Shown here: positions 1 through 64,000 of the stretch, one piece after another
How positions within the stretch are numbered: the stretch's first letter is position 1
How the letters are laid out: each line of letters opens with the position of its first letter
Assembly: GCF_041956535.1 (NCBI RefSeq)
Contig: NW_027192224.1
Location: 165,136 to 229,135, forward strand
From: Calcarisporiella thermophila CBS 279.70
Lineage: Eukaryota; Fungi; Calcarisporiellomycota
Length of the DNA: 64,000 bases
Direction of reading: 5' to 3'
Program-made: the position numbers and the translations under genes
Notes under the pieces: generated by a model
The model's database searches: none
What the model was told of the DNA's origin: nothing
Seen by the model: the letters and a program-made list of their open reading frames with translations, nothing else

Positions 1-513
1 GGGCAGGGGGCTAGATCGTAAGGGCCTAGCGGGGATGGCAAAACGAAGGTGGATAGGGAGGATGCGGGAATGTGTATGGACTGTTTTGTTTAGGCTGCGT
101 CTTCACTCTTGTAATGATGTTACATATACTTGCATGAGTTTGTCACGACGGATTTCGTGGCCTTGGGCCGAAAGCAAAGAGGAAAATGCTATCCATCCAT
201 TCTGCGCCACACTTCTATTTTTAATTTGGAAATAACTCCTAATAAATAGGATTCCGTTAGATCATGCGTTATTTTTGGAAACTTGCTGATGGAACCCGTG
301 AAACCTTCATGCGTAATGTAGCTTTGTGGTTCCCTTTTTCTCTGTCCCCCTCTTCTCTCTTTTTCTGCTGGCTGCTGTTGGCTCCTACATATTACCTCCG
401 GTAGGGCATTTACCTCTTATCTACAGCGTCATTTCATCAGAGTTGAGCTTCCACATCGATTCACTCCAACCATTTTCCAGCTATTGGCTTCAGTCTACTT
501 CTCGATTGATTTC

Positions 514-2432
514 ATGCGAATACCGCCAGAGAATAATGTTCGGCGGCTTTTGCCTCTTCACTTTGCCGCATTCACTTTCCTCACCGCGCTTCTCCTGCTG
601 GTCTCGAGAACCGCTCGCATTCAACAATCCTCCGTGCGGCCATTCCCATGGCACCTCCCACTTAACACCAATATGGACGAGCATTTCCTCAGTGTCGAAT
701 CTGTGCCCGAGGAAAGAAGAGCAGAGAACAAATGGATCATTATTATAGATGCCGGGTCCAGCGGGTCCAGAGTGTGGGTGTACGAGAATAAATTGGGCGC
801 GGCGCAAATCCATGGCGAGGTGAGAGGACTGGAGAACGTTGGCTTCAAAAGCACAGAGCCTGGTAAGTGGTTATTATGTTTTGAGGTCATGGCTTAATTC
901 TAACAATTGTTTTATATTCGTACTTCCCCTCCCTCTTTGTTTGAATTATGCCACCAGGCCTTTCCTCGTTTGCTCAACGCACAAGTGAATTAGCTAGGCA
1001 TCTCCGCCCCCTGCTCGACTTTGCCCAGCAACTTATCCCTTCCGCCGATCTCCCATCCACCCCTATCTATGTCCTCGCCACCGCTGGGCTACGCCTACTC
1101 TCCCCCAATCTGCAGAGCCGCTTGCTCCATGAGACATGTATGCTGATTCGACGTGAATACCCCTTTCACCTTCCCGACTGCGGAGAACACGTACGCGTGT
1201 TAACGGGAGAAATGGAGGGGATCTATGGCTGGTTGGCCGTCAACTACCGGAGCCTGCTGACGGGCGGAGAGCGGGCCAGCATTGGTTTTGTGGACATTGG
1301 AGGAGCCAGTGCTCAGATAGCCGTTGAGCATGAAGACGGCGAGGAGGTACGTATACCTCTAGGGGGAAGGCGGGAGCAAGAAGTGCGCGTGGGGTCTGTG
1401 TCGCTGCTTGGGTATGGCAGCAACGAGGCACGTCGCAGATATGTCCAAGAGCTGATCACGGCCACTTCGCGCGACGGGGCGGCAATACACGATCGAATTC
1501 CCGACCCGTGTTTACCGCAGGGCGTGGTCACTTACGAGGTGAACGTTGTGCTAAGCGGCACGGGTGATTACCGCCGCTGCCGCCGCCTTGTCTCCCGCAT
1601 GATCAAACGCATCTGCCCCGTCAGCCTGACACGGGAAAGCGCGCAGTGCAACGCGCTCGCGGCGACCTTTGCATCGATCGAGAAATTCATTGGGATTTCG
1701 GAGGTGTATTACGTGGCCCGCGCCCTCGGGCTCTCGAAATACGAGCGGGAAAAATTCGAACTGCAGACCGCCTACACGTGTGCATCGAAGCGTTGGATAG
1801 CGGCCAAGGCGGCGAAAGCGGAGGGCCACGAGAGAACCCTGTGCTTTAGGGCGGTGTGGGTCTCGGAATTTCTAGAAAAGATTAATAAGGGCCGAGCTCT
1901 GGCCGAGAAAAGTCGGCAGGACGAGAAGAAGAAGGGACAAAGGGGAGCGACGGGAAGGGGTAGAGAGCGAACTGTTGCGCTGAAGCTGGATATCTTGGGC
2001 GATGTGAGTTGGACGCTGGGCGCAGCCATTGTGCATATATACAAGGCCAAGCCTGCATCTGCTGCGCCCCCCTCCACCTCCTGGGCATTCCTGCAGAGAC
2101 ACCATAGAACCATTCTTACCTATAGCCACGAGTATCGAACACCCTTACTCTCGGTTGTCTTCTTGGCAAGCGCGGCGGTGAGCGTGTGGATCTGGTGGTA
2201 TGTCCGTAGGCGCCGCAGGGCAAAGCGGAGGTCTACGAGCGTGCCAGCGTGGGTCGACGCCATGTGCGCCTCGAAGGGCAAGGGAGGCCGCGTGCTGCCG
2301 CGACAGGCTGCCAACGGGCTGACGATCAGAGCCATGAGCAATACGAACTTGTGTGGTAGTGCGAACCCGGGGGAGAAAGAGAAGCCGGCGGGGGGTTTCG
2401 TACTGCCGAGCATGATCATGTATTCCAGCTAG
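514..2432 (+). CDS. YND1: GDA1/CD39-family nucleoside phosphatase (Ynd1-like apyrase), 2 exons
   Basis: Apyrase conserved regions IIIDAGSSGSR, ATAGLRLL, GEMEGIYGWLAVNY, DIGGASAQ and SWTLGA. Intron 863-957 (GTAAGT..CAG) restores EPGLSSF. C-terminal TM helix followed by a polybasic stretch, as in Ynd1. Confidence 0.88.
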
Positions 2433-3077
2433 TGCCCCAGCTCTGGGCGGGAACCCTTTGCTTGGACCTGTGTATATTAAATGTAAATACTCCCCTGAAC
2501 CACTCCTCCATATACCATTTCCGATTGCCGAAATAAAGATTCTCCCGGCCTGCAAACCTTAATTTGCCGGATGTTTCTCCTACGGCTCAAGCGGCCCAAC
2601 AAAACGGTCTAGAAGGCCGGGAACTCGCTGGCCCACGGGGAAGGCCACGGGGGAGGAAGGAGAGGCCAAGCGCGTGGTTGAGCACGGCCACGGCGGTGAA
2701 CAACGCCATCGCGCCAGCATGGGAACAGCTCACCGCCACGGACCAAATATCCTCAGCGGGTGGGCGGGGACGGGGGGTTTGAAAAGTTAAGGTTTTTCTT
2801 AGAAGGCTGACGCCGCTCTGATTGGTGCAGGCGACCACGCGAAATCCTCGCGTGTATAATAACCTAACTTCTTTCCCTGCTATTTCAACATGATAGCCCT
2901 CTCAATCCCATCTCATTAATAGGCTCTCCATCTTGAATTGCCCTTCCTACTTGCCCTAGTAGTGCTCAATCTAAATCCCCCCATCCGCATCCCCCTCTTC
3001 CCCCCTCCTTTCCCGCCCCTCTCCTCTTCCTCCCCTTCTCCTCGCTTCCCCATTTATTTCCTCTTTGCCGCCGTGTC

Positions 3078-4046
3078 ATGTCAACTTCAGACCCCATTCT
3101 GAAATCTGGTAGCCTCTACCGACCCAACCAGCATTCCCTCATTGCATGGCGCAGGCGCCACTTCACCCTGACCCCCACCCATTTGCGCTATCACAAGTCC
3201 GTGCTGGACCCGCTCCCCGCCGAGCTCATTGATCTGTCCTACTATGCCGCCTGCGAAATCGACTTGTCGTGCCGGCGGCCCTTTGCTTTCCGGCTGGAGC
3301 CCAGGGACGAGAGAAACCAGAAGCAGTGGGTGCTGTGTGCGGAAACACGAGAGGAGCTGGAGGACTGGATGCGCAAGATAATCCCGTGTTTGGGCGCAAG
3401 AAACATTATCGATGTGGTGCTGGACCGCATGTCGCTGTCAAGCTATAACCCGCTTTCGCCCATCGGCAGGGAGAGTGAGGAGAGCGGGGGGAAGGAGGAG
3501 GGGGAGGATGCATCCTCGGGTGAAAGCTGCATCCCTCCTTCCCCATCGTCCTCCTCGTCCCTCTCCACCCTCTCCTCGGCAAAGATCGCGCCGCCTAGGC
3601 GAATCCAGCCGGATCCCTCCCGCCATTCCCGCCACGTCGTCTCCGCCGGCTCCCCCTCCAGCTTGGCCTCACCTCCGCTTTCTCCCATCCCATGCTCACT
3701 TTTGGCCGTCAACACGGAGAGGTACTCCCTCGACTCCAGGCTTTCCCAATGCGGCGAGATGTCGATCCAACGACCCGATTTGATGCCGAACCCTTCCTTC
3801 TCTTCGACCCCCTCCACCTCCATAACTACACCACCCTCCTCGCTGGCCTCAAGGCGTAGCTTATGGCTGCCGCCCGTGATCGACAGGGATCCGCAGCATT
3901 CAAGCAACGACTCCGAATCTGTCAAAGTACCAACCACCCCTCCTCCAATCGGCTCTCCTCCCCTGACCAGCTCCAAGAGAAGCAGGCGGCTAAGTCTAGC
4001 GATCATGTTTGGAATATCATCCGTTACCCCGTCGTTTAATTTTTAA
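3078..4046 (+). CDS. PH-domain protein with Ser/Pro-rich tail
   Basis: Intronless 322-aa ORF. N-terminal PH signature (LKSGSL..WRRRHFTLT..LRY..FAFRL..WVLCAETREELEDWMRKI). Confidence 0.8.
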   Translation: MSTSDPILKSGSLYRPNQHSLIAWRRRHFTLTPTHLRYHKSVLDPLPAELIDLSYYAACEIDLSCRRPFAFRLEPRDERNQKQWVLCAETREELEDWMRKIIPCLGARNIIDVVLDRMSLSSYNPLSPIGRESEESGGKEEGEDASSGESCIPPSPSSSSSLSTLSSAKIAPPRRIQPDPSRHSRHVVSAGSPSSLASPPLSPIPCSLLAVNTERYSLDSRLSQCGEMSIQRPDLMPNPSFSSTPSTSITTPPSSLASRRSLWLPPVIDRDPQHSSNDSESVKVPTTPPPIGSPPLTSSKRSRRLSLAIMFGISSVTPSFNF

Positions 4047-4363
4047 TTGACATATCATTAGTCTATTATGCTTCTTCCATATATCTATATATTATCCACC
4101 TCTATACATAGAGCTCGCTTCTTTTGCATTGCCTGTATACTCGTCTTTTCACTATCTTCTAACGGCTCCTCCATCGGAAGAGGGACCTTGTAACATAGTA
4201 ATTTGGCCACGCTTTCATGCCACCTCTTTCCTCGGATGATTTATGGGTGAATTTCTCATGCATTCACACCTTTGCACTCAAAATAAAGTCTTCGGTGATA
4301 ATAGGAAAAATAAACAATATCCCAAGAAATACATGTCTATAAAGTCGAAGCGAAAAAAAAAGT

Positions 4364-6640
4364 CTATTTGCCACCCTCAACCTCGTCATTGCTTGCTCTA
4401 TCATCATCCAGAGTGCTCTCCTTTTTCGTCTTGGGCTCCGCGGATCCTCTTTCCCCTCCACCCATCTTACTGATCCACGATGCAACCTCCGCTTTTGTCA
4501 CCACCTCCTTACGGCTACTCTCCTGCCTTCGTTGCTCTTCCTTTCCATGACTCTTCTCCTCTTCTTCAAGCTCCTCTAGGATCCCTGCTTGCGTTAACAC
4601 CACATCAGCCACCACGGTCGGATCCTGACCGCCCTCTACGATGCGCGAAATAATCTCATTAATTACATCTGGGGGAACTTGCCCCTCTTGAAAAAGTGCA
4701 TTTATTCTGTCTTTTCTGTCCTCTGGCTCCTCCTCTTTTGCTTTCTTTTCGCCCTCCTGCTCTTCCTTCTCTCTAACGCTCTCCTCAGCGGTATTATCAC
4801 TGGAAATCACGCCCCTGGTTTTTTCCACGCCCCACCTTTTTTCCGCCTCTGCGATCTCATCGTCGACCACGATGGCACCACTCTTCACCCATTCCTCCAC
4901 AGCCTCCACCGCCACTCGAGGGTTCTGCTTGAAGTTCATCAGATATCCTTGCAATGAAGCCATGGAGAATTTTTCGTCCGGGATCTTTTCGGCAAAAGTA
5001 TCGGCAAGGAGCGGGTCAGGCAACTCAGGATAGAATCGGCGGAATAGTGCACCAGCCTGAGTAGAGGTGGCATTGGTAAAGTGGATTCGAACATCTATGC
5101 GGCCAGGCCGGATCAGAGCCGGGTCAAGACGCTCAATATGGCTAAGGAGGGGGGGAATTTAAACAAGTGAGTGGAAGGGTGGAGAAAGAAGATAAAGCTT
5201 AAGAAACACCAAAAAGTGGATGGGAATGTTACTTTGTCGTCATGCATAGAATGCGCCCCTCTTGGGCCATAATACCATCAATTGCATTAAGTAGACCTAA
5301 AGTCAAGCATTTCGTAAGAAGGGACGGATCCAAGCAATAAAACATCCACCGCTCACCCGAGAAAGTCAGGCCCTTCTGCCGCTCATTGCCCACTCTCCGT
5401 ACGAATGCCGAATCCACATCTTCCATCAACAAGATACAACGACCTGGAGTCTCATTCACCAAGTCATTTATGGTCTCGTCCGTGACCCCGCGGCTCGCCA
5501 AATTCACCATGTAGATATTCAGATTGAGTACGCCTGCCAACGCGAAGATAAAGGAGGTCTTTCCGGAGCCTGGGTTGCCATAAAATAGGTATCCCCTTCG
5601 ATAGGGAATGCCCCGTTCGGCATACCATTCCTCGGAATCCAGGAAATTTCTCGCATCCTTGATTACGTATTCTTTGACGTTGGGGTCTAAAATGACTGAA
5701 TCCATCGGCCGTTTTGCAATCCTGTTGGCGGTATTTCTGGGCCGTTTCCAGTGGCCAAACTGGTCGGAGCCAAATACCACCGTGCGGTCCAGGTCTTTGG
5801 CAAGGAACTTGGACTGGGCCTCGCGCACAATAGAGAGCATCAGATCACGCGAAACAGCCAGGACCGAGATGGTGATGGTCTCGATAGGGATTTGAACTGG
5901 TCCTTGATTGGAGTTATGCCGAAGATGGGTCTGATCGGAAGTGTGAAAGTTGAGCCAGAGCGGCTGCCCACGATAGAAGGTAAAATGGGTCCCTAGACCA
6001 TGCAGTCAAGGGTTAGGGTTGGATGTTGTAGTGACAAAAGGGTAGGGAGAAGGGAAGAAAAGCATAAGAGAGGAAACAGAAGGTGCTATTACCTGGTGCT
6101 GGAAGGAAAAACAGCTGCGGGACGGTGGTATCCAGGTTCTTTCTAAAGAAAGGAAGTCAGCTTCGAGTATGGGGTTGACAACATCTCCGCTAACTTACTC
6201 AAAAATAGGCTCTCCTCGGGTTAACGATGTCGACACCCTAAACTGCATTGCCTTCGCAAATGCAGGCTGTTCCACAAGCCAATTCAGAATATAACTGAAT
6301 GCTTCATCTCGACTATCAAACACTATATTCAAATTCATGAACATCAGTTACCAAAAAAATGCACATAGCTCTCCATTTCAGTAGACCAAGGGAATGCATG
6401 TTAGCGCTTCTTACCAGCCCGAGAGACGAATCGCTTATTGAGCCAATCCGTTATTATATTGCCTAGTGTTCTGAAAAAGGCCAAGACAACTCCGACCACA
6501 AAGAGCTCCACCCCAAGAGAATAGAGATGGCCATGCAAGCTGCTGGCGATGTTTTGCACTATAGCCGAGGATTTCCATTGCATGGGCTGCATGAATATGG
6601 ATGTTAGCCTTGGAACGCCGTATGGTTTCGGATGGTCCAT
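4364..6640 (-). CDS. BCS1-like AAA ATPase, multi-exon, with acidic C-terminal extension
   Basis: WYAERGIPYRRGYLFYGNPGSGKTS (Walker A), LLMEDVD (Walker B), LTFSG/LLNAIDG, and HIERLDPALIRPGRID in the exon near 5090-5140; SMASLQGYL. Start at 6640 is the best guess. Confidence 0.88.
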
Positions 6641-7837
6641 CGTTGTAATGGAAGTGAGAACTCCAGTATTTCCGCGGTAACAAGCAAAGTGTTGCGATGG
6701 AGTTGAATAGAGTTATATGCGAACCCATATTGTCAAAAAAAAAGAGAAGGTGCAACGCTCCTGTGGAACCGTGACCAAAAACTCGTCCTATTTCTGAGTA
6801 CAAAGGAGGTGAATATTTCTTTTTACTATTGCTTCCTGCCCTTCGCTATTTCCATAGATTCTCGCATTTTACTTTTTGTTTGACCGCCACCTTATTTGTC
6901 AGATTCTTGTCTTTCTTCTCCTGCAACAATACATGGATCCTTATTTTAGAGTGTTCAATCTATGGTATTCTTCATGGTAAGCGTTAAAATTCACCTAAGG
7001 GGTAATTTTGAAGTAGCGCGGGTGACCATGGCTGGTGATGACTATAAATGGAATACATCGTGGCAATGCGACTAAACCATTTTTGGAAATCGCTTATTTT
7101 AACCAACCAAGAATACCTTTTCAACCTTGCTGAAACTGATAGATTCTTACAAGAGGTTTTCCATCGTCTGTATTTCAAAAAAAAAAATACGCGTTCAAAG
7201 GCCGCAGTTTAAGAACTAGGTTCAGATATTTAAATTGGCATCGTAAGAATCATATGCAAATTTTGAATTACTCAAGCACCTACCCATCGCATCCCGCTGG
7301 TTTTCTCTGATTCTAAGTCTGAGAAATAAAACATGTACTGGAGTAAGTGGCAAGAAAAAAAAATCCTCCAAGGATTACATATTATGTTGGACGGGTAGGA
7401 GATTATCATGAGGTAAGTAAGATGCGTCATACAATTAGAAGAGCACGTCATACTCCGCCTCAACTCCTCCATAGTACCCAAATTATATTTCGATGTTGAG
7501 ACCATAACGAGATTGTTTTCATAAGTTCAACAAATATGCTCAAGTATGGTTCATCCCCAAGCTAGGATGATCGTCGAGCTGTCTCTCGTCACCATATTGA
7601 CTCTACGTCTGGGAAGAAATTTCGTGAGAACCAACTGAACACATCCATGTATATGCTGAAATGCCGGGCTGCACTATGTGTAAGGTTAGCTCAAGGCTGG
7701 GTTTGGGATGTGTAAATTACATAAACCAAGATGACATGCCTCAAAATTTCTCCGTATATATTCTACTGATACACTCCTTATTTCCCCTTAATCAACACAC
7801 TATAGGAGAGCGTCTACGGCTACGGATGCTAACTGGA

Positions 7838-7896
7838 GGGGGGGTATGTAGCTACATACCCCCCCCCCCCATGTAGGAACAGCTATAGCTGTTCCT
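7838..7896. repeat. Two adjacent perfect palindromes (double hairpin)
   Basis: GGGGGGGTATGTAG|CTACATACCCCCCC at 7838-7865 and AGGAACAGCTA|TAGCTGTTCCT at 7875-7896. Confidence 0.9.
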
Positions 7897-9909
7897 CCAA
7901 CATGCCTTAGTGAGTAGTTGGCATTGGTTAGAGATGACTAAGATATAGATTGGGAATAATAGAGATTTTAAAAGGAGATGGCATATAAATGGGGGAGACT
8001 TGTAGCAATTTTACAACAGGCCTGGAGAGCAGAGATAGCATGAGCAATAAAATTATGAACTAAACGAAAAGAGAGGCTGAATACATCCATCATCAGATAA
8101 AAAAGAAACAAAATGGACAGAGGAGCATCATCACCACCCCAGCTGCCACCATCATCATAACCGGCTAATCTATCTCCAGACAGCCGCCTTATCTGTGAAT
8201 CGGAGAAAACTTTACGACTTCCGTATCAAAAAATCGGGAGCGGCTCCTCGCATCTAGCGTAGAGACCTAGGGCAATAATCACCGTAATCAACCTTGTGTA
8301 AAAAAGGGTTCATTCACGGCGCAACTCCATTCCCCAATGGGGACGACTAGCCACTCGAAGCAGTATGCAGGCGAAAGTAGGCCGCAAACTCTATTGGGAG
8401 TCGTAGGGAGGGAACTCAACAGCGCCGTGGGAGAGTTTGTCAACGCCATCTGATTCAGGAACTTCTAGGGCACAACCATATACGTGAGCGGTGTTCGGAG
8501 CAGCCATCGACAGAGAGCGGGGAGAGCGTTTGACTTTACTGCATCCGCAATTCTCCGGCATTCTCACTCTATCTGACAAGTCTCCAAACCGATAATTTAG
8601 CTTTTCAAGCGGGGGCGAGGGGGTGGGGCAGAGCAGAGTTCGAGTTTCACACTTCAGATGAGATTGCTGGCGCCCTCTTCCCATGGTGAGAAAAAAGTCC
8701 AGACATAGGAAACTAGATCCGAGCTCCCACTGCTTGAGCTAAATTTGGGCCGAGAGGGAAAAATCGCTGATAGAGTTTATCGAGGAGTTAGGGTTGGGCT
8801 GTGACGAGTTGACCAAGCCTCAGTCGTTTTAGAGTTAATGCTGCGTTGATGCAAGGGGAAAACAAGCCCTCGAAGATCCGCTGGATCCTCTCCTGCTGGC
8901 TGAGCAGAGTTTCGGAACTTCACACACGACCGTGGCTGAGCCTCGCTCTCCTGGCTGAATCCTAGGATGGAGGCGTGCTATTGGCGCCCAATTGCCTGAT
9001 CTCGCGGGGAAAGATGAGATTTGAAACCTTCATTTCCTTGGCCGCGCAGGTGCAGCCAAACCTCTTGAAAAAAAATGGCATAGTCCAAGAAGAAGAGGGC
9101 ATGAAGGTTGACTTTGTACTAGGTTAGAGTTCTCGTCACCCTTTGTTTTTTATTTTCGGCGAACAATTTTCCAATTTTTTTTTTCACACAGGGAGTCGGG
9201 GTTGAATCTTTCTTATTTTGATATTTGACATAATCCAAAGAGGAGGGCGAGATGCAGCCCCAACCTGCTATCTAATTCCTATAGTCGCCGTTAAAATGGT
9301 CGCTCTATGCGGTTTCTCTTGGGCATAGCTTGCGAGCGTGTGCGACGCTCCACTTCCTCGCTTTCACGAGTTTATTTGGCGGTCGGTTGGCCCGTGTGGA
9401 CTAGGGCCAAGTTTTGCCACCAAACCTCTTTCAATCGAGGTTCAATCCAGTAAGTTTGACTCGCTACCATCCTTCCCAAACCGATATCCTCTCCTCCACC
9501 TCCATTGTACTCTGCGCCATCGCTCCGGCTTGTTCATTGTGGAAGCTGCAGATACGGAAAATACAGGGTTACGTAAATTCATTCGCTTGTCTCTTCCGAG
9601 AAATCTGTTGTGCAAAGCGCACTCTTGAACTCTGTCTCTTGTTACAGTCTACTCTAAGTTTATTTTGTATCACGGATCGGGCACAGGCTTGTATCCTTGT
9701 AACGTGATTACATCTTCCCATCTCGCTCTCTCTTCTCCTCCTCTCCTCTCCTCTCTCTTTCTCCCTCTTTTTTTTCCTGTTTATATATATTCCTCTATTT
9801 TTGCCCCAGCTGTTGTTCTCTTTTTCTATTTCATTTCCTTTGTTTCTCATTTAATTGGTTTTTCTTTTGTTCCGCAACCATCACACTAGGGTGATTTAGG
9901 CCAAGGACT

Positions 9910-11189
9910 ATGCAACAGGACACCTCACAATATCGCCCGCATGATCCTGCTTCCCATTTCCGCATCCAGACAAAAAAGTATACGACCAGTCTAGATCCGC
10001 GAGGATATATCCCTGGTAAGTTGTTACCCCTTTCCCTACTGTTCCAGTGCTGGCATTCATCTCCAAGCTGTTGTCTCTACATAGTGTACGAGTATGTACT
10101 GGATGGACCTGCCGCCTCCACATTAGTAATGTGGGACAGGGAAACGGGACAGGTGCACTTCACGGGTATATGGAAGGTATATAACCATCAATCTCTATAT
10201 TATCCTTTGTTATACTGTTCTCATCCCTCCCCCTTTTTTCCACTCCCTTTTTATCAGGCTCTGGGGAATTCGAAGGGGGATATTGCAAAGGTTATCGATT
10301 CCAATCCAGGACTGAATTTCAAAAAAATCCGCGGGGGCTACCTCAAGATCCAGGGAACATGGTGAGGGTTGGATGAATTCACTGGCAAGAGTAGCCCTTT
10401 TATCTAATGCCTCTCTAAAGGATCCATTATCACGGTGCAAGATTCCTCGCCCTACGCACTTGCTATGCAATTCGACACCAGTTGATCCCGCTCTTCGGCC
10501 CCACATTCCCTGATGAATGCGTTCACCCCTCGAACCCCGAGTTTGGATGTCTAGTCCTCCCCGATCTCCTGGTCTCCTCGGCCGTTCTGCCCTCTTCCAC
10601 ACCATCGTTATTTCAGAATACGCATACGTTCGATATAGTTGATAATAATAAGAAATGTACCATCCGTGATCCAAGACGCTCCTCTCCAACTTTCCCTCAC
10701 CGTTACCGCGCATCCCATCCCTACTTGCCTTTCCCCACTACACTAGCAAACCCCACCAATATTATCCAGCCATTGCATAGCATGCCCACGATGTCCCCAT
10801 CAAGAAGCAAGCACTTCTCTCCCAGAGGGATGGAAATGCTGCTGAACAATGAGGATGAGCGATCCAAACAAAATCCGACAGAAATGCTAAGATCATTCTC
10901 AGCTCCTGTGTGCTCACGAGAGTCCAGCGTCTCTTTCTCGTGCAATAGCATGATCTTTCCGTCGGGGCAGGATATACCCATGATGGGGGAATCCTCTCAG
11001 CGTGCCCGTCCGTCCGTGCGATTTGTGCCAGAGAGCATGGAGGGAAATGACCGAAGAGATACTATGACATGCTCTTCCTTTTTGGAACAGCTCTCGAGAG
11101 AGCAACAGCGGGGCGTGATGGGCCGGCGCGCATCACTTCCACAGAGAATACAATTCGGAGGAAGAGATTATCGGGTTGTGTTTTTGTAA
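9910..11189 (+). CDS. KilA-N/APSES transcription factor (Xbp1-like clade), spliced
   Basis: Spliced domain YTTSLDPRGYIP..VMWDRETGQVHFTGIWKALG..KKIRGGYLKIQGTW..IRHQLIPLFGPTFP; three GT-AG introns. Confidence 0.85.
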
Positions 11190-11706
11190 AATATTTGTTT
11201 CTGTTTGATTGTCCTGTTTCTTCTCGTGAATCTTGTTTCCCAGTTATGTTGGTGTTTTTCTACTGTTATTTTTGTATATAACCTGTAAGGAAAGAACTCC
11301 TCCTTGTCTTCTGCTTTTATTTAGTACTTCGTTTTGATAAGTTAATGTTTAATTTTTATTCTTTCTTGTTCACATACACACATATATATCTACGCGTATA
11401 ATATGTGTGTGTTTATTTATTTATATATTTATTTATACGCTTTTGCTTGTTTTCTCTCTCCCTCCCTCCCTACTTTTTACACTTTTGGCGCGTTTTTCCT
11501 TTTTTTCGATACTAATTTAATGCTAATGCTTGAATATCCCTTACATATCTTAATTATCCATTCTGGGATACTTTATTTTTCCGACTCGTATTCTAAGAGA
11601 ATATTCTCATCTCAGTTTCAAAGGAAGATCCGGAAAAAGTAGAAGAAGCAGAAGAAGTGGGAGAAAACGTAAACTCTACCATATTTTATATGCCATTGCT
11701 CACGCC

Positions 11707-14148
11707 ATGCCAGCGCCGGTGACATCCAGCGGTGACCATTCAGCAGAGCCGTCCCCTTCCATGCTCGCTCCGCCTACTGGCTTATCTCATGCAGCTAGCT
11801 CGTCTGCACTGTCTGTAGCCATTCATCACGGCCATCATCAGCATCCACAGATAGAAACGCTCCAGCAAAAGGAGAATGAAACCTTAAGACGAGCTGCATC
11901 GGCGACGCAATTAGGAGGACAACGAAAAAAAAGTGTAAGGGATTTTGAGTTTGGACGGACGTTGGGCGAAGGATCTTATTCAACGGTAAGCACATTTCCC
12001 TTCTTCTTTAGCCCCTCTTTTGCATTTTTATTGCCCCTTTATTTGGCGGCCGCTTTTTTAATGCGATGATGTAAAATGAGAGCTGAATTGACATTTTCTC
12101 TATCCGATCTGAAATGGCGACTCAGGTCGTAAAGGCGATTGATCGCGAGACAGGTCGTGAATATGCAATCAAGATCCTTGACAAGCGTCACATATTAAAA
12201 GAAAAGAAGGTTAAATATGTCAACATCGAAAAGGAAGCACTCAGTCGATTGCACCATCCCGGGGTTGTGCAGCTTTACTATACCTTCCAAGACCAGAGCA
12301 GTCTATGTAAATTTCGCAATTATTGGTGATGCCGTGGATTGTCCTGACTTTTTTTATCATTAGACTTTGTATTAGAGATAGCTAGAAATGGTGAATTGCT
12401 GACTCTGATAAAAAAGGTATTCATTTTCATGTGTGCCAGCGGTTTCTTTTTTATATCGCATATATTCAACCTTTTTCTCCCGATAACAGCGCAAGACATT
12501 CAGCCTGCCACTGGCGCAATTTTACGCTGCGCAAATTCTCTCGGTCATCGAATACATTCATTCTAAAGACATACTTCATAGGGATGTTAAACCAGAAAAG
12601 TAAGCGATAGAACTGTTCATACAGAATTCATTTTTTTTCCTGGACTTTCAACCTGGACTTTCAACCTGGACTCTATTTATTAGTGTATTATTAGACGATA
12701 AGATGCATATTAAGATGACGGATTTTGGAACTGCAAAGATTTTGACGGAGGGGAGGACGGAAGAGGTTGTGGCAAATGAAGGTATCCTCCAATAATTTCC
12801 TAATTCTAAGCAAATGGGTGGTGTTTGTTAATCGCGTTTCTCCTCTTCACAAGGTGGTAATCAAAGGGCAAGGTCTTTTGTTGGAACTGCGGAATATGTC
12901 AGCCCAGAGCTTTTGACGGAGAAATCTGCGTGTAAAGCGTAAGTCGTCCATTTTTCCGCTCCATCTGATGTAAACTTGAGCTTTTCCTATTTTATAGGTC
13001 GGATTGGTGGGCGCTTGGCTGTATTATCTACCAGATGTTAGCAGGACGGCCTCCCTTTAAAGCGCCTAATGAATATCAGACATTTCTTAAAATTACCAAT
13101 CTTGAATACGATTTCCCAGATGGATTTCCGGATGTAGCTAGGGATCTTGTGCAGAAAATTTTGGTAATTGTGTCTCTTCTATGGAAATTCAGAATACCAA
13201 CCCGTGGTATCCAACCATCATCTCACCGGCCCATTTTCCTTAAATTTTCATAGATCTTGGACCCTTCACAGCGTCTCGGAAGTATGGAAATGGGCGGTCC
13301 GGAAAAGCTAAAAGAGCACCCATTTTTCTCTGGCGTTCACTGGGCAACTCTGTTTCTTGACCCAGTGCCGGAGCTCCTGCCCGTTCAAGACGAAGATGAT
13401 TTGAATGAGGGTACAGAGGAAGCAGAAGAAGGGCTGTTTGCCGATATACCAGTGCATGAGCCTGACCCGTTCTTACCGCACAGAGGGGCCGCCAGAGGGA
13501 AAAAACAGCGCAGCCTATCTCCTACGGGTGCCGGGCGGAGGTTAGAGGGATTGAGTGAGGAAGAGGAGCTGGAAAAAGGGGGAAGAAGGGGAGAGCTACT
13601 CAATGGATATTCGTGTGCGGCAGCCAAGCAAGAGGAGACAGAATGCCGATTAAATGAAAAGCAAGGTACGGGCGATGGTGAAGGTGAAGAGGCAGAGGGT
13701 GATTATTCGTCTGAGAAGGAGGCAGTATCAAAGGAAGCCTGGCGATCCTACCTACTCCCCAAGGAGCGGGTGGTGCGCACAGGAGTTTTGATCCAGCGCA
13801 AATTCTTATTTTCAAAGAAGCGCTTCCTTGTGCTGACAGATCATCCTCGGCTGCTGTGTCTCGACACAGAGAAGCTCAATAAAAAGGATGAGATTCTGGG
13901 AAGCGGAGGAATTATGCCGGAGCTGAAGGGGCGAAAGCATTTTTGTATTCGGGCGGTAAGTGTTTCTTTACCGATCTTAGTTCTCACACTCTGGGAATCA
14001 AGCTCTAACCTTGATTGCGCATGTTATTCTCTGCTTGGGTTAGATGAACAAATCGTACCGATTTGAGGATCCTCAGGCAAAAGCGGATGAGTGGGTTCAT
14101 GCCATCAATCGAGTGCTGGTAGATCACAGTGCAAATTGGATTAATTAG
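11707..14148 (+). CDS. PKH1: PDK1-family (Pkh1/Ksg1-like) Ser/Thr kinase with C-terminal PH domain, multi-exon
   Basis: [67 protein letters not shown]; PH-like tail [19 protein letters not shown]. Last exon ends at TAG 14146-14148. Confidence 0.93.
12639..12672 (+). repeat. 13-bp tandem repeat (CCTGGACTTTCAA, ~2.6 copies) in a kinase intron
   Basis: Read directly from the sequence. Confidence 0.85.
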
Positions 14149-15202
14149 AGGATTCCAGGTCGTTAAAGGGAAAAGGTGTAAAAGAAAAGAGCGTATAACT
14201 AGAGGCCTTACACACCATCTTCTCATGTTCAACTCTCCTTTTTCTCTTCTTTTTTTTTTAATTCCATGTATTTTATTTCATAACTATAACATTTACTTTT
14301 CTGTTATTCAATGGAACCTTTTTTATGCCGTGTTCTCATACATGTTATAAAAATTTTTATATAGATTTTTTTTTAATTTCATGTTTTGATAAAACACCCC
14401 CCTTTTCTCTATAGCACGCTTTCTTTTTTTTGAAAACCCTGTTTGTTCATCGTTTTCCTATATTATGGCACATTAAACAGCTTAGCTAAAAAACAGTTCC
14501 TCGGTCTTGAGTGATTCAAGGACTTTACAGCTATATCTTGCCATTTAACTCGTCAAGAATGTAAACTGTTTTTTTTTAGCTAAGTTTTCTCGTGGTCTCT
14601 GTAAAGTTGTTCGTATCTGTGGATGAGTATTCGAGGTTTATCTTATTGAACTATTTTCAAACGTCACCGACTCTCATACACGCATAAACGGTATGCCTTA
14701 TGATTTACCCACCTGCGTTCCTTGCGGTTAAGCCTGGACAACTAGGCCAGCTCTTACAGTCTCTCTCATCTGAGGTGATACGCGATCACTTAAGTGACAG
14801 CTGCTGGATATAATGATATCTGACACTGTCGACTAGTCTTAATGAGAATAGACTTTGATGCTCTTACCTCCGGTAAGCTTACCCCTTCCACCGGCATATT
14901 ACAACCCTTAATTATCCCGTTTCCAAAAATCCAAGTTCAAGAGTTAAATTGAAAACATACAGTGTTTATTGGAATTATTGTATAGAAAAATAAAAAAAAA
15001 CTACTAAGTGGATAAGACTGAAAGAAATAAACCTTTATCAGTGGAAATCTCCTTACTCTAAAAACTATATTCAAAGTATCTTTCGAGAGAAATAGAATAT
15101 ATATTACCAATGGACAGATGAACGAAAAAAAAGAAAAGACAGACAAACAGATATAGTTATATAAACAGATATAAATTAGCAGTACTGCACAAGCTAAACT
15201 AA

Positions 15203-18200
15203 CTAATTACGAAAAGAGAACGGCACAAACATTCGAGTGCCCGTGGTTTTTTGTCCGTCCCCATCGGTTACGCCCGACACCGCTGATCCGGGTGCCTGTT
15301 GCTGCCCATGCTCCCCGCCTCGGAGTAGATCACTCTGAGTCGCGAGGGGACGCGATTTGAGTGCTGCTGTGAAGCTCGGCTTCAGACTGTGGATCTTTGG
15401 AATTTTGCTTGCGGATTTCACTAGCTCCTCCGCCCCTCCTTTCCCTTCCATTTCCGATGCAGAGCGCTTTACCAGTGAACCCACCTTGGTTTGCAGCATG
15501 TTTCCAGTGCCGATGCCCTGGTGATTTGTGGTGTTTGCAATGTTCGAGATATTGGTGCTGTTAGTGTTGTGTTGTTTGCCACCGGTAGGAGGACGACGCT
15601 TGGCGCGGGCAGATTTCGCAGGGGAGGGAGAGGCGAGTGCCCATTTTGGAGTGAGGTGTTGTTGAGCGAGAAGGGAGGTGCTGATCAGGGGATTGTAGCC
15701 TTGATTTTGCGGGGACGTGAACGAGATGTCTTGTTGGGATTGCTCGATGGTGCGTGGATCGTCCAAAACGGATGATTTATCCCCCACATCTCCCCTAACC
15801 CTAATCAAGTCAATGAGTAAACGCTTTCGAGGCGGACACTTAAAATGGAAAGAAAGAGATATCTTACCCTCTAGTGTCGACTTCCATCGCCTCAGTTTGA
15901 GTGTATCTTGAGGTGGTGTTCGCGATTTTCTCTAGGTCAATTCCAAAGAAACTTAGAACCGAATCGGCCTCCCTGTACGCGCAGTCACGAACGATCTTGG
16001 TAATCTTCTCAACTGCAGCGCTCACGGCTTCGAATTGCTCCGAACTTAAGCCGACGCTAACCCTCGAAGCATGACTCCCATCTATCTCCACATTTGTTCT
16101 GGTGGATGGCGGTGCCTGAGGATCTTTGTGGGCAGCCGCCATCACAGCTTCTACGACGGCAACCTTGATTGCGTCCAATTGGTCAACGGTTACCGGATTA
16201 CTAACTGCCTCCAGCTTCGCAGTGATCTCTTTAAGTGAACGCTGGACGGTTCCAAAGTGTTCCCCGAGCGCAGTGGTGTTATCAATGCTCTGAAGTTGCT
16301 TTGAAATTGCGTCTAATTGTTGGGTGATTTCCACGGGTTGGCTTGGTGCATCACTCTGCTCTGGGCTGATCAATTGTGATTTCGCAACAGACTCCTCAAT
16401 AAGCGTGCGTAATGCTTGGAGGGGCGCAAGCGCGTCAGCCACAGTTTGCTGAAGTAGCTCTGTTTGAAGATTAGTCATTTTCGACACCTCTTCGTTATTC
16501 AAATCCTCCTCAGCTCCTGTCGTCACTTTCAAAGGGCCATTGTCTTGGTGGGGAAGCTGTTCCATCAGGCGTTCGAGGGCGTTCTTAATTGCTCCAAGCT
16601 GAGTTTGCGCTGCAGTATCAAGGGTGGCGTTCATACGCTCCACGCGTTCACTGAGATCATCAATTGCCTCCTCAATTCCACCAAGTTGCTCCGTGGCGGC
16701 AGAACGAATGACTGTGCCCATCCGGTCTACTTTGTCGGTCAGGCTCTCGATTACGCTGCGGAATTTTTCGATCTGTTCTTCGGTTTGGGTCGTCGGTGCG
16801 GCGATCTTTGCTTCCGCTTGATCACTATTTTCGTGCACAGAGGCTGGGGTGTTTGATTCATCTTGGGCCTGCATTGGCAGTTTCTCTAGGATCTTCTCCA
16901 GCCCTTGTTGAATATGCTGGAGGCCAGAAATATCGTGTTGTGACACATTCTGTTCTACTGCAGCTTTGAGGGAGGATGCCTGCTCAGTTATTGAATTCTT
17001 GATCTCCATTAGAAGGTCGATTAATGGTGACTCGTTGGTGGCAGAATGGTTGCTTGAAATATACTCGAGTTTCTCAGATATATTTCTCATGGTGGCCCGG
17101 AGCTCCTCAAATGCGCTGCTGTTTTCCATTGCTGATTTGAGCGAGATGGCTTGTTCAGCAAGCGAGTACTTGATTTCAATTAGGTGATCAATGGCCGTGG
17201 CCTCGTCGTCACTTGGAGAGGGTGATGATCTTGCAGACGTCAGCTTTTCGGACACCTCCTTGATAGCCTCTTTCACGGCTTCCATATGCTCTTTTATCTC
17301 GGCAGTACTATCAAGAGGCATTGGGCCGACATTTTCATTTGATTCCATTCTAGATTCTTTCCTCTCCTCCAGCCACTCATGCATCGGAAGGGTAGCATTC
17401 ATAAGTTTCCCGATATCTTCCCTGATCTCACGCAGGGTCTCATCAAATTTGGAGGCTAGTTCATTACCTTCCTCATTGCCTCCACCCATTGCACTCATCT
17501 CTATTTTCTTTAGTGCCTCGGCCATGGTGCGGATCTGGTCTCGCATGGATCCATCCTCCTCGGTGTTCTTTGTTGCATTTGCGAGAGCGGCCACTTGGCT
17601 CAGGATCGCTGAAGACGAATCACTGAGTGCTTCGCGCATAGAACCAAACCCGTCGTCCAAGGAAGCTCTCATCTGCTGCATGTGCTCGGCCACTTGCGTG
17701 AGCTCTTCGATTTTTTTCTCGAGGCTCTGGAACAAAGGTGCGGCAGACAACTCGGGGATCAGGTTGCTTTGCACAGAGTTGGTTACCCCATCAACAATTT
17801 CAGATGCAGCAGGAAGAGCAGAGAGTGAGCTGGAAATGGTGGTAAGGGTTTCTTTGAGCTGGGCAATATCTCCAGAGATGTCGCTCTCTTTTGACACTCC
17901 AGCAATATGCGATACCGACTCGTTAAGGGAATCAAGGCGTTTCAATAGCTCGCTGGTGTCAGTGCTCGTTTCAAGACAAGCTCTAAGTCCGTCTATTGCT
18001 TCTAACACTGGCGCGCGATCTGCCGCGCGATCCATAGTTGTGGTGAGATCTTGGTGAAGATTGACAAGGTGGTCACGGAGATCGTGCTGTTCTTTCATCA
18101 GCTCAGTAGACCGGCTGTCCATAGATTCCATGGTTCTCTCGAGGTTTTGAAGTATAGGAAATGTGCTCTCCATAGCAGGCTCTTTGCGTTCGGTTCGGTG

Positions 18201-19186
18201 ACTGGGTGAAAATTTCTCTAGAATGAAATCGTGAAAGGTCAAAATAAAATAAATTTAGTGCGTGTTTCAGTAAACTAGTTACCCTTGATAAATGTCTGTA
18301 ACCTAAGGCAAGTGCCTACCGTGCATCCTAAAGCACGGATTGCTTCAAACGATAGATTCTCAACCATATCCCACGTGTTAACCTGCTCTCTTACAAAGGC
18401 CTCGGCGAGTTCGGACGAGAAACCGTGCTCTTTCAACCAGAGAGCGATCTCACTAGAGTCTAAATCTAGGGATTAATATCTCATTAATATTTCCGAAAAT
18501 AAGGGATAGGTACCATTTTCTGCATCGTTCTCGATGGTGTTGAACACAGTAGAGGGCTCCTCGGAATGTTCCTCAGTGTCCTCGTCCATCTCCGCATGCT
18601 CGTCATCTTCCACAGTATTCTCATTACTCTCTTCTTCTCTCTCAGGTTCGCTCTCTTTTTCTTCGGATCCTGCCGATGTACACGGGGTGGAAGCAGCAGT
18701 ACTTTCCTCAGTACATTCAGCATCTTTCGTTTCTATCGGCGAATCCTCTCCTTTATCTGTATTTTCCTCCTCGCTCTCGCTTTCTTCTTCGCTTCCGCTG
18801 CGATAGCAACATATTAGTAAAAAAGTGCAAATATAAACAATATTTTAAAAATTAGCCAGTACCTTTCTTCTACAGTTTCTTTCTGCTGTTCAGCAACATA
18901 TTGTCGGAGGTCTTCTATGATATCCGCATTCTAGAAGATAATACATGACGATAAGGTTGTGAAAAAAGTAAATTAAGCAGAATTTTCGCGTATATACCTT
19001 CTTATTACCACTCTTGATGCCTAGTTGCTATAGATAAGAGGACAGAAGTATAAATGTGTTACGCGTTTTTGCTCCGATGTGCCCAGGAAAATATACGCTA
19101 GAGCATTCGATTCAACCTACCTTACACAATGCCTGTAATTCCGCCCGCTTCAATTTAGGAAGCTTGTCTAGGTCGATATCAATCAT
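15203..19186 (-). CDS. Large coiled-coil protein with N-terminal SAP/HeH-like motif and acidic linker, multi-exon
   Basis: Spliced N-terminus MIDIDLDKLPKLKRAELQALCK|QLGIKSGNKK|NADIIEDLRQYV fits the SAP pattern. Followed by a 792-codon heptad-rich exon and a 201-codon basic/low-complexity last exon. Confidence 0.7.
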
Positions 19187-19401
19187 TGTTGCGATTTAAT
19201 TCAGCATGAGTTGTAGAGAGTAGTTTTGATTGATTTGAGTTGCAGCTGAAATAAACGATTGCGTATATAGTAATGGAAATGGAGAGTAAATAAGAAAAGG
19301 CCAAAGGTAGCAGAGAAAATGACCTTATAGTTAGTGGAGGTATTATCGAGTACAAACAGATATGTGTATATGAAACAAAATGGAATCAAAGTAGGAAAGA
19401 A

Positions 19402-19457
19402 ACGCGTTGGCAATTTTTGGCCTCTAAAGAATCAATGGAATGCACGGCGAGACGCGT
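19402..19457. promoter_or_regulatory. Two MCB-type elements (ACGCGT) upstream of the SAP/coiled-coil gene
   Basis: ACGCGT at 19402-19407 and 19452-19457, about 220-270 bp upstream of ATG 19186. MCB is the MBF site in yeasts; function here is inferred. Confidence 0.4.
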
Positions 19458-20038
19458 TTGCATTTTTTAATTTTTTACATCAATAAAAATCGATGTTTAA
19501 GGTTAAGAGCTCCTATTGAAATGAAACAAGTCCTTAACGAGGAGCCAATGAAACAGACCGCATACATACTCGCATTTGAATAGGGAAGTTGGTAAAGAAA
19601 ATCCGGTACTAGACTATGAGAGCCGCAAGCCAGACGTCTCTCCATCCAATCGTTCCAATTGACTATGTATCCCTTATCATCACTTATACTGTAGTGAAGA
19701 GGTTTTTGTTCCTTTAAATTTTCTTTGTATTATTCGCAGCGGCTACCGTCAATCCTTTGAAGGAGAAAACGTCCGTAAATTGAGTGTTGTAAACATGACG
19801 ATGCATAGTTGTTGAAAATGCGTACCTCTCCAAAGATCAAACCCAGGATTCACATCCACTAGAGATGGAATTGCCGCAGAATATTCCCTTCATTTATAAA
19901 AAAAAGTATTTAGGAGCAGCATTTCTACGCATTTATTAGTTAGGAGCCAGCTCTGAATATTTTAAGATTAATTGACTGAAACAAACGCAAAGTGAAAAAT
20001 ATTAGATGAAAGCCAAACAACTCTCGAGATACCACAAA

Positions 20039-21001
20039 TTAAAAGATGGCTGGTAGTTTTGCATCCCAGTTCGAAGGAAGCTTGAATCCAACAACGTGAG
20101 CCATGACAGCGGCCGTATCCATGTTTCGCAGCTGGCCTTTGATTTCGTGAGGCTTAATGCCGGGGCCTCTGGCGGCAAAGAGGACGTTGATTTCGCTAGG
20201 CATGATGCCTCCGTGGCCTTTACCCAAACCGCCGTGATCGCAGGTTACCAATACAAGGGTATCCTTGCTCTTGCCACTCGTCTCCAGCGCATTTAGGATT
20301 TGTCCGAATGCGGCATCCGTTTTAGGCCACCCGTTGACATAGGCGGTCGAGTTCCAACCATGAGCATGGCCCAATTCATCCATATTCCCGTGATGGATGA
20401 AGAGGATTTGGAAATCGGTGTTTTTGATGTAGTCCACGGCTTTGGGCGTGCAGAGCGTGAAATCGTCACCAGTCTCTTTGGTCATCTTTACGCTACGCTC
20501 GATAATGCCGATGTTGACGGCCTTCCAATTGGCAATCGAAGCCATTTTAATGTCGGGGCGCTCTTTTTGCACGAGTTTGAAGAGAGAAGGGTATGGGGAA
20601 TCCTCGGGGTATGGTTTAGTCTCGGCAACGGGGTTGGTAAGACCGTGCTTTGCCGGAGATACACCGTGGATCATAGATCCCCAGTTTTGAGCTACAGAAA
20701 ATGAAAAATAAAATAAAATAAATATATTAGTGGAGAGAAGAAAACAGAGCGTTCAAGGTAGGGAAGCTCTAGTACCAGAAATCGTGGGGATCATAGCTTT
20801 CGCCTTGTAACTGTACGCCGATTCCTTGATAAACTTTTTGAGATTGGGAGTGTTGCCCCATTGCATGAACGCGCCTCCGCCATCGATGCCGAAGACAACG
20901 ACGCGCTTGATTTTGGCGGCGGTGGTGTCAACTTCGTCGCCTAGAGATTTAGCAACGCAAAGAGCGACAAGGGTAAGAGTAGCAAGGGCTTTGAAAACCA
21001 T
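20039..21001 (-). CDS. Secreted alkaline-phosphatase-superfamily type I phosphodiesterase / nucleotide pyrophosphatase, 2 exons
   Basis: Signal peptide, VVVFGIDG, PTISAQNW (nucleophile position; restored by intron 20692-20775), DELGH and VTCDHGG..GHG metal-ligand motifs. Confidence 0.88.
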
Positions 21002-22073
21002 TTTTGATTTCGGTGCTTAGCTGCCGTTCGCATTTCGTAAGATTCCCTCTCTTTTATACTTTTTAAGGTCCTGGAAGTTTCCCGTTCTTGACTTTAGGTT
21101 TGCTTACACAGTCCTAATCCATAAACATCTCAGTGAACTGAAAATAAATTAAGTTTGCAGACGCTCTTTATCCAAGGATTCAGAAGCTTCCCATGTGCCC
21201 CTTGTTGCGCATTTTCATTGCAGTAACTTCGTAATACTGAGCGATATTTGACGGTAAACAATCTCTCGCGCGAGATTTAGTAGTCAGTGCTAGCCTCCAT
21301 ATTCAGGTCGAGCCTTCTCAGTCATGTTAACAGAACGAGAAGATTTTCCTCGCCATCGTGAGGTTAAATATCCGATGTTGGATAGAAATACGAATGAGTT
21401 GCGACTTGATCAATCAATGGCAAAGATAAGGAATCATAAATACTCCCAGGCGCGCTTTCAACGGCGCGGCGCACATGTTCTTATGTAATGGTTGGCGTTT
21501 AGTGCTTGGAGGGTTACAGGGTTAGATTAAGTAATAAAAAATGGGAAGAAAGACAGAAATTTTCGGCTACAGCATCTAACTCATCATAGAGAAATAGCAT
21601 TGCTCAACCCTGCCAAATATATCGTAACTTAGAGATAAGGTTTATTAAAGATCGATGGTGTTCTCTGTGTAATATTGCCAATTTTCGCAGAAGCATCATA
21701 ACATACCTCTTTTAAATGGAGTTGAAGAACATGATGCCATCAAGTTTGTGTAATGAATCGATAAAAGTAATAGCACATTTAGAGTATTATAGGGTGGTAA
21801 ATGAGGAGGGTCCTATACGGGCCAGATTTATAAAATACACTCAACCGAGCTCGAAAAATGAGCATTCTCCACCAACAAACCATGCTAAGAAGATATTGAC
21901 ACGCATCACATCGGCTACCACTTGTGCTCCCAAAGGGATCAACCCAGTAATACTCAAGCTTCGCCTACCGCCCTGTAGTATTGATTTTATATTTCATTAG
22001 AATTTAAATTTGAGTTTTATTAGCTCGTAACAAAACAAAGACCTAAAGATGATAAATAATATTCACAAGACTA

Positions 22074-23612
22074 TCACTTTATTGACAACAGTTTCACCTC
22101 GAATGTCAAAGTGGCGTTGGGTGGAATGTCCGGAGGCGCTCCCCGTGAACCATAAGCCAGAGCGGCAGGAATCGTCAACTTGCGTTCTCCACCGACGGCC
22201 ATTCCCTTGATACCGAGATCCCAGCCTTTGATCACTTCACCAGCGCCAAGCTTAAAGGTGAATGGCTTCCCAGACGTGTTCGAATCAAACATCTTTCCAT
22301 TCTTTAGGCGACCAATGTACCGCATGCTAACGCGCTGACCAGGTTTGGCGTTAGGACCATTGCCTACCACCTTGTCTTCAATTATTAGGCCATTGGGGAG
22401 CTTTTGAACTGAGGCCTTCTAATATGAATAATGAAGAGCCATGGGTTAGGATGGCTTCTATGTAAAATCAATGCGACTAGAGGTTACCTTTGCGCTCTCG
22501 GGTGTCTTTTGTTTCTCCTCCTTTTGGGCGGGTTTGGGCGTCTCTTGCTTTCCTTTTTGCTTTTGTGCCGACTGAGGGGTCTCTTGTTGCTTTTGTTTCT
22601 TTGGTTCGGGCGTCGATTTTTCGACCGCCACGCCATTGTTTGCTTTTAGCTTCTTCGCGGCTTTCTCTGCCCCATTCGGTGTCGATTCCTGCTTCTGCTT
22701 CTTTTGGTTTACTATTACAAACAAGCATTGCATAGTTAGGCGCCAATGCAGTAAAATAACGAAAAAAATCGATGTAAATTCCCACCTTCTTGCGCTTTCT
22801 CCTCTTTAAGGTTGCCATTCACCTGTTCATCAGCAAAAGAAACGCGCCTGCCCTCTTTCTTACCCTTCTTAGCCGTAGCCTTTTCTTTCTTAATTTCCTC
22901 CATTTCTTCATCCTCCTCCTCAACCTCTTCGTCTTCTTCCTCCTCATCCTCTTCTTCCATTTCATTTTCCTCATCTTCATCAAGCTCCTCGTCGCTGTCC
23001 ATGCCCAATGCCAAATCCTCATCCAGTGGTGTGTAGTTGCCAGTAAGGTAAACGGGACTTTTATCAACGAAAATACGTTAGAACAGGTGCCAGTCAAGAG
23101 AACTAGCGAGATTCGCCATCGGCAGGAAATACATACCAGTCTCCGCTTACCGAAAAAATTATCTCCTCTCCTTCTGAAAAAGTAATGTCCAATTGCTGTT
23201 GCTCGTGCTAAATAATAATAGATAGGATTCAGGATGAGCAAAATGAGTATTATATTAGTTATGGAAAGCAATATGTTCATCCTATACGCACACTTCCAGG
23301 AACCAAGCAGCAGAGAACATACTCGGACTCATCGACCTTCACCTTAACGCATGATCGTTTTCCCTTGACTTCCTCACCATATGAGGCCTATCATTGATTT
23401 TATAAATAAGAAGTCGCGTAAAAAGTCCAACAAATTCTGCGTATTTACCATCGAGACTCTGAAAGGAACCTCGACCACCTGGCGGTAAGTTTTTCCTGCC
23501 TCCACAAGAAGGCCTATTTTTTAAAAGCACGATGAAAACCCATGATGTCAGGTGAAGAGCCAATAAATCAAAATAAATAGAAGATATTACCCCAAAATCC
23601 TAGAGCTGACAT
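22074..23612 (-). CDS. FPR4: Nucleoplasmin-like + FKBP peptidyl-prolyl isomerase (Fpr3/Fpr4/Fkbp39 type), multi-exon
   Basis: [17 protein letters not shown] nucleoplasmin-like start, acidic and Lys-rich linker, C-terminal [44 protein letters not shown]. Confidence 0.92.
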
Positions 23613-24241
23613 GTTTAATCAAAAAATGAAAACCAAAGTGAAGTTCTAATGAAGAGGGCAAATATTAAATATTCAAAGCATTTTAGAGTTTTGTTTACCC
23701 GTGACTGTTTTTGATTTCGAAGAGCGATTCAGGCGTTTCTAAGCATATGAAGAGGAGCTGGTACTATTTAGAGCCAGACATATGTCCCGTTTTGTAAACT
23801 GTAGTTAGAAGCATATGCTTCACTTGAAAACTCTAATACCTGAAGTGACCCAAGTCAAAACTTGGGTACAGGGTAGGAATAAAAAAAAAATCCACAAGTT
23901 GAGATCTTTATTCTGTATAATACGAAACAACGATTCAATAGTGTAATGTGAAGTACACTGAGGAAGTCTAGAAATTTGCGGCACTTCATAAGCAAGCCAA
24001 TTGCTTCCACCAACTGTTTGGTCAAATAGATTAGCCAGATCTATCAAGGAAGTCGTAGTCAGTATAGAGAGGAGGAAACCCAGTACACACTACTTGACAA
24101 GCAATGGTAATCAAGAGTGTGCATGATAGAGTAGGAATTTATTATTCAAATTGACTTAAATATGCATAAAGCGTAAAAAAACCTATAATCCACATATCCA
24201 AATTTCATCAAAATAAAGCCACCATAAGTTTCCTAACCTAA

Positions 24242-25640
24242 TCAATCGCGAATTCTATGTCTATGATTTACTGGCGGAGATTCACTTCTCGACGCTCGTC
24301 TCTTGTAGCGTGAGGCTCTTTCATCTGATCTTTCGCGATAATGATGACTAGGCGGGCTACGAGATTGACTTCGATATGATCTTCTTGTAGGGGATCTGCC
24401 CCTACGGTAATAATCCCTATCCTCATAGCCTCTTCCTTTCTCGCTTGTATTATTGGGCGAAGGGCTGTCTCTTCGTCTATATGTATCCCGTTTATACTCT
24501 CGAGGGGGAGACCGGCCACGCCGATAATCGTCTTCATATCTTCTCTTCTTGTCCGACGTACCTGATCCATCACGGAGTGGAGATTTATTTCTCTCATTAG
24601 AATAATGCCGTCCATATTTCCTTTCATTCCTGTCTACTCTAGCCGCTGAGCTTTTGCTATCACTACGATGATTTCGCCTATCGCTTCGTGTAGGTGACCT
24701 TGATCTCGATCTTGATCTCGATCTTGATCTCGATAGAGCTCGCGAAGGTGACTTAGACCTAGAGCTTGATACAGATCTATCGTGTTTATGTTTATGCTTA
24801 TGTTTATGCTTGTTTTTGTGCTTTTTCTTTTTATCCTTCTTCTCTTTCTTTTCCTTGCGACGCTTTTCTGACGCTTCTCCAATATCTCGCTCACTTATTT
24901 GTGCTGTCCGGCTAAACGCTGCGCTCGAATCTCGAGGCGATCCGCTTTTTAGCACTCTTTCGTCCCCTGGGAGAATTTCTGTGGTGGAGCTTCCAGCAAA
25001 ATCAGAGCGATTCGTTAATCTATATGTGTAGAGGAAAAAGGAAAGGGCAAGTTAGAGAATCTCTGAAAAAATGGGCAAATGTAATTGCATTTCCCAGGCG
25101 CTCCAATCCTGATACCATACCTCCCAAAACCAATGCCATGGCTTTCCGTGGCCTCAGCCAGAGGCTCGTCCGATTCATTTAGACCTTCTGTCTCTTGCTG
25201 CAGTACGCTACGCAGTTCCTGCTGGCTTATTTGCTCTTTTGGCTGGGATGACGGCTTTTTAATGCCAAGAGCTTCTGCCATAGCTTCAGCCTCAGCTTGT
25301 TTGATTTTTGCAATCTCATCTAAATTAGCTTGATTTGTTGCATCGGTTTTGTCACGGGTATACCATTGTAGATCTTTGCCTTTTTGCCATCTATAGGGTA
25401 GGATGTGAGTGTGCTGTTTTAAATAAATGTGTGTTGAAACAAGCAACCTTCCAACAGGAGCCTTCAGCGAGTGACCAATATAGAATTCACGATATTTATC
25501 CTCCTTGACCGAATCCCAAGTAAACTAAGCGAAAAATATACATATTTAGCTAATCATTGAATCGAGAAAAAAATCGGCTTTTAATAAAAGCTCACCTGAT
25601 CCCTTCCTCCTCTGACTCCTCCTCTTGATGGATGAAACAT
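24242..25640 (-). CDS. MMTAG2/C1orf35-like protein with RS-rich tail, multi-exon
   Basis: [15 protein letters not shown]|FTWDSVKEDKYREFYIGHSLKAPVG|RWQKGKDLQWY, then K/H-rich and RS-rich C-terminus. Confidence 0.88.
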
Positions 25641-25788
25641 AGTTTAATAATAGTCGAATCTCTGATCAGCGAAGAGAGCTTTCAATTTTTTATTAAAAAA
25701 ATGTGACGTTTAAACCGAAATAGTTAATTCAAAGCGATTTAACAAAAGTAGCAGGAACGACGCGATCCAACAATTATCCCCTAATACA

Positions 25789-27090
25789 ATGGTTAGAGCT
25801 TCTTCATCGCAAAATCACAGTGAACTAGACGTGGTGCCTTCCACACAAAATGGTGATACAGAGTTTGACTTCTCTCCCAATCAGCCGGTCGATTCGGCTT
25901 CGGCCAGCCGATTCGCGTCACTCATCAGTTCCTACGATGGAAATTTTAGCAGCCTCAATCAGGCAATTGGACTCACAACTGAGGTGGCCATTGATTTGGA
26001 AGAATCGAATGAGGCTAATGCTGTGAATATTACTATATTCAAATCTTTTGCTGAAAGTGAGATTGAGGTTTATTGTTTCAATTTTCTGTTAGGTCCGTCG
26101 ATTGGAAGACTGCATACGCACCTATATCGACGTTGATTTTCAGTTGAAGCTCCAGCAAGATATTTTAAAAAAGATTAAAACGCATCTTTCCCGAGGCGAT
26201 CAACTTGTATGTAGCTGACTATTGCTTCTTTCTCTCATCGCGGAAGTTTAGCGAATTCACCACTATACTCATAATTCTAGTCTCATTTGCACGAGCTCTA
26301 CGAGCGCGAGTATCAGAAGGAATTACAAGCTTACACCAATACAAACGAGAAGCAAAAATTTTCTCAAAATGCTCATATCAAAGATTTCAAGCAGAAAGTC
26401 TGGGTAAATATGGCAATCTATTGTTCACTCCTCTCTCTCTATAGACAGTAGTTGGGCATTTTTTTGCCCAACGTGCTATCCCGTCGCCCTAATAATAAAA
26501 TTTAATTCTCTATTACAGGATGTCAAGCACAGAGGAGAGCCCATGCCTATTGAGGAGGACGAGGACGACGATCTCCTCTTTACATCGCAACATCAATCGC
26601 TGATGTGTCCCATAACGCAATCACTTCTCAAGGACCCTGTCACAAGGTATTCTATATATGAGCGACTTATATTTAATTGGGCAGATATTGCTCTATGTTG
26701 TATTGAACCATTATGTTCTTAAATTCTCCGCTCCATAGCACAAAATGCAGACACTCCTATTCTAAGGATGCCATCCTGGGTCTCATGCGACAGTATAACA
26801 GAGCTATGTCGATTCAGTGTCCCATCTCAGGTATTGTGAGGAACGTGGCTCTTCTTTTTTCCGCATGAGTTTTAAATTCTGAACCTTCTGAAGGATGTGA
26901 GCAAATGTTATCTCCTAACGACCTCCGTCCAGACAAATCTTTAGCGCGTCGAATTGCTCGACACCTGGCGCAGGAAGCAGGCGACGAACTTGAAGATGCA
27001 GTAAGTGTTTGTTTTTATACATGGTATGACCAGTGAATCCGGGGCACAGCAATAATATCTTTTTTTGCACGTTAGTATGAAGTTGAATAG
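25789..27090 (+). CDS. MMS21: Nse2/Mms21 SUMO E3 ligase (Smc5/6 subunit), multi-exon
   Basis: SP-RING-type EDEDDDLL..CPITQSLLKDPV..CRHSYSKDAI..CPISGC assembled across GT-AG introns. Confidence 0.85.
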
Positions 27091-27950
27091 CAAGATGCAA
27101 TTCAATTATGCTAGGGGGAGGGTATTTACAAGCAAATATACCAGGGTGTACGTCTTATTCGACTTTTGCTGTAATTTCTTCACACTTCCCGCAGCCGCTG
27201 TCGCAAGCATGACTCAGAGTGTATAATAGCGAAGAGTTGAGCCGGTATTATAAGTGGGCTGTAAGAGATCAAAAAACAAATATATATTCTGCACAAACCT
27301 CAGCTCTGGGGCAACCGTAAAAAGCAAAGAAAAAAAACATTTGATATGCTCCATGAAAACCGGTATACAGAGGAGACATTTTCTTCTATCCAATTTACGC
27401 GTAGAATAACACAGCTTCCGTTCTGTTCGCACTTGCATATGTTTGCAAAGGTTGTTTGGATTGCAAAATAAGTGTTTTAGCATTTGGCTTTAAAATAAAA
27501 CAACGCATCAATTATAAGAGGAAACGGCATTCCCAAGGATTGCCCAGAAAAACGAGGCCGAAAAGTGCGCATATTAGTTTGCGGAATTTTGCTGAAGCAC
27601 CTGGGAAAAAATAATTAATTCTGTGCTTGTGAAATCAAGTTTCTATTGCATTCCTTAAGTCCTTACTGGTTCTCCATCGGGCAATTCCCACATGGAAATT
27701 TGGCTTCCCGCAGCAAGGCTATAAAAAGGATGGCTCTATTCCCAACATTTCTTTCACCACTTCAGCTCAGCCGGTTCCTCTCTCTCTTCCCATCCTTTCC
27801 TTTTTCCCCTTGATCATTCAAATCTGATTGATTTTGATTTTGCTAATCCATTTGATTCTTAACTTCCGTTAGGTGGCGGCCTACTCCGATGGATGACTGC
27901 TAATGTAGCTCAATCCTGTGGTTTCTTATTTGCAAGAGGCATCAAGGGTT

Positions 27951-28510
27951 ATGAAGGAGACCCTTCGGAAGGAATCTCTTGAATCGGTCTGTGTCGATGT
28001 ACGAATATAGTTTGCCTGTCAGTCTACCAGAGTGGTCTAAAATGACGACAGTGTTTCACGCGCTATGGTTGCCGAGTATGGCTAGCGCTTTGTTTTCTCC
28101 CTTACGGGATTGATGGCGTACGATTTAGAGGTAGAATCCCTGTACGAGCCATGGAAGAATTGAATCTTCACGAACCTGGAATCAATGTTGCCGAGTGGCA
28201 CACGAATTACGAACTCCGATGTTTTACGGTAAATATTCAGGTTCACACTCGGAGAGAGCGCCTTTTACCCTAACTAGTCTCCTCTTTCCCTTAGGATATC
28301 TTTCGAGTAATTTACGAATTCTTTTGGAAGGACCACAGGATGTGGTGTATCACTAGAAGATTACTCACGAATCGACATGAAAATCGAATGCATGTTTCAA
28401 CCAGACGGGTGTTGGACTGCAACCTAGGAATCTTGGGCAGAGTTGCTTTCAAGAGTTTATCGACCAGCATGTATCTAACCAAAGGAAGGATAAGGATAAT
28501 GCTGCTGTAA
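27951..28510 (+). CDS. Possible small spliced orphan gene (~146 aa)
   Basis: TATAAAA near 27720, then three pieces that join in phase through GT..AG introns (MKETLRKESLESVCVD|CFTRYG..ELRCFT|DIFRVIYEFFW..MLL*). No recognisable domain. Confidence 0.3.
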
Positions 28511-29166
28511 AAGATCGCAATGTTTGCGAATCACTATATCTTTGTACGGATCGGGCACATCTTGGATAGAAGAGATCACGAGAACGTCTTCTTCGGTGAT
28601 GGCTGATCGAACTCATAAGAATGAGGGATTGTGCTGCGGAAATGAATCGTCCTATGGCGTCGAAACGGGAAATTTAAAGAAAAAAAAAACAAAAAAAAAT
28701 AGCTTTAGGTGGACTTGCTGTTGGCGGTTTTGGCTTTTGGCCCTCCCTTAACAGGGATGTGTTGCCGGTCATTGCCCCAATGGTGGGTTTGCTCTTTTTC
28801 CGAGTAAGTACCTTTTTATTGTTTTATATACTCTGGGAAAGAGAGAGGAGATCTGGCTGAAGACCCAAGGTCGTTGTTTGGATGAGGTAAGATATATTCC
28901 ATTCAATTCTTATTTGATTGTGCTACGCCCTCTATATCCTTTAACTAGAATTGCGGCATTGGGTGGCGTCCTTGTCTTTTTGTACTCTTTGTTGGAAATA
29001 AATTTATTGTCACTTCAATTTCATCTCACTTACAAACAAATCTATTCGAGAGAACCAAACAGTTTATTTTTTTTTTCATGCCTTGTAAAGACAATGATGT
29101 TAAGGATAATATTGCGAATATGCTACAGTAGAGGCAACCGAAAAACAAAGATATATAAAGCTTGGC

Positions 29167-30250
29167 CTATGCCTTCTTCGGCTTCCCCTCAAATCTCAAC
29201 GGGGTTTGAATCGAAGCCAGCGCCGTGATAGCCACCCCCAGAATCACAAGAAGTAACAACAAAATGAAGATAATTAGAATCATGTCGGGTGAGAAGAAGG
29301 TGTACTTTTGGAAGAGCCCATCGCCTGTGGAATTTCCTGGGGTTTGCTGCTGGAACAGGAGCTGTCGTGCCGTCGGCTATACAAATATAAAAAAGCGACC
29401 AAATTATGTTAATAAGCGTGGTTGGTCACCAGTGCGCTGTGATTTCATACCGTGTTTTCAGGATGCGAGGACGAGAGCATAACAACATAGTCGTCTTGGA
29501 CTCGCTCACGGATCATACCAATCCAGTCGCTAACAGCCTGCTCTGTTGGCGTTTTTCCAATACTTGTTAGCAAATAGCACCGTGTCTCTATCAGATCAAG
29601 GCCTACTAACCATTGTTAGCCAAAGATTCTTTGCGGTTCTCCTTGGCCAAGGCAGGGAGAGGGAAAAAGACAAGCTGTGCGTTATCGGATGGAGGGAAGG
29701 CAACCAATCTATGTTCTGTGAACAAAGTAACATTCAATATCGAGCAATTCAAGGAGCGATGCTCTACGCGTTACCTCCTATAGTCACGATTTCAGGATTA
29801 CATTGCTTCACAATCATATCCTTCAATTTAGCCATGTCTACTCCACCCATCACGTATGGAATTTCCACCTTTGTCTTCGCGTTCTTCACATCATTGCTTA
29901 GAGGTCCTGAGTTCGAAGACGCGAGATCGGAGGCATGGAGCCCTACTTGATCTGCCAGAAGCACGGTCTTAGAAGCACATGCAGCATCAATAAATGACTT
30001 TTGTGTAGCTTGAAATTGTTGTGAGGTCAAGGCCGATTGTGCCGCGAGGCTAGCCACATTGGGGAACCTTGACAAGGAAAATTAACACGAGATGAGTTGA
30101 GGAAAATCTGAGAAACACATCGCATCGATGCAATGCAATGACTCAATTTTACTCTTTAGGAGACCACATCAGAAACGGTGCTGTACCCTCAAAGGCAAGC
30201 GTCCCCGCCAAAAACGAGGCAGCGGCAAAGAATGTTGCAAGCTTGTACAT
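29167..30250 (-). CDS. Voa1/Big1/Ac45-like ER membrane protein (V-ATPase assembly type), multi-exon
   Basis: Signal peptide plus APFLMWS start; C-terminal LFQKYTFFSPDMI-TM-ALASIQTPLRFE..KPKKA*, a basic ER-retrieval-like tail. Confidence 0.72.
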
Positions 30251-30544
30251 TATTTTACGTTATTCGAGTTGAACCAGCACTGGTGTCTCCGGCGAGGAAG
30301 ATAAAGAGTGGTCGACGTCATCAATTTTTGATTAATAAATTTATTAAAGTCAGCTAAAGTCAAGATTTCGACGCGAAGAAAATCAGCTTGATAAAAGAAG
30401 GGTAGAGACATTATATTGTTCACTTTCGAAAATCCAAGTGAGGGAAAAAAAAAAGAAGAAAACAATCGTTCGTAAAAGGGTAAAGACAACACAGTATTCA
30501 GAAGGATAGCAAAGGAAATTATAGTACAAAAATATAGCAAGACT

Positions 30545-33500
30545 TCATATGAACACTCCAAACCCATTCCATTCCTGGCCAGAAGACGCTCTCGAAAAAT
30601 GGTGCTGATATTTCTGAGGCTGCTCTCCGCCATATGTCGTCGGGAAATGGGAGGGTGGAGAAGAGGCATGATGAGTAAGAAACGGCAGAGTTTGAGTAAT
30701 ATCACCCTTATTCGGGGCCAGTCTTTGGAATACTGATGCGTCCATGGTAGCGTTTTCGGAGTCAATGGCGGCGGGGGTATTCCAGAGAGGATCGGGGGGA
30801 TCATCGTCCAACAGCCCCAGCGAGCTCACACAATCCGCGACAACATCGCTAGCAGTAGATACGGCGCAAGGGTATTTTAATCCGGGGTATGTGTATCCTT
30901 CCTCTAGGGTAGTAGTGTTGCCGAGGTGCGAGGAAATATTGACTCTCCGTGCGGCGTCCCTATCCAACTCTCTCTCATATCCAGGGGGAATGTTTGCAGC
31001 TTCTTCCAACACATTTTCGAGGAAGTGATAGCTCCTTTCGGGAACCGGCCCGGTTTCCGCCTCAAATTTCACTCCAACTCCATCGTCTACTCTGTATCTA
31101 CCTGCGAGAGGATCGGTCGCCGGAGTAGTTCTTGCTATGGAGGAAGTGGGAGTAAGAGGACATGAGAATGGGGAGAAAAGCGGCTGGAAATCTCGTGTGG
31201 GGATCGAAGAGGCAATAGCCGGCGGCGAAAACAGAGGAGATCTGAGATGGATCGAAGTGGGGGAATAGGCGGAGGGTGGCAGAGTCTGGGCCGCTGGATG
31301 GATGGGTGGGTCATTTTGCGTCCGAGGCGACCCGACTGCGCCAAATATGGTACCAGGGATGAGTCGAGGGTGAAGAGGGGAGGAATGGGTGGCGGGGAGA
31401 GCACCTACGGGTACGCTGACGCTCTGGGACGAGTGAGGATTGAAATTGGAGCTGACGGGTGGTTGGAGTTCTTGATGATTCTGCAAAACGGGCCAATGTG
31501 TAAAATTGGGCTCTTGTAGGGTTGGGCGCGGAGGGACATTAGAGGTAGGAGGGTACGGAACACCCGTGGCACCTTGGCTGCCGTTGTGCAAGAATTCTTG
31601 GGGTATATAGGGAGGTGATTGTACTGTACCATCCGGTGACCGGCCAGTGAGTAGTGAGGGGGATAATGCCTCTATTGGTAAGGGTTTATCCGAGCTTGAG
31701 GCAGGCAAATGATTCAAGGTTCCAGGCTGACCTAGAGTAGAGGATAAGGTAGGGTTTGAAGAAAGCTGTTCGGCATATTTGGCGGGCAGATTGCAGTTTG
31801 ACTGCTTTAGATCGGGCAACGAACTTGGCGCCGTCTCCTCGATCATAGAAGATTTCTCCTCGGTGGTCGTCTCCTCCGCTTGTTCAGGCTCAGGAACGGA
31901 GCCGGTGAGAAGCAACTCTAGCGCCCCTTCCAGAGATCCCTTTGCAATGCTCAGGGCAACACTAGCATGTTTCTCTGAATAGCCCATTTCGAGCAACTTC
32001 GCCATCGATACGGGACAATGTCGCGCAATCGGTTCCAACGGAGATGCATTCTGTGGGGAAAGTCTTCGACCAGCCACCGTAGATGCAACTCTTGCCTCCT
32101 CGTTGTTGAGTGGAAGCGAAGCTGCTGGGGGGGCTGGAACTTGTCGGCAAACGCTGGGGTCAGAATGTAGGGATGGTGTGGTGGTGGTGGTGGTGGTGGT
32201 GGTGGTGGTGGTAGATTTTTGAGCCTCATTCGAGGGTGAACTGTCTGCATCCTCCGTCTCTTTTCCTTTAGCTTTCTTTTTCTTCTTCTTCTTGGATCCT
32301 GTCGGTTTCTCTCCTCCGCCGCTCCCATGGCCTGCTTTACCTCCACTCGATCGATTTCCCCCGGTTTTCTCCATCAACAGTCGTCTAATCTCATTTTCTT
32401 CTTCCTCTTGTTTGCGCCTTAGGGCGGCAAGTTTCTCCTCCTGTTTCTTCATGATGGCTGCATCCCTTTCCTTCTCCTCTCTCTCCTTCTCTTCCTCGAT
32501 TCTACGGGCCTCTTCCATTTGCGCCTCCCGTTTTAGCTGAGCCTCGCGGGCCATTTCCGCAGCTCGCTGTAAATGCTGCAGTACGCGCCGGTATTTCTCA
32601 GAGTCCTTCTCGCTATGCTTCAATGTTGATTTTCTTTCCGATTCCTCCTCTTTGGATTTGCATAATCTCTCCTTAGCCAGTGTTTGCGGAGTGTTTCCTC
32701 GTAAATCCGGAATATTGAATCGTGCATGATATTGGGTGATCAAGGTGTCTACCAACTCTGGATTTCCCGCCTCGGCGGCGAAGTGGAGGGCAGTTCGGCC
32801 TGTATCGATGGCAATCACGTCAACATAATGCGGAGCGGCATCGAGAAGGAGTTTACAAAGAGAAAGAGGGCAGGTGATCTGCGCGCTAATATGGAGTGCA
32901 GTACAACCATTCCGGTCCACCCCATCCAATGGAGCACCTGTTGTGGAGATATATTCGATTCGAGTTAGTATGAAAAAACAGATGAGGCCTAAGCTGATAG
33001 GCTATAGCATATACCCAGTCCAACTAGATACCCCACTAAATCTTCGCTTCCACTTCGCACTGCTGCATGGAGCAGTGTTTCCTGCCGTCCCCGCTCTTCA
33101 CTCACTGGCCCCCCATTTTCAGACTGTGTCATGTACTCCCACCCAGTCAAACTCACAGCAGCAGCCGTGGCTGGTCTGCGGATGCGATCGCCACTGGGCG
33201 TCACGATGTCCTCTCCTGGCTCCAATCTATACTCCTCCCCAGGCTTAAGTTTCATCGCTGCTTCTATAATGACTTTTACAAGCGAGGTATTTCCGGATAT
33301 AGCACAGTCAAAAAGTAAGGATCTTGTGCATTGATCGGCTTCGTCTATGGATTTGGAATTTCAACCCAAATGTGTAAGGTTAAAAAAATAACAAATCTCT
33401 CCAAATTAAGCAAGGGAAATTACGAGCAAGTCTGCGTTTCCGATGCAATTCCTCTAGCTCTTCTCGTTTTCTTCGCTCCACTTCCTCTCGTTCTCGTCGA

Positions 33501-34756
33501 AGCTCCTCCTCCTCCCGTAATTTTTTTAGTCGCTCTTGTTTTTCTAATTAAACCGAATCAATATGAGGCTATTAGATAATCTGAAAAAAAATTAAAAAAG
33601 TTTAATTTTGTCCTCACCCCTTTCTTCCCTCACCCGCCTTCTTTCCAATTCTCTAAGCTCTTTCAGCTTTGCACGGATTAGCTTGCTCTCAAGGCGTGCT
33701 TTCCATTCTCGCTCTAGTAGTCGACTCTCCTCCTCGCCTATGTCTCCGAAAAATGTGCAACTATCCTGTAGGAATCAAAAGAGCTTGAGACTTTATACCC
33801 TCCCAACACAGGAGCACAACCTAGAAGGTACCTCTCGAAAGTCCTCCTCATCACTGTAATCAGGCTCCTCGTCTTTCTCCTCATCATAGGCATCTTCCTC
33901 ATCGACATAGAGCGAATTTGAATCGTCCATTGGATTATGCTCGTCATGCCATCCTTCGCAGGTGTCGCAGTAAAACCCACTCTCATTTACACTGGTTACG
34001 GGGGGATTATGGCTATTGGACGGATCTCTTCTCTTTTCATCCATGGCAAATGTAAAATGTTCTAACCGGCTTTTGTCCGAATCTCGTAGAGGAATATGCG
34101 CGCACCGAGCAGCTATTTCTTGAAGTTTTGGGTGGAGACCAGCTGAAAAGAGAAACGGAAAAAGAGGCCAAATAAATAAACACCAAGAATGTTGACGAAA
34201 GAAAGGATAAGAAAAAAAAAAGAGCTAAAAACCTTTGCGGACGGAAAGCTTGAATAGACGCATGAAAAACTCTGCAATTTCTGTATCGTCTTCTAAGTTC
34301 TTTTCGAGTGGTAATTCGATTTCGCCGAGCACTGTTCGCTTACGGTGTGCCATAATGTATGTATATGCCATGCCAAATCTCTGCAAAACCGAATGAAAAC
34401 GATTTACCGTGAGTAAATTCAAGTTGCAAAATAGCAGAGACGCAGCGGGTGAATGGAGGCCAATGTGGGCCACTAACTGAACTCATCATGAAAAAAAAGG
34501 AACAAGATAGTGCCTATACCTGTAGGTGGTATCTAATAGCGTCGTCATCAACAGAACCCCGCTCTGCTTGAAGCTGCTCAGAAGAAGAGAGGAGAATGTG
34601 AATATTCGAGCTGTCTCATTTGGCTCTACACGGCACCTTGCTCCATTTTACCTTCAAAACCAGACGGCGGTAGGCGGCTTGCACTGCTTCGTCAGGGTCG
34701 CCCTCTTGCACTCTTAATATCTCATGGGCCTCTCTAAGAGAACCTACTGCCGGCAT
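30545..34756 (-). CDS. J-like domain (no HPD) + coiled coil + ankyrin repeats + UBA domain protein, multi-exon
   Basis: Exon 1 AHEILRVQEGDPDEAVQAAYRRLVLK. Ankyrin repeats ETLLHAAV, GCTALHISA, GRTALHFAAEAGN. UBA LLEMGYSEKHASVALSIAKGSLEGALELLL. Confidence 0.8.
32179..32212. repeat. (TGG)n microsatellite encoding poly-Thr
   Basis: About 11 TGG units, read directly. Confidence 0.9.
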
Positions 34757-35613
34757 CGTCAATTTTTAAATTTGGGTACAGTGGAATAGGAGATAAAATT
34801 AAAAAAATAATGCAAGTTGTTTCATTATTCTAGTTTGTGAACGTCATCAGCTAAGCCACGTTCTCTCTTAAGGAAAATGGTGCTGTCGATACCGATTTAG
34901 CAAATATCCTGAATTTTCCCCTTTCCGCCGGGCCCGCGAAAGGAGGGAAACAGGAAGGGGAAAACTAGGGGGGCGCTGGGCCTGCTTGCTTGCAGGCTTC
35001 CGCTATTATGAGGTTGTTTGCGCGAAAAACCCTGCGGTTGGCTGTTCGCCGCTCTCGCGCAAATGCGAGTTCACACGTTTTCCGGAAAGAGCAGTCTCGG
35101 GCATGGCCGCTTCAAGGGAACAGTTGTGCGAGTTAGAACTGGGGGCAAAGCCGCACCGATTTGTTTATTTTCTGGGGCTTGTGCGCGCGGCACCACACTC
35201 TCAGCGCAGCGGCCGGAGTGCAAGGCCTATTTCGTCTGGAACAGGAGCAGTAACGGCCGAACTCGAAAAAAAAATTCCGAACACTAAATTCGCCAGTGGT
35301 TTGCCTTCGCTTCTTCGACGCGATAGATTTAATTTTTCTGTGCTAAACAGTTTTATTCGGTTCAATCCTTAGCGAGCTGTTTTGCTTTGACATAATGATC
35401 AAGACGGCGATGCCATTTTCGCTGTGCATTTCTCACCCGAATTCCTATTAAGCCGTGTCTTCTTATTCTACTGCCATTAACCTTCTTTGCTCCATTTCGT
35501 CTTATTGTGATCGACCCCCTTTTCGAACCATCATTAATATCTGAATTATCCTCACCTCAATCAATCTACGTGCATCTTTCCCCTCTCTTCTACCCTGTTT
35601 CCCCTTTGCTCTT

Positions 35614-37249
35614 ATGGAAAAAGTCATGTCATTGCCTTCCAAATCCTCCTCACGCTCTTCCCAAGATTCCCCTTCTCCGCGTCGCCGGTTGGTACACTCT
35701 ATTGGCGGCCGATCTCATCGATCTATTGCTGAAACATTAGATGAGGCTGCGGCTACTCATGAAGCTTCTCCAGCGAACCGGCCGGGCTCCCCTTCAAGGT
35801 ACACAGTCTCTAGACAGAGGCGCAATGTTCCTTCATATTTGGGCTCTAACTAGAAAGATCATATTAGAGGAATTCCTTTATCGCTGCGCGAGTTGAAGGG
35901 CTTCGAGTCCATTCCTTACGAAGTGACCACTCCAGGAGAGAAGCCAATCGTTCGGACGGTGGGAAGTCGGCCATCAAGGTTAGATTTCATTGGAAATATT
36001 GAAAAAAATATAATCTTGCATTTGAGCCTTTTTTTTTGGACCATAGTCCGTTGCCCTACTCGCCATCTCAAGAGCAGTCTAGTATATATTCTAACCATGA
36101 CCCATCTTCTCCCACGCGCACTTCGCGCAGTACCCTGAGCCTTGATAAATCCTCCGTGCAAGATCGAGAAGACAGCCTTGAACAATACGCATCGAAACTC
36201 CAGTCCGACCTCGAGGCAAAGCGCGCTGAATCGGATGAGTGGAGGCGGAAATACTATGCATTGGTGAAAGAGCGCAATAAAGAGACCTCGGAATTGAAGA
36301 AGAAGTGCCAAGATGTGGAGGCCTCCTTTAATACCGAAAAGGAAATCATGCGCCAGGTGTATTTGAAAAACTGTGAGGAGGCTGGAGAGGCTCTGAAGCA
36401 GCTCCGCTTGACCAACCAGGCGCTAAGGCTACAACTCAAAAGCCTGGGAGTAGAGCCCGGTAAGCATGCGCCTATCTTGTTGCTCGACCATTGAGATGCA
36501 CTCATATCTATTGCACCTGCCATAGCCACGTCGATTCCCCTTGGTCTTGAGAAGCTTGACATTGAGACTACCGACAGCGACTCCAAGTTCATAGAAGATC
36601 AATACAGACTTGCCATACGGAAATGGCAACTTCATAATGAGGAAAGCGATCAATATATGCTGAGTATCACGGTAGGTATCCAGTACGCCACTGGACTAGA
36701 TCTCTCTCTGAACCCCCAATGTTTTTGTCATAGGGCACGCTCAAGAGCCTCCATCAAGAGCTCAAGAAGCTTCAGCCCTACGTCGCTCAAGGAGATGAGC
36801 AGCGTCGTTGGTTGGACACATCAGAGCTGATGGAGTCGCCACGCGAACAGCCCAATGGCTTTGTGAAGTCGCGCCATAAACACCGCCCTGAAAAACCGAG
36901 TACAGATCCAGTGCAGACCCACGGTGCTCCAAAGTCCACCAAAACTCGGAAATCGCGCTCGCACTCATCCACTTCCGTGGTATCACTCTACTCTTCGACG
37001 AGTACCTGCTGTTCATCCACCCCGCCAGCCTCACCTCTTTTCCCGATTGCCTCGTCGACTATTCCCTCTACAGGAGCTAATCCAGCGCTTTCCCCTCGAT
37101 CCGTGGAGCCGAAAGCCAGTAGTGTAAATGGACTGGCTGAGCTCGGTAAAAGAATGCGGGGAGTTGTAGGAGAATTGAAGGGGAAACAAGCCTCACAGAG
37201 ACCGCCCAGGTGGCGGAGATCAGGACGAGGTGGAGAAGAAGCACCCTAA
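35614..37249 (+). CDS. Hypothetical Ser-rich / coiled-coil protein, multi-exon
   Basis: Consecutive ORF segments flanked by GT-AG sites; heptad segment LEQYASKLQSDLE..LRLTNQALRLQLKSLG. Confidence 0.6.
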
Positions 37250-37602
37250 TCCTTCGTTTTTTCTTCTTTTTTAATACTGATAACTCTCTATTTTATATAT
37301 ATTTTCTTTTTATATATATACATACATATATATATACAACATGTGAGATTATAGCCATTTTTTATAATGCTTTGATATTCGTGTATTTTTCATGTTTGAT
37401 TCTATTGAGAACACTCGTTTCCTTTGTTTATTTGATTGTCTCTTTTTTTTCCAGGCCTGTTCTAATGTGGGGAAATGAAAGAAATTTTTACTTTTGGATC
37501 TCTTGTCCAAGACCAAATATGGTGTATTTGTTTTCAATGTGACTGTTTCCAGTGGTCTCCTACAAGGCTAGCCGCTTCCTTCGGTCTACGTCCGTATAGT
37601 TC

Positions 37603-40203
37603 ATGATGGAAGAACCTATAGATGAATCGGCATCGCCTGTGCCCACACGTTTAGCGAGCGACACTCCTCCCAATCTTCTCTCTGTTTCCCAATCTCATGA
37701 CTCTGACGATACACCCACCGATGACAGCGGAAATAAACGGCCCTACGAGCATGGCCATGAGCTCTCACCCGAGAAGATCGAAACGAAGAAGCGAAAGAAG
37801 AACAAGAAAAAAGCCCATGAGGTAGGCACCGCCTCTTTGACATCAAGTATATGGTTCGTATTTTGTAACTATGGAATTACAGAGCAATTACCCGGAGTTT
37901 CTCTTCAATTTGCATGGATTCAAAATGGGCGGCAATATCAACATTCATGATATCCGTGACTTAGTACTCTGGTGTCTGGCCGATGGTGTGAATACCCCCT
38001 GGATGCTGGTTAAGGTAATTGAGATGATTCATTTGCTTTTATTTCGGTTTCACATTACTTCAGCGCCTAACCGATCTCCTTGCTCACCAGAACAAGTCAT
38101 TCATTAAGAAATTGGTGGTCCTCCACATCCCAGGTCTAGAATTCAGTCATTTTTCCATTTCACACGAACAAAACTCCCATCGCCACCCCCTTCCCATGCC
38201 CACTGCATCCAATATTCCTCATTTCAGTAGCATTTTCAAGCACGTGTTACCGACCAAAGTCCCCAGCGATAGGCACCGTCCTCTTTCGGCCCTCCAAAGC
38301 TTTTTAATGTGTCCCATCCCAAAGTCGGAAAAGCGTCGGAAACGAGCCCAAAAAGCCTGGCGTGAGTAGACATTTCCCTATATTAATAGAGCTCCTCTTT
38401 TGAAGCATCTCGTCTCTTGTGATAGTGGAGAAGTCGCCGGCAACGCGCTCTCCCAATTTCTATGTCATGACACGCGAGGAGCTAGTGGAGCACGAATACC
38501 CGCTCCCCTCCTGCTGGTCAAGCGACGGCAAGCTTCCTGGAGAGGACTGGGTGGAGACGCGGGTCACCTCACCGGATCTTGGAAAGCCAAAGCATCTGAT
38601 GGCAATTGATTGTGAGATGGTTGGCATCGATGTATATTGGCTGATCTGTGGCTTTGTCTGACTCATTTTGTTATTTAAAAGTGTAGAACTTCCGAGGGTT
38701 TGGAGCTGACCCGAGTTACCCTTTTGAACGAGGCGGGCATCCTCTACGATCAGCTGGTTAAACCCGAGCGTCCCATTCTCGACTATTTGACCAAGTAAGT
38801 AGGGGGGATGCTTTAGTGACACTCCAAGTTCCTTAAGTGATTAAGCCAACTTTTCTTCTCCTCCTCCTGCACCTCTATTCACACTCTAAGATACAGTGGC
38901 ATTACCGAGAAGGCGCTGCTCGAGGTCACCACCACCCTACAGGAAGTGCAATGCAAGCTGCAAGCCCTCATTGACGAGAACACGATCCTCATTGGACATA
39001 GCCTCGAGTGCGATCTGCGAGTGCTGAAATATGCGCATCCTTTTGTGATTGACACCTCGCTGATATACCACCACGTCCGAGGAATTCCATTTCGGCCCAG
39101 TCTCAAGTTTCTTGCGCAGAAGTGGCTCGATCGCTCGATTCAGCAGCATACATCCGGGCATGACTCGGCAGAGGACGCACGTGCCTGTTTAGACTTGGTG
39201 CAGTTGAAGCTGAAGAAAGGCCCGTCCTTCGGGGAGTTTGCCTCGGAGCAGGAAACGCTTTTCGAACGACTTGAGAGGTGCAGCAGTACCCGCATTGCGG
39301 TGGTCGATCGCAAAGATAGCATGGCGGTGCGGTGTGCAGGCACCCATGTACGGAGGATTTTGGAGTGCAGTTCGGACGAGGAGGCGACCACGGCCGTCAG
39401 TGCGGCGCTAGAGGACAGCGAGTTTGTGTGGGTGCGCTTTTGTGAACTCTGGGACGCCAAGACGGCGCGAGGTAAGGGACCTCTGAATCATCCCTCTCTT
39501 GAGACCGGAGGAAATGTTTCTTTTAGTGCTAATTCTCTTCTTTTCATTATCTCTTTAATAACTTATTTTGGCTATTCATATCTCAAGGAGCGGCGGAGAC
39601 AGACGAATCTTCGCTGAAGCCTCAAGGTTGGCATTTCTTTAGACTTCAGAGGGGCCCCGGGTTTGGCCTTTATTTATAGTCAAGGTTCCTTATTGACCAC
39701 AAGCTTTCATTGTAGAAGACGAGGTGACCCCTTCCCCCACATTGAACCTTAATCCTGAGGAAGAGAAGGAGGAGGAGGAAGAGGAGGACAAAGAGATGGA
39801 TAAAGAGGTGGTTCAGGCGGCGCTAGCGCTAACCGACGAGCGGATTGGGCGAGTGTACGCCATGCTGCCCAAGTGCAGTGCACTTATTGTGTTCGGCGGT
39901 ATGGGGGATACTGCCGAGATGCTGAGGTAATCATCCTAAGGCACAAAGTGGCTCGAGGGATCGTGCTTCATTCTTTTGAAACTCTATCTCCGTTACAAGC
40001 GTCGAATCTTGGAGCTAAGCTCTGATCTTGCTCTTGTGCATTTTAGGTTAAAAGCCAAAAAGAGCGCCTACCAGCGGCTGTACGCGTCCACCCCCCTAAG
40101 CCAGATACCCCATGAGCAGCTATGGGGACCGGAGGAGGAGCAGAGACTGGAGGCAGCGGTTAAGAGGGCCAGGATGGGAGTGAGTCTTTACAGTGTAAAA
40201 TAA
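37603..40203 (+). CDS. REX1: DEDDh RNA exonuclease (Rex1/Rnh70/REXO1 family), multi-exon
   Basis: AIDCEM, YSGIT, LIGHSLECDL, VIDTS, SLKFLAQKWL..IQ..GHDSAEDA. Confidence 0.9.
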
Positions 40204-41808
40204 TAAATATCATCCTTCCATGCATCAGCCCTCGGATTGAAGAGTGAGTGCAAAGCCTTTGCTTAATACAATGCGAACATCTTGTTGATGAGGGAAAGAA
40301 ATTAAGAGGGCCCCCGAGTGTAGACCCATTGAAACTAAAAAGCATATCCTACAACAAATGATCCGCTATGGGATTGCGCGTCGTCGCGGCCCTGGCCTCC
40401 GAGTATTATTTCTTCCGATTCGAAAATGCCTCACGCCCAGATGCTCTAGATCGAGAGTTTAAGAGTGAGATGCCCCGGAGGCCAATTGAGCCCCTCGAAG
40501 GGAGTCATGGCTAGACCCGGCTGCATCGAGGGATCCTGCGCTTGTGCTTGCGGCTGGAAAGGCGCCGATTCGAAAGATGTGCACGGTATATCCCACCGTT
40601 CCGAGTGTATTTAGGCTTATTTGGGCCTCTCGTTGTTTTCGATCCTCTGGAAACGCCGGTGCTCGGGTGACCCGCACAGCTGGGAAGGTGCTCTAGAGAA
40701 AACCGGGCGGGCCCCTCTTGCTTGGTTGCTGCAAAGGCAATCTGGACATATTCTGCGTAGATGGGCCGTCGAGCGTTGCATTCTCTTTAGATCAAGCCTC
40801 GCCGTAGATCCGGCCAATTCCATCGGCGGGATCGTGATCATGATCTTGACCAGGGCAATGCCCGCCAGGCCATGCGCTTTCCTTAAAGAATCCGCCAGGA
40901 ATTTTTCTTATTGCTATTTGCAACACCGGGGATCTTCGTCATTTTTGAAATCGGAGAGCCCAGACCGCGAGGGGACTGCTTGCACCATTTTTGTGCGGGT
41001 CGAGTTCTGCAAAGCAGGTTTGCTGCTCTGTTTCTTGGTCAGGTGAGTCCTGTGAGAATGGTGAACGCAGGTGGCCACCCATTGGCCGGATCAAAAATGA
41101 AGAAGAGAATCCATCTTCTTGTATTTCATTTTTCTCATATATTTTTTTCCTTTTCCTTCTTTTCAGCGACGCTTCATTAACTTTTGTGGAATAATCCTTC
41201 TATTCTTCACCCGTCTTTTTTTTTAGCTCCTTCTTCTCCTTTTTTCCTCCTTTTTCTTTTCCCTTATTTTTCTTCTTCCTCTTTTTTTCTTTTTCTCTGC
41301 CCCTAGTATATCTCCATCGGCCCACCCTTCCGCTAGCCCCTCAGCTCATAAATACCTGTTCTCGTCCAGAGAATACAAAATTCGGCTCCAGTTCTCATTG
41401 TCTTTATTCCTCTCCACCTTCTTCTTCTCTCTTTTCAACTCCCATCCAAAAAGCACCCCCAAAAAGCACTGCATGAAAATGGCACGCCTTGCCCACTAAT
41501 CGATACACTGCCCCCATTGCCCCTCTGCCCCTTTGCAATCACCTCTAGATTACAGAAAATCATGCTCATTTCTTTCCCCCTTATATATAATCTCTGCTAG
41601 CACACCACTAAAGCGTCGTTGATCGACAACCAGGCCAAAAAGAAAATACCATTCTATTTCTTTTTCCCTTACAGCTGTATCATATTTTATTATTCTTATA
41701 TATACATTTCTTGTCTTGAGGATAAGCTCTTTTTTTTTTCTCCCTCTATTTTATTATTTCATCTCATTCCATACTTTTCAGTTCGCCCAAAATCACAATC
41801 TGCTCATC

Positions 41809-43080
41809 ATGGATTCACAAGCTCTCATCACCTACGCTCAGCGCAAGCTCGGCCTGATCCTTGACGGCCGCCTCGAACTTGTGGACGTAATAGGGAGCGG
41901 CACCTATGGGTGCCTCTACCTCGCACACGACCTGTGCACCAACTCATACCATGCCGTTAAGCGTCTGTCGAAGATGGGCCTCTCCTCCAACGAGCTTTCT
42001 CTGCTCCGCCAAGAATTTGCCCTCCACCGCCGCCTGCGCCACCCCAACGTGGTCCGCCTGGAGCGAGTCATCGACCTCCCTGGAGAGGAGGATGTATGGA
42101 TCGCCATGGAATTGTGCTCCGGCGGGGACGTGTTCGACCTGATCGGCTCCGAGGGCGTCAGCGGCAAAGAAGCCCGCGAGCTGTTCCGGCAGGTGCTGGA
42201 TGCCGTTGAGTATTGCCACTCCCAGAAAGTGTTCCACCGCGACATCAAGCCCGAGAACCTGCTCATCTCCGAAGAAGGCACCCTCAAGTTGGCCGATTTT
42301 GGGCTCGCGACTCAGGAGTCATACAATGGAGAATACGGGTGCGGCACGCTCGCCTACATCCCCCCAGAGCAACACGAGGATGCCGCCCTCGAGGGAAAAG
42401 AGTATGATGCGGCTAAGGGCGACATATGGGCTCTGGGGATCCTCTTGCTTGCCATGCTCACAAGGAAGAATCCGTGGCAAGAGGCTAGCGAAAGGGACCC
42501 TGTGTTTGCGGCCTATGTCCGCGATCCCCTCGGCGTATTGGAGGCCCTGTTCCCAAAGGTGACGCGTGAATGCCTGTCGATGGTGGCGACGGTGCTGTCT
42601 GTGGATCCTGGCGCCCGCCCCTCCATCCCCAAGCTGCGAATGCTCTTTAATAGCGTCGAGAGACTCTTGGTGGACGACGACGAGGAGGCAGCTGCGGAGC
42701 AGACCGAGGAGCTGATCCTAGGAGAAATTTCTGGTTCGTGGTCCGACGTGATGGATGCCGACGAAGGATATGCATCGTTCTCTTCGCACGTCAAAACAGT
42801 GCCCACCAAACCCTCCAAACCACTTTGCGAGCCAGTGCCATTTGCCAATGATGGCGTCGACTCGGGGATTTCATTCTCATGGTCCGATATGGCCGATGAG
42901 CCAGCAGAGATGGACTTTTCGCGCCCACTGCCAATGATGTTGGACTTTGGCCTAGCCAAGTCGTCGCCTTGGGAGAAGAGCAGAGGGGCGTGTGGCCTCG
43001 AAATCGGCCATTTGGATCACGACGAGAAAGACGACTGGTTGGATGTTAGCGACGAAGAAGTGTTTGCGTTCGAAGGTTAG
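41809..43080 (+). CDS. Ran1/Pat1/Sks1-like Ser/Thr kinase, intronless CDS
   Basis: IGSGTYG, AVKRL, EFALH..HPNVV, FHRDIKPENLL, LADFGLAT, GCGTLAYIPPE, DIWALGI..KNPWQEA. Confidence 0.9.
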   Translation: MDSQALITYAQRKLGLILDGRLELVDVIGSGTYGCLYLAHDLCTNSYHAVKRLSKMGLSSNELSLLRQEFALHRRLRHPNVVRLERVIDLPGEEDVWIAMELCSGGDVFDLIGSEGVSGKEARELFRQVLDAVEYCHSQKVFHRDIKPENLLISEEGTLKLADFGLATQESYNGEYGCGTLAYIPPEQHEDAALEGKEYDAAKGDIWALGILLLAMLTRKNPWQEASERDPVFAAYVRDPLGVLEALFPKVTRECLSMVATVLSVDPGARPSIPKLRMLFNSVERLLVDDDEEAAAEQTEELILGEISGSWSDVMDADEGYASFSSHVKTVPTKPSKPLCEPVPFANDGVDSGISFSWSDMADEPAEMDFSRPLPMMLDFGLAKSSPWEKSRGACGLEIGHLDHDEKDDWLDVSDEEVFAFEG

Positions 43081-43878
43081 CGCGAGAATGGAGTCGATTC
43101 GTCATGATTGTTTTTGCTCTTTCCTCTCCTTTTAAGGCCCTGATGCTGTTTAGTGCATACTTCCTTGGAGGAACGCACCCCCTTCCTTTCCTTTCACCCT
43201 TCTCCTCGTGCTTCTCCCCCCAACCTTCGCAGTTTTCCTAGTCTCTTTGAGGTTCTCTCTCTGTCTAATTCATTTCCCCCTTTCTTCTCTTCTTCCTCTT
43301 TCGCCTTCTCCCCTTCCAACTCAACTCCCGCTGATGTATCTAACTCTCCCTCGACCTCCTTTACCCATTCCTACTCCCTATCTTCTCACCCTCATCATGA
43401 ATCCTTTGCCTATGCTTTGTGTTAGTAAAAGGTTCAACTAATAGTAATTCTGCTGAAGTTGAGTACATATTCTACTACTATATATATTCCTTTTTTTCTC
43501 TCTCTTGATATTTTTTATTATTTATTGCCTTCTGTCTGTTTGTTCTGTGCTTAGTACCTGGTCTTTTTTTTTTTAAAATCATAACTCATTTGGTCCATGA
43601 AATCAAGAGTGGCTTTGTCTAAGCCATAAGCAAGAAAAAAGAATCGGGAATATTTACTACTAAAGAAAAAAAATAAATGGACATCGACAGATACACACGG
43701 CACACAACAAGGTAATAGATAAAGGAGAAGAAAAATCAAACAAACTAGTGAAAAAGACGACATGGTACAATCAATAATTAAAGCGAAATATGACTAGGTA
43801 TTAGAGGGTAAAAAATGGGGGTAGAGGAAGACACTGGGGGAGGGGGAGGTGGACGGGAGGAGAAGGAAGAAGAGGGGG

Positions 43879-46800
43879 TCAGTTCCCCGGAGGAACCAGC
43901 TGGCTCATGGTCAGCATGCCCGCGCTTTCGCCGAACACGGACTTCTCCTCCTTCACCGCAGCCATCGGCTCTCGGCGCACGCTCACGCTCGCCCCAAACC
44001 CGCGCACGCTCCCCCCGGGCCCCACCGACGAGTTGAGCACGTGCCTCGCTACCCGCGAGCGCACCGACGGAACCCCCACTGCCTTGTACGCCTCCAGCTC
44101 CCGCTCAAGCTGCATGATCCGGATCCTGCTCTGGTCCTTAGCGCGCCCCAGCTCAAGGTTCTCCTTCTTCAGCCGCAGATTCTCCTCCTTCAGCTTGCTC
44201 ACATATCTGATGCGCTGGCGGAGGTTCTGGTGGCCCGCGAGCTGCGCGTTGAGGCCGTTGAGCTTGGACAGCTCACCGTCGACCAGCGAGTACTTCTCCA
44301 TGAGCAGGTGCACCTTGTTCTCAAGCTCCTCCATCTCCGCCCGCTGAGCCTCGGAAGATTGCAGCTGCTCATAAAGACTGGCAGAAGGCAGGGGACAAGA
44401 GGTCAGTCATCGGATCCCGAAAAAAAAAAAGATAAGCCTCCTTACCTTGCCATGTCGGCGATGGCCCGGTCCTGTTGCTCGCGCGCCTCCTGCACCACCT
44501 CCTCATAGCGCCGGCGCTCCTCTTGACCCAGCGCAACCAGCCTCTCCAGCCGTGCACACTCCGCCTCTTTTGCCGCCAACTCTGCCCTGAGCCCCTCCAG
44601 CTCCTCCCCGTCCGCCTCCCGTTCCATCTCACTCAGCTCCTTCTCTTCCAGTCGCTTCTCAAGCTCCTCGATCCTCCTCTGGTGATCCTCCACCTCCATC
44701 GCCGCTCGCTCCGCGGCAATCTGCTCGTCGCTGACACGCCGCTCCAGGTCCGCGATCAGCTTGGCATCGACCGTCTGGCGGGCCCGGAGCTGGAAGCACG
44801 CTTCCTCGAGTTGGTGGCGCTCCATCTCGGCATAGCTGAGGGTATGCTGGGCGTGGTCGTCCATCGCCCGCCCGAGCTCAAGCCCCAGGCTTGCGTTGAG
44901 CTCCTGCAGCCGAGCGGCCGTGTCCGTGACCTCGTGGCGGAGCTCCGTGATCCCCAAAGTTCGATTGCCCTCCTCCTCTCCCTCGTCTCTCTCCGAATTC
45001 ACCTCGCGGAGGGCATTCATTGCGTTGAGTGCGTCCTGTAGTGCTTTGGAGAGTTTGGCATTCACGCGATCCATCCTCTCCGACTCGACCTCGAGCTCCT
45101 GGATGAGTTTCGCCTGCTGCTGCGCGCCCCTCCTCTCCGCGCTCAGCTCTCTCTCGACCTTTTCCGCGCGATGTGTGGCATCCTGCAGATGCCTCTTGTG
45201 CTCCTCGTGCTGTTGCCGCATGGCCGAATGCAGGTGATCTGCATAGCCGCGCAGCTCCTCCTCCACCCGCAGGTGTTCCTCGCGCGCTTGTTCAAGCAGC
45301 TCGAAGAACTTGGTCGCCTGGCGCTCCTTCTCCTCGCTCAGCTCTTGGTAGTTCTTCTCCGCGCTCTCCAAGTCCTTCTCGAGGGTCTCCACCATCTCGA
45401 GCAAAGAAGCCTGTCGCGCACTGGACTCTTTCCGCTCCGCCTCCCACCCCAGCCTCTCCTCCTCATGGGCCGCCTGGCGCTCATCCAAAGTGGCTTCGAG
45501 CTTGTGGGTAGCGGCCTTGTGTTCGTCAACCTCCATCAGCAGAACCTGGATCTCCCTCTTCTTCTCCTGATCTTGGTCGGCAAGCTCCTGCTGCAGAGCC
45601 TCTAACTCCCGAGAGAGTTCCTCGATTTTTGCGTCCGCCGCATCGATCTCGTTCTGGAGCTCGCGGATTTCCTGGTCCTTCTCCTCGATGGCCTTCAGGT
45701 GCTCGGAATCCCTCGCCTCCATGGCATCCTGATACTCTTCGCACTTGTCCTGCAGTGCCGCAATTTCACCCCGCTTCTCCTCGAGGGCTGAGTTCATCTG
45801 CTCCCGGAGAGTGTCGAGCTGTGCCTGCAAGCCTTCGATCTCGCGGGACTTTGTCTTGATCTCGCGTCGCAATTCCCGTGCGGCGTCCTCCTGCTCGCGA
45901 AGCGAACGGTCCCGCGCTCGGCACGCCTCTTGCTCCTTTCGCAGTTCTTCCTCGAGCTGGGCTCGATCTTTCTCTGACGCTTGCCGTGTGAGCGAGATTT
46001 CCTTCTCCAACCTGCTGACCTCCTCCTCCTTCAGCTTCTCCAGGCAGGTGAGTCTGCCCTTCCAATCCCTCGTCTGCTGCGCAAGATCCTCCTCCAGGCG
46101 AGCTATTTCTGACTTGCAATCCCGCACCACGCTCTCAAGCTTCTTCTTCTCTTCGTCCAGTGCGTCGATTCGCTCTTCTAGTCTTCTTCTCAGCCCCCTC
46201 CACTCCTCCACCTTCTTTCTCAACGTTTCCTCCGCCTCTTGCTGTTTTGCGCTCAGCTCCTCTACTCTGCTTTTCGCCTTCTCGCATTCTCTCGTCACCT
46301 CTTTCGCTTTATGCTCCGCCTCCGTCAGTGCCTGCTCGTGCTTTCGTTGCATTACACCACGCTCTTCGCGCTCTTGCTCCAGCTCGGTTTCTGCGATTTG
46401 CGCGCGGCGGGTCAGTTTCTCTGCGCGCTGCTCCCACTGAGCACGCTCTTCATCCATGCGTCCACGGAATGTGGCATTATTTTTCTCAAGTTCTTCCACC
46501 CGTCGGGAGAGCGTTGCCATTTTGGCGTTGCTAGCCGAGAGCTTTTCAGCCGCTTTCTCCGCCTTCTCCAACTAGAAAGTAAACGGATGAGAAAAATGCG
46601 TACATCACGTTAGTGTGCTTGGCAACCAAAATGAGAGACGCCGTCAAAGGTCTTACATTATTCAAGAGTTTTGCATTGCGTCCCTCCAGCTCCAACAACT
46701 CGTTCTCCTTGACTTGAATTGTAGTCATGAGCGCGTTTTTCTCCCTCACCACCGTTTGCATTCCAACTTCTGTCTTTTTCAGTTTTTCTTGTAGCACTTC

Positions 46801-47300
46801 AATTTCCTTCAGGGTGGTTATCTTCAGTTGCTGGAAGCGGTCCCGCCATTCTTGCACCTCCTTCTTCAGCTTCTGCTCCTGAACTATTCCGCTGGGCGGC
46901 ATAACCCGCTTTTTTGGAAGGGCTGCGGCGGTAGAATTGGAGCGAATGTTCGGCGGAGGCATATTCTCGTCTAAGCGGTGGGAAAGTTAGGAAACATGGG
47001 CTGCTTGGAAGTGGGCTCAAACAAAAAGCAGGTGCCAGATTTACCTTGCATTTCAGGTTCGGTGAATCGGTCTGCTTGCTCTATGAAGCCGTAACGCCTA
47101 TGCTTAGGTTCAATGTCCCCTTTAACGTCGTATTCGCCGGGTCCAGGTGTGGGATCGATTTCTAAAAGTTATTGCAAAAATGGGAGGAGACAGAACGCGT
47201 TAAATGGCACTGTTGTGATTGCACGCTCCAAGTGGCAATAGATAGGGAGACGGATAAATAGGTTACTTTTTTCTGGGAATCGTTGGCTGCGTGGAAACAT
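43879..47300 (-). CDS. HMMR/RHAMM-like coiled-coil protein, multi-exon
   Basis: N-terminus MFPRSQRF..PTPGPGEYDVK..GF....RF; about 900 aa of heptads; C-terminal LAGHQNLRQRIRYVSKLKEENLRLKKE (HMMR_C-type motif). Confidence 0.82.
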
Positions 47301-47431
47301 GTTCAGAATAGATTGAACACGCGGGAGAATGGGCTAACCATATAGTGGCAATGGGGTAAAGTGGTAGAGATTAAGAGGTGAAGATAAAACAATAAACCTT
47401 AGGGGGGACGCAATTTTGCGAAAAATTTTTT

Positions 47432-47437
47432 ACGCGT
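47432..47437. promoter_or_regulatory. MCB-type element upstream of the HMMR-like gene
   Basis: ACGCGT about 130 bp upstream of ATG 47300; a second copy sits at 47195-47200 in intron 1. Confidence 0.35.
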
Positions 47438-48067
47438 CGTGAATTTCGAACAAATATTTGAGGCTTAGACATGAAAATTTGAAAGTGGTTTCCGCAGAAG
47501 CTTACACGGATAATAACAAGATGTTGGTTCATGTGTGCAAAAATATAAAATGCAACCCCACACACTATGTCGACATCCAGTGTCTTGAGTACAGGAGGCC
47601 TTTTATCACTAGTGTTTTATCGGTTTTTCTTTTTTCATGTATTTTAGGTTTTGTTGCAGTATTGTAAAAAAACGAGGATGACGCGATATCGTTGGTGCAA
47701 TATTGGTTTCTGTTCAACTACAAATATTGGAATAGCATTAAGTGTCAGCTTTTTGCCTCCCAATCCTTCTTTCAGATAAGGGCCAACTTCGCGTTATTCC
47801 ATTAATTTTCCGTAATCCTCTCTTCGCCCCAGCGACTAAAGCCAAAATCCAATAGAACACACTATAATCTAGCACCAACCGCAATCCGTCCTCAACTAAA
47901 ACTTTATCCGATATAATTGAGGGGAGCTAGTTGGTTTAGCCCTCATGCCGTACCAATAAAACTAAACTTAAAGGAGGGAGGGAGGGCGAGATGTGGGATA
48001 GAGATTGTATATTTGTTTTTTAAACGGAAAAAACTAGAATAAAAAACCAAGCGATTCGTGAAATGGT

Positions 48068-49371
48068 TTACACAGACTCAAGAGGGGCGGGCTCGACAAA
48101 GTCCTTGGACTTGACTTTGGCGCCAACGTCCTCTCCGGCATCACCGTGGAGCTCGAGGAGCTTGGAGATGTCGAACTTGGGCGACTATAAAACAATGCAA
48201 TGCTTAGCTTGGGACGGAGGTGCGGAGGCCACGAAGCGCAAAGCAGCAACTTACCTTGAGGATCTTGACCTTGTGGATGTACACATTCTGCAAGGGGTAG
48301 ATGCCCTGGCATGCCTTCTCGATCTTGTGGCCGATCGACTCGGGGATGAACTTCATAACAGCCTCCTTGAGGTCGCAGGTGGTGATCTCCTTCTGGATGA
48401 TGTCGAACATCTTCTTGCGGATCTGCCTGATCTGGGAGGACTGGGCATAGGTAGTCTTCTTGAGCTGGTTGTAGCGGCGCTTGGTGAAGCCAATGGCAAA
48501 GAGGCGGAGGAGGTACCCATCGGTGGTCTTGACGTCGATGTGGGCCTCGATGAGGGTCTGCCACTTGCGCACAAGGGAGCGCAGCTTGTCGGAGGTCATG
48601 CTCATACCGTGGAAGTTGGTCAAGCAGTTGCGGCCCTGGATCTCATCAACGCGGAGCTTGATCTTGCGGAAGGACTTGTCCTCATCCTTGTTGAGATCGC
48701 CAAGAGACATCTCGAAGACACGGCCCTTGAGAGCATCGTTGGCATTTTCTAATGGGAGATGCATGAGTTAGTCATCAGCGGCGCCGACATGCAAATCAAG
48801 CGGGGCGCTCTACATACTCAAACCCTGGGTGCGGTTCACGAGCGTCTTGCCAAAGTTGCGGACCTCGAACATAGAGGGAGCCTTCACATCATACCAGTCC
48901 TTGCGGGAGAAGGGGTCGACACTTTTCAAAAGTGAATAAAAAAAAAGCCAATGAGCACTCCCATCTGAACCCCAGCGATCGCGCTCCTGCTGAATCTTGC
49001 CCGGCGAGGGCCGATTCAGCGTGCGAGCTAAAAGAAATGGATGCACTTACATCTTCTTCTTGAGACCCTTCTTACCCTTCGAGAGACGCCTACATTCAAA
49101 GAGAAAAGAAGAAAAAGCAACACTCAATATCATCTTCACAATCATACGCGCGAAGAGCGACCCAACGGCATTTCCATCCGAGACGGCGTCCTGGATGGAT
49201 GGGAAGGGAGGATGGATGGATGGATGGATGACTTACTTGTTCTTGCCAACGGCTATCAGGGTCATAGAGAGGAAAAAAGACGCAGATTAGTACACACGAG
49301 CAACAGCATTTTTGGACGGATGCATCGCGCCCACGGCGACGCGGGCATCCCCCTCTCCCCTACATACCCAT
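48068..49371 (-). CDS. RPS1: 40S ribosomal protein eS1 (S1/S3a), 6 coding exons
   Basis: ATG G|CC GTT GGC AAG AAC AA|G gives [61 protein letters not shown]. Strong GC3 bias. Confidence 0.97.
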
Positions 49372-50179
49372 ATTGTATCTCGCTTGGTTTTCAAGAGAAC
49401 AGCGGAAAAGAGGAGGAACAATCAAATCCCACCTCAGTGGATAAAAATCGCAAATTCAGGATTGTCGACGTCATTGGGCTGTGCCACTTGCCCCTGGATC
49501 TACAGGCGGCAGAGAAATCAGGGTGGTTGTTGCCCGCAGAGAGGCCGGGGAGAGGCGGGTTCATAGCGGAATACGGGTCTGCGACCGCCTGCCTGCTTGA
49601 TAATCGTACATGCAACTGTTTTGCCACCTTCCGCCCCTCCACGCGTACAAAACACGGCTCACTGCCAGGAGTATGCCGACCCGGATGCTAGTTTGTCTTA
49701 AGCTTGATCCAAACTCTCAAGGAGGGGCGAGAGCATAACCGAACACCACAGAACCCAACAGAGCACAACAGAGCAGGGTCGAGCAGCACAGGTCCAAGGT
49801 TTAAATACGGAGGCAAGCAAAAAGAGGAAAAAAAAATACCAAGGAGAAAATCAAATCTTTAATAGCTTATAAGAACAAGAAAAAAAAAGGAGTAAAAATC
49901 GAACAATAGTATAAACCATAAAACACAATTTCCAACCAACCCATCCGACTAAGACCATAAGAGATAGAGAAAGGAAAGGAGCAATTAATAATAAAGAGGG
50001 GGTAAAGAAATAAACATCCCATAAGAGTGATAAGATAGAGAAAAGAGGGGAAAAAGAAAAATATCCGGTATAATATCAGAGTAAAAACAAGGGAAAAAAA
50101 AGTGGAGTAAAAAGTGAATAACGAAAAAAAAAGGTATCCATGCTAAATAACAAGGTGTATATAATAAAATATAAAATCT

Positions 50180-50286
50180 TTAAGGATATTGCAAGTGCGA
50201 TGGAATATTTACAGATTGCTGCGTGGATGTCTGAGGTTGAGTGGTCGCCAGATAGGACGAGGCAGACGAGGGGTGGACGCCTTGCG

Positions 50287-50317
<31 letters not shown>

Positions 50318-52006
50318 ATGCCCATGGTGTTGTGAATGATGGGCTTGCGAGTGATGGGTATGGTGTGGATGCTGCTGCTGCTGCTGGTGGAGCTGAGCAT
50401 GGATCCCGTGCGGTTGGTGTGAATGGGACTGCGAATGCGGATGCGAGGCATGCTGGTGCGGGGCGTAGGAGGACTGGGGTGAGTGAAGCGGTTGGGTATG
50501 GGAGGGGTGGGCATGCATTGCCGACGGGTGCGCATACGCGTGCGTATGGGGGGAATGAACAGCGTAGGACGACATCCGCGTGGGGGAGTGCGTGGTGGAA
50601 GACTGGAGATAGGCTGCCGCAGCGCGGTACTGCATCGCCCCCCACCCCGTGCGGGTTGGGGAGATGGAGACGTGTGGGTACGACATCTGCACGAACGGCT
50701 TTGGGTCGTCTACCAGCAGGGGGTAGACGAGATCCTCTATTTTGAATTGGTGTGCGAGATGTCTGGCGCGTTGTAAGGGGATCCTAAGGGAGCGGCGGTG
50801 GAGAAAGATAAAAAAGGGAAAATGAAACGGGGCAGAGCAGGGGAAGCATCGTTAGCTTGGGAGGGCGACTAAACTCAAGACTAGGCCATAGACACTTTAC
50901 CATACTCCCTTGAGATGCATGGCGCCGACCTTGACGACCACGCGCCCCTTCTCGTTCTTCAGGATGCCGTCGCGCTTCCCGCGCGACATCCCGACCACGT
51001 TGAGCAGCTTTGTGCCGTTCACCATGTCATTGTCTGTTGCGAATAAAAAAAAAATCCAGAGTTTGAGTTTAGCTTCGGCAATAAACGCTAAAGCGTAAAA
51101 GGCAGGCCCCGAGCCCACTCACCTTGTCTCCGAGTCACGGCCACGGACTTTGCATCCACCTGGTAGCAGTAGGTGCCCTCGTCTTCCCACACCGTGGTGG
51201 TGAGGCGCGGCTTTGGCGGCGAGTTTGGCGGCATGGGCATGCCCATGACGGCGGCGGCCGACGAGGACCCGAGCGTGGCCGGCGAAAGCGACGCCAGGCC
51301 GGCCAGCCCTCCCGCGGTGGCGACCTGCGCGCCGCCGCTGCCGCCGTTTGCGCCGCCGGCCGCGCCCACCGCGGAGGCGCTCGCCCCGCTGACCCCGATG
51401 CTCCCGTTGCCCCCCTGCCGCCCCCCCTGCGCCTCCTCCGCTGCCGCCGCCGCCGGCCCCGTTTCCTCCGGCGGCGTCCGTCGACGAGGACCACGACAGC
51501 TGCGCCAGATTTGCGGCGTGGAAGGGGGTGGCGGGCGACGGCATCCAGGGGGCCGAGTTCGGGGTTGGGTGGGAGTAGTAGTAGTGCGACATGGACGGAT
51601 AGCCCTGCGGGGTCGAGGTCGGGGAGTGCACCATGGAGGCGCGGTAGCCGCTCAGACCGCCGGCCGCCGCTCCGCCCGCACCGCCTCCCCCGGCCGTTCC
51701 CCCCCCGCCTCCTCCTCCTCCGCCACCGCCGCCGCCAACGCTACTGCCGGCGGAGAGGGGGGGCGACCCGTCGCGCGATGAGGAGATGGGCGATCCGAGA
51801 TCGGTTGCGCCCGGCGGGAAGGAGGACTGCTGCGGGGGGAAGACCTGGTTGATGTTGTAGGCGCTGACAAACGCCGAAGTAGAGGGCTGGGTGGGGGGGC
51901 GCGGGTGCTGCGGGTGCATCTGGTGCTGCTGCGAGGGCTGCTGGGGCTCGCTGGAGGCGATAAGCGTGGAGAGGCTGTTGTAGTGGCCGCCGGATCCCTC
52001 GTACAT
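50180..52006 (-). CDS. stuA: StuA/Efg1/Sok2-type APSES transcription factor (one apparent frameshift near 51410-51427)
   Basis: [23 protein letters not shown]|[42 protein letters not shown]|IP; Q/H-rich tail. Confidence 0.9.
50288..50386. repeat. (CTG)n tracts encoding poly-Gln in the StuA-like tail
   Basis: Two GCT/CTG runs, read directly. Confidence 0.85.
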
Positions 52007-52591
52007 CGTCACTGCTCAAGAGATTGGGGATGTGGTGTGTAGTGTGTGGATGAGACGGAATTAGTGGAGATGCGCGATCACCGCTGCTGACATGAACATC
52101 CACGTTCGACAGGCTCCTCGACCGGCTGGAAGTTCCTGGCTATCTGCGGAGACGCGGGGCGAGGGGGCGTGGGAGTGCGTGGGGGTGGGAGGCGCGGGTG
52201 TGGTGGTAAACAACAGAGGCAATCGCGATGAGCAGCGCTGCGGGGAGGCAGCTATGAACACGACAGACTATGAGGCAGAGAGAGGGAAGAGAGGGGATGG
52301 GGGGAAGAGAGGAAATAGGGAAGTTATATATGCAGGCTGCAGCGTAATGCTTCTTTTTGCAAAGGAAATCACATAAGAAAGAAAATAAAAATAAAAAACT
52401 GCTGCGCTCGCGGCCGGCTTCGAAGACTTTCCCCCCCCCTCGCCGCTCGCCAACTTAAAACAGCAAGGGGTCTTAATTAGAAGGCCGGCTGGAAAAAAAG
52501 GAGCAATGGAAACAAAACAGGTTGTTTTTGTGCATATTGAATCGCCTTATAAGGTCAAATCGCTGCACTCTTCCTCATATATGGCTGGCAA

Positions 52592-53295
52592 ATTGGTTCG
52601 CTCTCGCCCCCCCATTATTAAGCGAGCGCAAATGTGATTCACGGCCTTATGCGGAAACTATTGCGCTGGTTTCACTCTCTTTTGTCATTGTTTTCCGAGC
52701 TGCCCAAGCGCGCCTGCCCTTCTGGGGCCTGGCGCCGCCCGCCATTGGCCGCTCCGAGCCTCAGGGTGGGACAGCGGCCTGCTGCGCCGCGCCCCTCCTG
52801 GCCCTGCCCCGTGTCTCTCCACCGCGCGGGTCCTGCACCACCCTGTGCGCGCGCGCAAGGGCCCCGCAGGGCCCGCCGCCCGCGCGCGCGGTGGCAGCGG
52901 CGGTGACAGGCCCCACACTTCCGAGTGCGTCTGGCGCCAGGCCGACAGCCTGCGAGGAGGAGACGGCGGGTGGAGCTTAATGGCCCGCCCCTGGCGCAAA
53001 TCCCTTCCCTTTCCGGCCGGCTTGTGCAGCAGCCCGTGACATACACGGCGATATTGCATGGGCGATGCGCAGGGTGCAGCCTTGTGCGCCCTCTTCGCCA
53101 GCCCGCGCGCCGCTGACTGGCTCCAGGCCCGCAACGGATCACCAACCAGCAGCGGCCCCCTCATGCCTGCCCCCCCCTTGCGAGCCCCCGAGCTCGAGAT
53201 TGGCGCGGCTGCGCGCAGGCCGCGTCGCCATTGGCCGCGCCCACACGGCCAAGCGGAGAGGCGCTGCGCCCCCTGGCCCGCCCCCCGCCCATTGG
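52592..53295 (-). promoter_or_regulatory. Five co-oriented CCAAT boxes in a GC-rich divergent promoter
   Basis: ATTGG at 52592, 52744, 53199, 53230 and 53291 between the StuA-like and Num1-like starts. Confidence 0.4.
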
Positions 53296-53717
53296 CCGGC
53301 CCTTTTCCCTTTTGGCGCGATCCGCTCTCGCGCCTTTTCTTTTCCGGCCTTTGTTTATGCTTTATTGCTGTCATTTACCGTCGGCCTGGTTAGGACACAA
53401 ATGCCCACAAACTCAGCAAGAGGGGAAAAAAAAAAAATCCTCCAAACTCGTTTTGCTGACGGGCCGGCCCAAAAGCGAACGTCAACGCGCCAAATACCGA
53501 CTCCAACCGGCGAGCGCTGCCTTTTTCTGACCGCGTCGAACCCCCAAGCTGCGAAAAAAACCTCCAATCCCCCCATTTATTGCCCGGCCGAAAATCTCCC
53601 CTCATCGCGCCTTTTATCCCGCGCCTGTTCCGAATCCTGGCCTCCTTTTTCCCTTGCATCCCCTCGCCTTCCCCGCATCCCTAATCGCTAGACCCGCCGC
53701 CTTGAGGCATTCTGGAA

Positions 53718-56401
53718 ATGGCTGAAGCTGAGGTCTTCGTAGCATCCACCACCCCGACTTCGCGAGGCCCGGACATTTTTCTAACCCGGCCCGCGCCACC
53801 CCGTAGGCGCGTCACCGGCCCCGACGGCGAATCCCGCCCGCAATCGACCGAGGCCCTCCTCGTCCAGCTCCAGCGCTCGCAGGCCATGTGCGACGAGCGC
53901 AGCGCCCGGATCAAGCAGCTCGAGGCGCGCATCACCGAGCTGGAGACGCTGCTGGACGCCCACAATGCCCAGTTCCGCCAGAAGGAACAGACTGAATGTA
54001 GCGTATTTTCTCGTGCTGATGCCATGAACGAACACGGGCTCTAACCCCGCGTGTTTCCTCCCCTTTGTAGCAAAGCTCCGAGAGGAATGCTGGAATCTCG
54101 AGCTCTCCATCCAGGACCTTCGCAGCCAGCTCGAAGCGGCCGCCCAGTCCGCCACGCGCCACCAGAACGACCAAATTCGGTGGCGCGAGCTGGTCGCGGC
54201 CGCGGCGGAGCAGGTCGAGCAGCTCCGCTCTGAAAACGAGGGCCTCCTCGCCAAGCAGGCCGACGCGAAAACCCAGGCGGAACAGGAGAGCGCCGCCCAC
54301 AGGCGGCAGCTGGCCGCGCTGCAGCGCGAGAACAAAAACCTGGTCCAGCAGATGCAGGAGCTGGTCGCCGAGCTGGAGGGCCTGCGTCACAAGGCTCGCA
54401 TTGCGCAGAGACCGCGGTCCAAGCAATCCGCCGCCGCCGCCGCAACCATCCTGCCCCCGGAGGATGCGCCCGCTGGAGCCACGGGCTCAGAGCTGGAAAT
54501 CGATTTCGCGGATCATGCTGCGCTCGACCGGCCGCGCGGTGAGCCCCTTGGAATGCTCCGGGACCACGCCGGGTCTCCGCGCGAAAGCCCAAGCCCCAGA
54601 TCAAGCACGAGGGCGAGACGGAGAGGCTTCGGGGTCCGGTTCGGCGGGAAGAAATCGGTCCGCGCGAAGAAAGCCGGCGCCCACGGTGGAGAGGAGGGCA
54701 CGGGCGAAGTGCCGGCGCCAGAGGAGAAGCCGCACCCGCAGCGACGCCCCAACGCGGACTCCCAGCTGGAGGACGAGGACGCCCTCTCTGACGAGGACGA
54801 AAATGGGCTGGACTCGCGGCTGCTGCCTCCCCTGACCGAGTACGACGCCATGCTCTCCGCCGGCGATTTCATTGCCAACAGTCTTTTTGCAGAGCTCTCC
54901 GCGCTCAACCACGCCTCCCCGCTCGTCTCCCCCCCCTCCGACTTCTCGTCTTCCACCGCCGAATCGCGCGCCGACTCTCCCCTCAAGCCGGAAACCTCCG
55001 AAACTAGAGGCGTGCCCAAGGAGGAGAGCGCCAGCACCCTTCTCGGCCTGACCTCTCTCCTGTCGCAGACGGGACCTTCGGGTGCAACCGCCCCGGCCGA
55101 GAAAAACCCCGGAGGCGCCCAAGAGTTCGCTGAGACAAATCGGAGGGCTGTCTCCGCACCCGTCGCCCCCGCGGGCTCGACGCAAGCCACACGGCCCCCC
55201 TCAGAAGCAAAGGGAAGAGGGGGGAGGGCGCAGCGTGCAACGGATGAGACATCGGAGATTTCCTCCTCGAGGGCTTCGCAGGGTAAAGCGGAGGCCGCTA
55301 GCGACAAAGAGACTTCATCCCGTAAGAAGCAGCCGCATCGGTCTCAACCCTCCCTGGCGAGCACAACCCGGCGCTCGAAATCCTCATCCAGCGAAAGCCT
55401 GAGGCACAGAGAGGCCTCCGCCCTGCCCGAGTCCCTTCGGATCCCGTTTGACCTGCCCGCCTCCAAGCCTTCTCGGGCACTGGTGTTACGCCGTACCGAA
55501 TCCACCGATAGGGTGTCCTCCCTGCACAACCCCCCTCCCTCCTCTGACCACTCCAAGTCAAAACCTGCCGCTTTAACCACCCCAGCCACCACGTCGCCGT
55601 CCACCACCTCCCTCTCCTCCTCCTCCGCCTCCGCTTCCTCCTCCGTCCCCGCCTACCCTCCCCACAAACGGTATGCTTCGGGCAAGCGGCCCAAAGAGCC
55701 GGCTCGGGCCCCCGCGGCCCACCGCGGCCCAAGAGACCACTTCATTGCGGTGCCCAACTTCGTGCCCGTTCCCGTCCCGATGAAGTCCAGGATACTCCCC
55801 GGGAAAAACAGGGCGAAAAAGCAAGAGAATCCGCCGCCAGTGCCCCCCGCGCCCGTGGATAAGAGCATCCTCGCCGCCATCACGGCAACCATGATGGGCG
55901 AGTTTCTGTGGAAATACATGCGCAAGCTTGGAGGAGGACCGTCCGAGAAGCGGCACCAGAGATTCGTGTGGGTGCACCCCTACATGCGCACCATTTATTG
56001 GAGCGCAAAGCGACCCGGCGTTGTCGGATCGGCGGAAGCGAAAGCCAAAAGTGGTAATGTCTCTTTCCACGTCTACGATGGCGATTTCCTCCTTGGGTTG
56101 GACCTGAGACTAACAAGTCCCCATGTATCACTCTCCTTCTTTTTTTCCCCCAGCCTTCATCGAGTCCGCCTACGCCGTCCCCGGCTATCCGCAGCAAAAC
56201 CCCGATCTTCCGCATGTCTGCTTGATCGTGCGCACGCCCCAACGCGAGCTCAAATTCATTGCCGCGTCTCGCGAGCGCCACGACATTTGGATGCGATCCC
56301 TCACGTATCTTCTTTCGCGCCCCTGGGTCTCGTCTTCTGCAGCATCACTACCCCTCCGGCTGGAGAATCAGACAAGCGTCTCGAAAAGAGCTGAGGGCTA
56401 A
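53718..56401 (+). CDS. Num1/ApsA/Mcp5-like cortical protein (coiled coil + Mcp5-type PH domain), 3 exons
   Basis: N-terminal coiled coil; AAITATMMGEFLWKYMRK..KRHQRFVWVHPYMRTIYWS..TPQRELKFIAASRERHDIWMRSLTYL. Confidence 0.85.
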
Positions 56402-57216
56402 GCAAAGGGGAAGATGGGCAGCTAGGCAGCCAGGCGAACGAGCGAGCAATATTCGATTAGATTAATAATGACAAATAGCCGATCCTATCATCCCCCGGGC
56501 GGTAGCGGTTCCAATTAGATATCTAGATAAGTTATTACGCATTTTGTTTCACGCTTCATATAATTGAATCATCCCTATTTCCATTTAACATTGTGATTCC
56601 CCCTCCCATCCAATTAATAGACATTCCACTCTACCCTTCCCTCTAATTTATTTCTCCACCCCCCTCTCCTCCATTCCCCCTGCGACCAATCCTTGTTAGC
56701 TTCTCGTTGTTTCTAACGAGTTTAGGCAACTTGTTCATCCTTGTCGTTCTTAATAGCTTTATTTTGCCCTCTATCTCTTTGACATAATTTTGTTTAGTAA
56801 TGCAATGTCTCGAGTTCTCTTTTGTTTAATTGGCTTAATACAAGTGAAGTGACAAGACAGTGTGAATGTGGGAACCTAGATCAATAATCGAGGTTTCAGA
56901 ATGTGTATGAAAGCTAAAGGGGGGCAAAATTACGAGGGGGCCTTGAGAACGGAGGTGGACAGGGTGCATACCAGGCCAGAGTCCATGTTGTAATGTCATT
57001 TTTATTACAGTGGCATTACACAATAGATGAGGGCGATCTTTAAGGAGCCGACTGTAAAGGGCAATCGCCTCACATCACAGAGCATGGTACGACGATAGCT
57101 TTCAAATTTATTATCTTACATAATAGGACAATCTCTGCAAACACGCAAAGTAAGCTTCTGCCTACCCCCCCCTTTCCTGCACACTCCGTGCGTTCCACAA
57201 CCGAAATCGCGAGCCT

Positions 57217-58022
57217 TCATCGCCTCTTCTTGAAAATCTCAACGTGCTTTTGCAAGCGCTCCCACTCGGGTGTAGTTGCTTTGACGCTGGGACGCGATCG
57301 AAGCGCCCGCCCATACGCATTGACGCGCTCGTATTCTTCCGTCTCTGGAATCTCAAAACCAATCTCTTGAACCAGAGGAAACCGCGCAAAGAATGGAGCC
57401 ACCGCAATGTCCGCATAGGTCAATTCCTCACCCAGGAGGAATGGTCCATCGGATTGTTTCACGAGGAAGTCGTTAATCTCACGTAACCCCTTGAGGAACT
57501 GTTCGTACTCCTCTACGCCGGCGGAAAAGGCTTTGAAGAAATGGGGCAACACCCTCTCGAAAAGTCCCAAGAACAATCGAGATTGAGCACGGGCGAGAGG
57601 ATCTTGGACCTGAATGCTGTGGAAGAATCGCGGTGAGATAATTGATCAACACTCTGCTCGTGTGCTACTCATTAGCCCATTTCCATCCTCACCTTGTATT
57701 GTTCCCATACTTTTCCAACAAATACTCTAAAATAATAAGCGACTCAACGATGGTCTCCTCGCCTACCTTGAGCGCGGGGACTTTTCCTTCGGGGTGTACT
57801 TTGAAATACCTAAGTGAAATCGAAATTTGAATATCACATTGATATGGGCAATCTTCTTTACCACTCTATATAGAATGGGCCTTACCACTCAGGCTTGTTG
57901 GAGAGATCGATGGGAACGGTCTCATCCGGAACGACGCCGAGTTCTTGTAGCGCGATAGCTGCGCGCTGGCAGAATGGACACTCGTGTGATGTGTAGAAGA
58001 CAAGGCTTTGGTTGGAAGACAT
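57217..58022 (-). CDS. Cys-type glutathione transferase (omega/DHAR-like, CPFC motif), 3 exons
   Basis: YTSHECPFCQRAAIAL..IDLSNKPEW|YFKVHPEGKVPAL..IVESLIILEYL; C-domain GPFLLGEELTYADIAVAPFFAR. Confidence 0.9.
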
Positions 58023-60055
58023 AGTGCAGGCGAGGTGCCAATGGGTGGTTATGGATGCTTATTCGGATGAATTGGCCTTGCCTAGGACACTATATGTCCT
58101 TTTTATAGAGGGCATCGGAAAGACTTTCAAAATATATCATCCAGCATTAATAAGCAAACGTGGTTATCTCGTACTCCGAATTTCAACCCGATACAATAGT
58201 AATCTGATGCTTCCCTCTTCCTCGAGATGAATAAGTAACCCTATTTCACACTCATAGAAGGAGAGGTGGACAAGATGAAGCTGGGCAATGTGGAGCTTGC
58301 TATTGGCTATGTTAAACTACCGATGTTGGATTAATATACCATAAAGAGAAGGGATGAATCATCCTTGTGGTTACTACCCCCATAAATATCTAGGACGGAT
58401 ATACATTATTGCGGAAAAATGAATCCATCCGCTCATTGAGCTTTCTCGATATTCCATCAAGTATTAGTGTTCGATTTGGATCTAACAAAATGGACTTTTA
58501 CACAGAGAAACGATTTGTATTGTTAAACGCTGGTTTTTTTATGGATGTTACTAACAATTTATGTTTGTGGTCATAACAATATCAAGGCACAGAGAATGTA
58601 CGGTGGGGTAGCTTCAACTCATTATTTCTTATTATTAATATTAAATTTCCAAACAGAGTGCTTAAATATCAACTTATGTTGACATGCGCATATTCATAGG
58701 CTCATGAATAGGTTGGTATTTAAGCATAGATAGGAGATGCTTTGTAAACCTCTGCTGGATATCACTATTTTCAGTGCAGTGCACGACAGCTCATGTATGG
58801 CCCGGCGAGGATTCAAGTGGCAATTTTTTTCATGCACGCATAGCTTTTCTCGCCAACTGCACAAACCCAGCTTATGCATTTGGTAAGACATTTATTCATC
58901 TGTGGCTCATTAGCTGCCTGGAAGACAAATGTGGCGAATTTTAGCAGTCTCCCATTGATTCTAGTTCAATTGGAATTAGTCTACAATGAACGCACTTCTC
59001 GTCTCTGTATTCCTGAATGCCAGCTTAAACTAATCAATAAAGACAAAACTATTTTACATCAGAAGATATCATCCTGACGAATTGCTTCTTTTTTTTATTA
59101 ATCTCAATCCACAAACTTCATAAGGAAACTTCCACTGAGTTTTTTTCAGCCTGGTCCTGCCTTGGGTGCTTAAGTCGTTACATACTAGAAAAATCCACCA
59201 ACCTCAACACGTGTGTGTGGATGCCCGCTTTATCGCAACTACATGATTTATACCTGAAAGGTCGATCTCAACCACGCTCTTAGTTCGGAAAGCTTGGTTA
59301 AAGTAAATCTTTTTATCTGATTTATTCGCAACTACCCAGGTTCCCATTTCTTGAGTTTCGATTTCAATTATTCAAAGTATCATTGCTTCTTCATTAAATA
59401 AACACTCACCAGACTCTTTGTTGAGTTACTAGAACGAATTTGCGGCTAGAGGCCAGAAAAAAATATTGGAGAATAGATAATGAAATTCAGAATATTGAAT
59501 CGTAACCGCATTTTAATAATGGTACGAGGAAAATATTGTCACTGACATTTGCCAGCTTAGAACGTATGTTGATTATGTTTATGTGTTATTCTTTACAAGT
59601 AAAGAGATGATAAATTGAGAAATATCCAAGATTAATATTAAAAGCGGGTACATGATTTGGAATATCTTCCTAAATCTTTCGGATGGTAATGAGCCAAGCT
59701 CTTTTAAAGTGGAAGCGCTGTCATCTAATCGAGGTTTTCAATAGGCATGAGCGACGCAAATAATGCTGTTAGTATAGAGTCTTTCCCACATGCCGTTGAC
59801 TATCTACTACCTTATCATTGCTTATTAACAAGCTTGTTAATATGAAGTGGAAGTGTTCGCCTTTTAATCGGATATATTCGAGGCCTTTCTTGGCCCTTAA
59901 CTTAGTTCGCTTTTACATAGGTAGTTTGGATTTCTATAAGAAACATTATAGAATAGATTACTGTAAAAAGCATCTTATACTAGACTCTATCTATCCATTA
60001 TTTTAAACATTTACAAAAAGCCAGGTGGCAAACAATGATAGAAATCCTCATATAC

Positions 60056-60421
60056 TCAAATGAATGGAATAGCGGGCATAGCTCCTCCACGAACATATGG
60101 AGTAAAATCCATATATTCTGCATCTTGGATAGAAACTCGAATACTTATAAGGTGAGGATCCCCACTTGGAGACTGGCCGTTTATCCACGGTAAATTACGA
60201 ATACGGCCAAGATGAAGTAACACAAGCATAAGCTGGCACCCCTCTTGACGCCGAAACATACTCTGCTGAACTCGTATATACCCAAACTCGGAGAGGAGAG
60301 AGGCAATTTCTTTATAATGTTGGACATGCGAGCCGTACGATTCAATTAGGGCCCTGCGTCCTAGGTCGTACTGAATTATCCAATGTCCAAAACTCACAAG
60401 ACTTTCTCTAACAGCTTGCAT
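60056..60421 (-). CDS. VapD/Cas2-like ferredoxin-fold nuclease homologue, copy 1 (intronless, 121 aa)
   Basis: WIIQYDL (hhhhYD with the catalytic-position Asp19), L..SYG..HY.EI..LL..FGYIRVQQSMF (Cas2 RVQxSVF / VapD GFxxxQGSVY), LPW..SIRV..MDFTPYV (VapD W..DIR..DFT). Recognised by eye. Confidence 0.78.
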   Translation of the reverse strand: MQAVRESLVSFGHWIIQYDLGRRALIESYGSHVQHYKEIASLLSEFGYIRVQQSMFRRQEGCQLMLVLLHLGRIRNLPWINGQSPSGDPHLISIRVSIQDAEYMDFTPYVRGGAMPAIPFI

Positions 60422-60975
60422 TTTGTTAATTTTATGTATTTGAAGAAGTTGACACTAATATGAAACCAGGTTGAGCTTTATTGAACCTATGCTGATTTAA
60501 CTCAAAGCTTTTATACAGCAAATACAATACAATATTTGCTGTCATTAGATTACAACATGAAAATGAATGAAGCAATCCTTTCTATTTCATATGAAAAGCG
60601 TACATATATCAAACAAAGAGATGATGCTAAATTTGAGACCATAATGATCTAGGAAGGGATGTTATATTTCTTGTCCCATATCCCCTGTGTGCCTTGTCCA
60701 AAGAGAGGTAAGTGCAATAGTGGGTCCTTTGTAACACTTTAATAGCCCACAAACGATTTATCAAATATTATTCACCTAGCTTTGTGTTGTTATGAATTTA
60801 ATCTGTTAGGTTATAGTTATATCTATCTCCTTTGTTTCTTAACATGACGAATTGAATATTTCATGAAGCCACATCAATTAGGTTTAAGAATATGAAAAAT
60901 CTGATATATACGTAAGAATGAGTCGTCCCGAGAAGCCAACCAAAGCAACTCCCAATTCATTTCTATACAAAAACA

Positions 60976-61976
60976 ATGTCGGAAGAAAATACTCCTCTGG
61001 ACATCGAGTATATAAGAAATCGTAGGCATTAGTTAACTCTGACTCTTTTTTTCCTCTTTTCTATCTCCTACTGAATATCTTTTGATATATTCTGATAAAC
61101 AGATTGCGAGAACATCCTTAGAGATAGTGAAGAAGTAGCACGAGTGTATTATGAGTGCATGATTACCGATAAATATGGACAAAGATACCTTGATCCTGCT
61201 AAATGTGAGACCAACAATTTCGATCCGATAAAGTAAATGGGTTGGTATTGTGATCCAGCTGAGGTACAGCTGACGTATTCTATAATAGAGCTTGTAATGA
61301 CCAAGTTACGAGGATGAAGCTAATAGCCAAGTATTGCAGCGATATTAGTAGGATGTATGATTGGCGTGAAGCAGACAGATTGATATTATCGCTTATGTAA
61401 GTAAGCAATAACTCATATATTATTGATATATGGAGGGTGGAGTGAGAGTCATCTTGCCTCTTTAGACCAGAGAAATATCAGAAAAAACAAACCGGGCGCT
61501 CTTCAAAGGCCCCCTATATTCCGAAGCAGTCTCATATGCGTGTTGAAAAGCGATCACAAAACGTAAAGAATTCAGGGTTGATTTTAGAGACATATTACCA
61601 CATACTCCCATATACAATCATTGCAGAAAATTATTTCCTCCGTTTCCAGTGCAGCTCAACGTATCATCCCGAAGAAAGTCCAAAAGCGCAGCGGAAAGCA
61701 ATCGAAGAGAGTAAGTAGTGAACATCTAATTCGGACTTTATCTGTCATGACTGGTTGAGTATCATTTTGGCACTCTTGCAGGAGGCTCTTTCTATGCTCT
61801 GCAAGGCAGGCCAACTCGTCGGATGTGAAGTCAACATCGGCGATACCTATGCTAAAGTGATTGCCGCTAAAATGACTGAGGACTCTGTCCTGGTGGAAGT
61901 GAAGGAGGAGGTAGAGGAAGGTGTCTGGGATCAGTATGAGATCGAGTATAATATAAATATGAAACCGCTTCATTGA
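60976..61976 (+). CDS. Six-exon orphan protein (219 aa), divergent from VapD-like copy 1
   Basis: Exons 60976-61021, 61103-61232, 61289-61396, 61466-61562, 61627-61710 and 61782-61976 total 660 nt. All five introns are GT-AG and keep the frame open to TGA. Confidence 0.78.
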
Positions 61977-62794
61977 ACAAAGTGCAGAAATTAACCAATG
62001 AATATACATTGAATACAATACGTGTTATCAGTAGGTCAAATTAGACAAATAAATGCATCAATATTTTTCTACCTTTTTCTTAAAGTATATAAATTAGACC
62101 GAGATTCTTTTTGTCAATCAAAGGGAACTCTATTATAGCTAGTGACCTAAGTATTGCCATAGGTTGGTTCCAATGGAAAGCGTAGGGAAGGTTAATACTA
62201 GAACTGAGTACTGAAGGGAGAAACGGAATCTAAATTCACTCCAGTGAAATGGAAGAACAACAAATCTAGCCTCTGAAACTGTAGAACATATTTGGTTATA
62301 GAAGAAGCTTGGACTCATTTTGTAGCATTTTATTTTTTAGAATCCATATGTGAATATCAAAAATATTTTGTAGTGAGAAGCTAACACGAGTTTCCATCCA
62401 TCATCTTCGATAGTTTAACATATGATTGTATATACTCTGCTTGATTCGTACACATTTGGCGAGGAATGCGACAATGACCCTCTAGAATAGTGAAATGGGC
62501 AACATGTAATGGCCAAATCACATTGCCCAAGGTCATATTTTATTATCCAATGACTTACATTAATAAAACTTTTTCTAAAGGCTTACACTTTGTTCATTAT
62601 ATAAATAACAAAAAATGCGCGGACAGAGTAATTGTGTTGACTCTATGTTACCTCTTAATCATTATTGCCACAATTTAATTAAAATCGATTAGGTTAAGTT
62701 TAAGATAATGAAAATTTGGTATATATATATAAGTATGACTTGTCTCGAATATTCAAAAAAATTAAACACCTGAAATTATTATCAAGCAAACACA

Positions 62795-63042
62795 ATGTCA
62801 GTGGAATATACCAGTCTAGACGTAGAGTTTCTAAAAAAATCGTCTGCATTAGGAAATTTTATAACTTATAGCATCTTTTAATATATTCTATCTTCTACTT
62901 TTACTGAAAAGCCTATAACATACTTCGATTAAAAAGATGCATGAGCCTCGTTAGGGGGAATGAAGAATCAGCTCGGGTATATTATGAGTGCATGTGCACT
63001 AACAAATATGGACAAACGTATCTCGATCCTGAAAAAGGCTAG
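62795..63042 (+). pseudogene. Truncated paralogue of the 60976-61976 orphan
   Basis: MSVEYTSLDVEFLKK|..EESARVYYECMCTNKYGQTYLDPEKG* versus MSEENTPLDIEYIRN|..EEVARVYYECMITDKYGQRYLDPAKCE. TAG at 63040-63042 replaces GAG; exons 3-6 not recognisable. Confidence 0.8.
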
Positions 63043-63579
63043 GCTAACAGAAATATAAGTTTCATGCCTTCTCTACTTCCCAAAAAATATCGTTTATCCT
63101 TTATTTTGTACTGATAAAAATACCATTGGAGATTATGACGAAGCAAGAGTATATGAATTTTACTTTGATTATTCATAAAGTTGATATGCTTGCTACTCTC
63201 TCCCTTTTAACAAGCTAGCAAAATATAGGCGAGTTTAGATTTTATCATGTACAAAAGAGAGGAATTTTACTACTTACACAAATATATGAAGTAAATTACA
63301 TGTACTCAACCTCTTGAATGGAAGGAGTGGAATTCGAATCCATTTAATTGAATTTGGAAGGCAGCATTTAATCAACTTTATAGCACACCTTTAGTAATAC
63401 AAGCACCTGGCGATTTATTTTGCAGGTTATTGTAAAGTATTATTCTTAGATGCGCATCTCAAAAAATTTGTAACATCGAGCTAATAAATGGTTCTAACCG
63501 TTATTATATGCTTAACTTTCTCTGCCGAAAAAGCAAAATATTGGTAACCAACGGAGGCTTGTCGAGTCCCTTGTCATGC

Positions 63580-63945
63580 TCATAAGAGAGGAATAAAAGG
63601 CAATTCGCCACCACGTACATAATCTGTGAAATCCATAAATTCTGCATCTTGTATAGAGACTCGGATACTTCTTATATGGGGATCACCACTCGGAGATTGA
63701 CTCCTCACCCACGGTAAGATCCGGATATAAGAAAGTATACCCAGCACTTCAAAGAGATTGCAACTGTTTTGTTGTCGGAATATACTTTGCTGGATTCGAA
63801 AAAATCCGGCTTCAGACATGATAGTGGCGAGTTCTGTGTAATATTGAATATGTGAACCATATGAATCGATTAGGGCTCTTCGCCCTAGATCATATTGGAT
63901 GATCCAGTGGCCAAATCGAAAGAGACCCTCTCTGACAGCCTGCAT
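63580..63945 (-). CDS. VapD/Cas2-like nuclease homologue, copy 2 (intronless, 121 aa)
   Basis: Ungapped paralogue of copy 1 (82/121 identical by hand count); retains WIIQYDL, GFFRIQQSIF, LPW, SIRV and DFT. Confidence 0.78.
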   Translation of the reverse strand: MQAVREGLFRFGHWIIQYDLGRRALIDSYGSHIQYYTELATIMSEAGFFRIQQSIFRQQNSCNLFEVLGILSYIRILPWVRSQSPSGDPHIRSIRVSIQDAEFMDFTDYVRGGELPFIPLL

Positions 63946-64000
63946 TATATTCTTTTATGAGTTCAAAAGAAAATCAAGAGCAAAATACCTGTGAAAGTAT

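Follow-up and report, generated by a model that had tools for sequence, protein, structure and literature searches.

To our knowledge, every characterised nuclease of the VapD/Cas2 superfamily and every characterised SH3-like antitoxin is prokaryotic, and the locus described here raises the question of whether a fungus, Calcarisporiella thermophila (phylum Calcarisporiellomycota according to NCBI), carries a functional gene of this kind. The window that we analysed, a stretch of 64,000 nucleotides, belongs to contig 34 of this genome, and a reading of its sequence alone had picked out, close to its end, an intronless gene for a VapD/Cas2-fold nuclease that had probably been acquired by horizontal transfer. 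We asked whether this open reading frame (ORF), hereafter copy A, belongs to the VapD family, whether it stands alone, how far its relatives are spread and which role and origin explain it best (coordinates in Table 1).

Table 1. Positions, within the window, of the VapD-like genes, the partner gene and their remnants
Feature	Position	Strand	Basis or remark
Duplicated unit (VapD-like gene + spacer + partner), ~2 kb	60045..62060		blastn of the window tail against other copies
VapD-like gene, copy A	60056..60421	minus	ATG-to-stop ORF, 121 codons + stop, no intron
Ser54 codon AGT, beta2-beta3 turn	60260..60262	minus	counterpart of the VapD catalytic Ser
Asp19 codon GAC	60365..60367	minus	counterpart of catalytic Asp7 of H. 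influenzae and H. pylori VapD
Spacer between divergent start codons, 554 bp	60422..60975		presumed shared bidirectional promoter (inferred)
Partner gene, copy A, six exons, 219 codons	60976..61976	plus	four-copy comparison
Partner exons	60976-61021, 61103-61232, 61289-61396, 61466-61562, 61627-61710, 61782-61976	plus	five introns, all GT-AG
Partner exon 6: helix, then small SH3-like beta-barrel	61782..61976	plus	AF2 model
VapD-like 5' end remnant, ~20 codons	62523..62602	minus	tblastn + blastn self-matches
Partner remnant: upstream region, exon 1, part of exon 2	62684..63049	plus	67% self-match to 60878-61216 + matches to other copies
VapD-like gene, copy B, intact, 121 codons	63580..63945	minus	68% amino-acid identity to copy A; Asp19 and Ser54 kept

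Relationship of copy A to the VapD family

All the motifs that the sequence-only reading had listed (WIIQYDL, ALIESYG..HYKEIASLL, GYIRVQQSMF, LPW, SIRV and DFTPYV) are present in the translation of copy A. Searched on its own, this ORF gave weak, consistent matches, and only to the VapD/Cas2 group: NCBIfam VapD (E 0.002, 18.5 bits), TIGR cas2 (E 0.008), Pfam CRISPR_Cas2 (E 0.01, 16.5 bits against a threshold of 23.8), the H. influenzae VapD chains of the PDB (E 0.02) and several PADLOC Cas2 models. No homologues were found by a word-index protein search with the ORF. A six-frame search of the fungus's own genome (28.2 Mb, 116 contigs) was far richer, with family matches in 21 places distributed over at least nine contigs. 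Six of these places hold an intact ORF, each of exactly 121 codons (two in the window, at 60056 and 63580, one on each of contigs 2, 18 and 110, and one at position 237138 of contig 34); all others, among them about eight broken copies, show stops, frameshifts or truncations. The intact copies share 64-73% amino-acid identity with copy A.

Using these six paralogues as a profile, H. influenzae VapD was matched with an E-value of 7e-6, residues 14-111 of the profile aligning with residues 4-93 of the 102 of that protein. An 11-member profile, in which one cluster mate and four intact relatives from metagenomes joined the six paralogues, matched all six distinct VapD sequences of the PDB (E 3.7e-6 to 4.3e-3), with C. 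jejuni (9kan) at 3.7e-6, H. influenzae at 3e-5, H. pylori (3ui3) at 2.4e-4 and Xylella (5dyr) at 4e-3, and matched Cas2 chains only with E 0.26 or worse. The NCBIfam VapD model recognised 6/6 paralogues (best E 1e-5), and the best score in the genome, 26 bits, missed the equivalog cut-off of 100 bits for that model; scores this far under the cut-off mark the family, at the level of sequence, as a distant branch and not as an equivalog of bacterial VapD.

Structure prediction led to the same group of proteins. The AF2 model of copy A (pLDDT 91.2, pTM 0.84) retrieved only VapD structures at ranks 1-10 of a Foldseek search, with probabilities of 0.99-1.00, and VIA comparisons with VapD gave Z scores of 10.6, 9.9, 9.7 and 9.3 (rmsd 2.0-2.6 Å over 74-85 residues), above those with Cas2 (8.2 at most). 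The predicted fold of the copy A protein is the VapD ferredoxin-like fold. Profiles, AlphaFold, Foldseek and VIA thus agree with the initial assignment to the VapD/Cas2 fold, VapD fitting better than Cas2, and the search for a ferredoxin-like match returned VapD by profile and by structure alike. Altogether, we read the family as a divergent eukaryotic branch of VapD within the Cas2 superfamily.

The activity of VapD depends on an Asp in beta1 and on a Ser in the turn between beta2 and beta3 (PMC3351183; PMC11980593), this catalytic Ser being numbered S43 in one study (PMC3351183) and S46 in the other, where D11 and S46 are the two residues in C. jejuni VapD (PMC11980593). In HMMER alignments, the IQYDL segment of the fungal family stands opposite IAFDL of H. 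influenzae VapD (6zi0) and opposite IAFNL in the entry of its D7N mutant (6zi1), so that the aligned Asp is the catalytic one that was mutated there; in the profile alignments, RIQQS stands opposite RTQGS (6zi0) and RQYSG (9kan). The placement of Asp19 and Ser54 at the VapD Asp and Ser positions, first proposed from the sequence alone, is therefore borne out by these alignments, and both residues are invariant in 11/11 aligned members, as are L25 and the C-terminal motif. A second acidic residue, D76 at the start of beta4 in H. pylori HP0315, has no conserved counterpart (His90 in copy A, Tyr or Thr elsewhere), if its counterpart is taken from the Asp of the H. influenzae RDIR segment by HMMER, in a loop where the alignment is uncertain. 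The C-terminal tail is strongly conserved (V110, R111, G112, G113, P116, I118 and P119), which hints that the protein may form the strand-exchange dimer of VapD. More likely than not, the copy A protein is an active nuclease.

Divergence among the paralogues is high at synonymous sites (pS 0.40-0.83, with 0.16 for the closest pair) and much lower at non-synonymous sites (pN 0.10-0.25). Since synonymous sites are saturated while few replacements have accumulated, we infer purifying selection on a protein that has been kept over a long time, and the copy A ORF is very probably a VapD-family gene under selection. One stretch of the protein stands out. Between the two closest paralogues (contig 110 and copy B), 15/48 non-synonymous sites are changed within residues 56-76, compared to 14/233 in the rest of the protein (Fisher p 5e-6), synonymous changes being not enriched there in the same way, and pN/pS exceeds 1 in this segment, a ratio that by itself is not significant. 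These residues run into helix alpha2, and this replacement hotspot may be a surface that sets pairing specificity. The family also differs from its surroundings in composition, with a GC3 of 0.30-0.37 compared with 0.5-0.75 for most other long open frames of the window, which served as a proxy for host exons; the GC content of the partner gene described below was computed on concatenated in-frame exon DNA.

A collection of 15 billion proteins lacks all six intact ORFs, so they are apparently unannotated. The annotated family member that we encountered in C. thermophila (KAL1914105.1 / XP_069245394.1, P0002 in our searches) is a 79-residue model of a pseudogene on contig 107, in which a false intron skips the part with a TGA codon and a frameshift. 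The consequence is an annotation gap, in which six intact genes are missing from protein collections and a pseudogene copy is "rescued" by a false intron.

A two-gene unit, its copies and its distribution

The sequence-only reading had described a lone gene, and this has to be revised: the actual unit is a two-gene module of ~2 kb. The similarity between copies at the DNA level extends from 60045 to ~62060 and so includes another gene, which is encoded on the plus strand; the unit as a whole has 76-77% identity with its counterparts on contigs 2 and 3. Several blocks of the spacer are conserved in the alignment of the window copy with the copies of contigs 2, 3 and 32. The reading frame of the partner gene is kept in the copies of contigs 2 and 3, with a dN/dS of 0.18-0.38 and a divergence of 0.13-0.26 in the introns. 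The contrast that had been drawn between an intronless ORF and intron-bearing neighbours holds for the immediate neighbour itself, copy A having no intron and the partner five. From these sequence comparisons, the VapD-like gene appears as the fixed half of a conserved two-gene module.

Scanned one by one, the partner exons matched no Pfam or PADLOC model. The 64 residues of exon 6, predicted by AF2 from a 7-sequence alignment, gave a confident fold (pLDDT 91.0), whose best Foldseek matches were the KOW domains of EF-P/eIF5A and Tudor domains, at E 0.14 or higher, and whose neighbours in a wide VIA search were SH3-like barrels of the KOW, Tudor, Sm and chromo types (top Z 6.6). VapX and VapY, the bacterial antitoxins of VapD, are SH3-like barrels as well (PMC11980593), and the VapX chain 6zn8_F was found at rank 32 of this search (Z 5.3, rmsd 2.6 Å, 56/62 residues), among unrelated barrels that score 5-6.6. 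A profile of exon 6 had no significant match to any solved chain among the PDB sequences, VapX included. Since this fold is common and sequence similarity is absent, the parallel between exon 6 and VapX is suggestive and not specific. A complex prediction with two VapD-like chains and the exon-6 domain scored 0.00, a result that weighs neither way.

The module lies in an AT-rich block that begins at ~58 kb of the window (33-40% GC) and is preceded by DNA of 63-74% GC at 52.5-56 kb. Between pair A and copy B lie remnants of both genes (Table 1), and the partner of copy B, which is located past the end of the window (contig 34, 230486-231323), is interrupted by a stop in exon 5 and by a break of the frame in exon 6. 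From there the cluster continues to the end of the contig with further intact and broken copies, the contig ending inside another partner copy; neither contig 34 nor contig 18 was found to end in telomere repeats. The two halves of the module are not always in the same condition. Both are intact in pair A and in the pair of contig 2, and apparently also at position 237138 of contig 34, while pair B combines an intact nuclease gene with a broken partner; on contig 3 the nuclease gene is broken and all six partner exons are open, and on contig 1 it is broken next to open partner exons 2-6, exon 1 being undetected. The module has thus multiplied and decayed repeatedly within the C. thermophila genome. 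The contigs that carry copies reach 1.7 Mb, and copies are found inside contigs of 1.3-1.7 Mb beside spliced genes. With copies of the gene on so many large contigs of C. thermophila, beside intron-bearing genes, contamination is unlikely, as the sequence-only reading had also concluded from the fungal character of the contig.

Outside this genome, the family is rare. An exhaustive search of 1.84 billion representative proteins with the family profile returned only 18 matches at E <= 1e-3. Those with a named fungal source come from Calcarisporiella and from Glomeromycotina, namely Rhizophagus irregularis, R. clarus, Funneliformis mosseae, F. caledonium and F. geosporum; the remaining ones come from metagenomes, one being labelled VapD in IMG, and the only non-fungal matches are longer bacterial proteins, at E ~6e-4. 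All Glomeromycotina copies that were inspected are pseudogenes annotated with shortened models, either spliced or stopped early. Homologues of the partner exons are again arranged head-to-head with the VapD-like gene in F. caledonium (exon 2 at E 2e-6 and exon 6 at E 7e-8, in an annotated gene of 190 residues), in R. clarus (E 1.7e-12 and 1e-6, annotated gene of 168 residues) and on one metagenome contig (L032, E 6e-9). The bacterial matches sit on plasmid-like or conjugative contigs with Rep, PcfJ, ParA/ParB and sortase genes. When the family alignment was used for pattern scans, no relatives turned up in viral or metagenome contigs. A maximum-likelihood tree of 10 fungal-type and two bacterial sequences does no more than split the two groups, with support values of 90/84, and gives neither a donor nor a rooting.

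Possible role and origin of the module

The best overall explanation, to which we attach middling confidence, is that copy A encodes a functional nuclease of a fungal VapD branch that is part of a toxin/antidote-type module. According to this model, the VapD-like protein would dimerise in the manner of VapD, via its conserved C-terminal tail, and would cut RNA or DNA, while the partner would bind the nuclease through its barrel domain and restrain it, like the bacterial antitoxins VapX and VapY. Instead of an operon as in bacteria, the shared spacer would provide for co-expression of the two genes. An inferred nuclease restrained by an inferred inhibitor would together give toxin/antidote-type behaviour, and the pair may then be a selfish or a defensive module. 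That the partner controls the nuclease by such a logic is a possibility drawn from the bacterial analogy, and we hold it a little less firmly than the overall explanation. Finding the same pair in arbuscular mycorrhizal fungi suggests a bacterial-style toxin/antidote module in eukaryotes.

The competitor that survives best, although we consider it unlikely, is a domesticated VapD-like nuclease with an ordinary job such as RNA processing or turnover, whose neighbour merely shares a bidirectional promoter with it. About half of the bacterial VapDs have no associated antitoxin and the VapD of H. pylori stands alone (PMC11980593, PMC3351183), and the intact copy B beside its broken partner fits such a role, since strict toxin/antitoxin logic allows this configuration only with cross-protection by other partners. 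Housekeeping genes, however, seldom come in many copies with numerous pseudogenes, restricted to AT-rich repeat blocks and missing from most relatives. The pair has also been kept together head-to-head across two fungal lineages, and the replacements are concentrated in a single segment of the protein.

Somewhat less probable again is that the 2-kb pair is the cargo or the core of a mobile element, either non-autonomous or part of a larger unassembled one, and that the nuclease serves this element through addiction or integration. Many properties of the family would suit an element: its spread over at least nine contigs, together with numerous fragments and partial copies in inverted orientation, its location in AT-rich blocks at assembly breaks, its atypical GC3, its patchy distribution across fungi and the plasmid-like or conjugative surroundings of its nearest bacterial relatives. 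The copies themselves argue otherwise, as similarity fades on both sides of the unit without sharp shared ends, terminal inverted repeats occur at chance level only, no transposase or reverse-transcriptase ORF was found in the 58-64 kb region and most copies have no common flanks. The paralogues are also old, with saturated pS, showing no recent burst, and viral contigs gave nothing.

The horizontal acquisition put forward in the sequence-only reading survives in part. A prokaryotic origin is plausible because all characterised relatives are bacterial, and the source may have supplied a whole vapYD-like pair. What does not stand is a recent capture of a single gene: a family that is otherwise prokaryotic and an intronless gene with atypical codon composition speak for a bacterial or endobacterial donor, but no close bacterial homologue exists among the 1.84 billion representatives (best E 6e-4), the paralogues are deep and saturated, and Glomeromycotina share the gene along with its intron-bearing partner, so that we regard this version as very improbable. 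The transfer is ancient, or its donor is unsampled. A fuller scenario, which is tentative and rather doubtful as a whole, would be that an early-diverging fungus captured a complete VapYD/VapXD-type operon, that the antitoxin gained introns and an N-terminal domain, that the genes were turned head-to-head around a bidirectional promoter, and that the module now proliferates as a selfish toxin/antidote or as an abortive-infection-type defence in Calcarisporiella and in arbuscular mycorrhizal fungi. Least credible of all is a non-functional relic, chance ORF, assembly chimera or contaminant: many copies are broken and the intact ones went uncalled by annotators, but six ORFs have each kept exactly 121 codons despite saturated synonymous change, and copies lie inside contigs of 1.3-1.7 Mb beside spliced genes.

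We found no paper linking VapD with these fungi, and no word that starts with "fung" occurs in the 2025 census of VapD-like proteins (PMC11980593). If our model is true, a type II toxin-antitoxin architecture would have survived in eukaryotic nuclear genomes, which is rare, with its gene organisation adapted to them. It would then offer a tractable way of testing whether modules of this type are selfish elements or a form of immunity in fungi, and a marker of gene exchange between Calcarisporiella and Glomeromycotina, or of their common ancestry.

Comparison with known systems

CRISPR Cas2 belongs to the same superfamily, has the same Asp in beta1 and is matched weakly through Pfam, TIGRFAM and PADLOC models, yet it scores below VapD by sequence and by structure. 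A Cas1 model that gave detections in seven control genomes found nothing in the C. thermophila genome, and the VapD-like protein is therefore not a CRISPR Cas2. Among fungi, the toxin-antidote or meiotic-drive families Spok and wtf are small multi-copy modules that diverge rapidly and leave many dead copies, and each produces toxin and antidote from one gene. Their likeness to the VapD-like module is one of genomic behaviour alone, with no relationship in sequence or fold.

Closer relatives are found among the bacterial VapDs. H. pylori HP0315 (3ui3) has a similar fold (Z 9.7), and its residues D7, L13 and S43 correspond to D19, L25 and S54 of the fungal protein; it differs in D76, whose equivalent is not conserved in the fungi, and in standing outside any toxin-antitoxin pair. 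The C. jejuni VapD-VapW system (9kan) provides the best sequence-profile match of all (E 3.7e-6), and its gene families, too, tend to duplicate in tandem (PMC11980593). VapW is a VapD that has been inactivated, whereas 6/6 intact fungal paralogues keep the Asp and the Ser; a VapW-type dead paralogue acting as antitoxin was therefore rejected for the intact copies.

The VapXD and VapYD systems (H. influenzae, 6zi0/6zn8; Muribaculum VapYD) share several features with the fungal module. They have the ferredoxin-like fold in common (VIA Z 10.6, rmsd 2.6 Å over 82 residues), the family profile covers nearly the full VapD chain, the catalytic Asp and Ser are the same, and the gene next to the fungal nuclease is predicted to encode an SH3-like barrel, which is the fold class of VapX and VapY. 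There are differences as well: the fungal family lives in a eukaryotic host, has ~20% identity to these proteins and scores below the curated family cut-off. Around beta4 its protein carries an insertion of ~8 residues, its conserved C-terminal tail is longer, and its partner, with 219 codons and five introns, has an extra Cys-containing N-terminal part. Finally, the bacterial genes form an operon, whereas the fungal genes are arranged head-to-head, in multiple copies and with many pseudogenes.

Composition of the window and array differences

The GC content of the window drops abruptly from 63-74% (52500-56000) to 33-40% (58000-64000), with the switch taking place within about 2 kb. The VapD-like family displays a GC3 of 0.30-0.37, versus 0.5-0.75 in most of the other long open frames of the window. 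Window 61443-64000 is collinear with contig 110, except that a stretch of about 1 kb (62051-63049), which carries the truncated remnant of a VapD-like/partner pair, is missing from contig 110 (L003:38-527 compared with window 61443-63049). The two sister arrays therefore differ at this remnant by an insertion or a deletion. Another copy of the six-exon partner gene straddles the end of contig 34, to which the window belongs, and the contig stops inside that copy; no telomere repeats were found at this end (C34:239136-241882). The VapD-like/partner cluster on contig 34 is probably longer than assembled, the assembly breaking on a repeated partner copy. In the sequence used, some regions adjacent to family copies are masked as N: C34:229136-230227 and 233470-236323 (L024:1-1092 and 4335-7188), and L023:8475-10000 on contig 18; repeats or elements may separate the copies there.

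Coordinates of the VapD-like and partner features
Feature	Location	Strand	Remark
VapD-like copy B	window 63580-63945	minus	closest paralogue pair, with contig 110
VapD-like paralogue	contig 110, L003:1181-1543		closest paralogue pair, with copy B
Truncated pair remnant	window 62523-62602 and 62684-63049
Partner gene copy	contig 34 end, within L025 (C34:239136-241882)
VapD-like pseudogene	C. thermophila contig 107, L008:532-891	minus	annotated as KAL1914105.1 / XP_069245394.1, 79 residues
VapD-like pseudogene and partner	F. caledonium, within CAJVPQ010000028.1, 12841-23158 (L031)		flanked by two large genes

Annotation and divergence of the paralogues

The annotated protein of the contig-107 copy is a false-intron model, in which the intron bypasses a TGA and a frameshift of this pseudogene. 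None of the six intact paralogues was present in protein collections. When copy B was compared with its closest paralogue, residues 56-76 were enriched in amino-acid replacements (15 of 48 non-synonymous sites, versus 14 of 233 elsewhere; p = 5e-6). These residues may form a diversifying surface on helix alpha2 of the VapD-like protein.

VapD-like genes in Funneliformis caledonium and bacteria

Both genes flanking the F. caledonium pair encode more than 2300 residues, with URGCP-type GTPase and VWA domains, and this locus may lie in a variable or immune-like gene neighbourhood. In bacteria, a 253-residue protein with two VapD-like domains in tandem was observed on metagenome contigs (L033 and L034, carrying P0020/P0018). 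This tandem protein is found on at least 24 contigs. The element that carries it, either plasmid-like or conjugative, also bears Rep_ORF2-G2P, PcfJ and HTH genes.

Follow-up and report, generated by a model that had tools for sequence, protein, structure and literature searches.

Does the AT-rich end of a contig in the soil fungus Calcarisporiella thermophila carry a VapD-type toxin together with a partner that restrains it? As far as we know, the type II toxin-antitoxin module is seen as an invention of prokaryotes, and the known eukaryotic poison-antidote elements are of unrelated origin. Within the window, the whole 64-kb stretch of DNA analysed here, a preliminary description had listed two VapD-like genes, a divergent spliced gene of 219 codons, a truncated copy of the latter and an AT-rich block around them, and all of these were found in place. 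V1 (60056..60421, minus strand), taken from the list of open reading frames, is an intronless VapD-family ORF of 121 amino acids and a putative nuclease or toxin. Facing away from it is O1 (60976..61976, plus strand), a putative partner or antidote of six exons, the model of which was rebuilt independently. GC content falls from 0.6–0.7 at 50–56 kb to 0.30–0.43 from 58 kb on. The AT-rich V/O block is sited at the end of a 242-kb contig, and the array extends 12.7 kb beyond the window to the contig end, with further V and O copies there.

The start codons of the head-to-head genes V1 and O1 are 554 bp apart, and this intergenic region (60422..60975, from the ORF and exon-model coordinates) presumably serves both as a shared bidirectional promoter. 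It was duplicated along with the two genes, with 76–82% identity to the copies on contigs C2 and C3, and in the four copies compared, conservation is strong over the final ~130 bp leading up to the O ATG. The next unit of the array is decayed. Its O gene, O2 (62694..63049, plus strand), is a truncated pseudogene recognised by blastn and genome search, 67% identical over this span to 60878–61216; what is left of it is the promoter-proximal region, exon 1 and the greater part of exon 2. It has an ATG of its own at 62795, and a TAG at 63040–63042 closes the frame early. Upstream of it lies a V relic of ~20 N-terminal codons (62523..62582, minus strand), detected by tblastn with V1 (55% identity, residues 3–22) and supported at the DNA level by similarity to the 5′ end of V on C2, so this middle unit was once a head-to-head pair too. 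The second intact V gene, V2 (63580..63945, minus strand; ORF list), again encodes 121 amino acids, belongs to another subfamily and is 68% identical to V1 without gaps. A partner upstream of V2 had been sought past position 64,000; one is present, O3, beyond 65104 in window-extended coordinates, but it is a pseudogene, and both cis partners of V2 (O2 and O3) are broken. Local duplication of both gene types, as first proposed, is borne out, but a recent date for it is not: synonymous sites are saturated between the subfamilies (pS 0.75 for V2 versus V1, with pN 0.20). The closest paralogue of V2 is on contig C110 (dS 0.18).

To place V among known nucleases, a profile built from its six intact copies was searched against PDB sequences. 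H. influenzae VapD (6zi0, 6zn8 and 6zi1) was matched at E-values of 7e-6 to 3e-5, with query residues 14–111 spanning VapD residues 4–93, and the only other matches were the VapDs of C. jejuni and H. pylori. In sequence, V is nearer to the VapX-associated H. influenzae protein than to VapW-associated or stand-alone VapDs. Matches to family models lay below the cut-offs: 18.5–19 bits for NF041506 (VapD), far under 100; 14–16.5 bits for PF09827, under 23.8; and 13.7–16.4 bits for TIGR01573 (Cas2), under 24.5, with VapD scoring above Cas2. The AF2 model of V1, which is of moderate confidence (pLDDT 77, pTM 0.72) and built on a shallow alignment of six sequences, shows a modified ferredoxin-like fold (β1-α1-β2-β3-α2-β4). 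Foldseek placed VapD entries at PDB ranks 1–3 for this model, at E-values of only 0.09–0.35. In an exhaustive VIA search of 48,161 chains the best match was 9kan_D, from a C. jejuni VapD–VapW entry (Z 7.4, 90 residues aligned), exceeding the next match by 1.7; H. influenzae VapD 6zi0 ranked third (Z 5.7), followed by several Cas2 chains at Z 4–5.

A catalytic role has been described for the Asp and Ser of VapD (PMC11980593), and the residues compared here were Asp D7 (H. influenzae, H. pylori) or D11 (C. jejuni) and Ser S43/S46. V D19 aligns with the FDL-motif Asp and S54 with the QGS-motif Ser of H. influenzae VapD; both are invariant in all six intact V copies and present also in the homologues P0001, P0003, P0004 and P0007. 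The VapD-like identity first suggested for V is upheld by the best profile E-value, the top structural match and these two residues, and V is a genuine, remote VapD relative that retains the catalytic residues. A 20-residue surface segment of V (residues 57–76) evolves 2–3 times faster than the remainder, as expected for a specificity interface.

The coding sequence of O1 comprises 660 nt, or 219 codons plus stop, in exons 60976–61021, 61103–61232, 61289–61396, 61466–61562, 61627–61710 and 61782–61976, and all five introns are GT..AG. Conservation of exons 2 and 6 extends to Rhizophagus, Funneliformis and metagenome contigs, intron 2 has the identical position and phase in R. clarus, and exons 4–5 in the C. 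thermophila genome are rich in Lys, Arg, Ser and Gln. Exon 6 (plus strand) encodes a 64-residue C-terminal domain, modelled by AF2 as one helix and a small SH3-like β-barrel (pLDDT 92.7). In VIA-align comparisons with the VapX chains of 6zn8, this domain gave Z 5.4 over 56 aligned residues for one chain, and for the other Z 5.9 with 59 of 66 residues aligned end-to-end, at rank 8 of 1000. VapX is not distinctive among the matches at Z 5–6.6, which include many SH3, Tudor, KOW and Sm barrels; it is one of more than 100 chains above Z 5, and the SH3-like barrel is among the commonest small folds. An eight-sequence exon-6 profile matched no PDB chain at E-values up to 10, VapX being in the PDB, and no Pfam family was found for the domain; its 27 database homologues are all from C. 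thermophila, Funneliformis or metagenomes. When O exon 6 was modelled in complex with a V dimer, the prediction scored 0.00, an outcome that speaks neither way on binding.

VapX and VapY are both SH3-like barrels and have no sequence similarity to each other (PMC11980593), so the lack of sequence homology between O and either of them is a weak feature. Exon 6 shares the fold class of VapX and VapY in its predicted model, at a level where specific kinship is not distinguishable from that with other barrels. O had first been taken for a simply eukaryotic orphan; its introns are confirmed, but it is more than that, as its conserved C-terminal domain is predicted to have the fold of these bacterial antitoxins. 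For the same reason the whole pair may be of prokaryotic origin, with the introns gained later.

An intronless gene of prokaryotic type in a block whose GC is very unlike that of the neighbouring genes might also stem from contaminating bacterial DNA or from an assembly error where the contig ends. Copies, however, lie inside contigs of 1.3–1.7 Mb (C1, C2, C3 and C5), O has five spliceosomal-type introns, one of them shared with R. clarus in position and phase, and the pair is found in independent assemblies from three other fungal species; we regard the chance of such an artefact as negligible.

Searches of the C. thermophila genome gave at least 19 V matches and at least 17 O matches, many of them pseudogenes, and a V/O unit of ~2–2.6 kb is found at about ten sites. 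The genes are head-to-head several times on C34 and also on C2, C3, C18 and C110, and rearranged on C1 and C32. The same divergent pair occurs in Rhizophagus clarus and Funneliformis caledonium, which are mycorrhizal fungi (Glomeromycotina), and on the metagenome contig L036, with different flanking genes each time; in R. clarus the start codons are ~263 bp apart. Exceptions are the O-only loci C21, L038 and L039 and the V-only loci or relics C5, L033, L034 and L035. Linkage had been set beforehand as the refuting test for a V/O pair, and the two families were found mostly together and head-to-head, in the two Glomeromycotina genomes and the metagenome contig as well as here, an outcome that favours the pairing. 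V/O linkage is frequent, not absolute, and the head-to-head arrangement is conserved across two fungal phyla.

Within one genome, co-duplication of a 2-kb block would by itself keep V and O adjacent without functional coupling, and the pair could simply ride along in a repeat or mobile element not yet characterised, its linkage reflecting the copying of one block. The compact repeated block of ~2.0–2.6 kb, always with both genes, agrees with this, as do the abundance of V and O matches, the many pseudogenes among them and the siting of several near contig ends or on tiny unplaced contigs. Against it, inter-copy homology stops just outside the V and O genes, the unit is not bordered by inverted repeats, the DNA on either side of the C2 and C3 copies contains no ORFs for a transposase, integrase or reverse transcriptase, and the 2 kb on the inner side of the array are single-copy. 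The same pair in the same orientation also recurs in another fungal phylum amid unrelated neighbour genes, and the intact copies carry purifying selection together with saturated dS, so they were kept by selection and not recently copied. We therefore consider a passenger origin clearly unlikely.

Selection was estimated for both genes. V has dN/dS of 0.1–0.3, with pN 0.14–0.25 against pS 0.4–0.83 among the six intact copies, all of exactly 121 codons. For O, dN/dS is 0.16–0.32, intron divergence (0.18–0.47) exceeds pN, indels among intact copies are multiples of three in exons and not in introns, and five copies retain six open exons and ten splice sites. Both V and O are under purifying selection and long-maintained, and with many paralogues of each the pattern is far beyond chance. 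The family might instead be the decaying, functionless relic of an old horizontal transfer, with frames open by chance, in keeping with the predominance of pseudogenes and fragments here and in Glomeromycotina, and with the absence of all six intact V ORFs from the public protein sets. Neutral decay is nonetheless incompatible with the constrained length and pN of V and with the intact exons, splice sites and dN/dS of O, and we hold a functionless relic to be very improbable. The missing annotation of intact nuclease ORFs exposes a systematic mis-annotation in public protein sets.

Decay of the pairs is asymmetric. Intact O stands beside broken V at four loci (C3, C1, R. clarus and F. caledonium), and intact V beside a broken cis O in one case; that the nuclease is usually lost first fits a poison and its antidote. 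V and O could otherwise be the co-regulated subunits of one enzyme, the O barrel and basic linker targeting the V nuclease to RNA, chromatin or foreign nucleic acid, for example in defence against viruses or transposons, and losing either gene would simply abolish function. Conserved linkage and purifying selection also suit this arrangement. VapX is no better a match for the O barrel than are KOW, Tudor, Sm/Hfq and EF-P domains, whose ligands are nucleic acids or histone tails; exons 4–5, with their Lys/Arg/Ser/Gln-rich composition, resemble a nuclear-localisation or nucleic-acid-binding linker, and Cas2 relatives act as structural subunits in complexes. However, the R. clarus homologue does not share the basic linker, O outliving V at four loci is not predicted for an obligate two-subunit enzyme, and a distribution that is multi-copy, patchy, decaying and in AT-rich regions, many of them close to contig ends, would be more usual for selfish or conflict genes than for a housekeeping complex. 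We take a two-subunit enzyme seriously and think it rather unlikely.

The evidence leaves us evenly divided on whether V and O constitute a eukaryotised toxin-antidote module of the VapXD/VapYD kind, a reading that draws on analogy with the bacterial systems. On this reading we infer nuclease activity, toxicity, direct binding and neutralisation of V by O, and a biological role. In the proposed mechanism, V would be a Cas2-fold, VapD-family nuclease that, by analogy with bacterial VapD, acts as a dimer and damages RNA and/or DNA. O, transcribed divergently from the common short intergenic region, would bind the V dimer through its C-terminal SH3-like barrel and block the nuclease, and its exon-2 N-terminal motif and variable basic linker may add regulation or localisation. 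In the C. thermophila genome the ~2-kb unit has spread as tandem and scattered duplicates through AT-rich regions, many of them close to contig ends, and purifying selection has long preserved it. Possible roles include selfish addiction or drive, non-self recognition after hyphal fusion, and antiviral suicide.

More tentatively, and with the balance of probability against it, we suggest that a complete bacterial-type VapD toxin-antitoxin module, nuclease and SH3-barrel antidote together, may be resident in the nuclear genomes of the early-diverging Calcarisporiellomycota and Glomeromycotina, having acquired introns and a bidirectional promoter there, and that it spreads and diversifies as a selfish or non-self-recognition poison-antidote pair in coenocytic hyphae. 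A literature search found no paper describing a fungal V/O pair, and we know of no other natural type II toxin-antitoxin system shown to operate in a eukaryote, so that this one would be the first. It would mean that such a module can enter eukaryotes, adapt to eukaryotic gene structure and persist. It would also provide a testable candidate for intragenomic conflict, allorecognition or antiviral suicide in fungi with coenocytic hyphae, among them mycorrhizal species that matter to agriculture. A third SH3-barrel lineage, independent of the other two, would join the VapD partners, with consequences for understanding the mode of VapD inhibition.

Among known systems, Cas2 of CRISPR-Cas adaptation shares with V the ferredoxin-like fold and the N-terminal catalytic Asp, giving the weak Pfam and TIGRFAM matches and the lower-ranking structural matches noted above. 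V differs in scoring higher against VapD and in its surroundings: the stretches inspected around V/O copies showed no Cas1, repeats or other cas genes.

The wtf genes of Schizosaccharomyces, Spok of Podospora and peel-1/zeel-1 of C. elegans combine tightly linked poison and antidote functions; these families have many copies, diversify fast, often lapse into pseudogenes and occupy variable parts of the genome. They are eukaryote-born, several encode both functions in one gene, and their defining feature is transmission distortion. V/O resembles them as a linked, multi-copy, diversifying and decaying family, but is unrelated to them in sequence and fold.

VapWD of C. jejuni (9kan) supplies the best structural match of the V model, and its arrays occur as repeated A-T-A-T units (PMC11980593). 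VapW, however, is an inactivated VapD paralogue, whereas O is not VapD-like and the intact V copies all keep the catalytic residues.

The comparison with VapXD and VapYD, represented by H. influenzae VapXD (6zn8) and Muribaculum VapYD, runs in both directions. The bacterial genes form an operon, co-directional and co-transcribed, whereas the fungal genes are divergent around a 554-bp shared region, a genuine difference even if one to be expected in a eukaryote. O, at 219 amino acids with five introns, has an extra conserved N-terminal motif and a linker and is without detectable sequence similarity to VapX, and V carries an additional strand at its N terminus and an inserted loop near residues 80–90. 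Among bacterial VapD homologues roughly half stand without a partner, and bacterial vapD modules are prone to tandem duplication (PMC11980593). The fungal pair shares this duplication tendency, and V is closest in sequence to the VapX-associated VapD. In both cases the putative or known toxin belongs to the VapD family, with the Cas2 fold and the catalytic Asp and Ser, and the adjoining partner has an SH3-like β-barrel of ~60 residues, a predicted one in the case of O.

The features of the preliminary description were borne out in every detail by inspection of the ORFs, an independent rebuild of the exons, the truncated O copy and the GC profile. V1 (60056-60421) and V2 (63580-63945), the two minus-strand copies of the VapD-like gene V, are open 121-aa ORFs sharing 68% identity with zero gaps. 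O1, the intact copy of the partner gene O, lies on the plus strand and is divergent to V1, with 554 bp between the two start codons. Its six exons (60976-61021, 61103-61232, 61289-61396, 61466-61562, 61627-61710 and 61782-61976) total 660 nt, corresponding to 219 codons and a stop, and all five introns, of 56-81 nt, have GT..AG borders. An ATG of its own lies at 62795 in the truncated copy O2 (62694-63049, plus strand), whose frame is cut short by a TAG at 63040-63042. Approximately 200 bp upstream of O2, a minus-strand relic (62523-62582) preserves the first ~20 codons of V, and the decayed middle unit was therefore once a head-to-head V/O pair too.

GC content is 0.6-0.7 over 50-56 kb of the window and 0.30-0.43 beyond 58 kb. 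The switch, from ~0.65 to ~0.35, is abrupt and falls within 56000-58100, immediately beyond a glutathione-transferase-like ORF (near 57.9-58.0 kb) that is the last of the ordinary genes. From this switch to V1, the 2 kb that form the proximal flank of the array are single-copy in the genome. In the assembly (28.2 Mb, 116 contigs), the window is C34 165136-229135, and contig C34 ends at 241,882. The V/O array occupies it from roughly 60 kb in window coordinates through the contig end, with additional copies of V (one intact) and of O (one intact, the rest broken) in the sequence outside two runs of N, C34 229136-230227 and 233470-236323. A subtelomeric site is suggested by contig position alone, since no TTAGGG-type telomere repeat was found at the C34 end. 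The unplaced 2116-bp contig C110 (L003) aligns to window 61445-64300 at 81-90% identity and does not contain the decayed middle unit (about 62052-63048); it represents either a paralogue or an alternative version.

To the VapD model NF041506, single V sequences scored 18.5-19 bits, below the cut-off of 100, and they gave only sub-threshold matches to Cas2 models; a word-based protein search with V1 returned no matches. A profile built from the six intact genomic copies retrieved three H. influenzae VapD chains (E 7e-6 to 3e-5, residues 14-111), and its remaining PDB matches were C. jejuni and H. pylori VapD, with no others. By sequence, V is closer to the VapX-associated VapD of H. influenzae than to VapW-associated or stand-alone VapDs. 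The AlphaFold model of V, from a shallow alignment, has a pLDDT of 77, and Foldseek placed VapD entries at ranks 1-3. When the model was compared exhaustively with 48,161 chains, the C. jejuni VapD-VapW entry (PDB 9kan; Z 7.4, 90 residues aligned) came first, leading the runner-up by 1.7 in Z; H. influenzae VapD ranked third, with several Cas2 chains after it. Asp-19 and Ser-54 of V align with the Asp and Ser that have catalytic roles in VapD (PMC11980593), are invariant in all six intact copies, and are also present in V homologues outside C. thermophila. V is a genuine, if distant, relative of VapD.

When 1.84 billion representatives were searched exhaustively with a profile, only 18 V relatives were recovered; their sources are C. 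thermophila, Rhizophagus clarus, R. irregularis, Funneliformis caledonium, F. geosporum and soil-type metagenomes. The resolution of a protein tree of eleven sequences was too poor to judge the monophyly of the C. thermophila copies. Two VapD-like stretches are present in a 253-aa protein rich in Asn and Lys (P0018/P0047), a weak V relative (E 6.5e-4) found in 17 places on AT-rich metagenome contigs of up to 98 kb.

Within the genome of C. thermophila, a species that NCBI assigns to Calcarisporiellomycota, 19 matches to V and 17 to O were detected. The two genes occur together, mostly head-to-head, on C34 (several units), C2, C3, C18 and C110, and in rearranged form on C1 and C32, while C5 carries a V relic without O and C21 an O pseudogene without V. 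Homology between dispersed copies spans about 2.0-2.6 kb, beginning at the V stop codon and ending shortly beyond that of O. A transposon was considered and rejected, as terminal inverted repeats are absent and the flanks of the C2 and C3 copies hold no transposase-like ORFs. Both genes are intact in V1/O1, on C2 and in the distal C34 unit; an intact O accompanies a broken V on C3 (V frameshift) and C1 (V in-frame stop), and V2 is an intact V with a broken O in cis. The public protein collection contains none of the six intact V ORFs of 121 aa (V1, V2 and those at L002, L003, L004 and L006). Its C. thermophila models at these loci (KAL1914105.1, KAL1914102.1, KAL1914863.1 and KAL1914865.1) are short fragments of V or O copies with wrong splicing, KAL1914105.1 being a mis-spliced form of the V pseudogene on C107. 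The public gene models P0002, P0020, P0024 and P0033, short and mis-spliced, are unusable as a check of the O splice model.

All six intact V copies have exactly 121 codons. Between V subfamilies pS is 0.7-0.83 (saturated) and pN about 0.2, so the paralogues are old and maintained, with no recent burst; inside one subfamily dN/dS is 0.2-0.3. Residues 57-76 (window 60194-60253 in V1), comprising a loop and the predicted second helix (α2), have a pN/pS of about 0.7, compared with 0.2-0.36 for the rest of the protein, and in the youngest pair, V2 and the C110 copy, the value reaches 2.6. From this small sample, the segment may be a specificity surface. For O, five copies (O1 and those on C3, C2, C34 near 238.8 kb and C1) retain six open exons and every splice site. 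Another copy, on C18, lacks only its first exon, beside a stretch that reads as N. Among O1 and the C3 and C2 copies, exonic indels come in multiples of three, and intronic ones do not. The substitution pattern supports the spliced model of O, because intron divergence (0.18-0.47) exceeds pN (0.06-0.25) and dN/dS is 0.16-0.32. V and O are both under selection. Readings of the pair as passengers of a repeat, relics or artefacts jointly take the share of probability left over by the two functional readings discussed below.

The head-to-head arrangement, for which a search of relatives had been proposed in the preliminary description, does recur beyond this genome, in R. clarus, F. caledonium and the metagenome contig L036, with exceptions; the fungal genomes covered were those reached via protein matches. 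In R. clarus and F. caledonium, an un-named divergent gene (168 or 190 aa) precedes the V-like ORF, and exon-by-exon tblastn identified this neighbour as an O homologue. O exon 2 matches it with 52% identity (E 2e-12) and exon 6 with 39-41% identity (E 1e-6 to 1e-7), the two matches being collinear and on the expected strand. The position and phase of O intron 2 are common to R. clarus and C. thermophila. V contains stop codons in R. clarus and F. caledonium, whose O-like gene is intact according to the annotation. On L036, V is intact at 121 aa and O is divergent to it, its exon 2 reaching identities of up to 70%. O is absent beside the V relics of R. irregularis and F. geosporum and beside two divergent metagenomic V genes; conversely, the R. 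clarus-like metagenome contig L038 has O without V in its 335 bp upstream, and the F. geosporum contig L039 carries a relic of O but lacks V. The region upstream of O, with CACGTG motifs and a TATA-like box, is conserved between R. clarus (L030 7740-7870) and L038 (230-330); no such motif was found in the C. thermophila intergenic region.

O was searched and folded exon by exon, with structure prediction covering exon 6. The parts of O conserved between phyla are an exon-2 motif of ~40 residues and the 64-residue domain of exon 6, and searches with these exons found no sequence relative in Pfam or the PDB. The middle (exons 4-5) is rich in Lys, Arg, Ser and Gln and is unconserved in R. clarus. 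A profile of exon 6 matched 27 database proteins, all from C. thermophila, Funneliformis or metagenomes, with no named bacterial protein among them. The exon-6 model consists of a helix followed by a small β-barrel (pLDDT 92.7), and structure searches returned SH3, Tudor, KOW, Sm and EF-P barrels at Z 5-6.6. VapX from the H. influenzae VapXD complex (PDB 6zn8) was matched in an exhaustive search at Z 5.4 with 56 residues aligned and, in a second look, at Z 5.9 with 59/66 aligned (rank 8 of 1000). This predicted fold match is suggestive and is non-discriminating, because the SH3-like fold is very common. A shape search with exon 6 retrieved generic SH3-like barrels, and a feature search retrieved only small bacterial hypothetical proteins, sub-threshold (score 0.86).

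The most economical reading of the locus is a eukaryotised VapD-type toxin-antidote module. In this mechanism, V would be a nuclease and O its inhibitor, acting via the SH3-like domain; a single divergent promoter region would drive both genes, and the 2-kb unit would have been duplicated and then retained by selection. O outlasts V at four loci in three species, and the opposite is seen at one only, a pattern of decay that fits the toxin-antidote reading. We regard the chances that O directly neutralises V as evenly balanced. Alternatively, V and O could form a two-subunit nuclease complex without antagonism, which we consider unlikely. Prediction of a complex of two V chains with O exon 6 gave a score of 0.00, which bears neither for nor against binding. 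The pair could serve in addiction or drive, in non-self recognition after hyphal fusion, or in abortive antiviral defence. No description of a V/O pair was found in literature on VapD in fungi or toxin-antitoxin systems in Rhizophagus.

In bacteria, the VapD clade to which the H. influenzae protein belongs has VapX and VapY as its antitoxins; each is an SH3-like barrel, the two sharing no similarity in sequence, and VapX occupies the cleft of the VapD dimer, occluding the active site (PMC11980593). Bacterial vapD modules are prone to duplicating in tandem (PMC11980593). Among the VapDs compared, it is that of VapXD which is the closest sequence kin of V.
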